Assembly (NCBI GenBank): GCA_965242965.1
Contig: OZ251518.1
Location: 320,001 to 384,000 of the forward strand
Length of the DNA: 64,000 nt
Source: Candidatus Poribacteria bacterium
GTDB lineage: Bacteria; Poribacteria; WGA-4E; WGA-3G
Reading direction: 5' to 3'
Shown: positions 1 through 64,000 of the stretch, one piece after another
How the letters are laid out: every line of letters begins with the position of its first letter
How positions within the stretch are numbered: the first letter of the stretch is position 1
Made by a program: the position numbers and the translations under genes
Notes under the pieces: generated by a model
Databases searched by the model: none
What the model saw: the letters and a program-made list of their open reading frames with translations, nothing else
What the model was told of the DNA's origin: nothing

Positions 1-1012
1 TTTTCTGCCGAGAGAAATAGTAGGTTATGAACGTCTTTTTGAGTCCCGTTTCCGCTAGTTTCTTGGAAAAAGGAGCCGGATTCAATCCCAATATATCCAA
101 TAACGGCCGTGGACCGGCATCTGCTTTGACAATCAACTGCATCGCCCAGATTAGCTCAAGGATTTGCGGTGAATGCGTGGAGACGATGACTTTGTAGCCG
201 CGCTTCAGGAGCTCAAGAAAAATAAGCAGCAGTGCTGAAACGGCTTTCGGGTGCAGTCCCATCTCCGGTTCTTCAATGATAACCCAGTCAAGACCGGTTT
301 TCTTCTTCGCGCCACCGGAAGGCATTAACCAATAAAGCCCCATCAGCAGTGGCGTAAATTCGCGTTGGCCGGCAGACCAGGCCATGAAAGGCAGGCGGTT
401 GTCTGCAACATCCAAGACAATGCGTCGACGCGGCCCGGATTTGTCCAATCTGACTTGCGCCTCTGCAAAGATGCTTTTGCTGATTGCATCCCGAATGGTT
501 TTGTTCATGCGGCCCTCTTGTGGAAAGATGGCACTTTCACCTGAGCCCAATCCTGTTTCCATCAAGAGCCGCAATTGCTCACTGAACCGCTTGACGACAT
601 ACGGATCTCCGAAAGCGTAGTCTGTAAACGGGCGAGGCCATCCATCTTTAAGCGTGATGGCCCGGTGCGCGGGAATCAGGAATAGCGATTCCTTTTTTTT
701 CCCGGCTTTTCTCAACAACGTTTCGTCTAGGGAAAACTCCGCGTTATCCACAGCAATTTGAGTCGCGCTGTTCCAGATGCCCTCCATCCCTTCACCGAAG
801 TAAAGAGGTAGAAATGCCTCGGGCTCTTTCCTCCAATCAAACCCATGCGTTTTGAGGGTGCGGGTGATGTCGCTAGTGTCTAAAATTAATTTCACGAGTT
901 GGAGCAGGATGCTTTTCCCACTCGCTTGCTCGCCGACAAATACCGTTAAATCTCCAAAGGAGATATCGGCTTCCGGAATTTGTCCGAGTGAAGTTAGATG
1001 AATACGTTTCAT
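1..1012 (-). CDS. ABC-type/AAA_21-like ATPase, paralogue 1 (3' end runs off window)
   Basis: Not in the ORF track because it is truncated by the window edge. ATG at 1012 gives MKRIHLTSLGQIPEADISFGDLTVFVGEQASGKS (Walker A), signature WSAGQ, Walker B/D-loop IIEEPEMGLHP; near-identical 5' end to 1582..2733. Confidence 0.85.
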   Translation of the reverse strand, partial: MKRIHLTSLGQIPEADISFGDLTVFVGEQASGKSILLQLVKLILDTSDITRTLKTHGFDWRKEPEAFLPLYFGEGMEGIWNSATQIAVDNAEFSLDETLLRKAGKKKESLFLIPAHRAITLKDGWPRPFTDYAFGDPYVVKRFSEQLRLLMETGLGSGESAIFPQEGRMNKTIRDAISKSIFAEAQVRLDKSGPRRRIVLDVADNRLPFMAWSAGQREFTPLLMGLYWLMPSGGAKKKTGLDWVIIEEPEMGLHPKAVSALLLIFLELLKRGYKVIVSTHSPQILELIWAMQLIVKADAGPRPLLDILGLNPAPFSKKLAETGLKKTFITYYFSRQK

Positions 1013-1049
1013 AGTTTGCTCTTGCTATGTCCAGCTGGTTTGGGAAATT

Positions 1050-1077
1050 ATTCTAACAAATTTCCGGAATTTGTCAA
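1050..1077 (-). promoter_or_regulatory. sigma70-like promoter with an overlapping palindrome
   Basis: TTGACA-16 nt-TAGAAT upstream of the ATPase ATG; ACAAATT-TCCGG-AATTTGT palindrome overlaps the spacer. Confidence 0.55.
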
Positions 1078-1126
1078 GGAAAATAAAATTCCCATGGCAG
1101 AACGATTTCTGGGGCGCGGCCGCTGT

Positions 1127-1585
1127 TTACGACACAGCATCGACATTCAAGACAGAATCTGGCCCCAAGATTCGACTTTTCGCCAATCTCCTGCGATATT
1201 TGTGGTCTGTCACAAATGCTCTCGCAATTTTACCTGTGGAAACCCAGTGATAACTACTCCGCCGCTCTAAATCTTCCAGCGGTTTTGAGGCACGTTTACG
1301 CCACTGCTTTAACCACGCTAATTTCGCGAGAACGTTTTCCACCTCGCTCGTGCGTCCCTGATGAACTTCAACATAGTAAACCAGGGCTTTGTAGCCGAAT
1401 ACATAATCCCAACGAGGGGCATTCGGATACTCCCTAGCGAGACATGTGTCAATGTCAACACTTCCGGACAATTCGCGCGTTGCGTTCACTTTGACTTTAT
1501 TGCTATTTGGACCCAACGCTTGTAATCCCGGTTTGAGACACTCGGCAATGTCAGGCGTGTTCCGAACCGCGTCGGCAAAACTCAC
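1127..1585 (-). CDS. Small hypothetical partner of the ATPase, possibly PD-(D/E)XK-like nuclease
   Basis: 152 aa ORF overlapping the upstream ATPase stop by 4 nt; motif DID...RWDY...YVEVH resembles a restriction-endonuclease fold (inference). Confidence 0.65.
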   Translation of the reverse strand: MSFADAVRNTPDIAECLKPGLQALGPNSNKVKVNATRELSGSVDIDTCLAREYPNAPRWDYVFGYKALVYYVEVHQGRTSEVENVLAKLAWLKQWRKRASKPLEDLERRSSYHWVSTGKIARAFVTDHKYRRRLAKSRILGPDSVLNVDAVS

Positions 1586-2733
1586 AACTCCCCCTCCTTT
1601 ATTGCCTGCGTGATTGTCTCAAACACTCTTGAACTGTAAAGCGTCAACCCACCCCAATCCGATACCGCCTCGTCTGCATTGTCCGGATCGAGGGTTGAAA
1701 TATCCTTGACAGTCACACCTTCGTCTGTCGGGGAGAAATAGTAGGTTTTGAAGGTCTTCTCAAATACCGTCTCCGCCAACTTCTTGGAGCCAGCATCGGA
1801 TTTTAACTGCAGCAATTCTAACAGCCATTTTGGTCCCGCACTTCCTTCGGCAAGGAATTGGATGGCCCATATCAATTCCACGATTTGTGAGGCATGCGTA
1901 GAGATGACAACTCGGTAGCCGCGCTTCAAGAGTTCTAAAAGCATCAGGAGCAGTGCCGAAACGGCTTTCGGGTGCAATCCTGCTTCCGGTTCTTCGATGA
2001 CAACCCACTTGCGCTGATTTTTGTTCGCCGTGTCTTTCGCAGGCATTAAGGAATAAAGCCCCAGCAACAGCGGCGTAAACTCGCGCTGCCCCGCATCCCA
2101 GGTCAGAAACGGCAAGCAATTGCCCGCAACATCCAGAACGACGCGTTTCCGCGGACCAGCCCACTCCACTTTGACCTGGGCCTTTCCAAAGACGCTTTCT
2201 CCGACAACATGCCGGAGGGTTTTGTTCAGAAAACGCGCCTGTGGAAAGATGAGCCCATCGCCTTGGCAGAAATCCATGTCCAGCAGGTGCCGCAATTGTT
2301 CACTGAATTGCTTCACGGCGTAAGGCGCGCCGTTCGCATAATCGGTGAAGCTGCGCGGCCAGCCATCTTTGAACGTGACACCTCGCTGCGCGGGAATCAT
2401 GCAGACTGACTCGGCTTTCCTCCGGCTTTTTCTCGCGCAAACTTTCGGCAGCGAAAACTCTTGGGTATCAACGGCAATCTGCGTCGCGTTTGACCAGGTG
2501 TTCTCCATCCCCTCACCGAAATAGAGGGATAAGAACGCCGCGGGGTTTTCGTGCCACTCAAACCCGTGCGTTTTGAGGGTGCGGGTAATAGGTTCTGCGT
2601 CTAAAATTAACTTCACGAGTTGGAGCAGGATGCTTTTCCCGCTCGCTTGCTCGCCGACAAATACCGTTAAATCTCCAAAGGAGATATCGGCTTCCGGAAT
2701 TTGTCCGAGTGAAGTCAGATGAATCCGTTCCAT
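1582..2733 (-). CDS. ABC-type/AAA_21-like ATPase, paralogue 2
   Basis: Start reassigned to ATG 2733 (AGGAGGA RBS, matches paralogue 1); GEQASGKS, WDAGQ, VIEEPEAGLHP, ISTH motifs. Confidence 0.88.
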   Translation of the reverse strand: MERIHLTSLGQIPEADISFGDLTVFVGEQASGKSILLQLVKLILDAEPITRTLKTHGFEWHENPAAFLSLYFGEGMENTWSNATQIAVDTQEFSLPKVCARKSRRKAESVCMIPAQRGVTFKDGWPRSFTDYANGAPYAVKQFSEQLRHLLDMDFCQGDGLIFPQARFLNKTLRHVVGESVFGKAQVKVEWAGPRKRVVLDVAGNCLPFLTWDAGQREFTPLLLGLYSLMPAKDTANKNQRKWVVIEEPEAGLHPKAVSALLLMLLELLKRGYRVVISTHASQIVELIWAIQFLAEGSAGPKWLLELLQLKSDAGSKKLAETVFEKTFKTYYFSPTDEGVTVKDISTLDPDNADEAVSDWGGLTLYSSRVFETITQAIKEGEL

Positions 2734-2744
2734 CAGTTCTCCTC

Positions 2745-2970
2745 CTATTTTTTCCCTATAGGCTCGCTCGGCAAGCGCAGCGTCGGGTGGATGTTTTCGC
2801 CGCACCGCGGACAGCGTGTCCGACCTTGCGTATGCAGAAATGACGGAATTTTCACATGAAAATTCTGTCCGGCAGTTCCGGCACCAGCACACCTCGTTAG
2901 CGAGTGCCGACTTAACGCCGAACCGCCGTTTCAATTCAAGCACAATGGCGTAAGCATCCACAGGACGCAC
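2745..2970 (-). pseudogene. Frameshifted small zinc-ribbon protein (CxxC...CxxC)
   Basis: CRNCRTEF in one frame continues as HVKIPSFLHTQGRTRCPRCGENI in the next frame if one T of the TTTT run (2859-2862) is removed. Confidence 0.5.
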
Positions 2971-3017
2971 GCCCCTTCAGCTAGCCCTTCCAGTTGCGCG
3001 TGTCATCTCGCGGAGTT

Positions 3018-3233
3018 TCATAAGCCGTATTTCTCCTTGAACGCGTCAAGGTGCTCCTGTTGTAAGACGCGGCGGAAGCGGACATCCATGAGCTCGTCGA
3101 TGAGCCGCCGGCTCTCGCGCTCGGTGCGCGCTGTCGCGAGTTGAAGCATGAGCTCGGCATCGCGTGCATCGAGCTCCTGCACCCTTTGTTGCAAATGGTC
3201 CAAGGCGAGTTGTTGGTACAAAGCATCTGTCAT
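3018..3233 (-). CDS. Small helical hypothetical protein (71 aa)
   Basis: ATG 3233 about 10 nt after AGGAG; coiled-coil-like composition. Confidence 0.55.
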   Translation of the reverse strand: MTDALYQQLALDHLQQRVQELDARDAELMLQLATARTERESRRLIDELMDVRFRRVLQQEHLDAFKEKYGL

Positions 3234-3467
3234 GATTCGCATCTCCTGCGGGACTGAAAGTCCCAGTAACGTCCGGCCGCGTTGTCGCGGCCGGTGCCTT
3301 CACTTAGCACGGTTCATATATGAACGTGAACGTGCTGTCTTCCTCTTCTATCAGAATGTGGGAGGCTGTCAAGCGAAACGTTCAGCACGCCTGTAAGGAT
3401 AGATTGCTATATCCATCTGCAGCGCGGGTGAGGGCGGATGTCGTTTATATCCGCCCTCATCTACAGA

Positions 3468-5024
3468 TTAGGCGTAGATATTCTGCATCTGCCACGCATC
3501 CAGCGATTTGAGCTCGCACGCTTGCCCTTGCGAACGCAACGAAACTCCAACGCTTTCTTCCTTGTCTGGATAGACGCGCATCGCAACGCATTGCCGCCCG
3601 TTGGCGAAAACCTCGACGACGCTCTTATCAACGAAAACGCGCAACTTGAGCGTTTCGTTCTGCGCGATAGAAACCGCACCTGTCTCAGGCGCGCGCGAAA
3701 GCACATCAGGCGCGATTGACGAATACGAGGAGTCGATTGTGAGCAGGCTATCCCGAACGCGGTTTGGCGCATCCGGATTGCGCAACCCGCGTTCCCTGAA
3801 AAAGGCGATGCGGGTAAACTCCTCTTTCTGCGGCGAACGCAGGACGTTCAATTCAACCATCGGCGCGGACTTCACGTCAATTTCGACTTCAAGTTCCATC
3901 GCATTACCGTTGATATTCTCAAGCACGACTTCCTCGTTCGCGGGGAGCGTCATCGCATTCACACGCTGATGCGCATAGCGTAACGATTCAATGTCGCCGG
4001 CAGGTTCAACGCCGACTTCGTCCTTGGAGAGGAGCGTCAAGCGGCGCGGCAACGTCATAATCTGATTCCAGCCTTTCGTCGGCTTCGCGGGGTTCATGTT
4101 GTAGATGACGATGAGCCCGCCTTTGCCATCGGGTGTTGCGGAGGGCGCATGCACGCCAGCGGGAGACGCAGCCCCGAAGTTGTTCTTCGCACCCGCTGTC
4201 ACGATGAACTTGTCGCGGGCAGTGTCATAATCACCGAGCAGATATTGTCCACCGCTCATGTGGCTGAAAAAGAGGAGCATGTGCCGGTCACCGATGGGCC
4301 AGAAATAGGGACACGCGCCGTCATCGCCGACTAGCGTATACAGATCATCCTCAACGAACGGATGCAAGTAAACCCAGTTTGCCAAATCCGCGGAACGGAG
4401 GAGGAAGTTGGCTCGGACTCGCTTGCCGCCGGGCCCGTGCGGGAGTGTCCCACCCGACAGCGAGTAATACATGCCGTCTTTTTTCCAGATACAAGGGTCA
4501 AAGACGCGGTAGACAGGCGTTGTGCCATCGGCATGCTTCGCGGGAATAACCGCCTTGCCCGAAACCTTCTCCCAATTCAGTAGGAGCGGGTCGCGGGATA
4601 CCGCCACCATATTACCGACGACGGTGCCGTGATACATCGCGATGACTCTGTCTTCTTCGACGAGCGTTGTGCCGGAGAAACAGCACCGTTCCGGGTTCGG
4701 ATAAATCGCATACGGCAGGTCGCGCCAGTGGACGAGATCATCGCTGATGGCGTGCCCCCAGTGCTGCCTCGGGTCTTCCGGCGGATACGCCTGATAGAAG
4801 AGATGCCACCGGTCCTGCCAAAAGCAGAGCCCGTTCGGGTCATTGAGCGTATGTTCGGGGTTGACGTAGTGGTAAATCGGACGATGCGCATCGCCTTCAA
4901 AAGCCTCGCGCGCCGCGTTCATCCGCTGTAGCAACGGATTCGTTGTGAGTTGTGCCTCCTGCGCCTCCAGCGTCTCCGCGAAGGTATAATGAGGCACTTT
5001 CGAGGTATAGTCTTCAGTCGCCAT
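3468..5024 (-). CDS. Glycoside hydrolase family 32 (beta-fructosidase-like)
   Basis: NDPNG, HWGHA, FSG motifs, C-terminal beta-sandwich (FVDKSVVEVF); AGGAG RBS. Confidence 0.9.
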   Translation of the reverse strand: MATEDYTSKVPHYTFAETLEAQEAQLTTNPLLQRMNAAREAFEGDAHRPIYHYVNPEHTLNDPNGLCFWQDRWHLFYQAYPPEDPRQHWGHAISDDLVHWRDLPYAIYPNPERCCFSGTTLVEEDRVIAMYHGTVVGNMVAVSRDPLLLNWEKVSGKAVIPAKHADGTTPVYRVFDPCIWKKDGMYYSLSGGTLPHGPGGKRVRANFLLRSADLANWVYLHPFVEDDLYTLVGDDGACPYFWPIGDRHMLLFFSHMSGGQYLLGDYDTARDKFIVTAGAKNNFGAASPAGVHAPSATPDGKGGLIVIYNMNPAKPTKGWNQIMTLPRRLTLLSKDEVGVEPAGDIESLRYAHQRVNAMTLPANEEVVLENINGNAMELEVEIDVKSAPMVELNVLRSPQKEEFTRIAFFRERGLRNPDAPNRVRDSLLTIDSSYSSIAPDVLSRAPETGAVSIAQNETLKLRVFVDKSVVEVFANGRQCVAMRVYPDKEESVGVSLRSQGQACELKSLDAWQMQNIYA

Positions 5025-5075
5025 GAAAATTCTCCTGTTGTCAAGTGAAAGTTTGTCTATCCTTCAATGATGGAC

Positions 5076-5104
5076 ATTATAGCATAGAATTCAATGCATG
5101 TCTA
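5076..5104 (-). promoter_or_regulatory. sigma70-like promoter of the GH32 gene
   Basis: TAGACA-17 nt-TATAAT with TG extension. Confidence 0.6.
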
Positions 5105-5149
5105 GGTTTTTCTTGGTGAATCATTATACCGCATTAAACTTCATATTTC

Positions 5150-5720
5150 GATGCGTTCGGTAGGAGAGACCTCCTGGTCTCGATGCATTCCCCGTAGGAG
5201 AGACCTCCCGCGTCTCGATGCATTCTCCCCATAGGAGAGATCTCCCGCGTCTCGATGTTCCCGTAGCGCGGGGGCCTGTCCCCCGCGTTGTCTATCGTCA
5301 AGAGTGGCGTTTTAGGTCCTTAATAAAAAAACGCGCGGCATGTCAAAACCTATTAAGGACCTAAAGGACCTTAGGGTTCTTCGCGGGCGCGCATGCTATA
5401 GACATTAAGGTCCTACGGACCTAAGAACCGTTTTTTATCGTAGTGCGGGGGCCTGTCCCCCGCGAGCGTTGGAGTGCACGTCTGGCAGGCGAGGGCCCTC
5501 GCCCTACGGTGACGTGCCGTTTTTTATCGTAGCGCGGGGGCCTGTCCCCCGCGATCGTTGGGGTGCGTGGACGATGACGAGGGACAGGCCCTCGCCCTAC
5601 GATGAAGGGGGCCTTCTGCCGCCGCGGCCCCGGTAGGCGCGCCGCCCTATTGCATCGAGACCGGGAGGTCTCTCCTACTGGGACATCGCTTATATCAAGA
5701 CCGTGCTCTTAACCTACAGA
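5150..5720. repeat. Mosaic REP-like palindrome cluster
   Basis: Multiple GTAG-led hairpins (GTAGCGCGGGGGCCTGTCCCCCGCG, GTAGGAGAGACCTCC-type) and AAGGTCC/GGACCT units. Confidence 0.85.
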
Positions 5721-5760
5721 AGAAGGAGAACTGAATCGTCCTGCAATGAGAAATTCGCCC

Positions 5761-5789
5761 TTGATTCAAAACCCAAATTCTGATAGAAT
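5761..5789 (+). promoter_or_regulatory. sigma70-like promoter of the sulfatase gene
   Basis: TTGATT-17 nt-TAGAAT with TG extension. Confidence 0.55.
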
Positions 5790-5828
5790 CCCTTCAAAAC
5801 CGATTCTAACAACCTACGGAGAAAAACT

Positions 5829-7115
5829 ATGGCGCAATCCCCGAACATTCTCTTAATTCTCGCCGATGACCACGGTTATGGCGACTTATCCGTGCATAAC
5901 GGGCCTTCTATTGAGACACCGAACCTTGACAGAATTGCCGATGGAGGCATGCGGTTCACTAAGTTTTATGCCAACTCCTCGGTCTGCTCTCCGAGTCGTG
6001 CTTCCCTCATGACAGGCCGTTTTCCCGACAGGGTAGGCGTGCCGGGGGTGATTCGCACGCATGCGCAAAACAACTGGGGCTACTTTCGACAAGATGCAGT
6101 CACGCTCCCTTCAATGCTCAAACAAAAAGATTACGCCACCGCGCTCATCGGCAAGTGGCACCTTGGGCTTGAAACCGAAAACCATCCGTGTCGAAGAGGG
6201 TTTGACCATTTCCACGGCTTCCTCGGCGATATGATGGACGACTACTACACGCACCTCAGGCACGACAACAACTATATGCGCCGCGACTTTGACACTATTG
6301 TTCCGAGAGGGCACGCCACAGAGCTCTTCACAGAATGGAGTGTGGAATTCCTTCGGGCACAAGCGCAGTCATCGTCGCCGTTTTTCCTTTACCTCGCCTA
6401 TAATGCGCCGCACACCCCCATCCAACCTCCGGAAGAGTGGATAGCGCGCGTCCGTGAACGCGAACCGGATATCTCCCCACAGCGAGCGAAATACATCGCG
6501 CTCGTAGAGCACATGGATGCCGGCATCGGCCGCGTGTTGGATACCCTTGAGGAGACTGGACAGTTATCCAATACCCTCGTCATCTACACCTCTGACAACG
6601 GCGGCGATATGAAGGTCGGTGCGCATAACGGCGAACTGCGTGGGCAAAAGGGTGATATGTATGAGGGCGGCATCCGAGTTCCCGCGTGCGCGATGTGGCC
6701 CGGGCATATCCCCGAAGGACATGTCACAGAACAGGAGGCGATGCTCATGGATGTCTTTCCGACAGCATGCGAAGTGGCCGGTGTGCCGCTCACGCATGAG
6801 ATTGAGGGACGTTCTATCTGGCAAACGCTCCAAGGCGAAAAACAGGACTTCTCCGAACGCGTCCTCTATTGGCTGCGCCGAGAGGGGAATCAACGGTTTC
6901 TGGGGCAATGCCAACGTGCTGTCCGCCTCGGCGATATTAAGTTATTGCATAACAGTCCGTTTGAGCCGTTGGAACTCTATAATCTCGCCACCGATGCGCT
7001 AGAGACAACCAACGTCGCGCGGACAGATGCAGAGCTCTTTAGGGAGATGAGTGGGCTGTTTCAGGCGGAGACACAGAAGGCGGGGAGTGTTCCGTGGCAG
7101 CGGGATGCGTCGTAA
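5829..7115 (+). CDS. Sulfatase (formylglycine-dependent, arylsulfatase-like)
   Basis: PNILLILADD, CSPSRASLMTG, GKWHLG, SDNGG, YEGGIRVP motifs. Confidence 0.93.
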   Translation: MAQSPNILLILADDHGYGDLSVHNGPSIETPNLDRIADGGMRFTKFYANSSVCSPSRASLMTGRFPDRVGVPGVIRTHAQNNWGYFRQDAVTLPSMLKQKDYATALIGKWHLGLETENHPCRRGFDHFHGFLGDMMDDYYTHLRHDNNYMRRDFDTIVPRGHATELFTEWSVEFLRAQAQSSSPFFLYLAYNAPHTPIQPPEEWIARVREREPDISPQRAKYIALVEHMDAGIGRVLDTLEETGQLSNTLVIYTSDNGGDMKVGAHNGELRGQKGDMYEGGIRVPACAMWPGHIPEGHVTEQEAMLMDVFPTACEVAGVPLTHEIEGRSIWQTLQGEKQDFSERVLYWLRREGNQRFLGQCQRAVRLGDIKLLHNSPFEPLELYNLATDALETTNVARTDAELFREMSGLFQAETQKAGSVPWQRDAS

Positions 7116-7198
7116 AAATCAACTGGCATTTTTCGCGGAAATAAGGTATCATAATTGGTATGTTTAATTTTTCGCGGGAAGGGAAGGAGGTGGCAATT

Positions 7199-7894
7199 TT
7201 GTGCAAAGAGACCGGAACGGACGAGACAACGCTAGAACCGAAAACGGCAGCGGAGAACGCCGCTGCCGTTGAACCCGCATCGGCACAGCCAGACGCGTTG
7301 GCTGGAATTCATCAAACTTTGGAGGGGCTGCAGGAACTGTTTGATAAGCAGATCTCCCGTAACCAGAACCAGATGAAGATGTTCGACGCGCTCTATCGCG
7401 AAATGAAGGACTATAAAGAGGGCTTCCTGCTGGAGGCACTTCATAAGCCGATTATCAAGGACCTGCTCAGCGTCTATGATAGTTTCGTGTCGCTGGAATC
7501 GCAACTTGATGGGGTGCTGAACGCCGTGAAAAAGATTCGTCCGAAAGCTGTGGCAGAGGAACTCACACAGTTTCGGCAGAATCTGGAGAACGCGCGCTTT
7601 GAATTGGAAGAAGTGCTATATCGCATGGACGTAACCCCTTATGAGGAGCATCCGGAAACGTTGGACCGGCAGTTGCACAAAACGCTTAAGGTGATTTCGG
7701 CGGATACTCCGGAACAGGATTGGCAGGTGGCGGAGGTTCACAAAACCGGGTTTCATTGGCGAGGGAAAGTGTTTCGCCCGGAAGAGGTGACAATTTTCCG
7801 CTATACGCCGCCCATATCGGAGGATGTGGAGAATTCGCAAGGTCCGCTCGCTGGCGGCGCGCCAAAAACTCCGCCCAAGAGAAGTAAAGAATAA
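7199..7894 (+). CDS. GrpE-like nucleotide exchange factor
   Basis: Long coiled coil then LDRQLHK...VAEVHKTGFHWRGKVFRPEEV, typical of the GrpE beta domain; likely TTG start at 7199 after AGGAGG (ORF track starts at 7160). Confidence 0.75.
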   Translation: MCKETGTDETTLEPKTAAENAAAVEPASAQPDALAGIHQTLEGLQELFDKQISRNQNQMKMFDALYREMKDYKEGFLLEALHKPIIKDLLSVYDSFVSLESQLDGVLNAVKKIRPKAVAEELTQFRQNLENARFELEEVLYRMDVTPYEEHPETLDRQLHKTLKVISADTPEQDWQVAEVHKTGFHWRGKVFRPEEVTIFRYTPPISEDVENSQGPLAGGAPKTPPKRSKE

Positions 7895-7943
7895 GTTACT
7901 CGTAGGCCGCTAGTGCCCACTTCCTACATTATAGGAGGCAATT

Positions 7944-8516
7944 ATGCCAAACCAAGATAAACCGTTGGTGTATTTTTTTGGAAAGAGCAATTTCGGCGAT
8001 GACCAGACTGATTTCATAAAAATCGGTCACACTCGCAACGATCTTTCAATCCGACAAGCCGCCCTTCAGACAGGGAACGAGGCCCGTATATGGGAAATGG
8101 GGGTCATTCCTTTCAATACGGTGGACGAGGCGACCCGAGAAGAAGAGCGGATAAAATATATGTTCGGAGCGTTTCGTGCTCAAGGGGAATGGCTCTATGC
8201 TACCCCTCGGATAATACAATATATTGAGGATTATGCAGTGCAGCACACCGCACTGCTCACCGACGATCCGCCACCGCCGGAAAATACAGCTGGCCCTTCA
8301 TTGGGGAAACAGCTTCGTAGTCGCAGGAAAGATGCAGGAATAAAGGTCGCAGACTTAGCTGAGAAAGTGGATTGTACTCCGGGTTACATCTACTTCATTG
8401 AAAATGATTGCGGCAGACCTGGAAAACGCATCCGTAAGGCATTAGTTGACCTATTCGGTGAATTTGACTGCCCTACCCGCGAACAAGGATCAGATACGGA
8501 GGAAGCAAATGGGTAA
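7944..8516 (+). CDS. T5orf172/GIY-YIG-like nuclease domain fused to XRE-type HTH
   Basis: VYFF...FIKIGHT...R..ALQTGN...E...GEWL, then LGKQLRSRRKDAGIKVADLAEKVDCTPGYIYFIEND; AGGAGG RBS. Confidence 0.75.
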   Translation: MPNQDKPLVYFFGKSNFGDDQTDFIKIGHTRNDLSIRQAALQTGNEARIWEMGVIPFNTVDEATREEERIKYMFGAFRAQGEWLYATPRIIQYIEDYAVQHTALLTDDPPPPENTAGPSLGKQLRSRRKDAGIKVADLAEKVDCTPGYIYFIENDCGRPGKRIRKALVDLFGEFDCPTREQGSDTEEANG

Positions 8517-10080
8517 AGTTGTTGGAATCGATCTGGGAACAACCTTCTCAGCAATTGCGCATGTCAATGAACACGGACAACCGGAGATTATCCCGAACGC
8601 CGAAACCGAACGGATTACGCCATCGGTAATTCTGTTTGAGGATGATCTCGTCACCGTTGGAAAAATCGCTAAGCAGAACGCGAGAGCCGTGCCGGAACAG
8701 ATTGTGGAGTTCGTCAAACGCGAAATGGGAAAATCCAAAGAGGAGTTCTTCCGAACTTTTGATGGCAAAGACTACTCCGCTGAAGAGCTCTCCGCGCTCA
8801 TTTTGACGAAACTCAAGCAAGATGCCGAGGCGTATCTCGGTGAAGAAATCACCGATGCTGTCATCACCGTGCCAGCCTATTTCCATGACGCGGAAAGGGA
8901 TGCAACGCGCAACGCTGGCACAATCGCCGGGTTAAACGTTTTGCAAGTGCTAAACGAACCGACAGCGGCCGCGCTCGCCTACGGCATCGATCAACTCGGC
9001 AGTAATCAGAACGTCTTCGTGTTCGACCTCGGCGGTGGCACCTTTGACGTAACCATCATGAAAGTCTCCGAATCGGCAATCCAGATGATTGCGACAAACG
9101 GGGACCACCGGCTTGGCGGCAAAGACTGGGACGACAAAATCATCAGGCATGTTGCGGAAAACTTCGATCTTGAGCACGATGAAAACCCGTTGGCTGACCT
9201 GCACGCATATCAAGACCTCCAACTGAACGCCATTGGTGCGAAAGAGTCTTTATCCCAGCGGCAAAAGGCGCGCATTATCTGTGGATACAACGGTAAAACA
9301 TCTCGTGTGGAATTAACGCGCGAAACGTTTAGCGAACTCACCGCGGACCTCCTTGAAAAATGCCGTTCGCTGTGCGATGTAGTCCTCGCGGAGGCCAAGA
9401 TGACGTGGGACCAGATCGACACAGTGCTATTGGTAGGTGGTTCAACCCGCATGCCGATGGTGCGGGAGATGATCTCCGAGATTAGCGGAAAAGAGATTAA
9501 CCCGATGGAAGTCAATCCCGATGAAGCAGTCGCGATTGGCGCGGCCCTTCAGGGAACCCTCCGACAGATTTCCGAAGAATCTGCTGCAGAACTCCCGGAT
9601 GCGGTTGTCGATCGGTTCATCGGCGCAGATGGCGAGGCAAAAGTCACGGTTACCGATGGAGCCACGCATAATCTGGGACTCGTGATTCTTAACGCGCAAG
9701 AAGACGAAGTTGTTCACGTCATGATTCCCAAAATGACTACCGTCCCTTGCGAGAGGGCAAATCAGTTTGGAACCGTGCGTGCCAACCAAAGTTCGGCGTT
9801 AATCCGAGTCGTGCAGGGACTTGGGCAAGACCAACAAGAAACCGATGGCACCATATTTGAAGAACACAAATTGGGTGAGTGTATCCTTGAACTGCCTTCT
9901 GGTTTGCCGCGAGGGGCCCGCATTGACGTTACCTACAAATACAATCTGGACCAGACGCTTGAGGTGACAGCCCAGGGACCCGACGGCAGAGTTGCAAAGG
10001 CGACGATTGAGCGGCGAACGCTTGACGTGGAGGCAGTTGCACAGGCCGCCAAAAATTTGCAAACGCTGGAAGTTGAGTAG
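8509..10080 (+). CDS. Hsp70-family chaperone (DnaK-like paralogue lacking the C-terminal lid)
   Basis: ATG 8509 after GGAGG; GIDLGTTFS, TVPAYF, NEPTAAALAYG, FDLGGGTFD, LVGGSTRMP, NPDEAVA; 523 aa. Confidence 0.92.
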   Translation: MGKVVGIDLGTTFSAIAHVNEHGQPEIIPNAETERITPSVILFEDDLVTVGKIAKQNARAVPEQIVEFVKREMGKSKEEFFRTFDGKDYSAEELSALILTKLKQDAEAYLGEEITDAVITVPAYFHDAERDATRNAGTIAGLNVLQVLNEPTAAALAYGIDQLGSNQNVFVFDLGGGTFDVTIMKVSESAIQMIATNGDHRLGGKDWDDKIIRHVAENFDLEHDENPLADLHAYQDLQLNAIGAKESLSQRQKARIICGYNGKTSRVELTRETFSELTADLLEKCRSLCDVVLAEAKMTWDQIDTVLLVGGSTRMPMVREMISEISGKEINPMEVNPDEAVAIGAALQGTLRQISEESAAELPDAVVDRFIGADGEAKVTVTDGATHNLGLVILNAQEDEVVHVMIPKMTTVPCERANQFGTVRANQSSALIRVVQGLGQDQQETDGTIFEEHKLGECILELPSGLPRGARIDVTYKYNLDQTLEVTAQGPDGRVAKATIERRTLDVEAVAQAAKNLQTLEVE

Positions 10081-10151
10081 GTAACCAGCGATTCTTCGTG
10101 AGAGCGGATTGCTATATCCGCCTATAGATTTCATTGATTAAGGAGTGACGT

Positions 10152-11624
10152 ATGCCCAACCGCGACGCATTCATTGCAATTATCGACACCTTCAAGGCTG
10201 CCTCACCGGCAATTACAAAGGAACAGCGTATCGGCCTCCTCCGGCAAGCGACACAGCAGTACGGCCTGTCCTTTGAGGATGCTGAACAACTGCTGAAATC
10301 TTCCGGCTTAGTCGTCGGCGATGTCGTGAACTACTTTGAGGTGCTGGAACTTTCTATTGAGGAACTCCAGAACCAAACCGAGGCGGAGATAGCAACGCGC
10401 GTCGATACCGCCTACCACAAACTCTATCGCGCGTCATTGATTGCCGGTGTCCGCCCTGGCGAAGCGGAGCGGCGGACTACCCTGAATGAGGCACGGAAGA
10501 TTCTGAAAGACCGCGAGAAGCGGCGCGAACACATCGCAACACTCCAACCTGAAAGAGAATTAACTCCGATGCCTGACGAGAGAATACCCAGGCGCGAGAA
10601 CCCCTCACCTAGAGGCCCGAAAAGCTACTCCGTTGAGCAGAAGTTGGATGCGATTCTTCTTGTTATTGAGAAGGGTTATTCCGGTGCAGATGCCGCGAGA
10701 ACATTGGATCCGCCTGCTACCTCATCCACGGTCAACACTTGGGTTCGTCAGTTCACGGGCAGATACCGTTCAGGAGACCCGATGCCGGCAGACCGGATTC
10801 CTGCTTGGGTTGAGGAAGCGAGACAACTTCACCGGCAGAAATCGGGACAGGGAGATTCCTCCCACAGGGCCTCTGTGCCTCCCGGCATGGTCCTTATCCC
10901 CGCCGGCGATTTTCTGATGGGGAGCTACGATGGAGAAGACGACGAACAGCCGGTGCACACCGTCTATGTTGATGCGTTCTACATGGACACATGCCAAGTG
11001 ACGAATGCACAGTATAAGGTGTTCGTGGATGCAAACCCGCAGTGGCAGCAAGACAACATCCCGGATAAATACCACGATCTAGCAGCCTACCTTGAGCACT
11101 GGAGCGGCAACAGTTATCCGAGTGGGAAAGGCAACCATCCGGTGGTTAATGTGAGTTGGTATGCGGCGATGGCGTATGCGGAGTGGGCCGGCAAACGGCT
11201 GCCGACAGAGGCAGAGTGGGAGAAGGCGGCGCGCGGCGGCTTGGTGGGCAAGGAATACCCGTGGGGCGACACTATTGATACCACCAAGGCAAATTACGAT
11301 CTCAATGTTGGCGATACCACGCCGGTTGGGAGTTATGCCCCGAACGGATATGGTCTGTATGACATGGCAGGAAACGTGTGGGAGTGGTGTATTGATGCAC
11401 ATGATATCTATCCGCTTCCGGCGCGTCGGAATCCAGTGGCGGACTGGGCTGACAACGACTTCGCCCATGTTCAGCCCTACATCTTGCACGTGTTGCGCGG
11501 CGGCTCGTGGTACGGCGACGCGCAAGCACTGCGCGTCGCCGATCGCGGCTTCGATACGCCGGCGTATGCGGCGTATGCGTGCGACGAAGGCGGTTTTCGT
11601 TGTGCGAGGGACATAACGCCTTGA
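10152..11624 (+). CDS. J-like domain + HTH + FGE-sulfatase (SUMF1-like) domain protein
   Basis: NYFEVL...AYHKL...LNEARKILKDREKR (J-like, no HPD); YSVEQKLDAI...TVNTWVRQ (HTH); RLPTEAEWEKAARG, NGYGLYDMAGNVWEW, GFRC (FGE). Confidence 0.8.
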   Translation: MPNRDAFIAIIDTFKAASPAITKEQRIGLLRQATQQYGLSFEDAEQLLKSSGLVVGDVVNYFEVLELSIEELQNQTEAEIATRVDTAYHKLYRASLIAGVRPGEAERRTTLNEARKILKDREKRREHIATLQPERELTPMPDERIPRRENPSPRGPKSYSVEQKLDAILLVIEKGYSGADAARTLDPPATSSTVNTWVRQFTGRYRSGDPMPADRIPAWVEEARQLHRQKSGQGDSSHRASVPPGMVLIPAGDFLMGSYDGEDDEQPVHTVYVDAFYMDTCQVTNAQYKVFVDANPQWQQDNIPDKYHDLAAYLEHWSGNSYPSGKGNHPVVNVSWYAAMAYAEWAGKRLPTEAEWEKAARGGLVGKEYPWGDTIDTTKANYDLNVGDTTPVGSYAPNGYGLYDMAGNVWEWCIDAHDIYPLPARRNPVADWADNDFAHVQPYILHVLRGGSWYGDAQALRVADRGFDTPAYAAYACDEGGFRCARDITP

Positions 11625-11662
11625 ACCTTTATCTCCTTACCTCTTTCGATTTGTTAAACAAT

Positions 11663-11691
11663 TTGACAAACGAGTTTTCTCATGGTATCAT
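11663..11691 (+). promoter_or_regulatory. sigma70-like promoter of the thermonuclease gene
   Basis: TTGACA-17 nt-TATCAT with TG extension. Confidence 0.65.
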
Positions 11692-11831
11692 TTACTGAGA
11701 ACGTTTGCTTGCGTGTCAATTGCGATGGTTCGTGAACGGCCGCAATCGATGCGCGTCACTCGGCCTGTCGCTGCCCAATACGAGGATTCCAATCGTTAGT
11801 TATGAGATGTCTCTGCGAGAGGAGTGAAAAA

Positions 11832-12227
11832 ATGCAACAGTTTGCTCCAACACAAAACTTTGTCGTGACGAAAGTCATTGATGGGGATACGCTGGAAATT
11901 AGTCCTGAAATCCCCCTGCACGTTGCGCTCCAGCCGGCTGTAGAGAAATTAAGGGAAGTGCGTTATGCTGGCACTTCACCGGCATGGATGGTGAGCCCGC
12001 GGCCGCTCAAGCGGGTGCGTTTAGCGCATATAAACACCCCGGAACTCGGCACTCCTCGCGGAGACCGAGCTGCTCTCTATCTGAAGCATCTTTTAGAGGG
12101 AAAACGCGTGACGTTAAGACCCCTCGGTGTTTCCTATGACCGCGTTGTCGCCGACGTATGGCGATATCCCGACAACGTTTCTGTCAATGCAGCGATGCTT
12201 TATAAAGGCTATGCGAAACGCGCGTAG
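11832..12227 (+). CDS. Thermonuclease (SNase-like) family protein
   Basis: VTKVIDGDTL, VRLAHINTPE, YDRVVADV, SVNAAMLYKGYA; AGGAG RBS before ATG 11832. Confidence 0.85.
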   Translation: MQQFAPTQNFVVTKVIDGDTLEISPEIPLHVALQPAVEKLREVRYAGTSPAWMVSPRPLKRVRLAHINTPELGTPRGDRAALYLKHLLEGKRVTLRPLGVSYDRVVADVWRYPDNVSVNAAMLYKGYAKRA

Positions 12228-12309
12228 ACTTCGCTTAACAAAAATGCCGAGCAAATTTGACTTTTTTCTCAAAATAGTGTATCATTTTACCTATGATTGA
12301 TAACTAAGG

Positions 12310-12830
12310 TGAGGGTGTCTCATATCTCGCTCAATGTCGCGGGGACAGGCCCCCGCGCTACGATGAAAAAAACGCGGCCTCTTCACGTAGGGCGAGGGCC
12401 TGTCCCTCGCCATGCTCCGGTCTGCGCAGCAACCATCTGTCGGCTCTGGGCTGCGGACGTTTTCCGCAAAGGTTGAGAGATCGCGGGGGACAGGCCCCCG
12501 CGTTACGATGACAAAAAACGCCTCTCCTTCACGTAGGGCGAGGGCCTGTCCCTCGCCATGCTGCGATCGCGGGGGACAGGCCCCCGCGCTACGGTGAAAA
12601 TAACGCAGCTCTTTCACCGTAGCGCGGGGGCCCTCGGATGCCATACGCGCATCCGAGAGGGTTTCCCTCGCCATGCTGCGATCGCGGGGGACAAGCCCCC
12701 GCGCTACGGGAAAAAACGGCATCCCTTTCACCGTAGGGCGAGGGCCCTCGCAGGTTTCCACACGCCCATGCGTTTGGCTGGCAGACCGCATCACCCCTGT
12801 AGGGCAGGATCGCCCGATCCCAAACTACAG
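12310..12830. repeat. Mosaic REP-like palindrome cluster
   Basis: Repeated GTAGGGCGAGGGCCTGTCCCTCGCC and CGCGGGGGACAGGCCCCCGCGCTAC; begins with TGAGGGTGTCTCATATC. Confidence 0.85.
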
Positions 12831-12852
12831 ACTGATAGAAAGGACATAACCA

Positions 12853-15189
12853 ATGACAGACCCAAACAACCTCACACTCTGGTATCAAAAACCGGCCGAA
12901 GAATGGACAGAGGCTCTCCCTGTCGGAAACGGACGGCTCGGTGCCATGGTCTTCGGGGGTGTGGCACGAGAACGCATTCAACTTAACGAAGAAACGCTCT
13001 GGGACGGCGGTCCGCGCGATACGACGAATCCGCAGGCACTCGCGGCTTTGCCCAAGGTGCAACAACTCCTCTTTGAAGACAAGAACGAAGAGGCTACGAA
13101 ACTCGCCGGTGAAACGATGCTCGGCATCCCGGAACGCATCAAATCTTACCAATCCTTGGGCGAACTGGTTATCAATTTCTCTCACGATGGCGAGATAACC
13201 GATTATCGGCGCGAACTCAATTTAGATACCGGCATCGCGCGGACAACCTATCGCTGCGGCAATACAACCTTCACCCGCGAAGTGTTCGCAGCAGCCGTGA
13301 ATAACCTGATTGCTGTCCGAATTGAGTGTGACAGAGCAGCACAACTCAATATTCGCGCAACAATGACACGACAACAGGGTGCCATCTGCAACGGTATCCA
13401 CCTAGATACTCTCAGACTTGATGGAGAATGTAGCGATGAGGGGATGCGGTTTTCTGCCTACGTGAGGACGTGGGAAGACGGTGGTGTCCTGACTAACCGA
13501 AATGACGGTTGGCTCTCTCTCCGCGGCGCAGATGCAGTCACGTTCCTGCTCGCCGCGGCGACGAGTTATGTCAATCAGAACGATGCTACTGCTGAACCGC
13601 ACAACCGTTGCGAGGACACCTTCAAAACGCTAGGCGAAAAAGTTTACGAAGAAATCAAGGCTGAACACATCGCCGAGCATCAATCCCTTTTCCGGCGCGT
13701 TGAGTTGGATTTGGGGACAACCGACGCAGTCCATCTTCCTACCGATGAACGCTTGGAAGCCGTGAAGACTGGCGGGTTCGATCCGCACCTCATCGCGCTC
13801 TATTTCCAATTCGGACGGTATTTGCTGATGGGGAGTTCGCGGCCAGGGTGCTTGCCAGCGAATCTGCAAGGCATCTGGAATGAGCACATGAACGCGCCGT
13901 GGAACAGCGATTTCCACACCAACATCAATCTCCAGATGAACTATTGGGTGCCGGAAGTCTGCAACCTCGCCGAGTGCCACACGCCGTTGTTTGATTACAT
14001 GGACACGCTCGTGGCATCCGGAAACCGCACGGCGCAACGCCACTACGGTGCCGATGGTTGGGTGGTGCATCACCTCTCGGATGTGTGGGGTTTCACAACG
14101 CCGGCGGATGGCATCTGGGGTATCTGGCCGGTAGGCGCGGCGTGGTTATGTCAGCATGTGTGGGAGCATTATCTCTTCAGCGGCGATACGGAATTCCTCG
14201 CAAGACAGGGTTATCCGCTGATGAAAGGTGCCGCCCGTTTCATCCTTGATTTCCTTGTTGAGGCACCGGAAGGCACGCCTGTCGCGGGGAAACTGGTGAC
14301 GAATCCATCGCATTCGCCGGAAAATAGTTTTTTGAAGGCAGACAAAACGCGCTCGCTTTTCACCTACGCTGCTACCATGGATCTTGAGATTATCCATGAG
14401 TTGTTGACGAATTGCATCGCGTGTCTTGATGTTTTGAGGGGAGAAAACATCGAGAGCGGACAGGGTGACGTAGATTTCCGTGCAGAGTTGGTGTCCGCGC
14501 TGGAACGGCTTGCGCCGCTGCAAATTAGCGAGAAGACTGGGCGGCTTCAGGAATGGGTGTTTGACTACGATGAGCCGGAGCCGGGACATCGGCACATGTC
14601 GCACATGTATGCGCTCCATCCCGGTTGCCAGATTACGTTACGCGGCACACCAGAATTGGCAGCGGCGGCGAGGAAGTCATTGGAATATCGGTTGGCTCAC
14701 GGTGGTGGGCATACAGGGTGGAGTCGCGCGTGGCTTGTCAATTTCTGGGCGCGCCTTGAGGATGCCGAAGAGGCACACGCGCACCTCCAAGCACTGCTGG
14801 CGAAATGCACCTTGACGAATCTGTTTGATACACATCCCCCGTTCCAGATCGATGGTAATTTTGGCGGAACGGCTGGCATCGCAGAGATGTTGCTGCAGAG
14901 TCATGCCGATGAGATTCATCTGTTGCCCGCGCTGCCGAAAGCGTGGCGCACTGGACATGTCAAAGGATTACGTGCGCGCGGCGGGTTTACGGTGGACATC
15001 GCCTGGGAAGACGGCAGTCTCACCGAAGCGAAGATTCACTCCACGCTCGGGAGAGACTGCACGGTGCGGAGTGCGTCAGCGGTTAACGTCACCTGCGATG
15101 GAGAATCGATTGAGACAGCGCGGGCGGCGGCAGTTGTGAAGTTTCAAACTGAAGTGGAGCAAACCTATCTCCTTCGTGCTTTCGTTTAG
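12853..15189 (+). CDS. Glycoside hydrolase family 95 (alpha-L-fucosidase-like)
   Basis: [55 protein letters not shown]. Confidence 0.93.
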
Positions 15190-15246
15190 GGCGCATTCGC
15201 GTGGTATGGCGAAGAGTCATCGGGAACACGCCCGACATACTCAAGT

Positions 15247-16515
15247 TCAGTACCGGTCTGGGGCCCAGAAGATGACATCGCGTTTAGGAAACAGCGCGGT
15301 TAAGAATGCGCCAGTTTCTGGGGGCACGGAAGTGCCGGGGTTTGCTTGTTCCCAGCCAAATTCTCCAAATAGGAGTTTCCAGAGTTCGTCTTCGGTTAAG
15401 GCTAAGTTAACCGCATTAACATCATTGACATCATTGACATCGTCGTTCACGATTTGCAGCGTCTCATCTCCATCGAACCGAAGCACTGCCTGCTGTCCGT
15501 TGAGCGTAAACTTGACTGCCAGCGCGGGAAACTTCTCGCCTGACGCGGCAAGCCGCGATTGCCATTCCAACACCACTCGCCGTAGGAGAACCGGAAAGTT
15601 CACGGCGTAGAGCATCATCGCGGAATCCCAGTTCTGATTGACAGGCGCATTGCATTGATGCACTAGGCGCGCTACAAACGGATGATTCGGTGGGAACATG
15701 CCAGATATGTCGTGAATGCCTTCCTCTTTGCACAAGCGCAGCAGGTGCGAAGCGAGCGCGTCTAAAACCGCCGGTTCTTCGTGGCGATACGCCACCTCGC
15801 GCACCTCCGCTGTCTCGCCATCGAGATGATAGTTGAGATACCCCGCAGTGGAGTCTGCATCCTCTGCACGATTTGTGGGCGTAGGCGCGAACCCCCGGTC
15901 TTGACGGACAACGACGGTAGGCAAAACCTCACGGATGCGAGAGGGTTGCATATCCCAATAAGCGCGCGTCCGAATGAGGCTGCCGCTCTGCACCGCGTTG
16001 CACGTATCATAAAGCCGCGCCACCGAATCTAAATGGGTTTCCAAATCGAAGGAGACAACCTGTCCGCGGTCGCCGTTGGCAACAGATTTTGCATCGCCTT
16101 GCGCGACGTGGAAGCCTTGCAACGGGAACGTCGTCCATCCCAATTTCTGGTAAAAATCGTTCGGGATGATGGTAAAAAGCATGCCGATGTCGCATCCGAT
16201 TGTCCGCAGGTACCCGATGATATCGCGCATCAGTGCTGAGGCATAGCCGACACCGCGATATTTTGGATGTGTGCAAACTCCGCCGATGCCGCCCATCGTC
16301 ACGATGGAAGTGCCCATCCGGATGCGCCGTTCCCAGACCCGGAGGGTTGACACTACTTTTTCGTTGACGACGACAACGCGCGTCTGCGAGGGGCGATAAC
16401 TGCTGTCCCCGTGCAAGTATTGCCAATAGCGTTCATGTCCATCGGGGTTGAAGGCGCGGCATGAAAGTTCAACTACCTGTGCTAATTCTGATTCGTGAGC
16501 TGCTCTGATTTCCAT
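15247..16515 (-). CDS. GNAT acetyltransferase, Eis-like
   Basis: GGIGGVCTHPKYRGVGYAS acetyl-CoA motif, FYQKLGW; probable start MEIRAA at 16515. Confidence 0.8.
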   Translation of the reverse strand: MEIRAAHESELAQVVELSCRAFNPDGHERYWQYLHGDSSYRPSQTRVVVVNEKVVSTLRVWERRIRMGTSIVTMGGIGGVCTHPKYRGVGYASALMRDIIGYLRTIGCDIGMLFTIIPNDFYQKLGWTTFPLQGFHVAQGDAKSVANGDRGQVVSFDLETHLDSVARLYDTCNAVQSGSLIRTRAYWDMQPSRIREVLPTVVVRQDRGFAPTPTNRAEDADSTAGYLNYHLDGETAEVREVAYRHEEPAVLDALASHLLRLCKEEGIHDISGMFPPNHPFVARLVHQCNAPVNQNWDSAMMLYAVNFPVLLRRVVLEWQSRLAASGEKFPALAVKFTLNGQQAVLRFDGDETLQIVNDDVNDVNDVNAVNLALTEDELWKLLFGEFGWEQANPGTSVPPETGAFLTALFPKRDVIFWAPDRY

Positions 16516-16529
16516 ATTTTTTAAGATTG

Positions 16530-16825
16530 CATGAGGGTGTTTCATAAAACCGTTGGTGCGCCCTCCCAGTCTCGGTGCAGGCGATGTTCCCGGTAGGAGA
16601 GACCTCCCGGTCTCGATGCAACACTTTACACCTTATTAAGGTCCTACAGACCTTGATAGGGTGCGGCACGTTTTTCTATAGACATTAAGGACCTAAAGGA
16701 CCTAAAAGAGGTATTTGATGGACGAAACGTTAGCGCGGGGGCCTGTCCCCCGTGAACGTTCGGTAACCCGAGGCATGGCGAGGGACAGGCCCTCGCCCTA
16801 CGGTGAAATCGGCGGATTGCTACAG
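16530..16825. repeat. Mosaic REP-like palindrome cluster
   Basis: TGAGGGTGTTTCATAAA end motif, GTAG hairpins, AAGGACCT units. Confidence 0.8.
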
Positions 16826-16843
16826 AGGTGATTGAAAGCGGGC

Positions 16844-17884
16844 CTACATTTCAAAGATGACCCCCAATGCCTCGTTTGGATGTTGGATTAACTTCTCGCA
16901 TCCTTCCGCCGCCTGAGTTATCGGCAGCATATCCGTGATGAGTGGTTGCACCTGAATTTTTCCTTCGGACATCAGCCGTAGCGCGAGTTCCAAATTGCGC
17001 TGTGTCGGCCAGGGGACAAACACCGGCGGATAATCCGCTCCGTGTTCATAATCTTCGTCGTGGTAGCCGGGGCCGGTGCGCGCCGCGCTGATAACATCCA
17101 CATTGCCGAGTCCCGCTGCAAACCCGTGCGTAATGCTTGCGCCGCCGACGATGACGATGCGTCCGACTTTGTGCGTGTCAGGTGCAGTCTTGAGCATCGC
17201 GCGGATCTGCTGAAACGCGCTCGTTGCATCGCCGCCGAAAGCGATGATGCCGCAATCCATGCCGTATCCGTTCGTGAATTCTTGCGCAACAGGCACTGCA
17301 TCGGTTTCCGAGACGTTGATGGTGCGATGAATACCTGCCGATTCAGCAATGTTGAGCCGTAACGGCAGCCTGTCCATGCCAATCACGTAAGCCCCCGCCG
17401 CCTTGGCTATCTGGCATGCGAATTGCCCGACGATGCCCAATCCTGCTACGACGACGTTTTCGCCGATGCGGATGCGCCCGCGTTGCACGGCGTGCAGTGC
17501 TGTCGCGGCGAGGTGGTTTGAGGCGGCTTCGGCATCACTGACGTTCGCCGGAATCTTCGCGCAGAGGTTATGCGGAACACAGGCGTAGGTGGCGTGTAGC
17601 GCGTAGCCGCCGCCCATGCCGGAGACTCTGTCGCCGATTTCAAACTCGTCGCAGTCGCCCTCTTTTCCGATGACGACCCCGGCGTTGGTATACCCGAAGG
17701 GCCTTTGCCGTTTGGTAGAGCCGGGGTTCTCCCTGCGCCGTTTGACACCGCCGAGTTCTGTGCCGGGGCTCACCATGGAGGCGCGCACTTCGATGAGCAG
17801 TTGTCCCGGTTTCGGTGCAGGCGTTTCCTGTTCTTCTGTCCAGATGTGGCCGGCTTCGTTCATCATTACGACTTTTCTGTTCAT
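16844..17884 (-). CDS. MDR-family (zinc-binding-type) alcohol dehydrogenase
   Basis: VSPGTE, PFGY..AG, GDRV, VAGLGIVG Rossmann motif. Confidence 0.85.
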   Translation of the reverse strand: MNRKVVMMNEAGHIWTEEQETPAPKPGQLLIEVRASMVSPGTELGGVKRRRENPGSTKRQRPFGYTNAGVVIGKEGDCDEFEIGDRVSGMGGGYALHATYACVPHNLCAKIPANVSDAEAASNHLAATALHAVQRGRIRIGENVVVAGLGIVGQFACQIAKAAGAYVIGMDRLPLRLNIAESAGIHRTINVSETDAVPVAQEFTNGYGMDCGIIAFGGDATSAFQQIRAMLKTAPDTHKVGRIVIVGGASITHGFAAGLGNVDVISAARTGPGYHDEDYEHGADYPPVFVPWPTQRNLELALRLMSEGKIQVQPLITDMLPITQAAEGCEKLIQHPNEALGVIFEM

Positions 17885-17915
17885 GAATGTTTTCCTTTCT
17901 CTGCGTTTTTACTGA

Positions 17916-17944
17916 ATTCTAGCCGATTTCCCGGTTATTGTCAA
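17916..17944 (-). promoter_or_regulatory. sigma70-like promoter
   Basis: TTGACA-17 nt-TAGAAT. Confidence 0.65.
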
Positions 17945-17959
17945 TATTTACACTGCTTT

Positions 17960-19365
17960 TATCGTAGCGCGGACGTAGCGGTGACAGGCCCCACGCTGCG
18001 GTGAAAAAAACGCCACCCTTCATTGTAGGGCGGTGGGAAAACCTGTCCCTCGCCAGCGTTTTGCTGCCAGATCTCCTCACCCCTATAGGTCAGGATCGCC
18101 CGATCCTGACCTGTTTGTGATCAGGCGATCACAAACTACAGAGGGGAAAACACATATCGAGACGATGGAACTCGCGTGGGAAACCCGCTCGGATGCGCGT
18201 ATGGTATCCGAGGGCACCCGCGCTACGATGAAAAAAAAACGCCCCCTCACCGTAGGGCGAGGGCCTGTCCCTCGCCATCGCTCGCGCAATCCAACACTCG
18301 CGGGGGACAGGCCCCCGCGCTACGGTGAAAAACGGTTCTTAGGTCCGTAGAACCTAGAAACATAACTTGACGATGGAGATCGCGGGGGACAGGCCCCCGC
18401 GCTACGGGCGGCGAAAATCCCCCCCTTCATCGTAGGGCGAGGGCCTGTCCCTCGCCATCGCTCGTGCTACGGAAAAACGTCTCTTGTTCTCTTCAGGTCC
18501 GTAGGACCTGAATGTCTATAGCAGCCAGCATGCAAAGAGCCCTAAGGGCCTTTAGGTCCTTAATATGATTTGCCATGCGGCGCGTGTTTTTTATTAAGGA
18601 CGTAAAGGACCTTGAAAAGGGGCCGACACGTTTTTCTATAGACATTAAGGTCCTAAAGGACCTAAAACGCCGCCCTGATGCACGAAAAAAACGGCGTGCG
18701 TTACCGTAGGGCGAGGGCCTGTCCCTCGCCATCGCTCGTGCTACGGAAAAAACGTCTCTTAGGTCCTTTAGGTCCTTAATGTCTATAGCCGCGCGCCTGC
18801 GAAGAACGCTAAGGTCCTTTAGGTCCTTAATGGATTTTGCCATGTCCGCGCGTGTGTTATTAAGGACCTAAAGGCCCTTGAAAACGGAAACGATACGTTT
18901 TTCTATAGACATTAAGGTCCTAAAGGACCTAAGACGGCAAATCGAGACCAGGAGGTCTCTCCTACCGGGAACGCTCGCGGGGGACAGGCCCCCGCGCTAC
19001 GGTTTGCCAGGCTGTCTCCCTCGTTACCGTAGGGCGAGGGCCTGTCCCTCGCCAGCGTTTTGCTGCCAGACCTCCTCCCCTCTGTAGGTCAGGATCGCCA
19101 GATCCTGACCTGTTTGTGATCAGGCGATCACAAACTACAGTGGGAGGGGCGCGGAGCGATCACAAACAACAGAGCACGAAACCTCTCCCCTCACCGTAGG
19201 GCGAGGGCCTGTCCCTCGCCATCGTCCGCGCACTCCAACGCTCGCGGGGGACAGGCCCCCGCGCTACGATGAAAAAACGCCACCCTCTCACCGTAGGGCG
19301 AGGGCCCCCGCGCTACGTGCGGCGAAAATCTCCCCCCTACACGGAATATATGAAATACCTTAACT
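17960..19365. repeat. Large (about 1.4 kb) mosaic REP-like cluster
   Basis: More than ten GTAG-type hairpins plus inverted AAGGTCC/GGACCT arrays; overlapping ORFs are repeat-derived. Confidence 0.88.
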
Positions 19366-19407
19366 TAATGATACCTTAAAAAGGCGTTTTTTGCAAGGAA
19401 TCTTCGG

Positions 19408-22101
19408 TTAATTTTCCGTAACATGGGCACGGAACCAACAACGCCTCCCATCCGTTTTCAACGTAATGGCACCGAGTTCATCAGTGCGGAACAGCACACA
19501 TTCCCGTTCACGATACCGCGCAATGACCTCGGCATTCGGGAATCCAAACCGATTCCGAATGCCTAACGAAAAAAGGGCGAATTTCGGCTGGACGGCGGCT
19601 ATAAACGGCACGGTGCTTGACGTTCGGCTGCCGTGATGCGGCACTTTCAACACTTCGGCGCGCAAATCTTGCCCGGAGGCGAGGAGGCGCGTTTCTGCCT
19701 TCGCTTCAATATCACCTGTAAATAAGATGTCCACCTCGCCATAACTGAGTTTCATAACGAGGGAGTCGTCGTTGGTATCCGTGTCCGTGAGATCTGTGGA
19801 TGCAGCATCAATAGGATGCAGAAGATTGAGCGTGGCTGTCGGAGTCAATTCGATTTCTCCTGCGTATTCAAATGTTACCTCCAGGCCCTCTTCCTTGGCA
19901 TCGTTGGCAAGGTTGCGCAACTCCTGAATTGTTTGGGAATAGTCTGCATCATCCGATATGCCGAGGATGCGTTTCATCTCAAAGTTCTCCAAGATATGCG
20001 CGAGCCCGCCACCGTGGTCGATGTCTTGGTGCGACATTACTACCAGTTCCAACTCTCGGATCCCGTTCACATCAAGGTAAGGCGCGACGACGCGTTCGCC
20101 CATGTCATATTCTGCCTGCCGCTTTTTCTTTTCATTGTAATAGGAAAGCTGGACACCGCCATCAACAAGCATCGCGCGTCCATCGGGGAACTTCACCACG
20201 GCAGCATCGCCTTGCCCGACATCCAGCGTGACCACCTCTAGCAGTCGTCCTTCTTCATGAAACGCGCTGTCCCATACCCAAATTGCAACGACAGACAGCC
20301 CGATAAGGGTCGCAACCCTCCAATTTTTGTGGACGAACTGCCAATGCGTTATGCCTAAACAGACAGCAATGTAAACGACGAAGATGCCAAACGTAGGCGG
20401 TGTCATCTTCATGACGAATGATGCGTCTCCAAATGGGCCGATGAGTTTTAAAAGGATGATGATGATTAGATGGTTGAGCACGGCGAAGAGTTTCACTAAT
20501 AGGCCGATGAGTTTTAAAAGGATGATGATAATTACATGGTTGAGCCCGGCGAAGAGTTTCGCTAATGACAGCGAGATAAGCCCTACGCCTACCGATGCTA
20601 TGCCTAACACGAGGATAAGTGAAACGAGCCCGACTGCCAGGGGCCCGATGAGGATACCCCACGGATAGGCGCGGTAAAAGTGGAACGCGATGATAGGAGT
20701 TGTGCCGAGCAGTGCCGCTAACGTCACGAGATAGGAGAGAATGAGCCATTTTAATACGTGCCTCCAAGTTCTGATGTTCCAGATTCGTGAGTCGTCATCA
20801 TTTGAAGAGTCAGTGCCTTCCAAAAACCTATGAAGCGGCGTTTGCAGTTTCGGGACAAAAAAGCCAATTCCTTTCACTGCCTCAAACGACAACCAACGAA
20901 TTGTATTTTCCATTTTCGGGACGAAATAGACAATTGCTGTCACGGCGACAAACGACAACTGAAACCCGATATCCCACAATTGTGTTGGGTTCAAAAGGAG
21001 CAAAATTAAGGCGGCGAGCGCGAGTAGGTTGTAGATGTCGGCATCTCTATCAATGACAGTTGCAAGCAGAAAGAGGATTGCCATCAGTGCGGCGCGGAAA
21101 ACGGATGCCCGAAATCCGACTAGGCACGCGTAAATCAGCACTGCCGCGATGGTGATGAGCCTTATCACCTTTGTTGTTAGGTGTGGATGCTTGGGACGCA
21201 CACCGAGGACAAACGTGAATTTCATCAGACTAAAGTAACAGAACGCTGCGATGAAACCGACGTGTAATCCCGATACCGCCAAGAGGTGAAGAGTGCCGCT
21301 GTTGCGGAAGGTTTTCACCGTGTCAGTGGGTAAATCGCTCCGTTTGCCGAGCATGATGCCCTTGAGGACCTGGGCATCCAACGATTCGTTTTCATCTGCC
21401 TTATCAATGCGTAGGAAACGCAGTATGCCTTTGGTGAGACGTTCGCTCCATAGATTGTCTTGATAAACTTCATCGATAACTTCTTCGGTGCGGAGGCGCA
21501 GGGATTCTGTCCATCGGAGTGGTGGAAATCCCGCTTGCTCGCCGATTTTCAGCAGGCCTTGGTGATAGATTGTCCCGAAAACGGCTCTTCGCGCGAGATA
21601 GGCGCGGTAGTTAAAGCCGCCGGGATTGCGCTGCAGTTCGGGTTGACGTAGTGTGCCTGTCAATGTAAAACGTTTGCCGTAACGGAGCGGCTCAAGCCTC
21701 TGAAATCGGATGAGCAGTTTTGCCTGCACCGTTTCCCCTGTTTTAAGCAGTTCCAGCTCTCCGTTCGCGTAGCAAGCTTCCCACTCCTTGCCGCGTTCGG
21801 GTTGATACACAGTCTGTCCTGAAAAACTGACAGGCTCATTATAGAAATGAGAGGGGATTGGCGACGGCGTGGCGATGTCTAACCGCAGGATGCCGCTGGC
21901 GAAGATGGCGAGATGGAGCAGCGCGTAGAAAATTACTTTGCTTTTCAGGCGCGCAACCCACTGAAATAGCAAAGCGCAACTCAGACATACCAGCGTGAAG
22001 AGCCATGTCCAGAGCGGCGGCACCGCGGTGTATTCTCCTACAACGATGCCGAGCAGATAGGGGAGTAAGAAACGAAGAGCGAGTTGTAATTTGAGATGCA
22101 T
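19408..22101 (-). CDS. comEC: DNA internalisation competence protein ComEC/Rec2
   Basis: RNPGGFNY, HLLAVSGLHV, GFQLSF, LDVGQGDA, SHQDIDHGGG, KVPHHGS (metallo-beta-lactamase domain). Confidence 0.92.
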   Translation of the reverse strand: MHLKLQLALRFLLPYLLGIVVGEYTAVPPLWTWLFTLVCLSCALLFQWVARLKSKVIFYALLHLAIFASGILRLDIATPSPIPSHFYNEPVSFSGQTVYQPERGKEWEACYANGELELLKTGETVQAKLLIRFQRLEPLRYGKRFTLTGTLRQPELQRNPGGFNYRAYLARRAVFGTIYHQGLLKIGEQAGFPPLRWTESLRLRTEEVIDEVYQDNLWSERLTKGILRFLRIDKADENESLDAQVLKGIMLGKRSDLPTDTVKTFRNSGTLHLLAVSGLHVGFIAAFCYFSLMKFTFVLGVRPKHPHLTTKVIRLITIAAVLIYACLVGFRASVFRAALMAILFLLATVIDRDADIYNLLALAALILLLLNPTQLWDIGFQLSFVAVTAIVYFVPKMENTIRWLSFEAVKGIGFFVPKLQTPLHRFLEGTDSSNDDDSRIWNIRTWRHVLKWLILSYLVTLAALLGTTPIIAFHFYRAYPWGILIGPLAVGLVSLILVLGIASVGVGLISLSLAKLFAGLNHVIIIILLKLIGLLVKLFAVLNHLIIIILLKLIGPFGDASFVMKMTPPTFGIFVVYIAVCLGITHWQFVHKNWRVATLIGLSVVAIWVWDSAFHEEGRLLEVVTLDVGQGDAAVVKFPDGRAMLVDGGVQLSYYNEKKKRQAEYDMGERVVAPYLDVNGIRELELVVMSHQDIDHGGGLAHILENFEMKRILGISDDADYSQTIQELRNLANDAKEEGLEVTFEYAGEIELTPTATLNLLHPIDAASTDLTDTDTNDDSLVMKLSYGEVDILFTGDIEAKAETRLLASGQDLRAEVLKVPHHGSRTSSTVPFIAAVQPKFALFSLGIRNRFGFPNAEVIARYRERECVLFRTDELGAITLKTDGRRCWFRAHVTEN

Positions 22102-22141
22102 CTATCGGCACATCGAAAACCCGAGGGCTTCCTAACCAACC

Positions 22142-23623
22142 TTAAAAGTTGGCGAGGCGGGTTTGCAATTCTTCGGTTTGGACGGGCCGCGTGAAGTCCA
22201 TCAGATAAATCCGCATGTGATCACTCCGGTCGGAGCTGAACACCAGTTTTTTGCCGTCTCGTGACAGACTTGGTTCAAAATGCGCGCCGATGTGGTTCGT
22301 GAGTTGGATTTTGCGCGTGCCATCGGCGTTCATTATCCAGAGGGTATAGTGTCCGTGCGCGTTTGAGATGTAAATGATGCGCGTGCCATCCGGCGTGAAA
22401 ATCGGCTGATAATGGCTATTTGATGCCGCGGTGAGTTGTTTCACGTCGCCATCTTTCGCGCCATTTTTCACACTGAGAATGCAGAGTTGGTAGGCATCCT
22501 CCACGCTGGAAATGAAAGCAATCTGATTGCCATTGGGAGCCCACGCGGGATGCCCATCGTCAACTTCGTTGTCGGTGAGTTGCACTTTACCGGTGCCGTC
22601 TGTATTGACAACGTAGATTTCCAATTCATCGCTATTTTCGTTGGATTCAAAGGCGATTTTCTTTCCATCGGGTGAAAAGGCGGGGGCACTTTGCATCCCC
22701 TGCATTTCAACGAGGGGTCTTTGGTGTCGGCCATCAACTTCCATCAGATAGATTTTGGCGGTGCTTGGCACGGAGCCGCTTGCCTGAATCGGTGGCAGCA
22801 TCATCATCCCTTTGGTGCGTTCTGCAACGAAGGCAAGCGTCTTGCCATCGGGTGAAAAAGTAGGCATGTATTCGTCAAATTCTTCGGTGTGCGTGAGTTG
22901 CCGGAGTTCGCGCGTCTCTAAGTTCATCAGGTAAATCTCCCCGTTTTGAAGCCGATATGAGGCGAACGCGAGCCATTTCCCATCAGGCGAAATCGCCGGA
23001 CTGTAATCGTCGGTATATTTCGCCGTGAACGTCATGATATTGCCCTTTTCAGTGAAGGCTTGCTCGTAGTCGTCACTGCCTTCGGTACGGAGGCGTTGGA
23101 CGTGATACGCATCACCGGTGAGCCCCGCCAATTGCACAAGCACATCGGAATTCGGGGAACCGGAAGTTAGCAGGCGATGGAACTGCTCGTGTGCCAATTG
23201 CCGCTGATTCCCAAACCAATAGACGCGCCCAAGTGCGAACCTGACATCAGCTCGCTTCGGCGCGAGGCGCAACGCATTCTGAAACGCCTTAATAGCCTGC
23301 GCGTCTTCTCTTAACTGCGCATAGACGAGGCCGAGTTGATAGTATGCCTCGGCGTTAGAAGGCGCGCGTTGAAGCGTCTCCTCAAATTGGCGGACCGCGG
23401 CGGCAGTATCGCCTGTTGCGGCGAGCTGCTTACCGCGCTTAATACCCGGGTCTTCGCCGCATCCAAAGATGAGCAGGATTTGCAAGATTAGCACGATTTC
23501 CAGGATTATAGGAAATCGGGTATTGACGGTTTTCCCGGAGGCCGGGAGAGTAATGAAATGTGGCATTTTCATGGTTTTTGTTGTGCGCTGGCAAATATGA
23601 GCAGGATTGAGCAGGATTTGCAA
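22142..23623 (-). CDS. TPR + PD40/TolB-like beta-propeller lipoprotein
   Basis: LLIFGC lipobox-like motif, TPRs (AEAYYQLGLVY), repeated SPDG motifs; exact start uncertain. Confidence 0.8.
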   Translation of the reverse strand: MQILLNPAHICQRTTKTMKMPHFITLPASGKTVNTRFPIILEIVLILQILLIFGCGEDPGIKRGKQLAATGDTAAAVRQFEETLQRAPSNAEAYYQLGLVYAQLREDAQAIKAFQNALRLAPKRADVRFALGRVYWFGNQRQLAHEQFHRLLTSGSPNSDVLVQLAGLTGDAYHVQRLRTEGSDDYEQAFTEKGNIMTFTAKYTDDYSPAISPDGKWLAFASYRLQNGEIYLMNLETRELRQLTHTEEFDEYMPTFSPDGKTLAFVAERTKGMMMLPPIQASGSVPSTAKIYLMEVDGRHQRPLVEMQGMQSAPAFSPDGKKIAFESNENSDELEIYVVNTDGTGKVQLTDNEVDDGHPAWAPNGNQIAFISSVEDAYQLCILSVKNGAKDGDVKQLTAASNSHYQPIFTPDGTRIIYISNAHGHYTLWIMNADGTRKIQLTNHIGAHFEPSLSRDGKKLVFSSDRSDHMRIYLMDFTRPVQTEELQTRLANF

Positions 23624-23960
23624 GATATGAGCAGGATTTACAAGATATGAGCAGGATTTACAAGATTGAGCAAGATTTCACAGGATTAGGGATCTGGTGC
23701 ACCGGCGCGGTTTTGGCCTGCCATGGGGATTTGATGCATCAACATCTATAATCGTGATAATCGTGATAATCGTGATAATCCTGCTCGGATTTGCAAGATA
23801 TGAGCAGGATTTACAAGAGAAGACAAGATGAGCAAGATTAGGTTTTTGATAACCTGGGCCGTCGTGGCATGCCAGAACTGCATCGGTACATCGAAGTGAT
23901 AATCCTGTGAAATCTTGGTAATCTTGGAAATCCTGCTCCTAATCGTGATAATCTTGTAAG
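23597..23960. repeat. Inverted-repeat elements with arms made of short tandem units
   Basis: GAGCAGGATTT(G/A)CAAGAT units followed by complementary ATAATCGTG/ATCTTG...ATCCTGCTC arms; homologous copy at 42311-42451. Confidence 0.8.
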
Positions 23961-24008
23961 AGTGACGATCAGGAAAACCTGATCGTCTTGACAGGCGTGA
24001 CCCTGCTC

Positions 24009-25679
24009 CTATTTTTGGTGAATATCTATGCGTTGGTTTACTGTGAACTTGTCATGCATCCGTTGCGTTTCGCCGTTCGGCCAGGTGACTTCAAGCCACT
24101 CAATCTTCGTTGCTGAACCCAAACCGAATTCGGCGAGGTAACTGTTAGACGACAGGTAACTGTCACCGGCGCAAATTTCTCGCATCTGGATGGCGTTCGC
24201 CGTTTTAAGTCGGATTTTCGCGCCGATGGCGTTCCGGTTCGCACGCTTGCCGTGCAATTTAACGTGCAGCCAATTCATCCCCGTGGCATCATTTCGCAAA
24301 AGCGTCGGCGGCGCGTGGTTATTGACGATAAAAATGTCCACATCGCCATCGTTGTCGTAGTCGCCGAAGGTGGTGCCGCGCGCAACGCGGTGTGGCAACT
24401 GCGCAATGCCAGCCTCGGCACTGACATCAGTGAACGTCTCATCGCCGTTGTTGCGGAATAACGCGTCCTGTTGCGCAATGAGCACTTCGGGCTGATGTAG
24501 CTCTTGAAAAGTGCTGCCGTTCGCGACGAAGATGTCCAAATCGCCATCGTTGTCGTAGTCAAAAAGGGAAGTGCCCCACCCAATCTGCTTGATACTCACC
24601 TCCGCCAGCATCGTTGAATAGGATTCGTCAACAAATCGGATGCGCGCCTGGGTATCGTTTTCCTCTTTTAAAAGATTCCGATAGAGCGCGTTTTCCTCGT
24701 CCACCCAGTGGCTCATAAAGAGATCGGTGTCGCCATCGTTATCATAATCGCCAGTGGTGACACCCATAGAGCCGCGAAAATCCGCCGCCCACGAATCGTC
24801 ACTCACATCGGTGAACGTGCCATCGCCATTGTTGCGATACACATGGTTGACGGTGGTATCGTTCGCGACATATAAATCCAGCGCGTTGTCCCCGTTGAAG
24901 TCACTGAAGACTGCCTGCATGCTTCTGCCGCCGGTTGCTGCAACGCCTGCCTCGGCAGTAACATCGGTGAAAGTCCCGTCGCCGTTGTTACGATAGAAGA
25001 CATTATCCTGCGGTTCAAAGACGTGCGGGTTGAGCGCGCTCGGCACCGGTTTACCGGATTGCATGGACTCCGCCTTCATCTCCTCCAACTTTTCCAAATC
25101 ATAGGTAACATAGTTGCAAACGTAAAGATCCAAGTCGCCATCAGCATCTGTATCCGCGAAGGAGGCTCCCGTGCTCCACAACGGTGCGCGCGTAGAAAGC
25201 GCGTCAGCAGCATTTGGAAAAGCAACATCGGTTACGTCCGTGAACGTGCCATTCCCGTTATTGCGATAGAGGACGTTTGGACCGTAGTTGGTAACATAGA
25301 GTTCGATGTGTCCGTCACCGTTGTAATCGACGAAGACGCAACCCATGCCGTACCCGGTATCCCCTACGCCGGCGGTTTTCGTTATATCCGTAAACGTGCC
25401 ATCGCCGTTGTTGCGATAGAGCGCGTTGCGCGCCGGATGCCGATGCGTGACACCGAACGGCCCGGGAATATTGACAACGTAAATATCTAAGTCGCCATCG
25501 TTATCAATATCAGCAAACGCCGCGCCAGAGCCCATATCTTCCGGTAGCAAGGACGTGCGTTTTGGCTGCGCGCCCGCGTGTCGGAAATCGATGGCTGCCT
25601 CGCGCGTGACATCGGTAAAGGTTGCGGCGTGCGCAATCAACGGGAAAAAAGAGATGAAGAAGGCGATGATTTTTAGCAT
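24009..25679 (-). CDS. CRTAC1-family protein (FG-GAP repeats + ASPIC/UnbV)
   Basis: Signal peptide, repeated DxDxDGDLD and LYRNNGDGTFTDV, C-terminal NRNAIGA...FGLG...WPNG. Confidence 0.88.
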   Translation of the reverse strand: MLKIIAFFISFFPLIAHAATFTDVTREAAIDFRHAGAQPKRTSLLPEDMGSGAAFADIDNDGDLDIYVVNIPGPFGVTHRHPARNALYRNNGDGTFTDITKTAGVGDTGYGMGCVFVDYNGDGHIELYVTNYGPNVLYRNNGNGTFTDVTDVAFPNAADALSTRAPLWSTGASFADTDADGDLDLYVCNYVTYDLEKLEEMKAESMQSGKPVPSALNPHVFEPQDNVFYRNNGDGTFTDVTAEAGVAATGGRSMQAVFSDFNGDNALDLYVANDTTVNHVYRNNGDGTFTDVSDDSWAADFRGSMGVTTGDYDNDGDTDLFMSHWVDEENALYRNLLKEENDTQARIRFVDESYSTMLAEVSIKQIGWGTSLFDYDNDGDLDIFVANGSTFQELHQPEVLIAQQDALFRNNGDETFTDVSAEAGIAQLPHRVARGTTFGDYDNDGDVDIFIVNNHAPPTLLRNDATGMNWLHVKLHGKRANRNAIGAKIRLKTANAIQMREICAGDSYLSSNSYLAEFGLGSATKIEWLEVTWPNGETQRMHDKFTVNQRIDIHQK

Positions 25680-25715
25680 GTTTCAGTCTAGCGCGGGCTT
25701 GTCCTGCTCCCTACG

Positions 25716-27083
25716 TTATGGGACACGGGTGTCTAAAAAATTGGTGAAGACATGCCCATTCAGAAAGCGTTCATCGTTCAGAATGCTTTGATAGAGGGGT
25801 ATCGTCGTCTTAATTCCCTCGATTTTGAATTCCGAGAGCGCGCGTTTCATGCGGGTAATCGCTTCGTGCCTGTCTCTGCCGAACGCGATGAGTTTCGTGA
25901 CGAGCGAGTCGTAATGCGGCGGCACCCGATAGCCGGCGTAAATATAGCCGTCAACGCGGATACCGATTCCCCCCGGCGGTTGATAAGCCGTTATTAATCC
26001 CGGTGATGGCATGAACCCGTTGCCCGGGTCTTCGGCGTTAATGCGGCACTCGATGGCATGTCCCTCTTGGCGAATATCGGATTGGCCGTAGCCGAGTTCT
26101 TCGCCCATAGTTATCCGAATCTGCTCCTTAATCAGATCTGTGCCGGTGATGCATTCGGTAATCGTATGCTCGACTTGGATGCGGGTGTTCATCTCCAGAA
26201 AATAGAAGTTGTCGTCTGTATCAACGACGAACTCAATGGTGCCGGCGTTCGTGTATCCTATCGATTTTACCGCCTTCGCGGCGGCTTTGCAGATTTCGGC
26301 GCGGAGTTTCGGCGAGATTGATGCCGCGGGGGCTTCTTCTAGCAGTTTCTGTTGATTGCGCTGGATGGAGCATTCGCGCTCGCCGAAATGGACGGCGTTC
26401 CCGTGTGTATCGGCTAACACCTGCACCTCAATGTGCTTTGCATCTTCGATCCACTTTTCAACGTAAACTTCACCGTTGCCGAACGCCGCTTCCGCTTCCG
26501 CCTTCGCGGTATGGAAAAGGTTGAAAAGGCTCGGCTGATTGTGCGCAATACGGATGCCGCGGCCGCCACCGCCCGCGACGGCTTTGATACCGACAGGGTA
26601 TCCGATTTTTTCGGCGAGTTGCACCGCCTCTTCAGCCGTATCAACGGTGCCTTTTTTGCTATGTTTCCGTTTGCCGCCTCGGCTACCGGGGACGAGTTTC
26701 AGCCCTGCCTTCGCGACTTTCTCACGCGCTTGGACTTTGTCACCCATCGTCGCTAAATCGGTGATAGTGGGACCGATGAAGCGGATCTGGTGTGCTTCAC
26801 ACATCTCAGCAAACTGCGCATCCTCCGCAAGAAATCCTGCACCGGGATGGATAGCATCGACGTTGGCAAAATCGGCGACAGAGATGATGTTGAAATACTT
26901 CAGGTAACTATCTGCAGACGGGGGCGGCCCGATACAGTACGCCTCGTCGGCGTGTTGGACATGCAGCGCATCGGCATCCGCCGTGGAGAAGACTGCGACG
27001 GTTTTAATGCCCATATCTTTGCACGCGCGGATAATGCGGACGGCTATCTCACCTCGATTGGCGATAAGGATTTTTTTGAACAT
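25716..27083 (-). CDS. accC: Acetyl-CoA carboxylase, biotin carboxylase subunit
   Basis: [41 protein letters not shown]. Confidence 0.95.
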
Positions 27084-27221
27084 TTTTGTTGTTCGCAATG
27101 CGTTTGATTAACAATATTGGTGCGAGAACGTCTCTCTACGTAAGCTAGCGTTGACTCGGTTTTCGATGCTATTCTTGACATTCTTGACGTTGCCAAGAAC
27201 AGTGACGAATCAACGTAATTT

Positions 27222-27690
27222 AGTGAGGGTGTTTCATATCTTGATGGCTTCCCGGTAGGAGAGACCTCCCGGTCTCGATGCACACCGTATCGGGACAAGG
27301 ATGTCCCTCCTACCTAAAGGCACCGGGCCCACCTCTGTAGTTCGGGAGCACCCTCCCTGTCTTGATGCCCACCGTATCGGGACAAGGATGTCCTTCCTAC
27401 CGGAAGGCATCGGGCCCACCTCTGTAGTTCGGGATCGCCTGATCCCGATCGGGTCAAGATCAGGCGATCTTGACCTACAGAGGTGAGGCGGTCTGACAGC
27501 CAAACGCATGGCGAGGGACAGGCCCTCGCCCTACGTGAAGGGCGGCTGTAGTTCGGGATCGCCTGATCCCGAACGGGTCAAGATCGTTTGGCAAATATGC
27601 CAGAACTTCAGATGATCTTGCCCTACAGGGGGGATGCGGTCTGACAGCAATACACATGGCAAGGGACAAAAGTTCCCTCGCCAGATGCCA
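27222..27690. repeat. Mosaic REP-like cluster between accB and accC
   Basis: TGAGGGTGTTTCATATC end motif; GTAG hairpins of several families. Confidence 0.82.
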
Positions 27691-27694
27691 GGGT

Positions 27695-28150
27695 TTACGT
27701 GAGCCGCGCGATTCGGAAGAGCGGCTCTCCGTATTCAACCGCTGCGCCATCCTCAGCGAGGATTTCGAGAATCTCGCAGCTGAAGGATGCCTCGACCGGG
27801 TTGTAAGTTTTCATCACTTCCAAAACGGCTAACGGGGCACCGGGGCTAACGGTATCGCCTACCTGAACGAAGGGAGGTTCGTCAGGTGCAGGCGAACGAT
27901 AGAACCGTGAGGGCATCGGCGCGGTAATAAATTCGCCTTTTTCCTCCGCAGTGGTGCCGGTGGATGTTTCAACCGGCACCATCGGCTGCGGCTGCATCGG
28001 TGTCGCGGCGGATTGTCGCGAGAGCTGCACCTCCAATTCGCCATCTCGGATGCGCAGCTCCGAGAGTTTGGCGCGCTCGGCAATAGTCACCAGGTTTTCA
28101 ACGAGCTCCAGGAGATGGTTTTCATCCTGCTCGTGCTTTTTTCGGTTCAT
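27695..28150 (-). CDS. accB: Biotin carboxyl carrier protein
   Basis: ITAPM..FYRSPAPD.PPFVQVGD, EVMK biotinylation motif, VEYGEPLF. Confidence 0.92.
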   Translation of the reverse strand: MNRKKHEQDENHLLELVENLVTIAERAKLSELRIRDGELEVQLSRQSAATPMQPQPMVPVETSTGTTAEEKGEFITAPMPSRFYRSPAPDEPPFVQVGDTVSPGAPLAVLEVMKTYNPVEASFSCEILEILAEDGAAVEYGEPLFRIARLT

Positions 28151-28167
28151 AAATCCGTCCTTACAGT

Positions 28168-28725
28168 TTAGACCCTTTCCACATATTTACCTGTCCGGGT
28201 GTCAACTTTGATGGTAGTTTCGTTTTGAACGAAGAGCGGAACGTTGACTACTGCGCCTGTTTCCAGCGTGGCGCGTTTAGAACCGCCGCTGACTGTGTCA
28301 CCCCGTAACCCCGGGTCTGTCTCGACGATTTGGAGTTCCACGAAGTTGGGCAGTTCCAGCGCGAGCGGCACCGTTCCTTCCATCTTAACGGTGACGGTGA
28401 CACCCTCCTTCAGGAACTTCATGCTGTCGCCGACGAGAGCCGTCGGCAGCGAGTGTTGCTCAAAGGTTTCGTTGTCCATGAAACTCAACATATCGCCATC
28501 ACGGTAGAGATACTGCATCTCGTGGTCCATCAGGCGTGCGGTTTCTATGGTTTGGTTGGCCCGGAACGTCCGGTCCAAGACTGCGCCATCGGTGATGCGC
28601 TTGATTTTCGTCCGAGCGAAGGCACCGCCTTTTCCCGGTTTGACGTGCTGGCAATCTACAATCGTGTAGAGGGTATCGTTGAGTCGGATTACCAACCCAT
28701 TTCGTAAATCGTTCAGTGCTGCCAT
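28168..28725 (-). CDS. efp: Elongation factor P
   Basis: HVKPGKGGAF, PGLRGDT, KRATLETG, VPLFV, DTRTGKY. Confidence 0.96.
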   Translation of the reverse strand: MAALNDLRNGLVIRLNDTLYTIVDCQHVKPGKGGAFARTKIKRITDGAVLDRTFRANQTIETARLMDHEMQYLYRDGDMLSFMDNETFEQHSLPTALVGDSMKFLKEGVTVTVKMEGTVPLALELPNFVELQIVETDPGLRGDTVSGGSKRATLETGAVVNVPLFVQNETTIKVDTRTGKYVERV

Positions 28726-28888
28726 TTTTTGGTCTTTCACAATGCGTTTGATAACACGGCTTGTGCAATGATATTAAACGCTGTAGAACTGTCATTGACG
28801 TTGAGTTGACATTGTCGATGACTATTTTTGGATTTGGGTAGGCGCGGTGGACAACGTGCGCGCTGGCACGTTTCATAGCCTGAGGCAC

Positions 28889-29677
28889 CTACCGGTGTTG
28901 TTCTAACTCTAGCCAAGGAATCGCTAACTGCAACGCCTTAGCCCTGTGGCTGATGCGGTTCTTGCATTCATCGCCGAGTTCCGCAAACGTCTTGTCATAT
29001 CCAGCGGGAACAAAAACCGGGTCATAGCCGAAACCGCCCTTTCCTACAGGAGATAGTGTGATGTGGCCTTCACAAACCCCGATAACGACCTGGGTGCTAT
29101 CAGCATGGCGAGGGACAGGCCCTCGCCCTACGAACCTAGCCGATTGGGTGCTATCAGCATGGCGAGGGACAGGATCATGTTCTATGAACCCAGCCGATTG
29201 GGTGCTATCAGCATGGCGAGGGACAGGCCCTCGCCCTACGAACCCAGCCGAGTTGCTAGGGACAGGCCCTCGCCCTACGAACCTAGCCGAGTTGCTAGGG
29301 ACAGGTTTCGCGATGGCGACGGCCGCGACGAAACGCGCGTCTCTATTCGGGTTTCCTTCCAATGCGGCGAGCAATTTTGCGATGCGCATCTCGTCAGTGG
29401 CATCCTCGCCTGCCCAACGTTTTGAATGGACACCCGGGGCCCCGTCAAGTGCAGCAACCTCTAACCCTGCATCATCGGCGAGGGTGAGATGGCCTGTGTA
29501 ATCGGCGATAGCGTTCGCTTTTTTGCAGGCGTTCTCGGCGTAGGTTTCGCCATCTTCCACGATGTCCGGCGCGTCCGGAAAGTCGTGCAAGGCGCAAATC
29601 TGCAGGTATCGCGATTTAAGCATGTCCCTCAACTCACGGACTTTGCCGAGGTTCCGGGTTGCCAAGACGAGCTTCAT
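28889..29677 (-). CDS. rdgB: Non-canonical purine NTP pyrophosphatase with an in-frame repeat insertion
   Basis: [45 protein letters not shown]; follows rph. Confidence 0.9.
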
Positions 29678-30410
29678 CTAATTTCTCCAACATTATGCGG
29701 TTTTGTAAGCGGACAAGCTGCTGGATGCCGCCAACGGCGAGGTCCAACAGTTTGTCGCTTTCCTCGCGCGAGAAGGGCTGTTCCTCGGCGGTGCCTTGCA
29801 CCTCGATGAACTTTCCGTTCCCTGTCATAACGATGTTCATATCAACATCAGCGGTTGAATCTTCGGCATAACAGAGGTCCAGCATCGGTGTGCCGTTGAT
29901 AATTCCGACGCTCGTGGCGGCGATGTTATCCAGTATCGGGAATGCCTTGATTCGCTTTTGCTCCACCAAGTATTGGCATGCGTCCCAGAGGGCGATGAAT
30001 CCGCCGGTAATGGCGGCGGTTCGGGTGCCGCCATCGGCTTGGATGACATCGCAATCTATCCAGATTGTTTGTTCCGCCAGTGCGTCCAAATCTACGGCGG
30101 CGCGCAAGGAACGTCCAATCAGCCGTTGGATTTCCTGTGTTCTTCCGCCGGGTCCGCCGCGTGTTGCTTCGCGCTGCATCCGTCGTGACGTAGAGCGCGG
30201 GAGCATGGAATACTCGGCTGTCACCCAGCCTCTATCCCGAATCCGTTGCTCGCGCATGAACCGAGGTTGCGCGTCTTGAACAGAAGCGGTGCAAATAATT
30301 CGGGTATCCCCTGTCGTGATGAGGACAGAACCTTCCGCATGTTTGATGTAGTGCCGCTGGATGGTAATCGGACGCATCTCGTCTGCGCGGCGGCCATCAA
30401 CTCTTTTCAT
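29634..30410 (-). CDS. rph: Ribonuclease PH
   Basis: [48 protein letters not shown]. Confidence 0.96.
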
Positions 30411-30496
30411 GTGCCGTTTCCTCTTTTTCGTCCTTCGCAAAAGGTAGCGTGCTTATGCGAGGCAACGCACGGTTGTCAATTGTCAATTGACAGTCT

Positions 30497-30715
30497 CTAC
30501 GTTTTTGAGGCTAGTTCTTCTTCCAAAAACGCCAATGCTTTCGTGTAACTCCGGCGTTCAAGGTAGTGCTTGAGCATCGCCGGGGCAGTGGGGGCCATCT
30601 CCTGCGCCAGTTTATCAATGCGCAACACCTGGTCGGCGATGTCTTCCCCTGCCTCAATTCGCTCAAACATCGTGGATAACGTCTGTCTGAGGTCCAACGT
30701 CATGTCAGTTACCAT
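30497..30715 (-). CDS. Small hypothetical protein (72 aa)
   Basis: GGAG RBS, overlaps the PhyH stop; LKHYLERRSYTKAL. Confidence 0.6.
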   Translation of the reverse strand: MVTDMTLDLRQTLSTMFERIEAGEDIADQVLRIDKLAQEMAPTAPAMLKHYLERRSYTKALAFLEEELASKT

Positions 30716-31652
30716 TTTGATTCTCCATTTCCTGCACGGCTTTGCAGGTTCGCAGGTGGACATTTTTCGGCGGTGCATCGTAGCCTTTCCACGCGTAAGG
30801 ATCTACCCCGGAAACGGGGATGATGCATCGCCTGTCCGCGCTCGCCGGTCGCTCGCCTTCTCGGAGAGTCCACGGTAACAACGACCAGGCGTTACAGTAA
30901 TGGTTTACTAAAACGCGCCGGAACGTCTCGCCGCGGTTCTTACGAGAACGGTGCAACAGATACCCGTTAAAAAAGACGAGTGCGCCAGTATTGACTTCAA
31001 CGGGCACTTCATCCGATTCATCAAAGCCGAAGCTCTCCTCGGCGAAGTCGAATTCGTCGGGGTTCTCGTGCGGTTTCTGTGGGTAGAGATACCCGCGTTG
31101 ATGTGAACCGGGCAGAATCCAGAGGCATCCGTTTTCAACCGTTGCGTCGTCCATCGCAATCCACGCGCCTATCAACGACCGGTCGCGAGTCGGGATGTAG
31201 ATTTCGTCCTGATGCCACGCCTGTCCCTGAAAATTGGGCGGCTTGACAAAGAGCATTGATTGCATGCACTTCACACTGCCGTCCCAATGGGGAAGATGCG
31301 CGGCGGTTATCTGGCTGAGGATACCGCAGATTTTCGGGTGTTTGACGTATTTCTCCATCACCGGACTGACAAAGTGCGGCTGATGGATGCAGAGGATGCT
31401 GCTGATTGCGTCTTCATCGCTGACGGTATCGGGAAGCGGTTGGATGCTGTCGCACGGATACCCGCCTCGCGCGATGTTGGCAGCGTCTTGGCGCAACTCC
31501 GCGATTTCGTCAAGCGACAGCAGTTCCGGCACGACTAGGTAGCCGTTGTCCACAAAAAACTGCGTCTGTTCGTCTGATACGATTTTCGGTACCTCAATGG
31601 CATTGCCATCGGCGATTGCGCCTGCCTTGAGGGAGTTTTCTTGGAAATTCAA
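30705..31652 (-). CDS. Phytanoyl-CoA dioxygenase (PhyH) family protein
   Basis: FFVDNGYL, WHQD, WIAMDDATVENGCL, LLHRS..N...RR. Confidence 0.9.
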   Translation of the reverse strand: MNFQENSLKAGAIADGNAIEVPKIVSDEQTQFFVDNGYLVVPELLSLDEIAELRQDAANIARGGYPCDSIQPLPDTVSDEDAISSILCIHQPHFVSPVMEKYVKHPKICGILSQITAAHLPHWDGSVKCMQSMLFVKPPNFQGQAWHQDEIYIPTRDRSLIGAWIAMDDATVENGCLWILPGSHQRGYLYPQKPHENPDEFDFAEESFGFDESDEVPVEVNTGALVFFNGYLLHRSRKNRGETFRRVLVNHYCNAWSLLPWTLREGERPASADRRCIIPVSGVDPYAWKGYDAPPKNVHLRTCKAVQEMENQNGN

Positions 31653-31664
31653 GGTTTCATGCTC

Positions 31665-33746
31665 CTACAAACGATTGGCAAAAAACATCTCAATGATTGC
31701 GAGTGCGAAGACCGCGAATAAGAGATATGTCCACAGATTTTGATTTTTTTCAACGTCTTTGTGATACTGCGCGACCAGCTCTCCCGAAGCCGCGCCGTTT
31801 TCGCCATCGGCATCCGTTGGCGTTCCAATAAGCATGCTGGTGAGTTCTTCAACGTCACGAGATGCCAAGTTGGATTCAGTGGCATCAATGTTGACAACGA
31901 AATGCCGAGTTTCGGTTCCCGATGCATGCACCGAGTAGATGCCGGGGAGGTGCGTGGTTTTATAGATTACCGTATCTTCTTCAGCATGCACGCGCGTTTC
32001 CGCTTTGCCCGGGTCAAAAATTGCTACCTCCGCGCCGATTTGCTCCTCAAACCCGTGCAAGGTAATGCTATCGCCGACGCGGTGATCTGGCACATTTTCG
32101 GCTTGCGCTAGTGCGAGATACTTGATGCACTCGTGCAGGAACGGCAAATAGACAGCACGGATGGGCAAATCGTTCCATTCTCTGTCAATCGTTGATGTCC
32201 AGCAGAGGACGCGGCCCGTTCCGTGGGTTTTCTCAAGGAGCGCGGGGTTACCGTCGTCATACTCGGCGATGACGGTAGTGTCCCCTGTTACCACTGCCTG
32301 AAAATATCGGTAGATGCGTGCTTTGCCGAAATCGCCGTGGTTCGGTTCTTTGAACGGCGCGAAAATCGGGTGCTCGTAGTTAACGGTGGCGATGACTTGA
32401 AACTGCTCGCGAGCGATAGCATCCCCGACTGTCTGGACAAAGGTGCAAGGCATTAAGTCGGCAAGTGTCTGCTGATACACGGTGCTATCCACCCTGTCCC
32501 CCGCGGTAACAATCAGTCCCCCTCCCGCGCTGATGTAGTTTTCCAAACGTTGTGCCTCTGTTGAGGTAAGTCCCTGCACGTTGGCAAGGATGACGACATC
32601 GGCATTCGTCAGTCCCGCTGCATCCGGCAATTTCGTTGATACCGTCACATCTATCGGCACGGCGGTGTTGCCCACCTCAATTGCGCGTTTGAGAAAGAAG
32701 AGTTCATCGCCATTTTGCGCGTCAGGTTCGCCGTTGACACAATGCACCTTAATCGCCTTTAAACTTTGTAACATAAAATAGCGTTTGCTGTCAACCGCGA
32801 GTTCATCATCGGGGATTTCCACCCAGCCGGTATGCGTTGCCTCCGTTGGCAAAGGCGGCACTTTGAAGACTGCATCGGCGATGTCATCGGGTTCAATATC
32901 CACTTGGGTGGTGCTGACAGATTGTCCATCAATGACAAGGTTCACCGGCACGTTTTCTACCGGTTCGTCGCCGAAATTGTGGAGCCGCGCGATGAGTTGC
33001 GCCGCTTTCTGTTCGGTTAGGACGACAGGCGGAACGCTGAGGCCGGTAATCGCGACGTTGCGCGGGTTCTCGGCACGCACATCGACAAAGGCGATGGTAA
33101 CATCAGGACTCAGTTGATCGGTTTCAATGACGCTCTCCCACCCCTTTTTCTGCATGTCTGCCACCAGATAAATCTGCTTTTGTCCGATGAGGAGCGGTTG
33201 CAGTATTTCGTCGGCTGTCTGAAGGGCATCGAGATAGTCAGTCGCTTCGTTTGTGACTTTGGCACCGTTGATAGCGGTTCGGATATGCGAAAACTCGGAA
33301 CCGAGGGGTGCCACGACGCGCGCTGTATCCGCCGAGAGGATAAGGCACGCGGCATCGGCGGTATCTAAACTGCCTAGGATGTTCAACGCCTCTTTCTTGG
33401 CCGTGGCGAACGTGTCGGCATACTGCATGCTGTAAGAGGTGTCGAGGATGATGACGACGTTCCGCTTACCGCCTGTCTGTTGCGGGTTTACCCCCGGGTC
33501 TGCGGCGAAGTAGGGACGCGCAAAGGCGAACCCTAGCAGTAGGACGATGAGGATGCGCATTAGCAGAAGCAGCATCTGTTTCAGTTTGTGCCGTTGCACG
33601 TTTGTCTGATGCGACATCTGGATGAAGCGTAGCGTGCTGAAAACTAGTCGTCGTGCGCGTTCCCGATTTAATAGATGTATGATGAGCGGCAGGGCGGCAC
33701 CTATTGCGCCTGCCGCTAAAAATAAAGGTGTCAAAAATCCTGGCAT
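31665..33746 (-). CDS. BatA-like N-terminal + VWA domain membrane protein
   Basis: Start MPGFLTPLFL at 33746; PLIIHLLNR, LLLLMR...AFARP, DTSYSM MIDAS motif, C-terminal TM helix. Confidence 0.85.
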   Translation of the reverse strand: MPGFLTPLFLAAGAIGAALPLIIHLLNRERARRLVFSTLRFIQMSHQTNVQRHKLKQMLLLLMRILIVLLLGFAFARPYFAADPGVNPQQTGGKRNVVIILDTSYSMQYADTFATAKKEALNILGSLDTADAACLILSADTARVVAPLGSEFSHIRTAINGAKVTNEATDYLDALQTADEILQPLLIGQKQIYLVADMQKKGWESVIETDQLSPDVTIAFVDVRAENPRNVAITGLSVPPVVLTEQKAAQLIARLHNFGDEPVENVPVNLVIDGQSVSTTQVDIEPDDIADAVFKVPPLPTEATHTGWVEIPDDELAVDSKRYFMLQSLKAIKVHCVNGEPDAQNGDELFFLKRAIEVGNTAVPIDVTVSTKLPDAAGLTNADVVILANVQGLTSTEAQRLENYISAGGGLIVTAGDRVDSTVYQQTLADLMPCTFVQTVGDAIAREQFQVIATVNYEHPIFAPFKEPNHGDFGKARIYRYFQAVVTGDTTVIAEYDDGNPALLEKTHGTGRVLCWTSTIDREWNDLPIRAVYLPFLHECIKYLALAQAENVPDHRVGDSITLHGFEEQIGAEVAIFDPGKAETRVHAEEDTVIYKTTHLPGIYSVHASGTETRHFVVNIDATESNLASRDVEELTSMLIGTPTDADGENGAASGELVAQYHKDVEKNQNLWTYLLFAVFALAIIEMFFANRL

Positions 33747-34040
33747 TTTTTTTGTTGTTCGCGAGGCGTTCGATAACGCCGTTGGTGCGTGAACATTTCT
33801 CGCCGTATATCCGTCATTGACGTTGTCAATGACTACATTTTTGTTTTTTGTTGTTCGCGTGGCGTTTGATAACGTCGTTGGTGTGTGAACATTTCTCGCC
33901 GTATATCCATCATCGACGTTGTCAATTTTTTGTTGTTCGCGAGGCGTTTGATAACGCCGTTGGTGCGTGAACATCTCTTCCCGTATATCTGTCATTGACG
34001 TTGTCAATGACTACATTTTCGTTTTTTCGTTTTCCGCGTG
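33747..34040. repeat. Three tandem copies of an approximately 90 bp structured motif
   Basis: TTGTTGTTCGCG.GGCGTT.GATAACG.CGTTGGTG.GTGAACAT... repeated three times; related single copies upstream of accC and efp. Confidence 0.8.
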
Positions 34041-34049
34041 GCGACTGCA

Positions 34050-34290
34050 AGGCATTGTGCCCACCTCTGTAGTTCGGGAGCGCCCGCTCCCGAACGGGTC
34101 AGGAGCAGGTGCTCCTGAACTACAGGGGTGAGGAGATCTGCCAGCCAAACGCGTGGCGAGGGGAACCCGCTCGGATGCGCGTGGGGCATGGCGAGGGACA
34201 GGCCCTCGCCCTACGGGCCGCGGCGGCGTTTTTTATAGCAGCGCGGGGTCTGTCCCCGCGACGTTAAGCGATTTATGAAACACTCTCAAA
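34050..34290. repeat. REP-like cluster
   Basis: GTAG hairpins and reverse-oriented end motif ATTTATGAAACACTCTCA. Confidence 0.75.
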
Positions 34291-34304
34291 AAACTTGTCT
34301 CCCT

Positions 34305-35237
34305 TTAGGAGAGTCCGTGGCGTTTTGCCAAATAGGAGGTGAGCGCGAAATCGACAGGGGTTGACGTGCTGAGCAGGTTGTAATCGATATCCGCCTGCCG
34401 TAACGCCAAACTGTAGTCGTCAATAAACTGATTGAAATGGCTCAGATAACTCTCCTGAATCGCCTCTGGGGTTGTTAGCATCTCCGCCCCAGTTTCGGCA
34501 TCGACGAACCGAATGGGACGTTCATACGGAAAGGCGAGTTCCTGCTGCGCGAGGACGTGAAAGACGATAACCTCGTGTCCTTCGTGGCGCAGATGTTCTA
34601 ACCCTTTGATAACCTCTGCCTGGTTTTCGTCGTAGAGATCGGAGATGAGAATGACGAGCCCCCGCTTCGTCAGGCGTTCGGCGATTTGATGCAACGGCAC
34701 GCCGAGTTGTGTGCCTTTCGCGGTCTGGAGCGTCTCCAAAGTCAACAAAATTGCATGCAGATGCGAGGCACTGCTGCGCGCCGGAAAATACTCGTGAAGC
34801 GTCTCATCAAAATAGGCGAACCCGATGGCATCGCGCTGGCGCGCCATGAAATAGGCGAGGGAGGCGATGAGGAAGCTGCTATACTGCAACTTCGTTAGCG
34901 GTGTGCGCTGCGCCGAGTCCGTTGTTTCACGTTCATCAGCCACCGGATACATCATCGATTCGCTGGTATCCAGCAGCAGGTAGCAGTTGAGGTTCGTCTC
35001 TTCTTCAAACTGCTTGATGTAATACCGGTCGGTGCGCGCGTAAGCCTTCCAGTCAATATGCTTGGTATCGTCCCCCGGCATATACTGGCGGTATTGCGAG
35101 AACTCCACGCTGAATCCGTGATAGGGGCTCTTGTGAAGTCCGGAGATAAACCCTTCGACGACAAATTTGGCAATCAATTCCAGATTACCGATTCGTGCAA
35201 GAATCTCGGGGTCCAAGTATCTGCGGCCGTCCCTCAT
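34305..35237 (-). CDS. DUF58 domain protein
   Basis: GLHKSPYHGFSVEFSQYRQYMPGDD..HIDWK, KQFEEETN, LDTSESM. Confidence 0.9.
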   Translation of the reverse strand: MRDGRRYLDPEILARIGNLELIAKFVVEGFISGLHKSPYHGFSVEFSQYRQYMPGDDTKHIDWKAYARTDRYYIKQFEEETNLNCYLLLDTSESMMYPVADERETTDSAQRTPLTKLQYSSFLIASLAYFMARQRDAIGFAYFDETLHEYFPARSSASHLHAILLTLETLQTAKGTQLGVPLHQIAERLTKRGLVILISDLYDENQAEVIKGLEHLRHEGHEVIVFHVLAQQELAFPYERPIRFVDAETGAEMLTTPEAIQESYLSHFNQFIDDYSLALRQADIDYNLLSTSTPVDFALTSYLAKRHGLS

Positions 35238-35295
35238 AGTCGATGTTTCTCCGAATTGCGTTATTGCGTCATTACATTATTACGTTGTCGCGTTC

Positions 35296-37176
35296 CTACT
35301 TTTTCTTGAGGACGAGGAGCGTCAGATCATCGAACTGGTCTGCTTCGCCTTGGAACGCTATTACCGCGTCGTGGATGTGCTTAATGATGTTCTCGGCGTT
35401 CGGTTCTGGTAGTTTGCTTGCTTCCAAGGCATCCGGTTCAAGCAGTGTTTCATAATCCTCATCCGCAACGTTGATAGTTTCGGTGACACCGTCAGTGTAG
35501 TAGATGACGATATCGCCGCTTTTGAGTTGCACCTGCTCTGCGGCATATTCAGCGATGAGCGGCACCATGTCATTCGGGAACATGCCGAGCGGCAGCCCGC
35601 CGATATCTTCGCCTATCCACTGCGTTGTTCCATCTTGCCGCACAATCAAGGGTGGGTTATGTCCTGCGTTGAGCGTCGTGAGCGTATCGGTATCAACATC
35701 TAGATAGGTGTAGAAGAACGTCGCGAATTTTTCCTCTGTTCCACTTGCATAAAGCAGTGAATTGAGGGTGAGTGCCATTTCAGTGAGTTGTTTGGCTGTT
35801 TCCTCGTCAGGACTCGCGCCTTCCGCAGTTTTTGCGACTTCGGAGAGGAGCCCCGCGCGGAGTGTCGCCATGAGTAGTGCGGCTTGCATCCCTTTCCCGG
35901 AGACATCGGCGATGGCGAGTCCCCAACCGTTGGTATCAAGTTCGAGGCAGTCGTAATAGTCGCCGCCGACGGCACCGCGTGGTTCGTAAAGTCCGGCAAC
36001 TTCATAGCCGGGGATATCGGGTAGCGTTTCAGGGATGAGGTTCTCCTGAATTTTTCGCGCTTCCTCCATTTCAGCCTGTAATTGACGTGCTTCCAGAGCT
36101 TCTTGGTGCAGTTGCGCGTTCTCAATGGCGACACCTGCCTGCTTGGCAAAGGAGTCAAGCAGAATAGCGTCTTCATCGGTGAACGCCGTGATTCTCCCGC
36201 CGCGTTCTTCCTTATCGCCGACGACGAGGACACCTAGCACGTCGCCATCGCGTCCGAGAATTGGCACCGCCATGATGTTATCTGCGCCGAGGCGCACTTC
36301 GTCGCTAGTGTCAGTCTGCGCCGTTCTCCCCTCTTTAGCGACATCTGCCAACGTCTTTTCAGTATCGCACATCTTGTCGGTATCGCCGCCATTATCCAGC
36401 GAGATTATCAGTGGAAACTCAGCGGCCAAGGTTTCTGGAAAGGTATATTTCCATTCGATTTCAGCGTGCTGTGCGTGGCGAAGGAGCAGTCCGCCGGCGT
36501 TTGCATCTAATAGCGATACGGCTTGGTGGACTACTTGCTGTGCTGCGTCATCGGGTTGCAGCAGTTGGCAGATAAGCGGCGCGCTTTCAGCGAGCATAAA
36601 GAGTCGGAATTTTTCGCCTTGAATGCCCTCCATCATCTGCGAGTAGGCGATAGCAATTGAAATCTGGTGTGCGAGGATTGTGAGCAGTTCGTTCTCCCAT
36701 TCCTCCAGTTCGGTTCTGCCTAAAAACCTGCCGAGGCTCAGGACACCGAGCAGTTCGTCGTGGATTTTCAGTGGCACCCAGAGACGTGCATCTATGGCGG
36801 TGCAGACTGCCGCATGCCGAGTGAAAAACCCTTCGAGCCCAGTGGGTGGTGAACCTACCTGAATGAACGGATGTTGCAGTAACTCCATCATATCTTCCGG
36901 TTCCACGGGGATGAGAGGTAGTGTGCTGCCATCGCGCCGTTCGGGTGCAGATGCGGCGACACTGAGGTGGTTGTCCACCGGATGGTATCGCAAAATAGCC
37001 CCGCGCGTGCTCTGCAGCGTGCCGAGTGCAATCCGCAGATAGGTTTTGCTGGACACATTAAAGTTGCTATGTCCGGATATGAGCGTCTGTCCGAGTTGTT
37101 CTAATTCAGACAGACTGAAGATGAGCCGTTGTATTGTTTCTTCGGCTGTGCTGAGCTGCATGTTTCTTGTCCTCAC
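35296..37176 (-). CDS. GAF domains + SpoIIE/PP2C phosphatase (RsbU-like)
   Basis: VGGDYYD, IADVSGKG, NAGHNPP, YTDGVTE, DDLTL; two GAF-like regions. Confidence 0.9.
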   Translation of the reverse strand: MRTRNMQLSTAEETIQRLIFSLSELEQLGQTLISGHSNFNVSSKTYLRIALGTLQSTRGAILRYHPVDNHLSVAASAPERRDGSTLPLIPVEPEDMMELLQHPFIQVGSPPTGLEGFFTRHAAVCTAIDARLWVPLKIHDELLGVLSLGRFLGRTELEEWENELLTILAHQISIAIAYSQMMEGIQGEKFRLFMLAESAPLICQLLQPDDAAQQVVHQAVSLLDANAGGLLLRHAQHAEIEWKYTFPETLAAEFPLIISLDNGGDTDKMCDTEKTLADVAKEGRTAQTDTSDEVRLGADNIMAVPILGRDGDVLGVLVVGDKEERGGRITAFTDEDAILLDSFAKQAGVAIENAQLHQEALEARQLQAEMEEARKIQENLIPETLPDIPGYEVAGLYEPRGAVGGDYYDCLELDTNGWGLAIADVSGKGMQAALLMATLRAGLLSEVAKTAEGASPDEETAKQLTEMALTLNSLLYASGTEEKFATFFYTYLDVDTDTLTTLNAGHNPPLIVRQDGTTQWIGEDIGGLPLGMFPNDMVPLIAEYAAEQVQLKSGDIVIYYTDGVTETINVADEDYETLLEPDALEASKLPEPNAENIIKHIHDAVIAFQGEADQFDDLTLLVLKKK

Positions 37177-37356
37177 TCATTTCCTATTATACCGCATTAG
37201 GCGTTGCTTTAGGGCGAGCGTGCTCGGGCGCGCCGTGCTTCTTTCAGTCGCGCCCGAGCCCAAACCGCCCGTGGACGCCCGCGAGTTTTCGTAGCGGGAA
37301 ATGGCAGGTATGGGATGGGGAGCCCCGCGAGTGGGGTTCCCCAGTGCGCGAACGCC

Positions 37357-37701
37357 CTATAGATTGTCAATGGCAGATTGTTCGTCGGGGAAGATGCCCG
37401 CATATTTCGCAATCGCCATCATGCGAAATGTGCGCTCCTGTGTTGCCGAGAGCCCACAGAAGTTCAGCGTCCCGTTGCGTTCGTCAAGCGTCTCAATGAT
37501 TTCAATGAGAATTGAGATGCCGATGCTGTTAATCAGCGCGGTTTTCTCAAGATTGATGACGAGTTTGGTTTGGCCATCTTGGATGAGGGTGTGCGCCTTG
37601 GCGGAGAGTGCCTCCCCGAGTGCATCGTTCAGGTACCCCTCTGTCTCAATCACGGCGTAACCCTGTTCATCGCGAATTTGGATATCAAATTTGTTCAACA
37701 A
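37357..37701 (-). CDS. STAS anti-sigma-factor antagonist (RsbV/SpoIIAA-like)
   Basis: LVINLEKTALINSIGISIL; GGAGAAGGAGG RBS. Confidence 0.85.
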   Translation of the reverse strand: MLNKFDIQIRDEQGYAVIETEGYLNDALGEALSAKAHTLIQDGQTKLVINLEKTALINSIGISILIEIIETLDERNGTLNFCGLSATQERTFRMMAIAKYAGIFPDEQSAIDNL

Positions 37702-37848
37702 AACAGAAGCCTCCTTCTCCTCTGTAGCGTAGGTGAGGCAGTAGGCATCGCTCTGCGGAGTCGTTGATACCTATGCAACATAGGCATCGCGCGCGGGCGA
37801 TTGTTCCTACCGGAAAAGACATCAGCACTGCGTAACGTGCGCGATGCC

Positions 37849-38301
37849 TTAAGTCGTTTTCTTCTTGATGACACTGACAGTCGTCCCGTTCGTCCCACTC
37901 TCAATGTCAACTTCGTCCATGAGGGTTCTGACAATTTCTAGTCCCCACCCGCGCTTGTGCATGTCCTCATAGAGCCCCGGCCGCTTCGATGTGCTGGCAC
38001 CGGGCTCATCGTCAAACCCAATACCCTGGTCGGTGACTTTCAACTCCAGTTCGTCATCCTTCATGATGAACTCAATGAACACCCGCTGGTCATTGCTCCG
38101 GCTATGCTCGAAAGCGTTGATGCAGGTCTCGATGAGCGCGAGCTGTATCTCTTCAATCTGCCCCTCGTCAAAGTCCATCAATTCGGCGAGGACGGAGGCA
38201 ATCTTGGCGGCGGCAAGCTCCATATCCGGGTACATCGGGATAGTTAGGAGCACTTCGTGTTTAGCTTCAAGTGACACGCTGCGTTGCCCTCCTTTTTCCA
38301 A
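37849..38301 (-). CDS. Anti-sigma-factor Ser/Thr kinase (RsbW-like)
   Basis: LALIETCINAFEHS, VTDQGIGF, RGWGL, LMDEV, GTTV. Confidence 0.88.
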   Translation of the reverse strand: MEKGGQRSVSLEAKHEVLLTIPMYPDMELAAAKIASVLAELMDFDEGQIEEIQLALIETCINAFEHSRSNDQRVFIEFIMKDDELELKVTDQGIGFDDEPGASTSKRPGLYEDMHKRGWGLEIVRTLMDEVDIESGTNGTTVSVIKKKTT

Positions 38302-38388
38302 AATTTGTATGGAAGATGGTTCCGGTTATTAACGAAAATTCTGGCGAGAAATGACCGGATAAGGTGCATTCCTCACATTAACGTAACA

Positions 38389-38417
38389 ATTATACCATTT
38401 TTTCAAAAATATGTCAA
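38389..38417 (-). promoter_or_regulatory. Consensus sigma70 promoter
   Basis: TTGACA-17 nt-TATAAT with TG extension. Confidence 0.75.
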
Positions 38418-38501
38418 AGTTAAATTTTTTCTCAAATTACCCGCGCGTGGCCCATAGCGCGAGAGTGGTTCGGATGAGTGCCTGCCGAGGAACAGCCGAT
38501 G

Positions 38502-39515
38502 CTATTCCTGATGCAACGTCACCGAACGGCGCGGCGGACTAAATTCCTGCGGCGTTAACGGGACAGCCTGCTTCTGATAAACCTGCACCCGATACGAACC
38601 GTTGTCCGGCACGAACATCAAACCGTCTTTACTAACGGCGACAGACTTCGGTTTCCGCAGGTATTTTTGCGGTTCCAAATCCGCCATATCGCGCATCCGG
38701 TTGGGGCTCGCGTTCGTCATCATATAGTCAAGCGCGACTTTCGATAACGTCGCATCGCCAAGGAACTTTTGCACATAACGGCCCTCGGCATTGAAGAGTT
38801 GTATCCGGTCATTGCCGGTGTCGGCGACGTAAACATCGCCGTGCGCGTCTACGTCAATGCCCGCCGGACGGTTGAATTCGCCGATGCCGATGCCGGGTTT
38901 GCCGAATGCGAAAAGGAATTCGCCTTCGCCGGTGAACTTCTGCACCCGGTCATTCCGCCAATCGACGACGTAGACATCGCCGAGTTCGTCAACGGCAATG
39001 CCCCACGGCATGTTAAACTCGCCTTCGCCGGTGCCATAGCTGCCCCACTGCAAGAGGAATTTGCCATCTTTGGTAAATTTTTGCACCCTGTGACTCAGGC
39101 TATCCACGACGTAGAGATTTTCATCGGTATCGAAGGCGATGCCCGCCGGTCCGCTGAGTTGCCCCGCGTCGGTGCCGTGCTCACCCCAGGTACCGATGTG
39201 TTCGCCTTCCCTGTTAAATGCCACGATGCGATGCAGAAATTCATCGGAGACGTAGAGGTTTTCCTCGCTATCGGCGATGATAGTGACGGGCCACGTGAAT
39301 TGTCCATCACCTTTGCCGTAGCCGCCCATCGTCCCGCGGTCTTCGTCATCGACGGTATATTTCCGGATCATCGCGGTGCCATCGCTGCGGCACATGATAT
39401 ATAAACGTCCCTCTTCACCAATGGCGATGTCAATCGGAAAGTTCGTCGTTCGTCGCATGCTGAGACACTTGAGGTAAGGAAAGCCTGCACGTAAGATTCC
39501 GTAAGGTCTTGCCAT
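38502..39515 (-). CDS. NHL-repeat beta-propeller protein
   Basis: Repeated G.G.GEFN.P.GIAVD..G.VYV.D..N.RVQ.F. Confidence 0.88.
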   Translation of the reverse strand: MARPYGILRAGFPYLKCLSMRRTTNFPIDIAIGEEGRLYIMCRSDGTAMIRKYTVDDEDRGTMGGYGKGDGQFTWPVTIIADSEENLYVSDEFLHRIVAFNREGEHIGTWGEHGTDAGQLSGPAGIAFDTDENLYVVDSLSHRVQKFTKDGKFLLQWGSYGTGEGEFNMPWGIAVDELGDVYVVDWRNDRVQKFTGEGEFLFAFGKPGIGIGEFNRPAGIDVDAHGDVYVADTGNDRIQLFNAEGRYVQKFLGDATLSKVALDYMMTNASPNRMRDMADLEPQKYLRKPKSVAVSKDGLMFVPDNGSYRVQVYQKQAVPLTPQEFSPPRRSVTLHQE

Positions 39516-39646
39516 AATTCACCTCCCGATAAGATGAGGATGTTTCGTAACTCCGTTTCGGTATTTATCCCCCTTGGGGGCAGGCGAATACCGGAAGGCA
39601 TTGTGCCCACGATGCGCCGCGGTTTGCAACCGCGCCTATCTGAAAC

Positions 39647-40783
39647 CTACGCGGAAAACGGATAAATTTGCTCAAAATTCCCGTTGACTATCGGCGTTGC
39701 ATCAATGCCCATCCACTGCTCTATCAGCGTTCCATAAATACCGCGGAAATCAATGGTATGCTCCATGTCTTCGCCGTGCACCCATCTTGAAAGTTCTAGC
39801 GAGGGGTATTCGGCATAGAGGCCGCCCTTCACCTTATCACCGATGATGAACGCGCCGCCGCCGGTCCCGTGGTCTGTCCCGCTAGCGTTGTCTCGGATGC
39901 GCCTGCCGAATTCGGTGAAGACGAGCATTACGACTTCTTCGGAGGCGTTATGTGCGCGCAGATCGGTGAAGAACGCCTGAATCGCCTCGCCGAGGTCCTT
40001 CAACAAACGCGGGTGCGCCGGGACTTCGTTGGCATGGTTATCGTAACCGCCGTGTTGCGCGTAAAAGAGACGCGTCCCGAGGTCTGCGAGATGCACCCGC
40101 GCCACGTCTCGGAGACTTTTCGCGATGCTGCTTTTCGGATACGCCACATCGGAGGTATACGTCGCCGGTGCCTTCTTGAGCTCGTCCGCGCCGTTGAGGA
40201 CATCCATTCCCGTTTGGCTGAGATAATCCATGACGATGCTGTTGCCGATGTTGCGGCTATACATCTGCTTGAACGTCTCCAGAGCCTGTTCGCGTTGCGA
40301 TTTATCGCCGATGCTGGTGAGCAAGCCGTAGTTATCCAAATCGCCGACGGAGGTGACAGGCGTACCGGCGAGGGCACACGCGCGCGGGAGTCCCTGTCCG
40401 AAACTCACACAGGTTAAGACGTTGTGTCCTCCCGGGTCTAATTCTCGCACGACTCTGCCCACCCAGCCTTCGTCGCCGATTTTTTCAGGTTCGCAGGTGT
40501 GCCAAATGTCCATCGCCCGGAAATGCGAACGGTTTGAATCAGGGTAGCCGATGCCTTGGACGACAGCGACATCGCCTGCGTCAAACATCTCCTTCAGCGG
40601 TGCGGCGTGCGGATTCCATCCAAGTGTGTCGTTCGTCGGTAAGACATCTTCCTCTTTAATCCCTACTACCGGCCGGGAATCGTGGTAAATCCCGTTCGTG
40701 TAAGGGATGAGCGTGTTCATGAAGTCGTTGCCGCCTGTGAGTTGCACGACGACGAGGACTGGTGCTTTGGAAGTTGCAGTCAT
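39647..40783 (-). CDS. DUF1501 domain protein
   Basis: LVVVQLTGGND.MN, NRSHF, GGYD.H, TEFGRR, GTDHG, DFR. Confidence 0.88.
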   Translation of the reverse strand: MTATSKAPVLVVVQLTGGNDFMNTLIPYTNGIYHDSRPVVGIKEEDVLPTNDTLGWNPHAAPLKEMFDAGDVAVVQGIGYPDSNRSHFRAMDIWHTCEPEKIGDEGWVGRVVRELDPGGHNVLTCVSFGQGLPRACALAGTPVTSVGDLDNYGLLTSIGDKSQREQALETFKQMYSRNIGNSIVMDYLSQTGMDVLNGADELKKAPATYTSDVAYPKSSIAKSLRDVARVHLADLGTRLFYAQHGGYDNHANEVPAHPRLLKDLGEAIQAFFTDLRAHNASEEVVMLVFTEFGRRIRDNASGTDHGTGGGAFIIGDKVKGGLYAEYPSLELSRWVHGEDMEHTIDFRGIYGTLIEQWMGIDATPIVNGNFEQIYPFSA

Positions 40784-40813
40784 TTCAGTCGCCTCCTCCT
40801 GGCTCGGTATGCG

Positions 40814-42208
40814 TTATCCGAGTTGGTATTCGCGCGATGCCACGATGAGTTGTAGCATGCTGACGACTCGGCTTTCCATTTCCTCAGAAGCGTCTCCATC
40901 TTCAAAATTGAGCGGGCCATTCGCCGAGGCGAACTGTGTCAGATACCCGTGCGTGGTGTCGTTCACCTGCATCTGGCCGGCGAGTTCAAGACATTTGTCA
41001 ACGAATGCATCCGGGGCGGCATCGTTCCCTAACGGCTTCAGTTGCGCAATGAAGTCCTGAATGCCCGGTTTTGAGACATCGCTAACCTCCTTAACGGCGA
41101 AGTTAACGCGCGTTGTGAGAAGACCGCCGTCAATCCACTCTTTACCGGTATGCCATCCCTCCACCGTCGGCGGATTGAGGAGTTGTTGTCCCATCAAACT
41201 GGTTGCACCAGCGTATTGTCCCATGCCGGGTTCTGGGCTGTGATGCGTGTTTACCAATTTCAAAATCCCTGTGACGAGTTCTGTTGGGCTTTTGACTTTG
41301 GCGAAGCGCGCCGCCTTGAAAAAGTCAGCGTTGAAAAGCACCCGCAGAATGTGCGCCATATCCCCATCGGATTCCGTGAATGCGTTCGCGAGCGTTTCAA
41401 CCGCCTCTGCATCCGTAGGCGGCGTGACGTTCCACGATGGCACCTGCGGTTCGTCTGCGACGAAGAAGTTGTAAAGATGCCGTGCAATGAATCGCGCGCA
41501 AGCCGGTTGCGCCACGATGATGTCGATGATGTCATCGCCGTTGAGGTTCCCGGTGTGCCCTAAAAAAGTCTTCTCGCCATCGTCGTGTTCCGCTTCAACG
41601 AAGATGAATTCCGGCGAGTAGTAACCGTGCGGGTATAACGGAATCGGTTGCGCGAATGTCCAGCCGGTGAAGGCGCGTGCGCAGTTCTTAATGTCGTCTT
41701 CCGTGTAGTTGCCTACTCCCAGTGAGAAGAGTTCCAGCAGTTCCCTGCCGTAGTTCTCATTGGGTTCCCCCTTGCGGTTCTCGTTATTGTCAAGCCAGAA
41801 AAGCATGGCCGGATCTTGCGAGAGTGCGAGCAGGATATCGCGCATCTTCCCCATACCGACACGGCGAAACGTATCAATCTGGTCTGACGATGCGAGGATA
41901 TGCTGGTTCTTTCCGAGCCCCGTCGCGAAGACGTGGTGCCAGAAAAGTGCCATCTTCTCCTGCAGTGGACATTTGCTGTTGAGCATACGGTATATCCAAA
42001 TCCCGACGTATGCTCCCTCGCCACCGAAGTAACGTTGCAAGATGTCCTCTTCGATGGGTATCCCGCGTTCGGGATGCACGAGTTCCTCGACAACGTTTTG
42101 ATAACCTTTTTGGACGTAAGCCTCAAGTTCGGTTCGCGTTGTGCCGAATCCGGCGCGCCGCATGAGGTGCGCCATCTGTGCGACATTGTTATCATCGTTT
42201 TCTGCCAT
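40814..42208 (-). CDS. DUF1800 domain protein
   Basis: HLMRRAGFG, LQEKMALFW, PAMLFWLDN, PNENYGRELLELFSLG, ARAFTGW; GGAGG RBS before ATG 42208. Confidence 0.9.
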   Translation of the reverse strand: MAENDDNNVAQMAHLMRRAGFGTTRTELEAYVQKGYQNVVEELVHPERGIPIEEDILQRYFGGEGAYVGIWIYRMLNSKCPLQEKMALFWHHVFATGLGKNQHILASSDQIDTFRRVGMGKMRDILLALSQDPAMLFWLDNNENRKGEPNENYGRELLELFSLGVGNYTEDDIKNCARAFTGWTFAQPIPLYPHGYYSPEFIFVEAEHDDGEKTFLGHTGNLNGDDIIDIIVAQPACARFIARHLYNFFVADEPQVPSWNVTPPTDAEAVETLANAFTESDGDMAHILRVLFNADFFKAARFAKVKSPTELVTGILKLVNTHHSPEPGMGQYAGATSLMGQQLLNPPTVEGWHTGKEWIDGGLLTTRVNFAVKEVSDVSKPGIQDFIAQLKPLGNDAAPDAFVDKCLELAGQMQVNDTTHGYLTQFASANGPLNFEDGDASEEMESRVVSMLQLIVASREYQLG

Positions 42209-42310
42209 GATGAGCCTCCCATCTAGCGAATTTATCGCGATTTTGCGGTTTTCCAAACGGCATTTTATTTAGATTAACTTAATTTGTAAAAAATGTCAAG
42301 TTTTTTTGTC

Positions 42311-42451
42311 TGGAGCAGGATTATCACGATTATCACGATTTCGCACGATTATAGGGCTTGGTGCATCAAATACCCCGTGGCCTGCCACAAGGGTGCCGGG
42401 GCGTCGGATCCCTAATCTTGTGAAATCTTGGAAATCTTGAAAATCCTGCTC
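42311..42451. repeat. Inverted-repeat element of the GAGCAGGATT family
   Basis: GAGCAGGATTATCACG... to ...AATCCTGCTC; reverse-complement homologue of about 23650-23787. Confidence 0.8.
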
Positions 42452-42462
42452 TGCTTTTGAAG

Positions 42463-42503
42463 AAAAAAAACGCGGGCAAGGAGTGCTACTCCCTGCCCGC
42501 GTT
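42463..42503 (-). terminator. Rho-independent terminator
   Basis: CGCGGGCAGGGAGT-AGC-ACTCCTTGCCCGCG hairpin followed by T8 on the minus strand. Confidence 0.75.
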
Positions 42504-42539
42504 AGTATGTCCTTTGTAACTAAGAACGGTTCCTTTTAC

Positions 42540-43015
42540 CTAAAACGATCGCGGGGGACAGGCCCCCGCGCTACGGTAGCCGGAACGGCCCGTTTTTTCG
42601 TAGGGCGAGGGCCTGTCCCTCGCCATGCTGCGATCGCGGGAGAAATCCCCTCGGAGCCTGAAACGATCGCGGGGGACAGGCCCCCGCGCTACGGTAGCCG
42701 GAACGTCCCGTTTTCCCGTAGGGCGAGGGCCTGTCCCTCGCCATGCAACGATCGCGGAGGAAATCCGCTCGGAGCCTGAAACGATCGCGGGGGCCTGTCC
42801 CCCGCGCTACGGTAGCCAAAACCGTCCCTTCTGTAGTTCAAGAGCGCCTGATCTTGACCCGATTGCGATCAGGCGATCGCAAACTACAGAAGGGAGCGCG
42901 GGGGACAGGCCCCCGCGCTACGGGCCAGGAAGAAAAAAATGCGCGGGGGACAGGCCCTCGCCCTACGGTAATCGAGAGATCGCGGGGGACAGGCCCCCGC
43001 GCTACGGTATTCGGA
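42540..43015. repeat. Mosaic REP-like cluster
   Basis: Tandem paired GTAG hairpins. Confidence 0.85.
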
Positions 43016-43019
43016 ACGG

Positions 43020-46000
43020 CTATTCCCGCTTTTTCAACGCACCGAACGTCGTCAGCATCCGATTCGATGCGGAAACAGGACCCGGCAACAACCGCGTCAC
43101 TAATGTTTCCCGCTTACCATCAAACGCAACTTCCTCAATCTGATAGTAATACTCAATCCCCGGCTTCGCAGACGTATCGGTAAACGTGTAGGTTTGACGT
43201 TCACCTGTCGTGCCGGCACCGGCGATTAAGGCAGGATTCAAGAGCGTGAAACCACTCCCGCGCTTTTCGCTACGGCGCAGATTGAACCCGGCGTTGTCTA
43301 CCTCGGATTCGGTTGTCCATGTCAAGACGACAGCACCAACTTCGGTGCGCGTCAGCGAGAAACTTGATAACTCAACAGGTAATGCACCGCCTTCACGATG
43401 CCCCGGTGTGCCGATGTCCTCAGCATGGCCGTAATGGAGAGACTCATCAAACGGCTTGATGCGCGATGCCAACACCCAACTCGCACGCTTTCGTCCCGGC
43501 AGCGCAACACCTTTGTCGTAACGCCGAATGATGGAACTCCGAGAACCTTCCTCAAAACTCAACGGTAATGCCCAGGCCGGTGCATCATCCGAACGCCGAT
43601 CGCTGTCCCTATTCCCGACTTCGTCTACCAGATTCCCGTTCCTATCGGCGAGTTGCAGGTAGAACCCTTCGGTACTTAAGAAGGTATCGCGCGCCCTTTT
43701 TATGCGCAGATTCTTCTCATGCAGTGCAAGCAGATCGTAAATTCTGTCCGCCGGTAGATACGAATCCGACGAGGCACGCGCAGGTCCGGCCACGATGAGC
43801 AACGTTTGATTCGGTTGAATCACTTTTTCGCTGAGCGTCAACGTGACAATCGGGCGGCCGACTAAATCCTCGGAATCGACATTCTGGATCTCCAACTCCC
43901 AACGGTTGAGATTGATAGCATCCGTTTTGGAATTGTTGTAGAGTTCGATCCATTGCGGCAGTGTGCGCCCGCCGGAATCCACCATGATTTCACTGAAGGT
44001 GATGCTGCCTTTCGGCGTGGCGGCTTCCGTTTTCACTGCACCATTCGGATACCCCGGTGTGCCGGAAGTGGCGGCAGACTCTGTCACCTTCCTGTCATAG
44101 CCGATACCCGTGAATGCCGATTCTGCCCACGCATCTCGATGATACCCGACGATATCCGCCTTCGCGCGCTGCCAGACCTTGCCTGAGCCGAGGGCATCTT
44201 CAGTGTCACCACCGGGTGCCTCACGCACTTGCAAGGGCCAGACATGCGTATCATAATCGCCTGTCTGTTCACGGACAAACGCATCGGTGTCACTGCCGCC
44301 GCCACCGGCGACATCCACGAACGCCTCGTTCAGACCGAGTTTCTCTTTGGCATTCCGCAGAATCAACAGGAATTTTCCATCATCTGGCAGGGACAACTCC
44401 GATTTGACGAGATACAGGTGCGGTGAGCCTTTCTTCTCCACGGCGGCCGTGGCGGCATCATTCCCACCGGCGAGAGACGTTTTGTCCGGTGACGTATTCA
44501 CAAGCAGCAACAGCCCATTCGCCGGCACGCTCACATCTTCTACAAAAGCAATCAGGGAGGTATCTTCCTTCTTGCCATCCTGCACGATGCTGAGCTCCCA
44601 GTCCTTTAACGAGACTGCAGATCCTGTCACATTGCGGAGTTCCAACCAGTCATCAGCATCGTCACTGCCGTTGCCGAGTTCGTTGAAGACAATAGGACTC
44701 CGCGGCACATCCGTGGCGGCAGCCTTCGGCTCGGACTCCTCAGGAAGATAGATAAGGTTGATAGGCACCTCTGTCCGAGGGGCCAGCTCCTGGTCAGATT
44801 CACCCTGCAATTGGCCTTGCCCTGGCGGTGGCGTTGTCACCAAGCCTTCGCCGGACCCTTTCGCCGGTGCACCGGTGCCCGATAATTGGCTGCCTGTCTC
44901 GTCCACCAGCCGCGTGTCACTCGGCACGGTTAACCCAATCTCCTCCGCGACGCGCAGCGACTGCGCAACATCATTTGCCGCTACCGTATACGCAAACGTC
45001 ACTTTTGTCGAATTCGCGTCTTCCTGAGCACTCCAGATAGCGTGCCGTGCATTTGCCGGCACCTCTTCGCCCAGATACAGCGTCAGATACGGCGGATCCT
45101 CGCCTACATAGCGGAGACCTTCCCGATTATACGTCACTTCCACCTCAATCTTCTCTCCGACGGTATACACACCCGCCGCAGGCTCAACTATCTCCGGTGT
45201 TTCTACTACCTGGAACGGGATGTTCACCGGCACCGTCAACGTATTTGAGGCAAGGCTATCGTTACGCGCGATGTCCTGTGTTGCACCCGCTGGCAACCGG
45301 ATAGCCACGTCTCCCTGAAAACCGAGAGGCGGCGTAATCGTGGCTTTGTAGACGAGGAACGACCCGGAGTTCTTGGCATGCCCTGGCTTGTGGGCTGAAC
45401 CCGCCGGCTGCCCCGGTCTGTCCCTAGTCGGCCACTGATTGGTGGCACGATTGTCCAACCCGATATAGATAGTCTCAACTTGCCACTCGGATCTCACGAC
45501 ATCCGCACCGGTAATCTCCACATCATCGCCGGTAAAACTTTCCCCGACTTCGTCGGCTATCGCGCCCTCCGGCCTGTGATGGTTGAAAAAGCGGAATTCA
45601 ACATCAAAGGGACCTGTCTGGACATCGCTTTCCGTGACAGCCTCACGTAAATCGTCCGCTGTCATCATGGGGATTGCGGTATACGTCGCATCCAGATTCA
45701 CCGCGGCAATCCGTCTATCCTCTATGTGCGTGACACCATTTTTTATGATGCCGGGAATCCAGACTGTCGCAGGGATGGTATCCACCAGATACTTGATGAT
45801 GCCGAAAGCGTATGCGTCACTGTATCTTTCCACAGGCAGGTGGATGAGATTAGTTGCTGCAACCTTGATATCCGGATCGTCTGTGAGGTTGGGGATGCCG
45901 GTAAAAAACGCCCAAAGTTGCCGCTCAAGATCCGCCCCGGTATCAAACTCGTTGCCAATCAAATCTGTTATAATACGCGGGTTGTCAACAGGCGTTCCTC

Positions 46001-47207
46001 TGCGCCATTCCGTATGAGTATTCGGCCGAAATGCTTCTGTACCAAGTTCTATGGCACCGAAAGCGCGATGCCCTTCGGTCTTCAACTTGCCGGCTTCATC
46101 ATAAAACCACCGAAACGTTTTCACGCCGCCCTCAAGCCGAAACGTTAACTCGTCTGTTCCCGTGCCGGACACGTAGATACACTCCGTAAGAGCAGCATCT
46201 AGTTTCGCATAAAACGAGGGAGGATTGTTGGTATCCACCTGCACCGCTTCACTAAACTTCACCTTCACTTCAAACGGATCGCCGGCTCGCAAATAGAATG
46301 CCCGCGGGCTATTGGCCAACGTCACCGCGTTCGCGCCGGTTGGAAGGGCCCAACCGTGGTCGTGCACGAGTTCGCAGGCAGCAGTGTAGGTGTCACCGTA
46401 TTTTCGGTGATCCTCTAGGCACCCTTGACGCACCTGATGGTAGCGGGACGGCCCTGACTGCCCGGCAGGCGGCGCGTTTATCGTCAGGCTTTCCACCGTA
46501 GGATAGGCTGAGACTCTGCCATCTATCTTGGGGTAGTGGATAGTGCCGGTATAGGTAGCAGCTCGTACGGCCCCCGAACCCCACCTAACGAAAGGTTGGC
46601 TATTAGTCGGCGGATTCCCATAGCGAAGCCAACCGCCATCGTCGTCCCTGTCGCCTGACCGCACTTTATAGAGGTATACCACGGTATACGAATACGGTAA
46701 AGTCACAGGCACAGGCCTGTTTGGGTTTTTAAGTTCAAGATTGCGGCTCGTTCCCAGCGTTTTCATCCACGACGGAGGCGAGGTACCGGTTGGACCACCA
46801 ATCTCCCAATTCTCTAAAGATATTACTGATACGTGCCCGACTGTGGCCTGACCAGTACCGGTTACGGTCATTTTAAAGGCGATTGCGATGATGTCGCCAG
46901 CGTTTGCTGTAACAGGGTTTGCACCGTTGTGCGCTTCCATTGCGGTGATTTCAACACCACCATTCTCAAGGCTCAGCGTCCCCTCCGTAAAATCGTCGAC
47001 CCTCGCCAGTTTGCCGTCAATCTGATTACCACTCCACGTTACCCAGTTCTCTGGGTCTGGCGTATTATCCTCGTTGGGTAGTACCATGTCAGGATTCACA
47101 TAAATCCTGAGGTTATTAATTTGATATTGTGCCTGCGCTTCGGGCCCTGTTCCGATGAGAATTACCAAGGCGGCAAGCAGCAAACCTATTGGAAAAAGCA
47201 ATTTCAT
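43020..47207 (-). CDS. Large secreted/surface protein with lamin-tail-like domains
   Basis: GGAGG RBS, signal peptide MKLLFPIG...AQA; IVFNE...DWLELRN and ITFSEIM...QWIELYN lamin-tail-like domains; C-terminal LPVELSSF...ESEVDNAGFNL domain. Confidence 0.8.
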   Translation of the reverse strand: MKLLFPIGLLLAALVILIGTGPEAQAQYQINNLRIYVNPDMVLPNEDNTPDPENWVTWSGNQIDGKLARVDDFTEGTLSLENGGVEITAMEAHNGANPVTANAGDIIAIAFKMTVTGTGQATVGHVSVISLENWEIGGPTGTSPPSWMKTLGTSRNLELKNPNRPVPVTLPYSYTVVYLYKVRSGDRDDDGGWLRYGNPPTNSQPFVRWGSGAVRAATYTGTIHYPKIDGRVSAYPTVESLTINAPPAGQSGPSRYHQVRQGCLEDHRKYGDTYTAACELVHDHGWALPTGANAVTLANSPRAFYLRAGDPFEVKVKFSEAVQVDTNNPPSFYAKLDAALTECIYVSGTGTDELTFRLEGGVKTFRWFYDEAGKLKTEGHRAFGAIELGTEAFRPNTHTEWRRGTPVDNPRIITDLIGNEFDTGADLERQLWAFFTGIPNLTDDPDIKVAATNLIHLPVERYSDAYAFGIIKYLVDTIPATVWIPGIIKNGVTHIEDRRIAAVNLDATYTAIPMMTADDLREAVTESDVQTGPFDVEFRFFNHHRPEGAIADEVGESFTGDDVEITGADVVRSEWQVETIYIGLDNRATNQWPTRDRPGQPAGSAHKPGHAKNSGSFLVYKATITPPLGFQGDVAIRLPAGATQDIARNDSLASNTLTVPVNIPFQVVETPEIVEPAAGVYTVGEKIEVEVTYNREGLRYVGEDPPYLTLYLGEEVPANARHAIWSAQEDANSTKVTFAYTVAANDVAQSLRVAEEIGLTVPSDTRLVDETGSQLSGTGAPAKGSGEGLVTTPPPGQGQLQGESDQELAPRTEVPINLIYLPEESEPKAAATDVPRSPIVFNELGNGSDDADDWLELRNVTGSAVSLKDWELSIVQDGKKEDTSLIAFVEDVSVPANGLLLLVNTSPDKTSLAGGNDAATAAVEKKGSPHLYLVKSELSLPDDGKFLLILRNAKEKLGLNEAFVDVAGGGGSDTDAFVREQTGDYDTHVWPLQVREAPGGDTEDALGSGKVWQRAKADIVGYHRDAWAESAFTGIGYDRKVTESAATSGTPGYPNGAVKTEAATPKGSITFSEIMVDSGGRTLPQWIELYNNSKTDAINLNRWELEIQNVDSEDLVGRPIVTLTLSEKVIQPNQTLLIVAGPARASSDSYLPADRIYDLLALHEKNLRIKRARDTFLSTEGFYLQLADRNGNLVDEVGNRDSDRRSDDAPAWALPLSFEEGSRSSIIRRYDKGVALPGRKRASWVLASRIKPFDESLHYGHAEDIGTPGHREGGALPVELSSFSLTRTEVGAVVLTWTTESEVDNAGFNLRRSEKRGSGFTLLNPALIAGAGTTGERQTYTFTDTSAKPGIEYYYQIEEVAFDGKRETLVTRLLPGPVSASNRMLTTFGALKKRE

Positions 47208-47617
47208 TACAAATTCCTCCATCTTTGGATGTCGGGGTATCCTTCTCACACCGGTGGAGAAGGCGCGCGTTCTCGAAGAAAAACAGGGTAACCGTGGGCG
47301 GGCGCCCACGGTTATCCTGCCCCTTAATATCCCAAGTGGGGAGTGAATTTTCCCCGGAACAACGCTGTTTGGCTCTGGGCTGCCGTGAATGAAAAGGGGT
47401 GGTGCAACGCGAAAAGCCCCTTGGCGGCTCTCCGTGTGGAGGCGACGTTGCTAAGGAGCTATCGGTTCGCGCGCGAACCGGCTTGCGCGCAGGAAATCTG
47501 CACGCGTATTCATTGTTGTGGGAGTCAGAGCCGGGGTGGATTGTCCCGCGATGGGGACAACTTTCTTCCCTCCCCCAGGCGCGTTTCTGCCGAGAACAGC
47601 AGGGTATTAACTGCCGT

Positions 47618-47794
47618 TTAGTGAGGGGGGGGGTAAATGGTTATTAGTGTGGTAATCTCAACCGGGTCAACGGAGTTAATGGGAGGCGCGAACGCGGACA
47701 TCACGCGCGGCCGGGGTGGCTGGCGTGTCGCTGTCATGCCATGATGCAGATGCCTAATGGTATCTGCAGAGATGGAAGCAGGATAGAATGTCAT
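47618..47794 (-). CDS. Possible 58 aa leader ORF ending at a C9 tract
   Basis: AAAGGAG RBS, ATG 47794, MTFYPAS...TIYPPPH*; below the ORF-track cutoff. Confidence 0.35.
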   Translation of the reverse strand: MTFYPASISADTIRHLHHGMTATRQPPRPRVMSAFAPPINSVDPVEITTLITIYPPPH

Positions 47795-47855
47795 GTGTTG
47801 CGCTCCTTTCCGTTAATCGGGTCTGTTATCGCACTAAAATTGGTGTAATGTATAT

Positions 47856-47884
47856 ATTATACCACATTTTTGTGCGTTTGTCAA
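47856..47884 (-). promoter_or_regulatory. Consensus sigma70 promoter
   Basis: TTGACA-17 nt-TATAAT with TG extension. Confidence 0.75.
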
Positions 47885-47954
47885 ATTAAAATGTGATTTT
47901 AATGGATTTTCGTGTTTTTTTCAAGGTTTTTTTGAAAAAAATTTGATTTTTCTG

Positions 47955-48715
47955 TCGACGGTATCCAAAACGGCCCCGATTATCGTAGCGCGAGGGCCTG
48001 TCCCTCGCGATCGTTCACGGTATCCAAAACGCCCGTTTCACCGTAGCGCGAGGGCCTGTCCCTCGCGAGCGTTCGATGGAACCGAGAACGCCCCGTTTCA
48101 CCGTAGCGCGAGGGCCTGTCCCTCGCGAGCTCTCGATTCTCCCGGGCATGGCGGGGGACAGGCCCCCGCCCTACGGTATTCGGAGCGGCTTTTTTAACCG
48201 TAGCGCGAGGGCCTGTCCCTCGCGATCTCTCGATTATCCCGGGCATGGCGGGGGACAGGCCCCCGCCCTACGGTAAAACGGGCCGCCTCCTTCTGTAGGT
48301 CAAGAGCGCCTGCTCTTGACCTGTTTGCGATCAGGCGATCGCAAACTACAGAGGGGAAACGCGACGGTATCCAAAACGCCACCGATTACCGTAGCGCGAG
48401 TGCCTGTCCCTCGCGAGCGTTCAACGAATCCAAACCGCCCCGATTCCCGTAGCGCGAGGGCCTGTCCCTCGCGAGCTCTCGATTCTCCCGGGCACGGCGG
48501 GGGACAGGCCCCCGCCCTACGGTAATTGAGGGCCGTCTTCTCTTGACCTGTTTGCGATCAGGCGATCGCAAACTACAGAGGGGAGCGCGCACCGTATCCC
48601 GGGCACGGCGGGGGACAGGCCCCCGCCCTACGGTAGAAGCGTGGTTCCTCCTGTAGGTCAAGAGCGCCTGCTCTTGACCCGATGGCGATCAGGCGATCGC
48701 AAACTACAGATGCGG
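47955..48715. repeat. Mosaic REP-like cluster
   Basis: Variants GTAGCGCGAGGGCCTGTCCCTCGCG and GGCGGGGGACAGGCCCCCGCCCTAC. Confidence 0.85.
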
Positions 48716-48725
48716 AGCACGCCCA

Positions 48726-49895
48726 TTAAAACGCCGCCTCCAACAACCCCAACATATCCTCCTCCGTGCAAGAGCGCGGGTTGGATTTATAACAGTGATC
48801 CAACATAGAATCCGCGGCGAGTTTGGGGAGACGTTCGCGAGGCAAACCGCAGGCACCAAGTCCCTCCGGCATCCGTAATTCCTCGTTCAATGCGCGGATT
48901 TCGTCAATAGCGGCGCGCGCAGCGGCTTCCGCAGACATGCCAGCGGTGTTTACGCCTAATGCATCGGCGACATCGGCGTATTTGTCCATCGCAAAGGAGA
49001 AGTTGAATTCCATCACGGGCGGCAACAGAATCGCGTTGGCGACACCGTGGGGTATCGGTGCTTCAGTGGATAACTGATGCGCGATAGAATGGACTGCGCC
49101 GAGTCCCTTCTGAAAAGCGAACGCGCCCATGCTCGCGCCGAGCAACATCTCGGTTCTCGCCGTGACATCGTCGCCGTGATGATACGCCTTTCGGATGTTC
49201 GCGCCGAGCATCTTCAGTGCCTGCAATGCGACACCTTCGGAGATAGGGTGATACCTCGTGGCGACATACGCTTCGATGCCGTGCGTGATGGCATCCATGC
49301 CGGTGGCGGCGGTGAGCGGCATCGGCATGCCTACCGTTAACCCCGGGTCGAGGAGAGAGATGTTTGACATATTTAACGGCGTAACGATGGCGCGTTTTCG
49401 CCATCTATCTGTCGTGTTTCGCGAGGTATCGGTGATAATGGCACCTTGCGAGACCTCGCTGCCGGTGCCAGCTGTCGTCGGGATGCAGATGAGCGGCGGC
49501 ATGTTATCGCGGATGCGTTCCCTCCCGCCGACATCGACGTAGTAAGGCTCCAACGGCGGTTCGTGCGTTGTCAAAATGCGAATGGCTTTCGCTGCGTCCA
49601 TCACACTTCCGCCGCCGATGGCGATGATGACATCGCATGCGGCGCGCTTCCACAACGCCGCCCCTTCTTCCGTGCTGATGTCTGTCGGATTCGGTTCAAT
49701 TTCGGTGTAGTCGGCATAAGGGATGTTGGCATCTTCCAACGGCGCGATGGCTTTCGCGAGGATGCCCGCGCGGCGGACACCGGCATCGCTTACCACCAGC
49801 GGTTTTCGGCCACCGAGGTGCTTGACATGCGCCGCTAGGGATTCAATTGCACCCTCGCCACATTCAATGCGCGGCGGTAAAAAGTAGCTATGCAT
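48726..49895 (-). CDS. Iron-containing alcohol dehydrogenase
   Basis: IGGGSVMDAAK, PTTAGTGSE, GMDAITHGIE, HSIAH, HG.ANA. Confidence 0.92.
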   Translation of the reverse strand: MHSYFLPPRIECGEGAIESLAAHVKHLGGRKPLVVSDAGVRRAGILAKAIAPLEDANIPYADYTEIEPNPTDISTEEGAALWKRAACDVIIAIGGGSVMDAAKAIRILTTHEPPLEPYYVDVGGRERIRDNMPPLICIPTTAGTGSEVSQGAIITDTSRNTTDRWRKRAIVTPLNMSNISLLDPGLTVGMPMPLTAATGMDAITHGIEAYVATRYHPISEGVALQALKMLGANIRKAYHHGDDVTARTEMLLGASMGAFAFQKGLGAVHSIAHQLSTEAPIPHGVANAILLPPVMEFNFSFAMDKYADVADALGVNTAGMSAEAAARAAIDEIRALNEELRMPEGLGACGLPRERLPKLAADSMLDHCYKSNPRSCTEEDMLGLLEAAF

Positions 49896-51834
49896 GCTTC
49901 TCCTGTGCCAGATTTTTCTGGACTTCCTCTACTAAGGCGTTTAAATGCACGTGCCGGAAGAATTCAGACAGGCGTTGCTGTTTGAGTTCTTTCGGGAACA
50001 AAACGAAATTTGCGCACCGGCTTTCGGCGATGGCAAGCACTTCGCGGTATGCCCGGCTCGTTGCGTATCCGACAGCGAAGACGTATCGTTTGCCATATTT
50101 TTGGAGATAGTCGATCAGGCGCGTCGCGCAAAGTTGTATCTGCGCGCTATTCTGGGGAGCGAGTTGGAAATCGTATCGGACGAGTTGTTCCTCTTCCTCG
50201 AACTCTTCGGGGACGGGGCCGTAGAGTCCGGATAGCGTTACCTTGTGAATTCGCTGATGCTTTTCGGGGAACGCCGTTTGCAGTTTTTTCGCCATTAACT
50301 TATGCGTTCGTGAAAGCGAATACGGCTTCTGTCCGGCGCACGGAATAACTAATAGCATCTCCATCTCCGCGGGTGGTTGATAGTCCGCTGGGACGCTGAA
50401 ATCGTCGGGGGTATAGTCTAGTGAGATAGTCGTTTCCGCGTCTTCACGGATGAGCGTGGTTGAATTCTCCGCGGGACCGTAAGGGAAAAGTTCCAATTGA
50501 TTCGGGTTCCGCGCCGCCTTTTCAGCGGCCATCGGCACCTGCACCAAGGTCCGGGTTAGGCGCGTCGCCAATTCAGAGTCTCTCGTGGAGAGCCATTGGA
50601 CTGCATCTCGGATGCTGCGGCCGCGTTGAAACCTTTCGACGTGTCGCGTTAACCCCTCAATTGCATCGTCAGCCTGAATTGCCTCGCGCATATCTGCGAG
50701 GAGTTGCGTCTCCATCTCAAAATTGTGAAGAGAGAGGAGCGCGTAGTATTCGCTTTTAAACTTGCCGGTTGAGGTGGCTTGGTAACTCTTCTCCTCCATA
50801 AACCCCTGCTGCATTTCGTCAAGCGTGATAGATTGGCAGACGTAACATTCGCACGTGAAAGCGTCCATCTCCATAATCTTCAGTTTCTTGAGCGTTTGGG
50901 GATGCGAATAGGCGAGGCTGCGCGAGGCTTGGACGTAAGACGAACTATCAAAAGTGTCCACCCCCATGTAGGCGAGGATGGGTGTCAGGATGCCGGATAC
51001 TCCGAACGCGTGGATGGGGGTATTATCGCGCCGGGCGGCGGGAATTGCCTCGACAACGCCGTTGAGGAGTTCCATGACTGCGGAATCGTTTTTGCCGCGC
51101 AGCGGGACAAGTGAACCGACTGCCAATCCAAAAGAGGGGAGCAATTCGCCGATTTTCTCAAAGACGTTGTCAACGTAACCTTGAATGTCTTTGCCGGATT
51201 GCCCGTGGCAGCAGACATAGAGATAGGGCATATCGGTTTTGCCGCTCAGCCGTTGCGCGACGCGGTGCGCGTTAGCAAAACTCCGCGCCATTCGTTCTTC
51301 TGCTTCGGCGCGCGCCAAGTTCGGGGGGATAGGATAGTCCAACGTCGCGACGATGTCGCCCTCAAAATCGAGTTGTATTTCGAGGATATCGTCAGCCTCT
51401 GTTTCTTTGTGGATGCCGAATTGGGATAAATCTAACCCCGTGTTGTAAAGCAGTTTGAAGCCGCCCGAATCCAAAAAGAGCACGCCTTGGTAATCGCCGT
51501 TCTGTTCGAGGTAATGCTCCCGCATCGACTTTTTCCGCCAATTCGCGAGATATTTCCCGGTGAAGTTGAAGTCGAGAAAGTGCAGGACCTGGGATAGCGT
51601 TGGGGTATCGCGTTGCATGAAGTTGCGGAGGATGTATTTCCAAACCCCGCCGCCGCGCGCGCTCGTGCCGGTGAGGAAATTGATGACAGGGTAGAGAATC
51701 GGTGTTTCCAATTTTCGGTTTGCCGTGCGAAATTGCAATTCGCCGATGCGTCCGTGTTCCGTGGCGGTGACGGTGCGGAAGATAGTGGGCGTGCTGTCGG
51801 TTTTTGTATCGCGGGCGTTTTCGTGTGTGTGCAT
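49888..51834 (-). CDS. tRNA-guanine transglycosylase-like protein fused to an ArcS/DUF5591-like domain
   Basis: LDSGGF, LDYP, IHAFG, GVDTFDSSSY, CECYVC...H zinc site; C-terminal LVIPC..QKPYS.SRTH...LSGLYGPVPEE. Confidence 0.8.
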   Translation of the reverse strand: MHTHENARDTKTDSTPTIFRTVTATEHGRIGELQFRTANRKLETPILYPVINFLTGTSARGGGVWKYILRNFMQRDTPTLSQVLHFLDFNFTGKYLANWRKKSMREHYLEQNGDYQGVLFLDSGGFKLLYNTGLDLSQFGIHKETEADDILEIQLDFEGDIVATLDYPIPPNLARAEAEERMARSFANAHRVAQRLSGKTDMPYLYVCCHGQSGKDIQGYVDNVFEKIGELLPSFGLAVGSLVPLRGKNDSAVMELLNGVVEAIPAARRDNTPIHAFGVSGILTPILAYMGVDTFDSSSYVQASRSLAYSHPQTLKKLKIMEMDAFTCECYVCQSITLDEMQQGFMEEKSYQATSTGKFKSEYYALLSLHNFEMETQLLADMREAIQADDAIEGLTRHVERFQRGRSIRDAVQWLSTRDSELATRLTRTLVQVPMAAEKAARNPNQLELFPYGPAENSTTLIREDAETTISLDYTPDDFSVPADYQPPAEMEMLLVIPCAGQKPYSLSRTHKLMAKKLQTAFPEKHQRIHKVTLSGLYGPVPEEFEEEEQLVRYDFQLAPQNSAQIQLCATRLIDYLQKYGKRYVFAVGYATSRAYREVLAIAESRCANFVLFPKELKQQRLSEFFRHVHLNALVEEVQKNLAQEKHA

Positions 51835-51909
51835 AAGTTGTTTTTGGTTCCTGTCTGTCGAGGGTTATAGATTATTAATATGATACCACAAACGCGAATT
51901 TCGTGCAAA

Positions 51910-52500
51910 GAAAAAAACGCCTCGCTTTCATCGTAGGCGGCGAAAATCCCCCTTTCACCGTAGGGCGAGGGCCTGTCCCTCGCCATGCCTCGGTCTACCG
52001 AACGTTCGCGGGGGACAGGCCCCCGCGCTACGGAAAAAAACGCCTCCCTGTCACCGTAGGGCGAGGGCCTGTCCCTCGCCATGCCTCGGTCTACCGAACG
52101 ATCGCGGGGGCCTGTCCCCCGCGCTACGGTAAAAAACGGTCCTTGAGGCTCTGTAGGTCAGGATCGCCTGATCCTGACCTGTTTGTGATCAGGCGATCAC
52201 AAACTACAGATGGGGAAACACACATCGGGACGATGAGATCGCGGGGGACAGGCCCCCGCACTACGATAAAAAAACGCCTTCCCTTCACGTAGGGCGAGGG
52301 CCTGTCCCTCGCCATGCCTCGGTCTACCGAACGATCGCGGGGGACAGGCCCCCGCACTACGATAAAAAAACGGGGCTTGAGCCATCGCGGGGGACAGGCC
52401 CCCGCGCTACGGGAACATCGAGACCGGGAGGTCTCGCCTACCGGAAATTGAGCCCCGAGGTCTCGCCTACCGGACACATCGGAATTATGAAAACCCTCAG
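51910..52500. repeat. Mosaic REP-like cluster flanked by 36 bp direct repeats
   Basis: GTAG hairpins; flanks 51874-51909 and 52501-52536 match at 34/36 positions. Confidence 0.85.
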
Positions 52501-52527
52501 ATTAATATGATACCACAAACGCAAATT

Positions 52528-55500
52528 TCATGCAAATTTGATAAACGCCGCGCTGCAAATGACCTTGGGAGGGACACGGACGGACTGAATAGGTGGCACC
52601 TCGTCGCTTGCCAACGCCGACATATTGTAGCGGTGATAGAGGGTTTTCAACGCCGTTAACAACTCTTCGCCCGTGAGTTCGGCGCGATAGAGGCGGCTGA
52701 TTTCGCGTTTGAGACGTTCTGTTAAGCGGCCGCGGAACGCTCGTTCAAGCGTCCCTATCGCGCGCTCTTCCGAGGTGCTGGCCAGCATCCTTAACTCCCG
52801 CAAAATGTATCGTTGCGCGCGGGACAACGTCTGTTTTGGAAAGGCGTTTCGCGTCCGACAGACTTCCGCTGCAGACGCTTTTTGGACTTGGGTGACGCGG
52901 GCGTTGTGATGGGCCGGAAGCGGTTTGCCTTGCAATTCGGCATCGCACTGGAGCAAGCGAAGGATTTCGGCAACATCGGTAGTCCGTTCAACGCCGTTTT
53001 CATCAAGCAGGACAAGCCGTCTTTGCTGTTCCTGTTCCCCGCGACAGCAGACGTAAGTGCCTTCTACTTCGGCGGGGATGCCGGTGCGAATGCCATCTCT
53101 TAACTCGGCGATGCGCTGATATTCCGCTGGGTTTTGCCGTCTCAATTGCCGCAGCAACTCTTCCGCCTCACTTAATCCGAAGCCCGGTTCTTCGGTTTCT
53201 TCTTCCAAGAGGCTGAGTTGTTCGCCGTTCTGTTCATAAATGGCATACATCGCTTTTTCGTTGAGTTGCTCGGTGTTGTCAAGGATTGCCGCGTCTTCAC
53301 CGATGGTATCGTGGATTTCCTGAATGCGGCATTGGAGTTTCTCGCGTAGCCCGAGGTTGCGTTCAATTCCCAATTCCGGCAGGAAATTGAACCCGTGGAT
53401 TTCGTCAAATTGACTGCCAATCCTATCAATGCGGCCGAAGCGTTGGATTAAGCGCACCGGATTCCAGTGTAAATCGTAGTTGATGAGCATGCCGCAATCT
53501 TGCAGGTTCAATCCCTCGGCGAGGACATCTGTGGCGATGAGCGTCTCTATCTCGGTTTCATCCGACTTCAAGCGATGTTGATTGGCGTTCGGTGCGAACC
53601 GCTCGACGACGCGCCGCTTCCTATCGCTGCCGTGGCTATGGATAACCTCCGTATTCGCTGTGTGCAGGTTTCGGTAGAGATAGTTTGCAGTATCAATATA
53701 TTGTGTGAAGATGAGCCGTTTTTTGCCCTGCAGCGATGGCGATGCCAGCAACGCTTTCAACTTCTGAAGTTTCGCATCCTGCGCAGGCGTGATATGCTGA
53801 ACCTTCTCGAAGATCTGGTTTAGAATACCGATGTCGTTCTGAATCGCCGCGCGAAGTTCAGGGACGTTGAAGTCACGGATGTCGTATTGCGCGGAGGCTT
53901 CGCGGCGTGCTTCCAGAAACTGTGCAATGTCCCGTTCTTCCGGGCTGATGTCGGTTTCATCAGAAGTGCTCGCTTCATAGAGGATTTTCTGGGCATCGTC
54001 ACCGGCTGGCACGATCCCATTTTCAAGCGCGCGGAGGAAATCGACGTGGACGTTATAGAACCGGGAGATAGTTGTCTTGAAGGCGTAAACACTGGATTCA
54101 AACCGTTTGAAGAGCAGAATACGCATGAGGCCCCGCAGGTTTCTACCCGCGCTCTGCAAATCCTGATACGGCGGGACATTCTGACTCTCCTCCTTCACAT
54201 AGTGCCAGAGGCCATACCGTGCATAAGTCAACTGCGCAGCGGTATCCGATTTACCGAGGTAATCGCGAATCTGTGCATAGAGCCCCTGATAGGTATCTTC
54301 AATGCTGTATTCAACCGTCTTGAGGGTGCGCTTCGGAAAGAACTGCTTGGTATCGCCGACGCGGACATAGGCGCGGCGTTCGCGGTTCAGGTAATCGGTG
54401 AATTGCGTTGCATCTACGGGTTCATCTGTCTCGGCATCGTAACCGTACCAACGCAAGATGTGGTTTCGCGTTCGGCGGATGAGAATGTGTTGTAAAAGCG
54501 TCGGGAGGCTCCGTTCCCCGTTCTCAATCAAGCGGAAGTATTCGCGAAGATTTGGCGCGTCCACCGGCAACTGCGTTTCGTCGTTGAGATGGAAAAGTTT
54601 GAGTTGGTGGTAGATATCCCACGCGCTTTTATTGCGCGGTGTCGCTGTGAGGAAGCAGCACTTCTTATCGCCTGTTGTGAGGAATTCCTGCAAGACGCGG
54701 TAGCGTTGCGTAGTGGCATTTCGGAAGTTGTGGCTTTCGTCAACGAGGACAAAATCGCAGTGTCGATAGCGAATATCTTCAAAGAGCAATTCCCGCGCGT
54801 TTTCTTCCCCGCTACTTAAAAGCCCGGTGGAGAGGATTTGCGCGCCGAGGCGGTAGAGGACGTTATAGGATTCCCACATGGACATAAGCGCGGGGGGACA
54901 GAGGATGAGCGGACGCGCCTGTTCAACTTGTTCAAAGTGCTTGACAATCGCCGAACCGATGTAACTTTTGCCGAGCCCGACGACATCGGAGATGAAGACA
55001 CCGCCGTATGCGTCAATAATCCGAATGGCTTGGGAAACGGCTACCTGCTGAAAATCCGCGAGTTGCGCTGTCAATTCGTCTGCCGGTGCGATGCGGCTCT
55101 CATCCGTTTCTACCCTATCTTTTACCAATTCGTAGAGCGTCTTCATGTAGATGTCATAAGGACGAACAAGCGCGAGGGCCCAGGAGGTTTGCATCTCGTC
55201 CATCAACGCCTTGTCAAAATCCTCTGCTTCGTCCCATAACGCGTCAAACCAGTCGCGGAGTTGCACCTGATTGGCGTTGCCGTGCACGACGACGTTCAAT
55301 TCGGTGTTGCTGGTTAACCCTGCCAAGGTAAGATTCGATGAGCCGACGATGGAGATGCCGGATTCATATCCCGCGTTTTTGCCATAATCGAAAATATACG
55401 CCTTGGCGTGGAAACGCTCCTTCGTGTAAACCCTGACTTTCAGTTGTCCGCTAGCAATCATCTCCACGAGAGTTTTGATGAGTTGCGCCGAGTCATCTGT

Positions 55501-55839
55501 CTGCGGCATGAATTCCATGCAGGCGCGGAGGTTTTGCGCTGTGTCACCGACGCGTGCCTTGCGTTCAACGCCGCGTGAATAGCGGCGCGCCGACTGAATC
55601 TCGCCTACAGATGCCAATTGTCGATATCCTTCGGCGAGCTGCTCAATCGTCTCGCGTGTACTCGTATTCCCGATGAGGAGACGGAGCTCGGTGACGTTTT
55701 GCAGTGCTTCCGCGATGCCGGTAAAGCCGGTGAGGAAAAAATATCCGACAGCGAAGCGGGCGCGCTCTGTCTCCTCTAACATGAGAGTGACGTTGTCGAT
55801 GAGTTTTTCGGTGCGATTGTCGATAATGTCTTGTGGCAT
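52528..55839 (-). CDS. PLD-like nuclease + SF2 (SNF2-like) helicase
   Basis: FHAKAYIF...GSSNLT...ELN (PLD); DVVGLGKS, VDESH, TATP, EGLNLQ, WNPVRLIQRFGRIDR. Confidence 0.9.
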   Translation of the reverse strand: MPQDIIDNRTEKLIDNVTLMLEETERARFAVGYFFLTGFTGIAEALQNVTELRLLIGNTSTRETIEQLAEGYRQLASVGEIQSARRYSRGVERKARVGDTAQNLRACMEFMPQTDDSAQLIKTLVEMIASGQLKVRVYTKERFHAKAYIFDYGKNAGYESGISIVGSSNLTLAGLTSNTELNVVVHGNANQVQLRDWFDALWDEAEDFDKALMDEMQTSWALALVRPYDIYMKTLYELVKDRVETDESRIAPADELTAQLADFQQVAVSQAIRIIDAYGGVFISDVVGLGKSYIGSAIVKHFEQVEQARPLILCPPALMSMWESYNVLYRLGAQILSTGLLSSGEENARELLFEDIRYRHCDFVLVDESHNFRNATTQRYRVLQEFLTTGDKKCCFLTATPRNKSAWDIYHQLKLFHLNDETQLPVDAPNLREYFRLIENGERSLPTLLQHILIRRTRNHILRWYGYDAETDEPVDATQFTDYLNRERRAYVRVGDTKQFFPKRTLKTVEYSIEDTYQGLYAQIRDYLGKSDTAAQLTYARYGLWHYVKEESQNVPPYQDLQSAGRNLRGLMRILLFKRFESSVYAFKTTISRFYNVHVDFLRALENGIVPAGDDAQKILYEASTSDETDISPEERDIAQFLEARREASAQYDIRDFNVPELRAAIQNDIGILNQIFEKVQHITPAQDAKLQKLKALLASPSLQGKKRLIFTQYIDTANYLYRNLHTANTEVIHSHGSDRKRRVVERFAPNANQHRLKSDETEIETLIATDVLAEGLNLQDCGMLINYDLHWNPVRLIQRFGRIDRIGSQFDEIHGFNFLPELGIERNLGLREKLQCRIQEIHDTIGEDAAILDNTEQLNEKAMYAIYEQNGEQLSLLEEETEEPGFGLSEAEELLRQLRRQNPAEYQRIAELRDGIRTGIPAEVEGTYVCCRGEQEQQRRLVLLDENGVERTTDVAEILRLLQCDAELQGKPLPAHHNARVTQVQKASAAEVCRTRNAFPKQTLSRAQRYILRELRMLASTSEERAIGTLERAFRGRLTERLKREISRLYRAELTGEELLTALKTLYHRYNMSALASDEVPPIQSVRVPPKVICSAAFIKFA

Positions 55840-55849
55840 AGAACCTGCC

Positions 55850-57978
55850 TTATTTCAGGAGCTCTAATAGTGCATTTATACCTTTTACGCCGAGCACAGA
55901 CAAAACTGTTGCAAAAGCGATGCTGACAATTCCGCCAAGGACGATCTTCCAGGGAGTCAGCGCGCCCTTCAATGCCTCAACGGATTTTTCAGTGTTCACC
56001 AACTTTTCGTTCATATTGTCTAGTTGCACATCCCGTTTTGCGTCGCGTTCGGCACTAGCGGCGAGATGAGCTTCTGTCTTGGCTTGGAATTTCCCAATCT
56101 GCCGGAGGGACTCGTCAATGCTGCCTAAGCGTGCATCGCGTGCAGTGTCGCGTTCCGCACTGGCGGCGAGGAGTGCTTCTGTCTTGGCTTGGAATTCGCC
56201 AATCTGCCGGAGGGATTCGTCAATGCTGCCTAAGCGTGCATCGCGTGCAGTGTCGCGTTCCGCACCGGCGTTGAGGAGTGCTTCTGTCTTGGCTTGGAAT
56301 TTCCCAATCTGCCGGAGGGATTCGTCAATGTTGCCTAAGCGTGCATCGCGTGCAGTGTCGCGTTCCGCACCGGCGTTGAGGAGTGCCTCTGTTTTCGCCT
56401 GGAATTTCGCGATGTCATCTAAGCGCGCGTCCCGTTCGGCATCGCGCGCTGCACTGGCATTGAGGAGTGCCTCTGTTTTCGCTTGGAATTCCCCAATCTG
56501 TTGGAATAACTCCCCGAGGTGTTCCAAGCGTGCATCGTGTGCAGCGTCGCGTTCCGCACCGGCGTTGAGGAGTGCCTCTGTTTTCGCTTGGAATTTCGCG
56601 ATGTCGTCTAAGCGTGCATCCCATTCCGCGCCGCGTTCTGCACTAGCGGTGAGGAGTGCCTCTGTCTTCGTTTGGAATTCGCCAATCTGTTGGAACAACC
56701 CCTCAAGGTGTTTCAAACGTGCATCGCGCTCGGTATCGCGTTCGGCACTGGCGGTGAGGAGTGCTTCTGTCTTGGCTTGGAATTCGCCAATCTGCCGGAG
56801 GGACTCGTCAATGCGGACGAAGTGTGCATCGCGTTCGGCATCGCGTTCGGCACTGGCGGCGAGATGGGCCTCTGTCTTGGCTTGGAATTTCGCGATGTCC
56901 TCTAAGCGTGCATCCCATTCCGCGCCGCGTGCTGCACTAGCGTTGAGGAGTGCCTCGGTCTTGGTTTGGAATTCGCCAATCTGTTGGAACAACCCCTCAA
57001 GGTGTTTCAAACGGGCATCGCGCTCGGTATCGCGTTCGGCACTGGCGTGAGGAGTGCTTCTGTCTTTGCTTGGAATTCCCCAATCTGCCGGAGGGACTCG
57101 TCAATGCGACCGAAGTGTGCATCGCGTGCAGCCTCGCGTTCTGCACTCGCGGCGAGATGGGCCTCTGTTTTCGCTTGGAATTTCGCGATGTCATCTAAGC
57201 GTGCATCCCATTCCGCGCCGCGTGCTGCACTAGCGTTGAGGAGTGCCTCTGTCTTGGCTTGGAATTTCGCGATGTCATCTAAGCGTGCATCCCGTGCAGC
57301 GTCGCGTTCGGCACTGGCGTTGAGGAGTGCCTCGGTCCTGGTTTGGAATTCCCCAATCTGTTGGAACAACCCCTCAAGGTGTTCCACTCGGGCATCGCGT
57401 TCGGTGTCGCGCGCTGCACTGGCGGCGAGATGGGCCTCTGTCTTCACTTGGAATTCTCCGATTTGGCGGAGGGACTCGTCAATGCGACCGAAGTGTGCAT
57501 CGCGTTCGGTGTCGCGCGCTGCACTGGCGTTGAGGAGTGCCTCAGTCTTGGTTTGAAATTCGCCAATCTGTTGGAACAACCCCTCAAGGTGTTCCACTCG
57601 GGCATCGCGTTCGGTGTCGCGCGCTGCACTAGCGGTGAGATGAGCCTCTGTCTGCTCTTGAAACGCCGCTATCCGCTTGAACAATTCCTCAAGACTATCT
57701 AACCGCGTATCGCGTTTGGCATCTAATGCCTCAACTGCAGTCAATCGTGCATGCGTTTGGGTCTGGAGTTCTACAACGCGTTGGAGCAATTCCTCAGTGC
57801 CGTCCAGTCGTGCGTCGCGCGCTGCGTCGCGCTCAGCACTGGCAACGAGATACGCATCTCTTTTGACATCCAGTTCAGCACTACGTTCTTGTATCTTCTC
57901 GATCCTCTCCAACCGAGGAATGCTTTCGTGACGTGCCGGCTCCGAAGCATTTTTAGGTTGATTATCGGTAGTTTTCAT
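55850..57978 (-). pseudogene. Frameshifted coiled-coil tandem-repeat protein with C-terminal TM anchor
   Basis: Two ORFs (57007..57978, 55850..57010) with the same 28/35 aa repeats; one base missing near 57046 (GGCGTGAGG versus GGCGGTGAGG in the sister repeat); AGGAG RBS at the 5' end. Confidence 0.75.
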
Positions 57979-58091
57979 CGGTTTCTCCTTGCAAATTTAT
58001 TGTTAAGTATAAGTTTACCATACTTCAATAGGTTTGCGCAAGGATTTTTTTACAATCGATGCACCGCACGCGTGTTTCGCCTGTAATCAAA

Positions 58092-58519
58092 TTAGGGTGT
58101 TTCATAAATCCGTGTAGGAGAAACCTCCAGGTCCTGATATCGGCCGCGCAAGCCAACGCTCGCGGGGGACAGGCCCCCGCGCTACGAAAAAAACTTCTCT
58201 TAGGTCCGTAGGACCTTAATGTCTATAGCACGCGCGTCTGTGAAGAACCCTAAGGTCCTTTAGGTCCTTAATAGATTTTGCCTTACCGCGTGGTTTTGAT
58301 TAAGGACCTAAAGGACCTTGAAAAGGGACCTGCACGTTTTTCTATAGACATATAGGACCTAAAGGACCTAAAACGCGATTCTTGATGATGGAGATCGCGG
58401 GGGACAGGCCCCCGCGCTACGGGAACATCGAGACCAGGAGGTCTCTCCTACCGGGGAGTCGAGACCGGGAGGGCGCGCCTACGGAGAGAAATCGAGACCG
58501 GGAGGTCTCTCCTACCGGC
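58092..58519. repeat. Mosaic REP-like cluster flanked by 37 bp direct repeats
   Basis: End motif TAGGGTGTTTCATAAATC; flanks 58031-58067 and 58520-58556 are identical. Confidence 0.85.
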
Positions 58520-58538
58520 GGTTTGCGCAAGGATTTTT

Positions 58539-58847
58539 TTACAATCGATGCACCGCGACGAACTCCGGCGTGGCTCCCTCTTCCCAAACGGCAGACGTCC
58601 GCCGGTCTTTTTTGCCAACACCGAAAATAACGAATACGTCAGGGGCAACCGAACGCCTGTTTTCGGGGGTGCCGTAATAGATGAGCAAATTTCCGGACAC
58701 ATACACATCGGGCGCGTGCCGGAAGTGGTGCTCCAACGTCTGAATAAGGGACATCATTACTCTTCGGTGTTTATCGGTTTCTGCCATAGGTTTTCCATCT
58801 GATTCGGGTAGGGTGAGTGTCGGCGCAGAGCGTATTTGTTGCAACAT
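58539..58847 (-). pseudogene. Uma2-family endonuclease, 3'-truncated
   Basis: PESDGKPMAETDKH, YVSGNLLIYY, VAPDVFV; ends at PEFV, before the expected catalytic Glu. Confidence 0.75.
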
Positions 58848-58955
58848 CGTTCCATCTCCTTAGGTGAAGAAATGCGCGCATCCCGCGCAGCATCATTACG
58901 ATTCATCAGATAGTATACCACATTTTCCTGAAAAATCAAACCTTTTCTTTCGGTT

Positions 58956-61900
58956 TCAACTCCGCGCCTTCTTAAGCCTAGTTTCAACGAGATTGATAAC
59001 CGCCTCGTAAACGCCATCACGCTCGCCTTGCGTCAATTCCAAGATGTCAAAGATGACGTTGTCAATCGCGATGCGCGCCGGTGAAGGCGATAAAACGTCC
59101 CATTCTTCGGATGCGAGGAGGGATGCATTTACCCCCCCCCTCAAAATTCATGTCTGTTAAGTTAGGGTTAACACATCGTAGCTCTCCCAAATCCGAGGTT
59201 TGGAGTTCTAACTCCCCATATCCTAGGTTTGAGCGACCGTTCACGTTCACCATCAACTGGAAGAAAGTAGAATTGAGGGAGAAACAGAGAGGTATCCTCA
59301 ACTCAAGTGCGCATTGGAGTTCCATAAACTTGCCAGTCACATAACACCCCTCACTGGCATACAATGTTTTTGCCGTTGAACGCATCCGGTGCGCAAAACT
59401 CATATACGGAGGCGGGCGTTTGCCCACATCATACCATCGCCGTCTAGATCGGATGCTCGGCCGCTGAGGCAGTTTCTGGCTTTCACCCGATTCAATGTAT
59501 GCCAACGCAGCGGTGCCTCTTAAGGCTTCTCTCTCCTTTTGACACAGAAAGAGTTGATGTGGTGATTGTTCGGGGCGAATCAACAGGCTCTCAGTGACTC
59601 TCCTGTCGTTGACAATCGGGTGTAAAAACTCTGGCTCAATATGCCACGCCGAAATCGTCTCCGCATCAAGGATGAAAAACTGGTTTGCCCCGCTCATGAT
59701 TCCTCGCCGAATCTGAGCGATGTCGCCGACACGGACGAGTTTATCCGAGCCTTTTTCTAGTAATGTCCAATAGATGTCGGGAGCGCGCAGATACTTCGCG
59801 CCCCATTTGTTTCCGGTATACTTCGTCTTTGCATCCATTCCGGCGGCTAAAAGTGCATCCTGCGAGAGAAGGTGAATTCGATATTCAGGCAGAGCATTCC
59901 GCTGGATTTCGGTTTCGATTTCGTAAAAGATGACAGGATCCAAAATAGCCTCAAACGGTTCGGTAAAGTTAACAAACCGCACAATGTCTTGCAAACCTGA
60001 TGCGCTATCTCTAACCGGGGCGGAGATGAGACAAATAGCAGTGTTGATATTTACGGCTTTGAAGGAACGTCGTGCCGCGTTGTCCAAAACCAGTTTGAGA
60101 TGACACCGCTTAAGGAGGAATTCCTGCAAATCTTTGCCGAAGTCCGCATCTAACCACGATCTGGATGTGATAGTGCAGAAGGTTCCTTTGGGATTTAGCA
60201 ACGAGAGTCCGTGAAAGTAGAAGTAGACGTAGAGATCGCTGTTGCCATCTAGTTTATGCTTCACGGCAGACGCGGGGTTTTCCTTCGTATCCTTCTCCGG
60301 TTGATACCCGAAGAATGCAGGGAACGCCTGATAAACGGAACGCGCCAACTTGGCTTTATACGCCTTCGTGTTAGCGGGTGTAACCGCGTCTCGGGCTAGC
60401 GTCGGGTCTGTGAGTTTTTTCGTTGAAACGTAAGGCGGGTTTTCTATCACGATGTCAAAACCACCATACTGTTTGAAAATCTCAACGAAGGCAATGTCCC
60501 ACACGAAAGGTGGAACTGCATCTGACGTAAGGGCATGCTGGGCACGTTGGAGGTTGTTGAGATTCGCCTGTTGAAGTGCCAACTCCTGTTGCTTTTGCCG
60601 AGTTGCAAGATCTAATTGCGCTGCCTGGGGTTTCTCAATCCCGTCAAGCGTCAGTTGTTCAGCCGGATCTTCAAGCCATTCCTGTAAACCTGCAATGCCT
60701 TCCAAAATTTGGCTTTCCTGCGACTGCAGTGTCTCCCGAAAGAGCAAGTTCTCGGCGCGTTGCACATCCGCTTTCTCACGATATTTCCGCTCACGTTCGT
60801 TGTGATAAAACTTCAGTTTCTCTGTCTGGTGGAATACGATTTTGCGCGAGATGTCAGTCGGCACGCCGCTGCCCAACGCGCGCGTCTGCGCGAGGTTCAT
60901 CCCACCGATGTCCTGCACCAGACTATCGCCGTGACGAATGTTAAACGAAAAATCAGGCAGCAAGGGCTCCTCGCGAATCTGCAGTTCCGCGGTGGAAATC
61001 TCTGCCTCAATGATGAGCGCGAGCCAGAGGCGTAACTCGGCAACTTTGCATGCCCACGGCATCACGTCTACGCCGTAGAGATTCTTGCCGATAATCGCCT
61101 TGCGGCGTTCAAACCTTGAGGTAACAGATGCACCGAGGTGCCGTGCGGCGCGTTCCCCCAGGTCATCGAGAATATGGAGCATGCCGACGAGAAACGAACC
61201 GCTGCCACACGCCGGATCCAACACCGTGAGACGGTTCAGATGCGTCGCGATATCACCCCACTGCGCGGCGAGGTGGGCATCGGCATCTTCCTTCTCTGTT
61301 TCATCGAACGTAAAGAGTGCGGCGTAAAATTGATGCTTATGCGCCTCACCGATGTGATTTGCGAGGTTATCTACGAGCGCGAGACGGCACATCATATCTA
61401 TCTCGATGCGCGGCGTGTAGAAGATGCCGGCATCGCCGCGTTCATCGGTTTCAGCGGAGACACTGACGAGACTCTCGTAGACTTTGCCGATCATCTCGGG
61501 GTCTACGGCGACTTCCTGTTCCAGCGGGGTATCCTCGGCGATGGTGAAGTTATATCCCTCGAAGAACTGGAAGATGTCGCGCCATAAATCATCGGGAATC
61601 GTGGTGGCATACTCGGTATCCCATTCGTTTTCTCGGAATAAGCCGCCGTTGAGATAGGGCGCGTGCTGAAGCGTTTCGCGGATGTTGTCAGGAAAGTAAC
61701 GATATCCGCCGTGAAACTTCTGATTGAAAGCGGCGAAGAAGAGGACGTTGAGCCACTTTGCCACGAAGGTATCCGCTGGTTGCGTTGCGTTTTGATACGC
61801 CTGCCAAAACGTGTGCAGGAAATCGGTGTCGTTTCCGAGCCACCGTTTTCGCTGGATGAAATAGAGGAAGAGGCAGCGGCTGAGGAATTGTTGGGCTGCA

Positions 61901-62565
61901 TCGTGCGCCCACTTTTTATCAGCGGTTTGCGTTTCCAACTCGGTTTGGAGGTTTCTGAAGACGCGCTGATAGTCGGCGAAAAACTGCGCTGTCACGGCAT
62001 CGACATCGAAGGCGGCATCGTGCTGTTTGGTAATTTGCAGAGGTGTCAGCAGCTCTGGATTTGGGAAGAGGCTCTCCTGTTGGCCGTCAATGGCTATCGT
62101 CGCCAGATCGAGCATTGCGATACGTTCGGCGGCGGTGCGGAGTTTTTCATCGGGCGCGACAGTGATGCGCCGGAATCGGTGGCGTGCCTTGTGTTTCTTG
62201 CTTGCCTCGCGGACGAGTGTGACGTTGACGAAGTGCCAGTGGTCTTGCGCAATATTGCTAAAGATGTAGAGCGCGTGCGGGAAGCGCGTCTGCAAGTGCG
62301 CGATGACGCGGCGTTCGGCGGTCTTGCGGGGTGTTTCGGTATTGAGGCGCGCGTATATGATGTGAAAGTCGTTATCCCTACCCCCGGCGGCAAAGCGTCG
62401 CGGTGCCTCGGCGAGGCAGTCGGCGATGGCTTCCGGGATGTTCTCAATCGGTTCATCGATGCGGTGATAATTGAGTTCTACCCAAAAGAGTTCGCGCAGG
62501 GGTTCGATGCCGCGGAGGTTTTGTAGCAGAGTTAAGATGCGTTCGGTGTTTTCGGGTGTTGGCAT
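58956..62565 (-). CDS. Large N6-adenine DNA methyltransferase (Eco57I/type IIG-like), frameshifted at a G9 tract near the 3' end
   Basis: PYLNGGLF, VDPEMIGKVYE, FYTPR, DPACGSGSFL, GFDIVIENPPY; a C-terminus-like segment (IFDILELTQGERDGVYEAV) lies in a second frame (58956..59144). Confidence 0.85.
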
Positions 62566-62596
62566 GCCGTTGTCTCCGATTCTTAAGGTTTACGAT

Positions 62597-62626
62597 ATTA
62601 TAGGAGAAAAGCGGATTTTAAGTCAA
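62597..62626 (-). promoter_or_regulatory. sigma70-like promoter of the methyltransferase
   Basis: TTGACT-18 nt-TATAAT. Confidence 0.6.
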
Positions 62627-62639
62627 GGAATTTCATGAT

Positions 62640-62820
62640 CGGCATGGCGAGGGACAGGCCCTCGCCCTACGGGAAAACGGACCGTTCCGGATACCGTAGC
62701 GCGGGGGCCTGTCCCCCGCGAGCGTTCAGTAGACCGGAGCCTGGCGAGGGACAGGCCCTCGCCCTACGGTGTTCGATGCGGTTTCAGCATGGCGAGGGAC
62801 AGGCCCTCGCCCTACGGGGA
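62640..62820. repeat. REP-like cluster
   Basis: Three GGCGAGGGACAGGCCCTCGCCCTAC copies plus one GTAGCGCGGGGG variant. Confidence 0.82.
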
Positions 62821-62821
62821 A

Positions 62822-64000
62822 TTAGAAGACCTCGCCCATCGATTTTTCGACGATGTTCACCGCTTCTTCAACATGCCCTGTGTTGATATTGAGCGGTGGC
62901 AGGAACCGAAGGACATAATCGTTGGTGCAGATGGTGACGAGCCCGTTTTCGATGCACTTGGCGGCGAGAGGTTTCGCGTCCACTTCCATCACCATGCCGC
63001 GCAGCAACCCTTTCCCGCGCACTTCCTTGACAGGATATTTCCCCTTGAGTTCCAGCAACCCGCCGGCGAGGTAATTCCCCATTTTCACGGCGTTGCTGGC
63101 GAGATTCTCGTCCAAGATGGTCTGCACGGTTGCGCGAGCCGCTGCTGTGACAAGCGGGTTTCCGCCGAACGTCGCTGCGTGTGTGCCGGGGACGAAGCTG
63201 GCGGCTATCTCACGTTTCGCGAGCATTGCGCCGATAGGGACACCGCTGCCGAGTGCCTTCGCCATCGTGATGACATCGGGGACAACGCCGTAACTCTGGT
63301 AGCCGAAGAAGGTGCCGAGTCGCCCCATCGCCGTTTGCACCTCGTCGAAAATGAGGAGCAGGTTATGTTTATCGCACAGTTCGCGGAGCCCCTGCAGGTA
63401 ACCGTCGCTAGGGATGTTGACTCCACCTTCGGACTGAATCGGCTCTACCAATATCGCGCAGGTTTTCTCGTTGATAGCGGATTCGGTTGCGGGCAAATCA
63501 TCAAACGGCACGTAGGTGAAGCCTTCCAGCATCGGTTCAAACCCGACGTGGTATTTCGTCTGCGCCGTGGCGGTGATGGTTGCCATCGTTCGCCCGTGGA
63601 ACGAATTCTCCATCGTGATGATTTCGTAGGCATCCGGTCTGCCGCTGTCTTTGGCGAATTTGCGCGCCAGTTTAATGGCTGCTTCGTTCGCCTCCGCGCC
63701 GCTGTTGCAGAAGAACACCTGGTCCATGTCGGAATTCTCCACTAACATCTTCGCCAATTCTGCCTGCGGTTGGATGTAGTAGAGGTTGGAGGTGTGCAGC
63801 AGTTTGCCTGCCTGCTCCTGAATAGCGGCGACGACGTTCGGATGGCAGTGCCCGAGTCCGTTGACGGCGAGTCCGCCGAGGAAATCGAGATACTGCTTGC
63901 CTTCGGCATCCCAGAGATAGGGTCCTTCGCCTTTGACGAAAGCGAGGTTTCTGTCGCCGTAGGTATTAATGATGTATTCTGTCGCCATCGTTTTGATTTC
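62822..64000 (-). CDS. argD: Acetylornithine aminotransferase (true start may lie beyond the window edge)
   Basis: YLDFLGGLAVN.LGH, NSGAEANEAA, SFHGRT, EPIQSEGG, DEVQT, AKALGSG, TFGGNP, LRFLPPL. Confidence 0.92.
   Translation of the reverse strand, partial: EIKTMATEYIINTYGDRNLAFVKGEGPYLWDAEGKQYLDFLGGLAVNGLGHCHPNVVAAIQEQAGKLLHTSNLYYIQPQAELAKMLVENSDMDQVFFCNSGAEANEAAIKLARKFAKDSGRPDAYEIITMENSFHGRTMATITATAQTKYHVGFEPMLEGFTYVPFDDLPATESAINEKTCAILVEPIQSEGGVNIPSDGYLQGLRELCDKHNLLLIFDEVQTAMGRLGTFFGYQSYGVVPDVITMAKALGSGVPIGAMLAKREIAASFVPGTHAATFGGNPLVTAAARATVQTILDENLASNAVKMGNYLAGGLLELKGKYPVKEVRGKGLLRGMVMEVDAKPLAAKCIENGLVTICTNDYVLRFLPPLNINTGHVEEAVNIVEKSMGEVF

Follow-up and report, generated by a model that had tools for sequence, protein, structure and literature searches.

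A putative accessory Hsp70 system with a GrpE-like protein and an HPD-less J-like adaptor in a Candidatus Poribacteria genome

A small set of co-oriented genes in the genome of a Candidatus Poribacteria bacterium, a sponge symbiont, may well be a reduced copy of a conserved and previously undescribed accessory Hsp70 system that consists of a GrpE-like protein, a lid-less Hsp70 and an adaptor protein. We consider the anatomy of the system and its reading as a dedicated chaperone set highly probable, while a function in biological conflict, inferred from the comparisons below, has somewhat less than an even chance of being right. In the window analysed here, a stretch of 64,000 nucleotides of contig OZ251518.1, four plus-strand ORFs were confirmed at 7160-7894 (244 aa), 7944-8516 (190 aa), 8446-10080 and 10152-11624 (490 aa), and the ATG at 8509 in the third ORF gives a 523-aa protein with the N-terminus MGKVVGIDLG. 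From first to last the genes are spaced by a 49-nt gap, an 8-nt overlap (8509-8516) and a 71-nt gap, coordinates that bear out the four tightly spaced, co-oriented genes with an 8-nt overlap at the Hsp70 start described in an earlier note on this DNA. Contigs from public runs of two studies span both junctions of the segment carrying the second ORF, a T5orf172-like gene (X1 records at 7393-8293 and 8379-9417, X6 at 7855-8882), and an assembly artefact was rejected on this ground. A scan of the window for the CIRCE consensus, tolerating as many as 3 mismatches, gave no match, in line with the earlier note, and the flanks of the window carry carbohydrate-degradation genes, not defence genes, according to Pfam.

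The Hsp70 (8509..10080, plus strand) comprises a nucleotide-binding domain, a VTVTD linker (KVTVTDG in the window) and a beta substrate-binding domain, and matches the Pfam model HSP70 (PF00012) with 408 bits (6.2e-122). The match covers positions 1-487 of the 599 of the profile, thus the protein is without a helical lid, and the ATPase motifs GIDLGTT, KRE, NEPTAAA, DLGGGTFDV and LVGGSTRMP are invariant in 35 Hsp70s of its clade; the earlier description of a 523-aa protein with full ATPase motifs, a VTVTDG linker and no lid therefore agrees with both the Pfam coverage and the clade motif comparison. Scores fall short of the equivalog cut-offs for DnaK (NF001413 and TIGR02350; 417 bits versus 648 and 403 versus 822) and for HscA (TIGR01991; 338 bits versus 708), and no HscC-type NCBIfam model matched the protein. 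It shares 37% identity with the DnaK of its own genome versus 54-59% with verrucomicrobial members of the clade, which was monophyletic across two phyla (SH-aLRT 97) and separate from DnaK (SH-aLRT 97-99) in a tree made by quick search only with six DnaKs as comparison. The canonical DnaK lies elsewhere in the genome (887 bits, 648-aa frame, G000:C1:543606-545393), and so does a canonical J-domain gene (C1:5245372-5245560), next to which an ORF weakly matches a purpose-built GrpE-like HMM (2.9e-7); a PF00226 scan of the genome gave 4 places, none of them the fourth protein of the window. With a separate clade in the tree and a housekeeping set located elsewhere, the earlier view of a non-canonical Hsp70 is supported, and so is the reading of the chaperone set as private.

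The first ORF (7160..7894, plus strand) encodes a divergent GrpE-like nucleotide exchange factor of 244 aa (Pfam GrpE 1.5e-12, residues 51-212), which starts at 7160 or at about 7199 and has a C-terminal tail, from ~7801, that is not ancestral. It scores 48 bits against PF01025 (cut-off 25.8), and the NCBIfam equivalogs of housekeeping GrpE gave at most 21.8 bits against cut-offs of at least 164, the best being 21.8 versus 176. Orthologues sharing 57-82% identity were found in 12 of 40 relatives.

The fourth ORF encodes the adaptor, which the earlier note had read as a J-like/HTH/FGE protein; the J-like and FGE folds stand, and the HTH part proved private to this genome. The protein begins with a three-helix subdomain (residues 1-55, 10152..10316, plus strand; AlphaFold2 pLDDT ~88-95) that is conserved in the A2 alignment and forms a separable module, since many database relatives begin directly at the J-like part. 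The J-like domain follows (residues 59-131, 10326..10544, plus strand). While PF00226 (DnaJ) did not match the fourth protein, the AlphaFold2 model of the domain shows a four-helix J fold (pLDDT 89.6), the top four Foldseek matches were J domains (probability 1.00, E 0.09-0.18, rmsd 2.3-3.4 over 71-76 columns), and J domains were also the sole matches of the J-like profile among PDB sequences (E 0.4-0.8); for the verrucomicrobial proteins the assignment is weak (hhalign E 0.005, probability 7%). HPD occurred in 0 of 228 N-terminal segments, and the loop in its place, characterised by the motif S-L-x-A-G-G-R-P, reads SLxAGGRPRxDG. On the Hsp70 side, the position of a DnaK Arg that is presumably a contact of the HPD motif is occupied by Gln in 33/35 Hsp70s of the clade (His in 1, Asn in 1), and by Arg in all 14 other Hsp70s compared. 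Binding of the Hsp70 and stimulation of its ATPase by this HPD-less domain are putative. The chaperone triad of the earlier note thus stands as a private set linked to GrpE-like and J-like proteins, while the J partner, lacking HPD, belongs to it by analogy only.

The linker (residues 141-235, 10572..10856, plus strand) between the two folded parts of the adaptor contains an HTH_Tnp_1-like stretch, which scores 22.7 bits, below the Pfam cut-off of 24.1, is modelled with low confidence (pLDDT 45-68), is absent from the closest relative (locus L039) and found no relative in its own genome or in 71 related loci. The C-terminal domain (residues 244-486, 10881..11609, plus strand) has the FGE-sulfatase (C-type-lectin-like) fold, as indicated by a Pfam match of 219 bits (9.2e-65) and by Foldseek (E 1.7e-19 to S. 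coelicolor FGE), and is 32-36% identical to solved FGEs. Taking the catalytic cysteines as C336 and C341 (human numbering, from PDB titles), the CHDSYC (CxxxxC) segment of the S. coelicolor and T. curvata enzymes aligns to Y-GDA--QA, and at the catalytic columns of 69 aligned paralogues the five most frequent residues do not include Cys. From this alignment the domain is predicted to be catalytically dead; a likely true FGE with the motif CSLSFCYRYR is encoded elsewhere in the genome. The paralogues differ mainly in their loops, among them the segment that holds the cysteines in FGE.

A survey of 71 related loci in Poribacteria and Verrucomicrobiota showed that the Hsp70 of this clade has a GrpE-like ORF upstream in 51, J-like ORFs downstream in 59 (1-9 each, often as tandem arrays) and FGE ORFs in 65. 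The linkage assumed in the earlier note is thus conserved for these partners, although not for the nuclease-like gene that it had included, which was found in 0/71. That gene, truncated and of mobile type, has recently entered the GrpE tail and is very probably a passenger, not a component of the system. The remaining 20 loci have no upstream GrpE-like ORF, and one of them (L040) has an ankyrin protein instead. Besides FGE, the fusion partners of the J-like module include WD40, ankyrin and Ig-like domains, and 80 database relatives gave tallies of 21 for FGE, 11 for Ank, 3 each for WD40, DnaJ and PG_binding, and 2 for HEAT. The family is small, with 133 of 1.84 billion cluster representatives, and patchily distributed (61/176 genomes of the phylum, 1-13 matches each); the same-genus genome G002 has lost the cassette and retains a 31-aa GrpE remnant. 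Among the genes of variant loci are Hsp70-vWA, caspase-PEGA-FGE and caspase-CARDB, and the neighbours there include WD40, LRR, Sel1 and TPR proteins. A conserved enzymatic effector is absent at most loci, the window locus included. An occasional companion is a small SNase-like nuclease gene (11802..12227, plus strand; Pfam SNase 1.3e-6, PHROG endonuclease 2.7e-14), which is preceded in the window by a promoter-like site at 11663-11691 matching 11/12 positions and occurs within the arrays in 5/71 loci.

We propose that the J-like domain would dock the adaptor on the private Hsp70 through an interface changed on both sides, with the SLxAGGRP loop replacing HPD and Gln replacing the DnaK-type Arg, and that the C-terminal domain of the adaptor (the dead FGE fold here; WD40, ankyrin or Ig-like domains in relatives) may capture a specific macromolecule. 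With its own GrpE to recycle it, the Hsp70 might then hold, unfold or disassemble the target, or gate the adaptor. The role would be in conflict with phages or other invaders, which is proposed because of the diverged adaptor arrays, the patchy distribution and the Hsp70-vWA and caspase-FGE genes of the variant loci. These variant loci make the conflict or anti-phage module of the earlier note plausible, but a search of PADLOC-DB 2.0 assigned the core proteins to no known anti-phage system, with 0 families for the GrpE-like protein and the adaptor and a weak match only for the Hsp70 (PDC-M61B, 1e-4). More tentatively, and with rather more doubt than confidence, the system could be regarded as an immune-like, previously undescribed Hsp70 system with a germline-encoded repertoire of binders mounted on HPD-less J-like domains. 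An adaptor catching an invader protein or assembly would bring in the Hsp70/GrpE motor, which would unfold the catch, take it apart or sequester it. The J-like domain would have co-evolved with the lid-less Hsp70, whose J-contact site has changed from Arg to Gln, and the chaperone itself would serve as effector in defence, so that neither a nuclease nor a toxin would be required.

Kaur, Burroughs, Iyer and Aravind described in 2020 (PMC7159879) chaperone-based conflict systems whose FGS domains are C-terminal, including HSP70, GrpE and DnaJ-fused components in GAP1-N2 GTPase systems. The system resembles those of that account in having an ATP-driven NTPase chaperone core with a co-chaperone, variable proteins that always carry the FGS (FGE-fold) domain at the C-terminus, repeats that build superstructures (WD40, ankyrin, TPR), vWA and caspase domains (here in variant loci), and a patchy distribution with lineage-specific expansion. 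However, neither the MoxR-vWA pair nor the GAP1-type GTPase that defines their core was found among the 9 window proteins scanned, and the only vWA seen belonged to fusions with a second Hsp70 at variant loci. Compared with the same account, the core here is Hsp70 and GrpE alone, with no MoxR, STAND or GAP1-N2 GTPase among those 9 proteins, coupling would go through an HPD-less J-like domain rather than vWA or EAD, and the hosts are Poribacteria and Verrucomicrobiota, whereas the HSP70 theme described there is one of actinobacteria and firmicutes. By analogy, we infer that the system is best read as an Hsp70-centred counterpart of chaperone-based conflict systems. No DGR-type template/variable repeat pair was found in the arrays of L043 and L047 and the window, where repeats are mostly at the level of paralogues (60-78%), with two segments, of 89% and 93%, between adjacent paralogues.

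Better-known chaperones offer partial parallels. E. coli HscC (YbeW) is a specialised second Hsp70 with the dedicated J-proteins DjlB and DjlC, and the system described here may be comparable in using a second specialised Hsp70 with J-type partners of its own, not DnaJ. To our knowledge, however, HPD is retained in DjlB and DjlC, and HscC is not known to have a GrpE of its own, whereas here there are arrays of FGE, WD40 and ankyrin adaptors, HPD-less partners and an own GrpE. The three folds, the ATPase motifs and the GrpE Pfam domain are shared with canonical DnaK-DnaJ-GrpE, from which the system differs in the missing lid, the VTVTD linker, Gln for Arg, the lack of HPD and CIRCE, the sub-cut-off equivalog scores and the housekeeping set that sits elsewhere. 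In clathrin uncoating by auxilin and Hsc70, a J-type adaptor binds a specific assembly and recruits Hsp70; the likeness would be an analogy only, since auxilin is eukaryotic, has a canonical J domain with HPD, and is related in sequence no further than the J fold.

The main rival, which we consider rather unlikely, is a sulfatase-specific co-chaperone system, in which dead FGE-like domains bind the CxPxR region of nascent sulfatases and pass them, by way of the J-like domain, to the private Hsp70, so that they are kept unfolded for true FGE or export, many paralogues matching the many sulfatases of these phyla, which are rich in such enzymes. FGE acts on unfolded sulfatase, and human pFGE/SUMF2 is an inactive FGE paralogue without the catalytic cysteines. 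The domain of the adaptor shares the fold with FGE and pFGE/SUMF2 and lacks the cysteines as pFGE does; true FGEs are the best matches in the fold search, which also lists the human FGE paralogue 1y4j, and a Cys-type sulfatase gene (5829..7115, plus strand; Pfam Sulfatase 2.5e-65) immediately precedes the cassette, in the same orientation, both here and in most poribacterial loci. Closeness to true FGEs and the adjacent sulfatase gene therefore fit this explanation. However, no sulfatase was found beside the module in verrucomicrobial and variant poribacterial loci (BLAST E 1e-4), G002 has the sulfatase gene still in place without the cassette, and only 61 of the 176 genomes of the phylum have the system. 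The sulfatase gene is a syntenic neighbour in Poribacteria and at most a putative member of the system. Unlike FGE and pFGE, the domain is cytoplasmic, fused to a J-like domain and multiplied into diverged tandem paralogues; the former-cysteine segment, part of the substrate site in FGE, is among its most variable parts. The fusions of the J-like module to WD40, ankyrin and Ig-like domains also speak against this rival, and the vWA and caspase partners have no obvious place in sulfatase maturation.

Decay of the window copy, its array shrunk to one adaptor and its GrpE tail split by a mobile-type gene so that the operon may not work, is likewise improbable. The genome holds 1 J-like ORF versus up to 13 matches in relatives, the same-genus genome has wholly lost the cassette, and besides the unique linker insert there is a lineage-specific inserted segment of ~700 nt (7801..8500, plus strand, limits approximate), recognised by alignment with L039, which takes the place of ~80 nt at the 3' end of the ancestral GrpE gene. 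The segment carries a truncated T5orf172/MUG113-like and HTH gene (7944..8516, plus strand, 190 aa; HTH_31 1.1e-6 in Pfam, repressor-type HTH in PHROGs), single copy in the genome, whose homologues, at 52-68% identity, sit at other places in 40/176 genomes of the phylum with frames mostly of ~300 aa, some with stops. The GrpE of L039 ends in PDTEGENETDG and overlaps the Hsp70 start, while the inserted ORF of the window ends in GSDTEEANG, and the 8-nt overlap is thus inherited from the old GrpE/Hsp70 junction. Against decay, all four frames are open, and the GrpE domain ends before the site of the insertion. The Hsp70 shares 91% identity with the closest relative among the matches listed and keeps all motifs, its gene retains the ribosome-binding region and still overlaps the stop codon upstream, and Hsp70s at 97-98% identity are present in other assemblies.

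A role in host interaction, with eukaryote-like repeat or lectin-fold adaptors acting on sponge molecules after folding or delivery by the private Hsp70, seems less likely still. Ankyrin, WD40, LRR, TPR and Sel1 proteins do occur in and around the loci, and the best DNA holders include sponge metagenomes. According to Kamke 2014 (PMC3909097), Poribacteria are rich in such repeat proteins; that sponge symbionts have many ankyrin and WD40 proteins, for which other explanations have been put forward, counts against the conflict reading. However, the J-like domain, at the extreme N-terminus, has no signal peptide ahead of it, the surroundings of the core showed no secretion genes, and related modules occur in verrucomicrobial (Chthoniobacterales) assemblies with titles that do not mention sponge. 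Finally, the four-gene module of the earlier note, in which the FGE fold senses a ligand and Hsp70 controls an embedded GIY-YIG-type nuclease-regulator, is very improbable and was not upheld, for although the gene is present, co-oriented and overlapping the Hsp70 start, with HTH and T5orf172/MUG113-like features (families we take to belong to the GIY-YIG clan), it is an insertion relative to L039, absent from all 71 related loci and from the loci of all 12 relatives, truncated against its own family and ending in the old GrpE tail from which its overlap comes, and its scores for both nuclease families are below the Pfam cut-offs (MUG113 20.2 versus 22.3, T5orf172 18.1 versus 20; a full-length homologue reaches 24.4 for MUG113).

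The passenger status of the T5orf172/HTH gene corrects the logic of annotation at this locus, where a nuclease-like gene is unfit to define the system. As far as we know, HPD is held to be indispensable for the action of J domains on Hsp70, and HPD-less adaptors together with an Hsp70 in which the corresponding Arg is changed would, if the proposed docking is true, represent a second mode of coupling between co-chaperone and Hsp70. If the conflict reading is also true, Hsp70 would join MoxR and Hsp90-like proteins among the chaperones recruited into bacterial immunity, and the arrays would offer natural sets of diversified FGE-fold binders.

The four genes of the locus lie on the forward strand as a GrpE-like ORF (7160-7894, 244 aa; Pfam GrpE, 48 bits), a second gene (7944-8516, 190 aa) with an HTH and sub-threshold MUG113/T5orf172 Pfam matches, an Hsp70 ORF (8446-10080, 523 aa from the ATG at 8509; Pfam HSP70, 408 bits) and a fourth gene (10152-11624, 490 aa) with a Pfam FGE-sulfatase domain at residues 244-486. 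The first gap is 49 nt, the second and third genes overlap by 8 nt and the last gap is 71 nt; the HSP70 profile match ends at position 487 of 599 (positions 1-487). This confirms the co-oriented genes, the 8-nt overlap of the second gene with the Hsp70 start and the 523-aa Hsp70 with full ATPase motifs and no helical lid described in the earlier note. Contigs of public runs from two studies span both ends of the second gene, so this arrangement does not result from misassembly. Contigs of four public runs gave no sign of an allele without the insertion, although contigs cannot show its absence. In all four runs summed contig depth rises about 10-fold at 11032-11215, the conserved core of the FGE domain, probably by recruitment there of contigs from many paralogues. 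A site resembling the CIRCE consensus was absent from the 64-kb window, as the earlier note had reported. Downstream, at 12308-12750, a 62-nt repeat whose palindromic core (GCGGGGGACAGGCCCCCGC) is GC-rich occurs four times, and the SNase-GH95 intergenic region holds two more short repeat families; the repeats in this region look like REP- or MITE-type elements.

The proposal of a private chaperone set, a non-DnaK Hsp70 with its own GrpE, holds, and the separate canonical DnaK that it presupposed is indeed encoded elsewhere in the genome (887 bits). The same genome has a canonical J-domain gene (G000:C1:5245372-5245560), adjoined by an ORF weakly matched by the GrpE-like HMM (2.9e-7). The window Hsp70 shares 37% identity with the genome's own DnaK, scores below the DnaK and HscA equivalog cut-offs, has the linker KVTVTDG, and its alignment to solved DnaK chains stops at about residue 500. 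In a quick maximum-likelihood tree of 46 rows (35 clade members, 6 DnaKs from Poribacteria and Verrucomicrobiota, 2 further Hsp70s, 1 Hsp70-vWA and 2 long-branch proteins), the lid-less clade was monophyletic (SH-aLRT 97), with the Hsp70-vWA paralogue as its sister (support 99) and the DnaKs separate, thus the clustering with housekeeping DnaK that would have undone the proposal was not found. ATPase motifs are invariant throughout the clade. Three residues before NEPTAA, at the position of DnaK Arg167, whose contact in the J domain is the Asp of HPD, all 14 other Hsp70s (6 DnaK, 2 Hsp70b, 6 Hsp70-vWA) have Arg, and the 35 clade members have Gln (33), His (1) or Asn (1). Two large proteins whose Hsp70 domains are divergent are also present in the genome, one of 1231 aa with weak EVE-like and HEAT matches (G000:C1:782490-786182; L003:370-4062, -) and one of 936 aa with an Ig-like match (G000:C1:2518345-2521152; L004:505-3312, -).

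GrpE-like orthologues (57-82% identity) were found in 12 of the 40 relatives searched, and all 12, in 13-kb regions, keep the order GrpE, Hsp70 and at least one fourth-gene paralogue, usually with a sulfatase upstream of the cassette and never with the second gene. A wider scan with the window Hsp70 recovered 71 loci, at 68-91% identity in Candidatus Poribacteria, which are sponge symbionts, and 54-59% in Verrucomicrobiota/Chthoniobacterales, plus a few others. Counted with HMMs from the window proteins over stop-to-stop frames of at least 60 aa, fragments included, a GrpE-like gene lies upstream in 51/71, ORFs with the N-terminal domain of the fourth protein occur in 59 (231 ORFs, 1-9 per locus), FGE-domain ORFs in 65 and an SNase-like gene in 5; neither the T5orf172-like domain nor the HTH of the second gene occurs in any. 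Of the linkage that the earlier note supposed, the GrpE-like and J-like parts are thus conserved and the nuclease part is not. Where no GrpE-like match was found (20 loci), the Hsp70 is abutted by a sulfatase or another gene, and a 299-aa ankyrin-repeat protein takes the GrpE-like place upstream of the clade Hsp70 at L040:8866-9765, as in some poribacterial loci. Verrucomicrobial loci have a conserved gene upstream that encodes a CysG/HemD-type enzyme; this is probably simple synteny. The module is a real, conserved system.

The second gene is a passenger. Where the closest relative (L039) has about 80 nt coding for the GrpE tail, the window carries about 700 additional nt (~7801-8500). In L039 the GrpE C-terminus (...PDTEGENETDG*) overlaps the Hsp70 start, thus the 8-nt overlap in the window is the old GrpE/Hsp70 junction, now in the inserted frame, whose C-terminus reads ...GSDTEEANG*; upstream of the insertion point the Pfam domain of GrpE (residues 51-212) is intact. 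The gene has one copy in the genome, and 40 of the 176 phylum genomes have homologues (52-68% identity) in unrelated places, some with stops or fragmentary. Most homologues are frames of about 300 aa, which indicates that the window copy is truncated after its HTH, itself phage-repressor-like. The embedded nuclease-like gene is an accident of insertion, and the idea of a nuclease-regulator controlled by the Hsp70 is contradicted by this insertion and by the gene's absence from all 71 loci and all 12 relatives. Full-length T5orf172-HTH homologues often adjoin a conserved frame beginning ...RFGTRGPVNPEQHY... with the P-loop APRQTGKTTFF (L111, L113 and L122), which suggests a recurrent gene pair. 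The copy of the module studied here may itself be decaying, as it has one adaptor only and two private insertions, but all its frames are open and its Hsp70 is well conserved. In a genome of the same genus (G002) the sulfatase is followed directly by the GH95 gene, with a GrpE remnant of only 31 aa.

The N-terminal 135 residues of the fourth protein are the conserved portion of a paralogous family (84 sequences aligned). HPD was found in none of 228 N-terminal segments examined, the loop at its position reading SLxAGGRPRxDG. A profile search of PDB sequences gave only three matches, all J domains (E 0.4-0.8), and with an AlphaFold2 model of the region (pLDDT 89.6) the best four Foldseek matches were J domains, from T. 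thermophilus DnaJ and human Tid1 (probability 1.00, E 0.09-0.18, rmsd 2.3-3.4 over 71-76 columns). Residues 59-131 are thus, by profile and predicted fold, a J-like domain, and residues 1-55 before it form a helical module of their own. Protein-atlas scores for the J-like part do not exceed 0.83 and are leads only (DnaJ and DjlA clusters, 0.76-0.79). Complex prediction of Hsp70 and J-like alignments with ATP gave 0.47, 0.00 and 0.00 in three runs, a result that weighs neither for nor against their interaction. The family is small, its profile finding 133 proteins in 1.84 billion cluster representatives, and among the 80 longer ones Pfam matches were FGE-sulfatase (21), ankyrin (11), WD40 (3), DnaJ (3), PG_binding_1 (3) and HEAT (2); in the loci its partners are mostly FGE, with WD40 propellers, ankyrin repeats and Ig-like regions. 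It occurs in 61/176 phylum genomes (1-13 matches per genome among the matches listed), mostly in two genera (34/40 and 22/65 genomes), and in one frame of the genome studied here. The verrucomicrobial post-Hsp70 gene begins NYYERLGL...KKLPLKNQPSNP...LLNPxxR, without HPD, and its N-terminus looks J-like in sequence; profile-profile comparison with the poribacterial domain was weak (E 0.005, probability 7%), and a PDB profile search with these N-termini gave no convincing J match. In the verrucomicrobial adaptors of L093-L108 a helical motif, LTxxEExxLxxxGxxLGL, follows the J-like part (residues ~107-159) and resembles the poribacterial N-terminal module in permuted order; the profile weakly matches Tic110 repeats (E 0.0075).

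The HTH-like stretch in the linker (residues 141-235) has low model confidence and no counterpart elsewhere in the genome or in the relatives' loci; its origin as an IS remnant was rejected, as it has no relative in the genome. The FGE domain is 32-36% identical to solved FGEs, and the enzyme's CxxxxC pair aligns to non-cysteine residues and a deletion; among 69 paralogues Cys is outside the five commonest residues at these columns. Paralogue variability lies mostly in loops, the former cysteine-pair segment included. Diversification by a DGR was rejected since two arrays hold no template/variable-type repeat, their repeats being mostly paralogue-level. Among 34 FGE-domain frames in the genome the CSLSFCYRYR motif occurs in only one, the first (1432791-1434083) of five clustered at G000:C1:1432791-1443007, which is thus likely, on its motif, the true FGE. 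The module may serve sulfatase-specific chaperoning, as suggested by an FGE domain close to true FGE and by the adjoining sulfatase gene; however, that adjacency is not conserved, and this reading is further opposed by adaptors with WD40 or ankyrin domains, by the module's patchy occurrence and by its vWA and caspase partners. A host-interaction role is a less probable alternative.

In variant poribacterial loci a second lid-less Hsp70 with a C-terminal vWA fusion, which retains the DnaK-type Arg, is encoded immediately 5' of GrpE and the clade Hsp70 (L083:6956-9049, L078:6647-8842), and in two others (L079, L090) a caspase-PEGA-FGE protein takes its place; caspase-PEGA-FGE and caspase-CARDB proteins adjoin variant modules (L079:7245-9152, L090:7416-9251, L083:3610-6513, L082:464-3385), as do giant WD40 proteins, an LRR metallopeptidase, and Sel1 and TPR proteins. 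The adaptors form a family with a common N-terminal J-like domain and interchangeable C-terminal binding domains, within a module that has expanded, been lost and varied among close relatives. We consider this anatomy highly probable. The J-like domain would dock on the clade Hsp70 via an altered interface, with HPD lost and Arg changed to Gln, the adaptor's C-terminal domain would pick the target, Hsp70 would act on the target or on the adaptor, and GrpE would reset it; a lid-less Hsp70 may take bulky or folded clients.

No description of the module was found in the literature searched; related loci may be listed in the source data tabulated by Kaur et al. 2020 (PMC7159879). PADLOC has no model for the module, and public names for its members do not go beyond "hypothetical protein" and "Hsp70 family protein". 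In the accessible part of Kaur et al. 2020, HSP70+GrpE+DnaJ-fused proteins are mentioned solely as components of actinobacterial and firmicute GAP1-N2 GTPase systems, and a 2026 preprint by that group notes that HSP70-like NTPase domains can substitute for STAND NTPases. Features common to the module and the chaperone-based conflict systems of the 2020 paper are a core chaperone, an FGS domain found strictly at the C-terminus, repeat proteins, caspase and vWA domains (here in variant loci) and a patchy, expanded distribution. Given this shared grammar, we read the module as an Hsp70-centred variant of chaperone-based conflict systems, whose role in conflict is a tentative proposal, somewhat short of an even chance.

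Follow-up and report, generated by a model that had tools for sequence, protein, structure and literature searches.

The window, meaning the whole stretch of 64,000 nucleotides of Candidatus Poribacteria DNA that was analysed, carries on its minus strand (49888..51834) an ORF with an ATG start that codes for a protein of 648 residues, P0001, in which a tRNA-guanine transglycosylase (TGT) domain is fused to a DUF5591 domain. The ORF had been singled out by a sequence-only reading of the DNA, which left its strand unstated and interpreted it as an archaeal-type TGT with an ArcS-like carboxyl terminus beside a defence-like locus. That interpretation is supported in part: the ORF and its two domains stand, while the defence-like locus as a conserved partner does not, being restricted to the genus of the window.

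Pfam and NCBIfam profile cut-offs place P0001 in the TGT superfamily. Residues 28–395 (50650..51753, minus strand) match PF01702 with E 1.1e-21 and 77.8 bits (cut-off 26.3) and form the TIM-barrel base-exchange domain, which is also recognized by invariant alignment columns, by alignment to structure 1iq8 and by Foldseek. The general TGT model TIGR00449 (tgt_general) scores 80.1 bits against a cut-off of 47.6. Residues 484–605 (50020..50385, minus strand; 50017-50385 in a scan of the own genome) match DUF5591 with E 5.8e-13 and 49.4 bits (cut-off 26) and constitute an ArcS C1-type domain featuring the motifs PC-X3-KPY-X2-S-X2-H and SGLYGPVP. The linker at residues 431–466 (50437..50544, minus strand) is disordered in the AlphaFold2 model (pLDDT <50) and corresponds to gappy, poorly conserved alignment columns, in a model whose mean pLDDT is 87.8 and pTM 0.86. 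The folded carboxyl domain extends past residue 605 to about residue 647 (domain model pLDDT 90), and the model closes with a helix after the C1-type domain. Pfam gives TGT and DUF5591 as the only domains of P0001, with no C2 or PUA domain. The proposed fusion of a TGT with an ArcS-like domain agrees with the Pfam, PDB sequence and Foldseek matches.

All neighbours are encoded on the minus strand. The gene of an Fe-dependent alcohol dehydrogenase (Fe-ADH, 48726..49895; Pfam and NCBIfam) overlaps the TGT gene by 8 nt, as had been noticed. Upstream lie, as also described before, genes for a PLD-helicase and a methyltransferase (MTase). The former is a PLD (HKD) plus Snf2-type helicase of 1103 residues (52528..55839; Pfam), which fits the PADLOC candidate-defence model “HKD+Snf2” with E 1.8e-83. 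Further upstream are two ORFs (55850..57978, minus strand) of 386 and 323 residues made of coiled-coil-like repeats of 28/35 residues, which are a single 814-residue gene in a sister genome, and an Eco57I/type IIG-like N6-adenine MTase of 1167 residues (59062..62565, minus strand; Pfam, and PADLOC REase_MTase_IIG with E 1e-50), whose copy in the sister genome G066 is 71% identical. The 693-nt gap between the helicase and TGT genes is a REP-like insertion flanked by a 36-nt duplication; in G066 the helicase stop is separated from the TGT start by 66 nt. A promoter-like site (TTTGCA-18-TATCAT with TG; 51880..51909, minus strand), which is a pattern match from a consensus scan, is positioned 46 nt upstream of the TGT start codon and has a second copy at 52507-52536 (36-nt direct repeat D5). 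The composition of the region gives no clear sign of a foreign insertion, with a GC content of 0.50-0.62 across 43-64 kb. No que gene, DpdB or DpdC-K is present in the window; the sequence-only reading had noted the lack of que and dpdBCD genes.

Conserved residues and relation to known enzymes

Across an alignment of 29 family members, which are merely 30-67% identical to P0001, residues D122, S123 and G125 (LDSGGF), D166 (LDYP) and D296 (FDS) are invariant, as are the zinc-site residues C328/C330/C333/H370 and, in the carboxyl terminus, K503-P504-Y505, G539 and P542. HMMER alignment to the arcTGT of P. horikoshii (1iq8) pairs D122 with D95, D166 with D130, D296 with D249, C328/C330/C333 with C279/C281/C284 and H370 with H307. 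In 1iq8 we take D95 and D249 to be the catalytic Asp pair, D130 the substrate Asp, and C279/C281/C284 and H307 the zinc ligands. The carboxyl domain matches exactly the ArcS C1 motif PC-X3-KPY-X2-S-X2-H, as given in the accessible part of PMC10516641, and the K, P, Y and S of this motif are invariant among 32 C-terminal domains. The motifs previously pointed out (TGT Asp motifs, zinc site, PC..KPY and YGPVP) were all found, the Cys of the PC motif being the sole named motif residue that varies in the 29-sequence alignment.

Closeness to arcTGT, ArcS and DpdA was judged from profile scores as a proxy for a tree. The TGT part scores 119.7 bits (E 1.3e-33) with arcTGT 1iq8 and ~50 bits with bacterial TGT, while the DpdA structure 7ui4 reaches 20.5 bits (E 1.3e-3) against the family profile. 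The best Foldseek matches of the domain are 1iq8 (E 9.5e-21) and 1j2b. The top NCBIfam score is that of TgtA (TIGR00432), 92 bits, which lies below the equivalog cut-off of 350; ten relatives score 39-116 bits on this model. Bacterial Tgt (TIGR00430) gives 44.5 bits against a cut-off of 306.75, and the DpdA models of NCBIfam (NF041059) and PADLOC have zero P0001 matches at E<=0.01. By these scores the TGT domain is archaeal-type and much nearer to tRNA-acting arcTGT than to DpdA, in line with the earlier proposal of an archaeal-type enzyme divergent from bacterial queuine Tgt. On the ArcS equivalog models NF040592 and NF053620, P0001 obtains 80.7 and 36.2 bits (cut-offs 440 and 600) and its relatives 45-108 bits. 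For the carboxyl domain, AF0587 (PDB 2q07; Foldseek E 9e-5, sequence E 1e-12 and 1.5e-10) is the sole structure matched significantly. By Pfam, the exact C1 motif and this structure, the domain is a genuine DUF5591/ArcS-C1 domain. An hhalign comparison with DUF6884/DpdC-like proteins (probability 86%, E 4.8e-6), in which the two motifs align, suggests that the domain is homologous to these proteins too. A YaaA-like fold was considered and discarded as Foldseek returned no YaaA.

Among solved structures, arcTGT stands nearest to the amino-terminal domain, and its Asp and Cys3-His residues align one to one. It differs by the C2 and PUA domains that P0001 lacks and by the domain at the C1 position, which in P0001 is an ArcS-type catalytic domain; the P0001 host is moreover bacterial and its TgtA score far under the equivalog cut-off. 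The ArcS alpha subunit, or split AF0587, shares the order of a TGT-like amino domain followed by C1 with the PC-X3-KPY-X2-S-X2-H motif. P0001 differs from it in having no C2/PUA and in a TGT domain that retains the residues aligning with the catalytic Asp pair of arcTGT. In most Euryarchaea the partner of ArcS is RaSEA. On tRNA, ArcS turns preQ0 into G+ or preQ0-Lys, and the smallest substrates that it accepts are the nucleoside and the nucleotide of preQ0 (accessible part of PMC11298593). The closest functional analogy is offered by Vibrio phage nt-1, whose C1-only ArcS2 turns dPreQ0 into dG+ in DNA together with DpdA2 (PMC10516641, in the part available). Both pairs combine a C1-only ArcS homologue with a TGT paralogue; in the phage the two activities reside on different polypeptides, with a DpdA as the TGT, whereas P0001 is one chain with an arcTGT-like TGT. 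The bacterial Dpd system (DpdA/DpdB/DpdC plus DpdD-K) likewise joins a TGT paralogue to a nitrile-modifying enzyme, and the islands of P0001 relatives hold DpdJ-like helicases and DpdK-like PLD proteins. It is set apart by the missing DpdA match of P0001 and by the absence of DpdB and DpdC-K from the window.

Distribution and gene neighbourhoods

P0001 belongs to a distinct TGT-DUF5591 fusion family of 99 clusters at E<=1e-30. Orthologues are found in 54 of 176 poribacterial genomes (~30%), with 0/40 carriers in one genus and 12/65 in another (g6). Their identity is 87-92% in the genus, 64-71% in the family, 55-61% in the order and 49% in the class. It follows taxonomy, and the gene behaves as an accessory gene of the chromosome that is passed on mostly by vertical descent. 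A phage origin was dismissed (0 matches in 50,697 phage records, and in IMG/VR just 2 weak matches limited to TGT).

The poribacterial gene has no fixed restriction partner. Among 22 loci, the upstream module is the PLD-Snf2 helicase in 3 (the window, G066 and G065, all of one genus), an MTase in 7 and a Uma2 gene in 1. The 7 MTases are of the N6_N4 type II class, come with or without a MutH-like nuclease, and lie directly upstream in two other taxonomic families. Neighbours are solely metabolic or housekeeping in 11/22 loci. A conserved operon with the PLD-helicase/MTase locus was consequently set aside as genus-specific. Also set aside was a family-wide functional tie to Fe-ADH, which is adjacent in 10/21 poribacterial loci, all from taxonomic family f1; the 8-nt overlap is explained by this synteny confined to one family. 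Co-occurrence with DUF6884 was also rejected: it is present in 93/176 genomes against 54/176 for the TGT-DUF5591 gene, including 22/40 genomes of the genus with no carrier, and in g6 in 10/12 carriers versus 28/53 non-carriers, counts in which kin are not independent.

The genome of the window codes elsewhere for a canonical Tgt (G000:C1:3644375-3645469; 532.6 bits on PF01702), so that the PF01702 scan identifies P0001 as a second TGT and not as the only copy. QueC, QueD-like, QueE and QueF are scattered on the same contig. The search for queCDE and a canonical tgt suggested by the sequence-only reading thus had a positive outcome, and a preQ0 supply exists through the cell's own QueC, QueE and QueD-like proteins. 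In the same genome, tblastn detects no YprA-, c6-, c18-, c9- or c10-like genes, and the combination of YprA-like helicase, PLD or PD-(D/E)xK nuclease and linked 7-deazaguanine cluster typical of a BRIGADE or Dpd-like island is found neither in the window nor in the genome.

Distant relatives occupy a different setting. Metagenome loci were drawn by one C-terminal motif pattern, the best 80 of 142 matches were used (hypersaline sites dominant), and neighbouring genes were clustered for the 60 loci of at least 6 kb among them. Over these 60 loci from the best 80 of 142 matches, a GHKL ATPase is found in 40, a DUF6884/DpdC-like protein in 36, a YprA/DpdJ-like helicase in 24, QueC/QueE/QueD in 17/16/17 and a DpdK-like PLD in 12. 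Within the same best 80 of 142 matches, Dpd-like genes are present in 44/45 acidic (haloarchaeal-type) loci, most of which also code for a second TGT of 414 residues, and 8/13 non-acidic loci are defence-like. A named Haladaptatus plasmid carries the same gene set as the acidic loci. The 8 defence-like non-acidic loci combine QueD with a YprA-like gene (L069), YprA-like, c6 and c18 genes (L072 and L073, with QueC in L072 only), c6 and c18 genes (L124, L130 and L131), a DUF1998/MZB protein, a helicase and UvrD (L070), or a Vut_1-family transporter with PglZ-like, AAA and HerA-like genes joined by 4-nt overlaps (L064). In L060-L063, the closest non-poribacterial loci among the matches listed, the neighbouring genes are of the ABC transporter, sigma-70 and Lon kinds.

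Relatives at 30-45% identity are hence found in 7-deazaguanine islands both of haloarchaeal BRIGADE type (queCDE, second TGT, DUF6884, YprA helicase, PLD) and of non-halophiles (YprA-, PglZ- or HerA-type genes). The neighbourhoods of homologues, proposed earlier as a check, thus place relatives inside queCDE-bearing Dpd-like/BRIGADE islands, and it is this position that links the family to DNA modification and restriction. Those of ~33% identity lie in islands that fit BRIGADE of halophilic archaea, described in the accessible part of PMC12458937 as a 7-deazaguanine biosynthetic cluster with YprA-like helicases and PLD. The poribacterial case differs in that the other BRIGADE genes are absent from the window's genome, and such islands are seen here also on non-acidic (non-halophile) contigs. 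The main text of PMC12458937 has 0 occurrences of a TGT or ArcS-type gene, although its supplementary figure or tables may show one.

Proposed activity and competing explanations

P0001 is almost certainly a real enzyme of a distinct TGT-DUF5591 family, and it probably handles a 7-deazaguanine in nucleic acid. As previously proposed, an enzyme that combines base exchange with tailoring would best fit the conserved residues of both domains. The data show the two-domain layout, the conserved catalytic, zinc-site and C1-motif positions, where the family occurs and what surrounds its genes; we infer preQ0 as the substrate, how the second step proceeds chemically, and DNA as the target. The amino-terminal arcTGT-like domain would replace a polynucleotide guanine with preQ0 made by the cell's own QueC/D/E, and the ArcS-C1-type domain would then attack the preQ0 nitrile, giving an amidine-type base, either archaeosine-like or an amino-acid adduct, e.g. 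preQ0-lysine. Considering the relatives in DNA-modification defence islands, P0001 probably introduces a modified guanine not reported before into nucleic acid. DNA is the likeliest target, in which case the protein would act like DpdA plus ArcS2/DpdC in one chain. That a single chain inserts preQ0, tailors its nitrile and acts on DNA has about an even chance of being correct, and the odds that DNA is the modified nucleic acid are similarly balanced. A more specific version is put forward tentatively: one polypeptide would place preQ0 in genomic DNA and turn it there into an archaeosine-type amidine or an amino-acid adduct, as a writer repeatedly paired with unrelated restriction modules of archaea and bacteria and, in Poribacteria, as a chromosomal, largely orphan DNA-hypermodification enzyme. 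No biochemistry of any family member was found in the literature, where the supplements of PMC12458937 and PMC10516641 may list the gene type.

DNA is favoured by the two domains, which both look active from their conserved residues, by the genomic preQ0 supply, by the lack of a C2/PUA RNA-binding domain, in which P0001 compares with the C1-only ArcS2 that works on DNA, by three different restriction-type modules upstream in Poribacteria, and by the hhalign homology of the carboxyl domain to DUF6884/DpdC-like proteins. Against it stand the closeness of the TGT domain to tRNA-acting arcTGT, the vertical pattern of inheritance in Poribacteria, the lack of co-variation with DUF6884, the missing YprA-, c6-, c18-, c9- and c10-like genes, the poribacterial loci with solely metabolic or housekeeping neighbours and the neighbours of L060-L063; moreover, in the haloarchaeal islands the separate small TGT, ATPase and DUF6884 could modify DNA alone. 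The last point also serves a non-writer explanation, in which P0001 recognises or removes 7-deazaguanines in invading DNA, or salvages and tailors free bases or nucleotides, leaving the writing in those islands to the separate proteins. TGT chemistry is a reversible base exchange, which suits such a role. Glycosylases that target 7-deazaguanine-modified phages are known (accessible part of bioRxiv 10.1101/2025.10.29.685425), and the minimal ArcS substrates would allow tailoring of free compounds (PMC11298593). This explanation is nevertheless very improbable: a strictly conserved nitrile-tailoring C1 motif fused to a TGT argues for two-step synthesis and not removal, and the queCDE genes or preQ0-type transporter beside relatives suggest supply of a base for insertion.

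The enzyme could alternatively modify tRNA or other RNA, uniting a bacterial arcTGT and ArcS in one chain to yield an archaeosine-type base in Poribacteria. In sequence and in fold it is indeed matched best by tRNA-acting arcTGT (119.7 bits; Foldseek E 9.5e-21), TgtA is the top NCBIfam score, identity follows taxonomy as in a housekeeping-type gene, 11/22 poribacterial loci have non-defence neighbours, and the absence of PUA is compatible with a tRNA substrate even as the joint absence of C2/PUA speaks against one. ArcS chemistry is documented on tRNA and even preQ0 nucleosides (PMC11298593, as far as accessible). On the other side, no archaeosine-type base is known in bacterial tRNA. The gene is moreover present in just 54/176 genomes (0/40 and 12/65 in two genera), misses the equivalog cut-offs widely (TgtA 92 vs 350, ArcS 81 vs 440) and has relatives in restriction-type islands, away from translation genes, which makes an RNA substrate unlikely. 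Similarly doubtful is that, at genus level, P0001 supplies the modification for the adjacent MTase/repeat protein/PLD-Snf2 locus, the two together making up a restriction system of a new kind that either depends on the modification or is protected by it. The common strand, the 66-nt spacing in G066, the insertion that accounts for the 693-nt gap in the window, the PADLOC match of the helicase and the pairing of the family with different restriction modules elsewhere favour it. Yet this cassette accompanies the gene in 3/22 poribacterial loci from one genus and comes with an MTase, a separate promoter-like site (a pattern match) precedes the TGT gene, and the TGT/Fe-ADH pair, common to family f1, is older than the cassette.

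To our knowledge, the enzymes associated so far with 7-deazaguanine marks in DNA are of the DpdA type and leave the tailoring to other proteins. Modification by a TGT and a tailoring enzyme is already known, and the arcTGT-like/ArcS-C1 single-chain form is new. If the DNA-writer reading is true, this conserved fusion would open another, single-gene way to such marks, the chromosomes of sponge-symbiont bacteria would carry an unreported 7-deazaguanine base, and an amidine or lysine adduct would add to the natural bases of DNA. The fusion would also explain the role of uncharacterised “tRNA-guanine transglycosylase” genes in such islands and provide a compact tool for site-specific hypermodification of DNA or RNA. 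Should tRNA be the substrate instead, bacteria would have their first example of an archaeosine-type pathway. The fusion is encountered in BRIGADE-type islands of haloarchaea, in defence islands of other bacteria and solo in ~30% of Poribacteria. Note that the modules named as its partners are YprA/PLD BRIGADE, PglZ/HerA-type and, in Poribacteria, PLD-Snf2 or type II R-M.

Domain composition and relatives of the fusion protein

The gene at 49888..51834 (minus strand) is a single ORF with an ATG start that codes for a 648-residue protein, P0001. The only Pfam families found in it are a TGT domain (residues 28-395, E 1.1e-21) and a DUF5591 domain (residues 484-605, E 5.8e-13). AlphaFold2, given a 29-sequence alignment, models the full-length protein with confidence (mean pLDDT 87.8, pTM 0.86) as two folded domains with a disordered linker (residues 431-466) between them; residues 470-648 modelled separately reach pLDDT 90. 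The 29 full-length family members aligned have 30-67% identity to P0001 and share the invariant columns D122-S123-G125, D166, D296, C328, C330, C333, H370-N371, P504-Y505, G539, P542 and R597. These include the catalytic Asp and zinc motifs (D122, D166, D296 and C328/C330/C333/H370) that the sequence-only reading had recognized in the gene. In a HMMER alignment with 1iq8, the arcTGT of P. horikoshii, D122/D166/D296 fall on D95/D130/D249 and the Cys/His set on C279/C281/C284/H307, the residues that serve catalysis and zinc binding in arcTGT. The carboxyl terminus domain matches exactly PC-X3-KPY-X2-S-X2-H, the ArcS C1 motif as given in the available text of PMC10516641; its C, K, P, Y and S, together with the SG..GPVP stretch, are invariant across 32 such domains. 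Judging from residue conservation, both domains are under strong constraint.

The superfamily model is the sole NCBIfam TGT/ArcS model whose cut-off is passed by P0001. Its scores are 92 for TgtA (equivalog cut-off 350), 80.7 for ArcS (440), 36.2 for thermoproteal ArcS (600) and 44.5 for bacterial Tgt (306.75), and ten relatives from other lineages show a similar pattern, failing the equivalog cut-offs. PADLOC gives no DpdA match for P0001, only one to its generic "TGT" model (E 0.001). Compared with PDB sequences, the family profile scores 119.7 bits for arcTGT, 50.7 for AF0587, 39-50 for bacterial and eukaryotic TGT, and 20.5 for DpdA 7ui4. The top Foldseek match of the full-length model is arcTGT, and AF0587 (2q07) is the sole significant match of the carboxyl terminus domain (E 9e-5; by sequence E 1.5e-10). 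The profile scores and Foldseek rankings therefore identify the amino terminus domain as an archaeal-type TGT and the carboxyl terminus domain as a true ArcS-C1 relative. The divergence from bacterial queuine Tgt and the likeness to DUF5591/ArcS proposed from the sequence alone are thus both borne out, the former by the bacterial Tgt score and the higher arcTGT scores, the latter by the Pfam match, the C1 motif and AF0587. P0001 differs from arcTGT and ArcS in having neither their C2 nor their PUA domain.

Alignment of the carboxyl terminus domains with 20 DUF6884 proteins by hhalign (probability 86%, E 4.8e-6) pairs PCSxxKPY with SCSxTK and LSGLYGP with LSAKHGL. DUF6884, which PADLOC ties to DpdC, has CxxxK and LSAxxG motifs and is related to the DNA-binding YaaA, according to the available text of PMC11701544. 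YaaA was not recovered by Foldseek for the P0001 domain. Note that 93/176 poribacterial genomes have DUF6884 matches, frequently more than one each and in some cases inside open frames of ~590 aa, and that the window's own genome codes for a 254-aa DUF6884/DpdC-like protein (G000:C1:3895630-3896394; L145:9431-10195).

Distribution and gene neighbourhoods

The exhaustive representative search yielded 570 clusters at E<=0.001, 184 at <=1e-10 and 99 at <=1e-30, with full-length matches down to about 28-30% identity. The matches listed by the word-index search are 120 proteins, all TGT + DUF5591, at 55-97% identity and under generic JGI names only. The two nearest Atlas clusters share this architecture; one has 59 members, 68% of them bacterial and Chloroflexota the commonest group, and the other 123, 49% of them bacterial and Methanobacteriota the commonest group. 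No description of a TGT-DUF5591 fusion was found in the literature on DUF5591, ArcS/ArcS2, DpdA, archaeal 7-deazaguanine/dpd and archaeosine synthase/RaSEA. Within the phylum the gene is present in 54/176 genomes (44 of the 133 of high quality) and 15/31 genera; three individual genera have it in 0/40, 12/65 and 16/20 genomes. Identity is 87-92% within the genus, 64-71% in the family, 55-61% in the order and 49% in the class. This is the pattern expected of a gene inherited mainly vertically and lost often. Two copies are present in some poribacterial genomes. In genus g15, 11 genomes show a match in split form at a second, divergent locus (L055 and matching places) coding for a ~618-aa protein with a different linker; three of the 11 also have the main copy (e.g. 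G055). In a quick IQ-TREE phylogeny (LG+G4, SH-aLRT; 84 of 108 rows kept, 24 near-duplicates dropped) Poribacteria form one clade (support 100), nearest to metagenome loci L060-L062 and three long-branch representatives, then to the L064/L066/L069/L070 group, with the haloarchaeal clade on the opposite side. The deep branching order is unsure because several long branches meet.

The window's stretch is contained in DNA runs that include sponge metagenomes. Its genome codes for a canonical Tgt (532.6 bits) separate from the fusion gene, which is thus not the only TGT copy, a possibility the sequence-only reading had left, and for a third TGT-like protein. QueC, QueE, tandem QueD-like PTPS and QueF, likewise looked for beyond the window, are all encoded at scattered positions, so the cell can produce both preQ0 and preQ1. 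Within this genome DUF5591 is found only in the fusion gene; among 14 control genomes it is found only in three, which are archaea.

Metagenome relatives were collected with one carboxyl-terminal peptide pattern, hypersaline samples dominating, and ORFs were clustered in 60 loci of at least 6 kb from the best 80 of 142 confirmed loci. Within this set, 45/60 loci code for acidic proteins (D+E 0.16-0.20), 44 of these 45 have Dpd-like neighbours and most a second TGT of ~414 aa. Neighbours across the 60 are a GHKL ATPase (40), DUF6884 (36; also matching DpdC and PDC-M57A models), a DpdJ/YprA-like helicase (24), QueC (17), QueE (16), QueD (17), a 975-aa NTPase-like protein (17) and a DpdK-like PLD (12). 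In tblastn against plasmids, full-length relatives were found on haloarchaeal megaplasmids only; a Haladaptatus plasmid record carries the gene set of the acidic loci, its fusion being annotated just "tRNA-guanine transglycosylase". These haloarchaeal islands fit the BRIGADE systems, which a preprint from 2025 (PMC12458937) characterizes by PLD, YprA-like helicases and a gene cluster for 7-deazaguanine biosynthesis and reports "exclusively in halophilic archaea". Nowhere in its main text is a TGT or ArcS gene mentioned.

Of the 13 non-acidic, non-halophile loci in the same set, 8 are defence-like; the 13 are not independent and amount to about five defence-type arrangements versus one or two others. 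L069 has QueD and a YprA-like helicase; L072 and L073 have a YprA-like helicase, ORF clusters c6 and c18 and a second, longer paralogue, with QueC in L072 only; L124, L130 and L131 have c18 and c6; L070 has two helicases, one large and one UvrD-like, and a DUF1998/MZB protein. A tight operon with 4-nt overlaps (L064:198-12811) codes for a transporter of the Vut_1 family, which is the YhhQ/COG1738 family of preQ0 transporters, TGT-DUF5591, a PglZ-like phosphodiesterase-domain protein (936 aa), a 304-aa protein, an AAA protein (251 aa), a 1334-aa protein and a HerA-like ATPase. Haloarchaeal loci L076, L085, L088, L106 and L125 again have the HerA-like cluster and a PglZ-like protein beside the fusion gene. 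ABC-transporter, sigma-70 and Lon genes are the neighbours in L060-L063. Note that the Dpd/BRIGADE-like islands of L069, L070, L072, L073, L124, L130 and L131 lie on non-acidic contigs, while the available preprint text gives halophilic archaea only.

In Poribacteria, 20 fetched loci of about 20 kb, the window and L005 were compared. The PLD-Snf2 helicase, repeat protein and type IIG-like MTase adjoin the fusion gene only in the window, G066 and G065, which represent one genus. Fe-ADH follows in 10/21 loci, each of which belongs to family f1. In families f2 and f3 an N6_N4 DNA MTase lies immediately upstream on the same strand in 7/10 loci, three of them with a MutH-like nuclease in between (gap to the TGT gene ~65-110 nt), and beside the gene in one poribacterial locus is a Uma2 "putative restriction endonuclease" in divergent orientation. 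Upstream restriction-type genes thus take three unrelated forms. In the remaining 11 loci the neighbouring genes are metabolic or housekeeping ones (GNAT, ComEC, PhyH, GFO/IDH/MocA and similar).

Predicted function

P0001 is predicted, at roughly even chances, to insert and tailor a 7-deazaguanine within one chain, with DNA as the likeliest substrate, since both domains are constrained, preQ0 is available, restriction-type islands with 7-deazaguanine genes recur, and the only characterised C1-only ArcS homologue acts on DNA with a TGT paralogue (available text of PMC10516641). Against DNA as target stand the catalytic domain, which is arcTGT-like and not DpdA-like, and the vertical, often solo, occurrence of the gene in Poribacteria. 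The PUA domain is also reportedly dispensable in arcTGT, according to one study, which weakens the DNA reading as well. A tRNA target appears rather unlikely.

A functional tie of P0001 to the window's PLD-Snf2/MTase cassette is possible but doubtful: the genes adjoin, and conservation of the neighbourhood does not support the tie. The cassette occurs in three loci of one genus and neighbours vary elsewhere; thus the "defence-like locus" of the sequence-only reading is not a conserved partner. The DNA-directed single-chain enzyme stays the preferred reading of P0001.

Other features of the window and its genome

Palindromic REP-like arrays (47956-48730 and 51945-52420; units ~93-97 nt) fill the intergenic regions flanking the TGT/Fe-ADH pair. 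A 36-nt direct repeat (51874-51909 and 52501-52536) carrying a promoter-like site bounds the upstream array, which looks like an insertion; the matching gap in the sister genome G066 is only 66 nt.

ORFs of 386 and 323 aa (55850-57978, minus strand), made up of tandem 84/105-nt (28/35-aa) units with a high content of Ala, Arg, Asp and Glu, correspond to one 814-aa gene in G066; the window's repeat gene is either frameshift-split inside the repeats or mis-assembled. Between it and the MTase, a 102-aa ORF (58539-58847, minus strand), probably a gene remnant, clusters with the 271-aa Uma2 "putative restriction endonuclease" adjoining the TGT-DUF5591 gene of another poribacterial genus (L047).

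The third TGT-like gene (400 aa; weak DpdA match, E 7.8e-5) is the last of a tightly packed five-gene operon on the minus strand (G000:C1 about 2241829-2246612; L144:9330-14113). Its partners code for a BrxD/BrxC-like AAA ATPase and three proteins without Pfam or PADLOC family, and the operon is a possible further candidate for TGT-based defence or modification.
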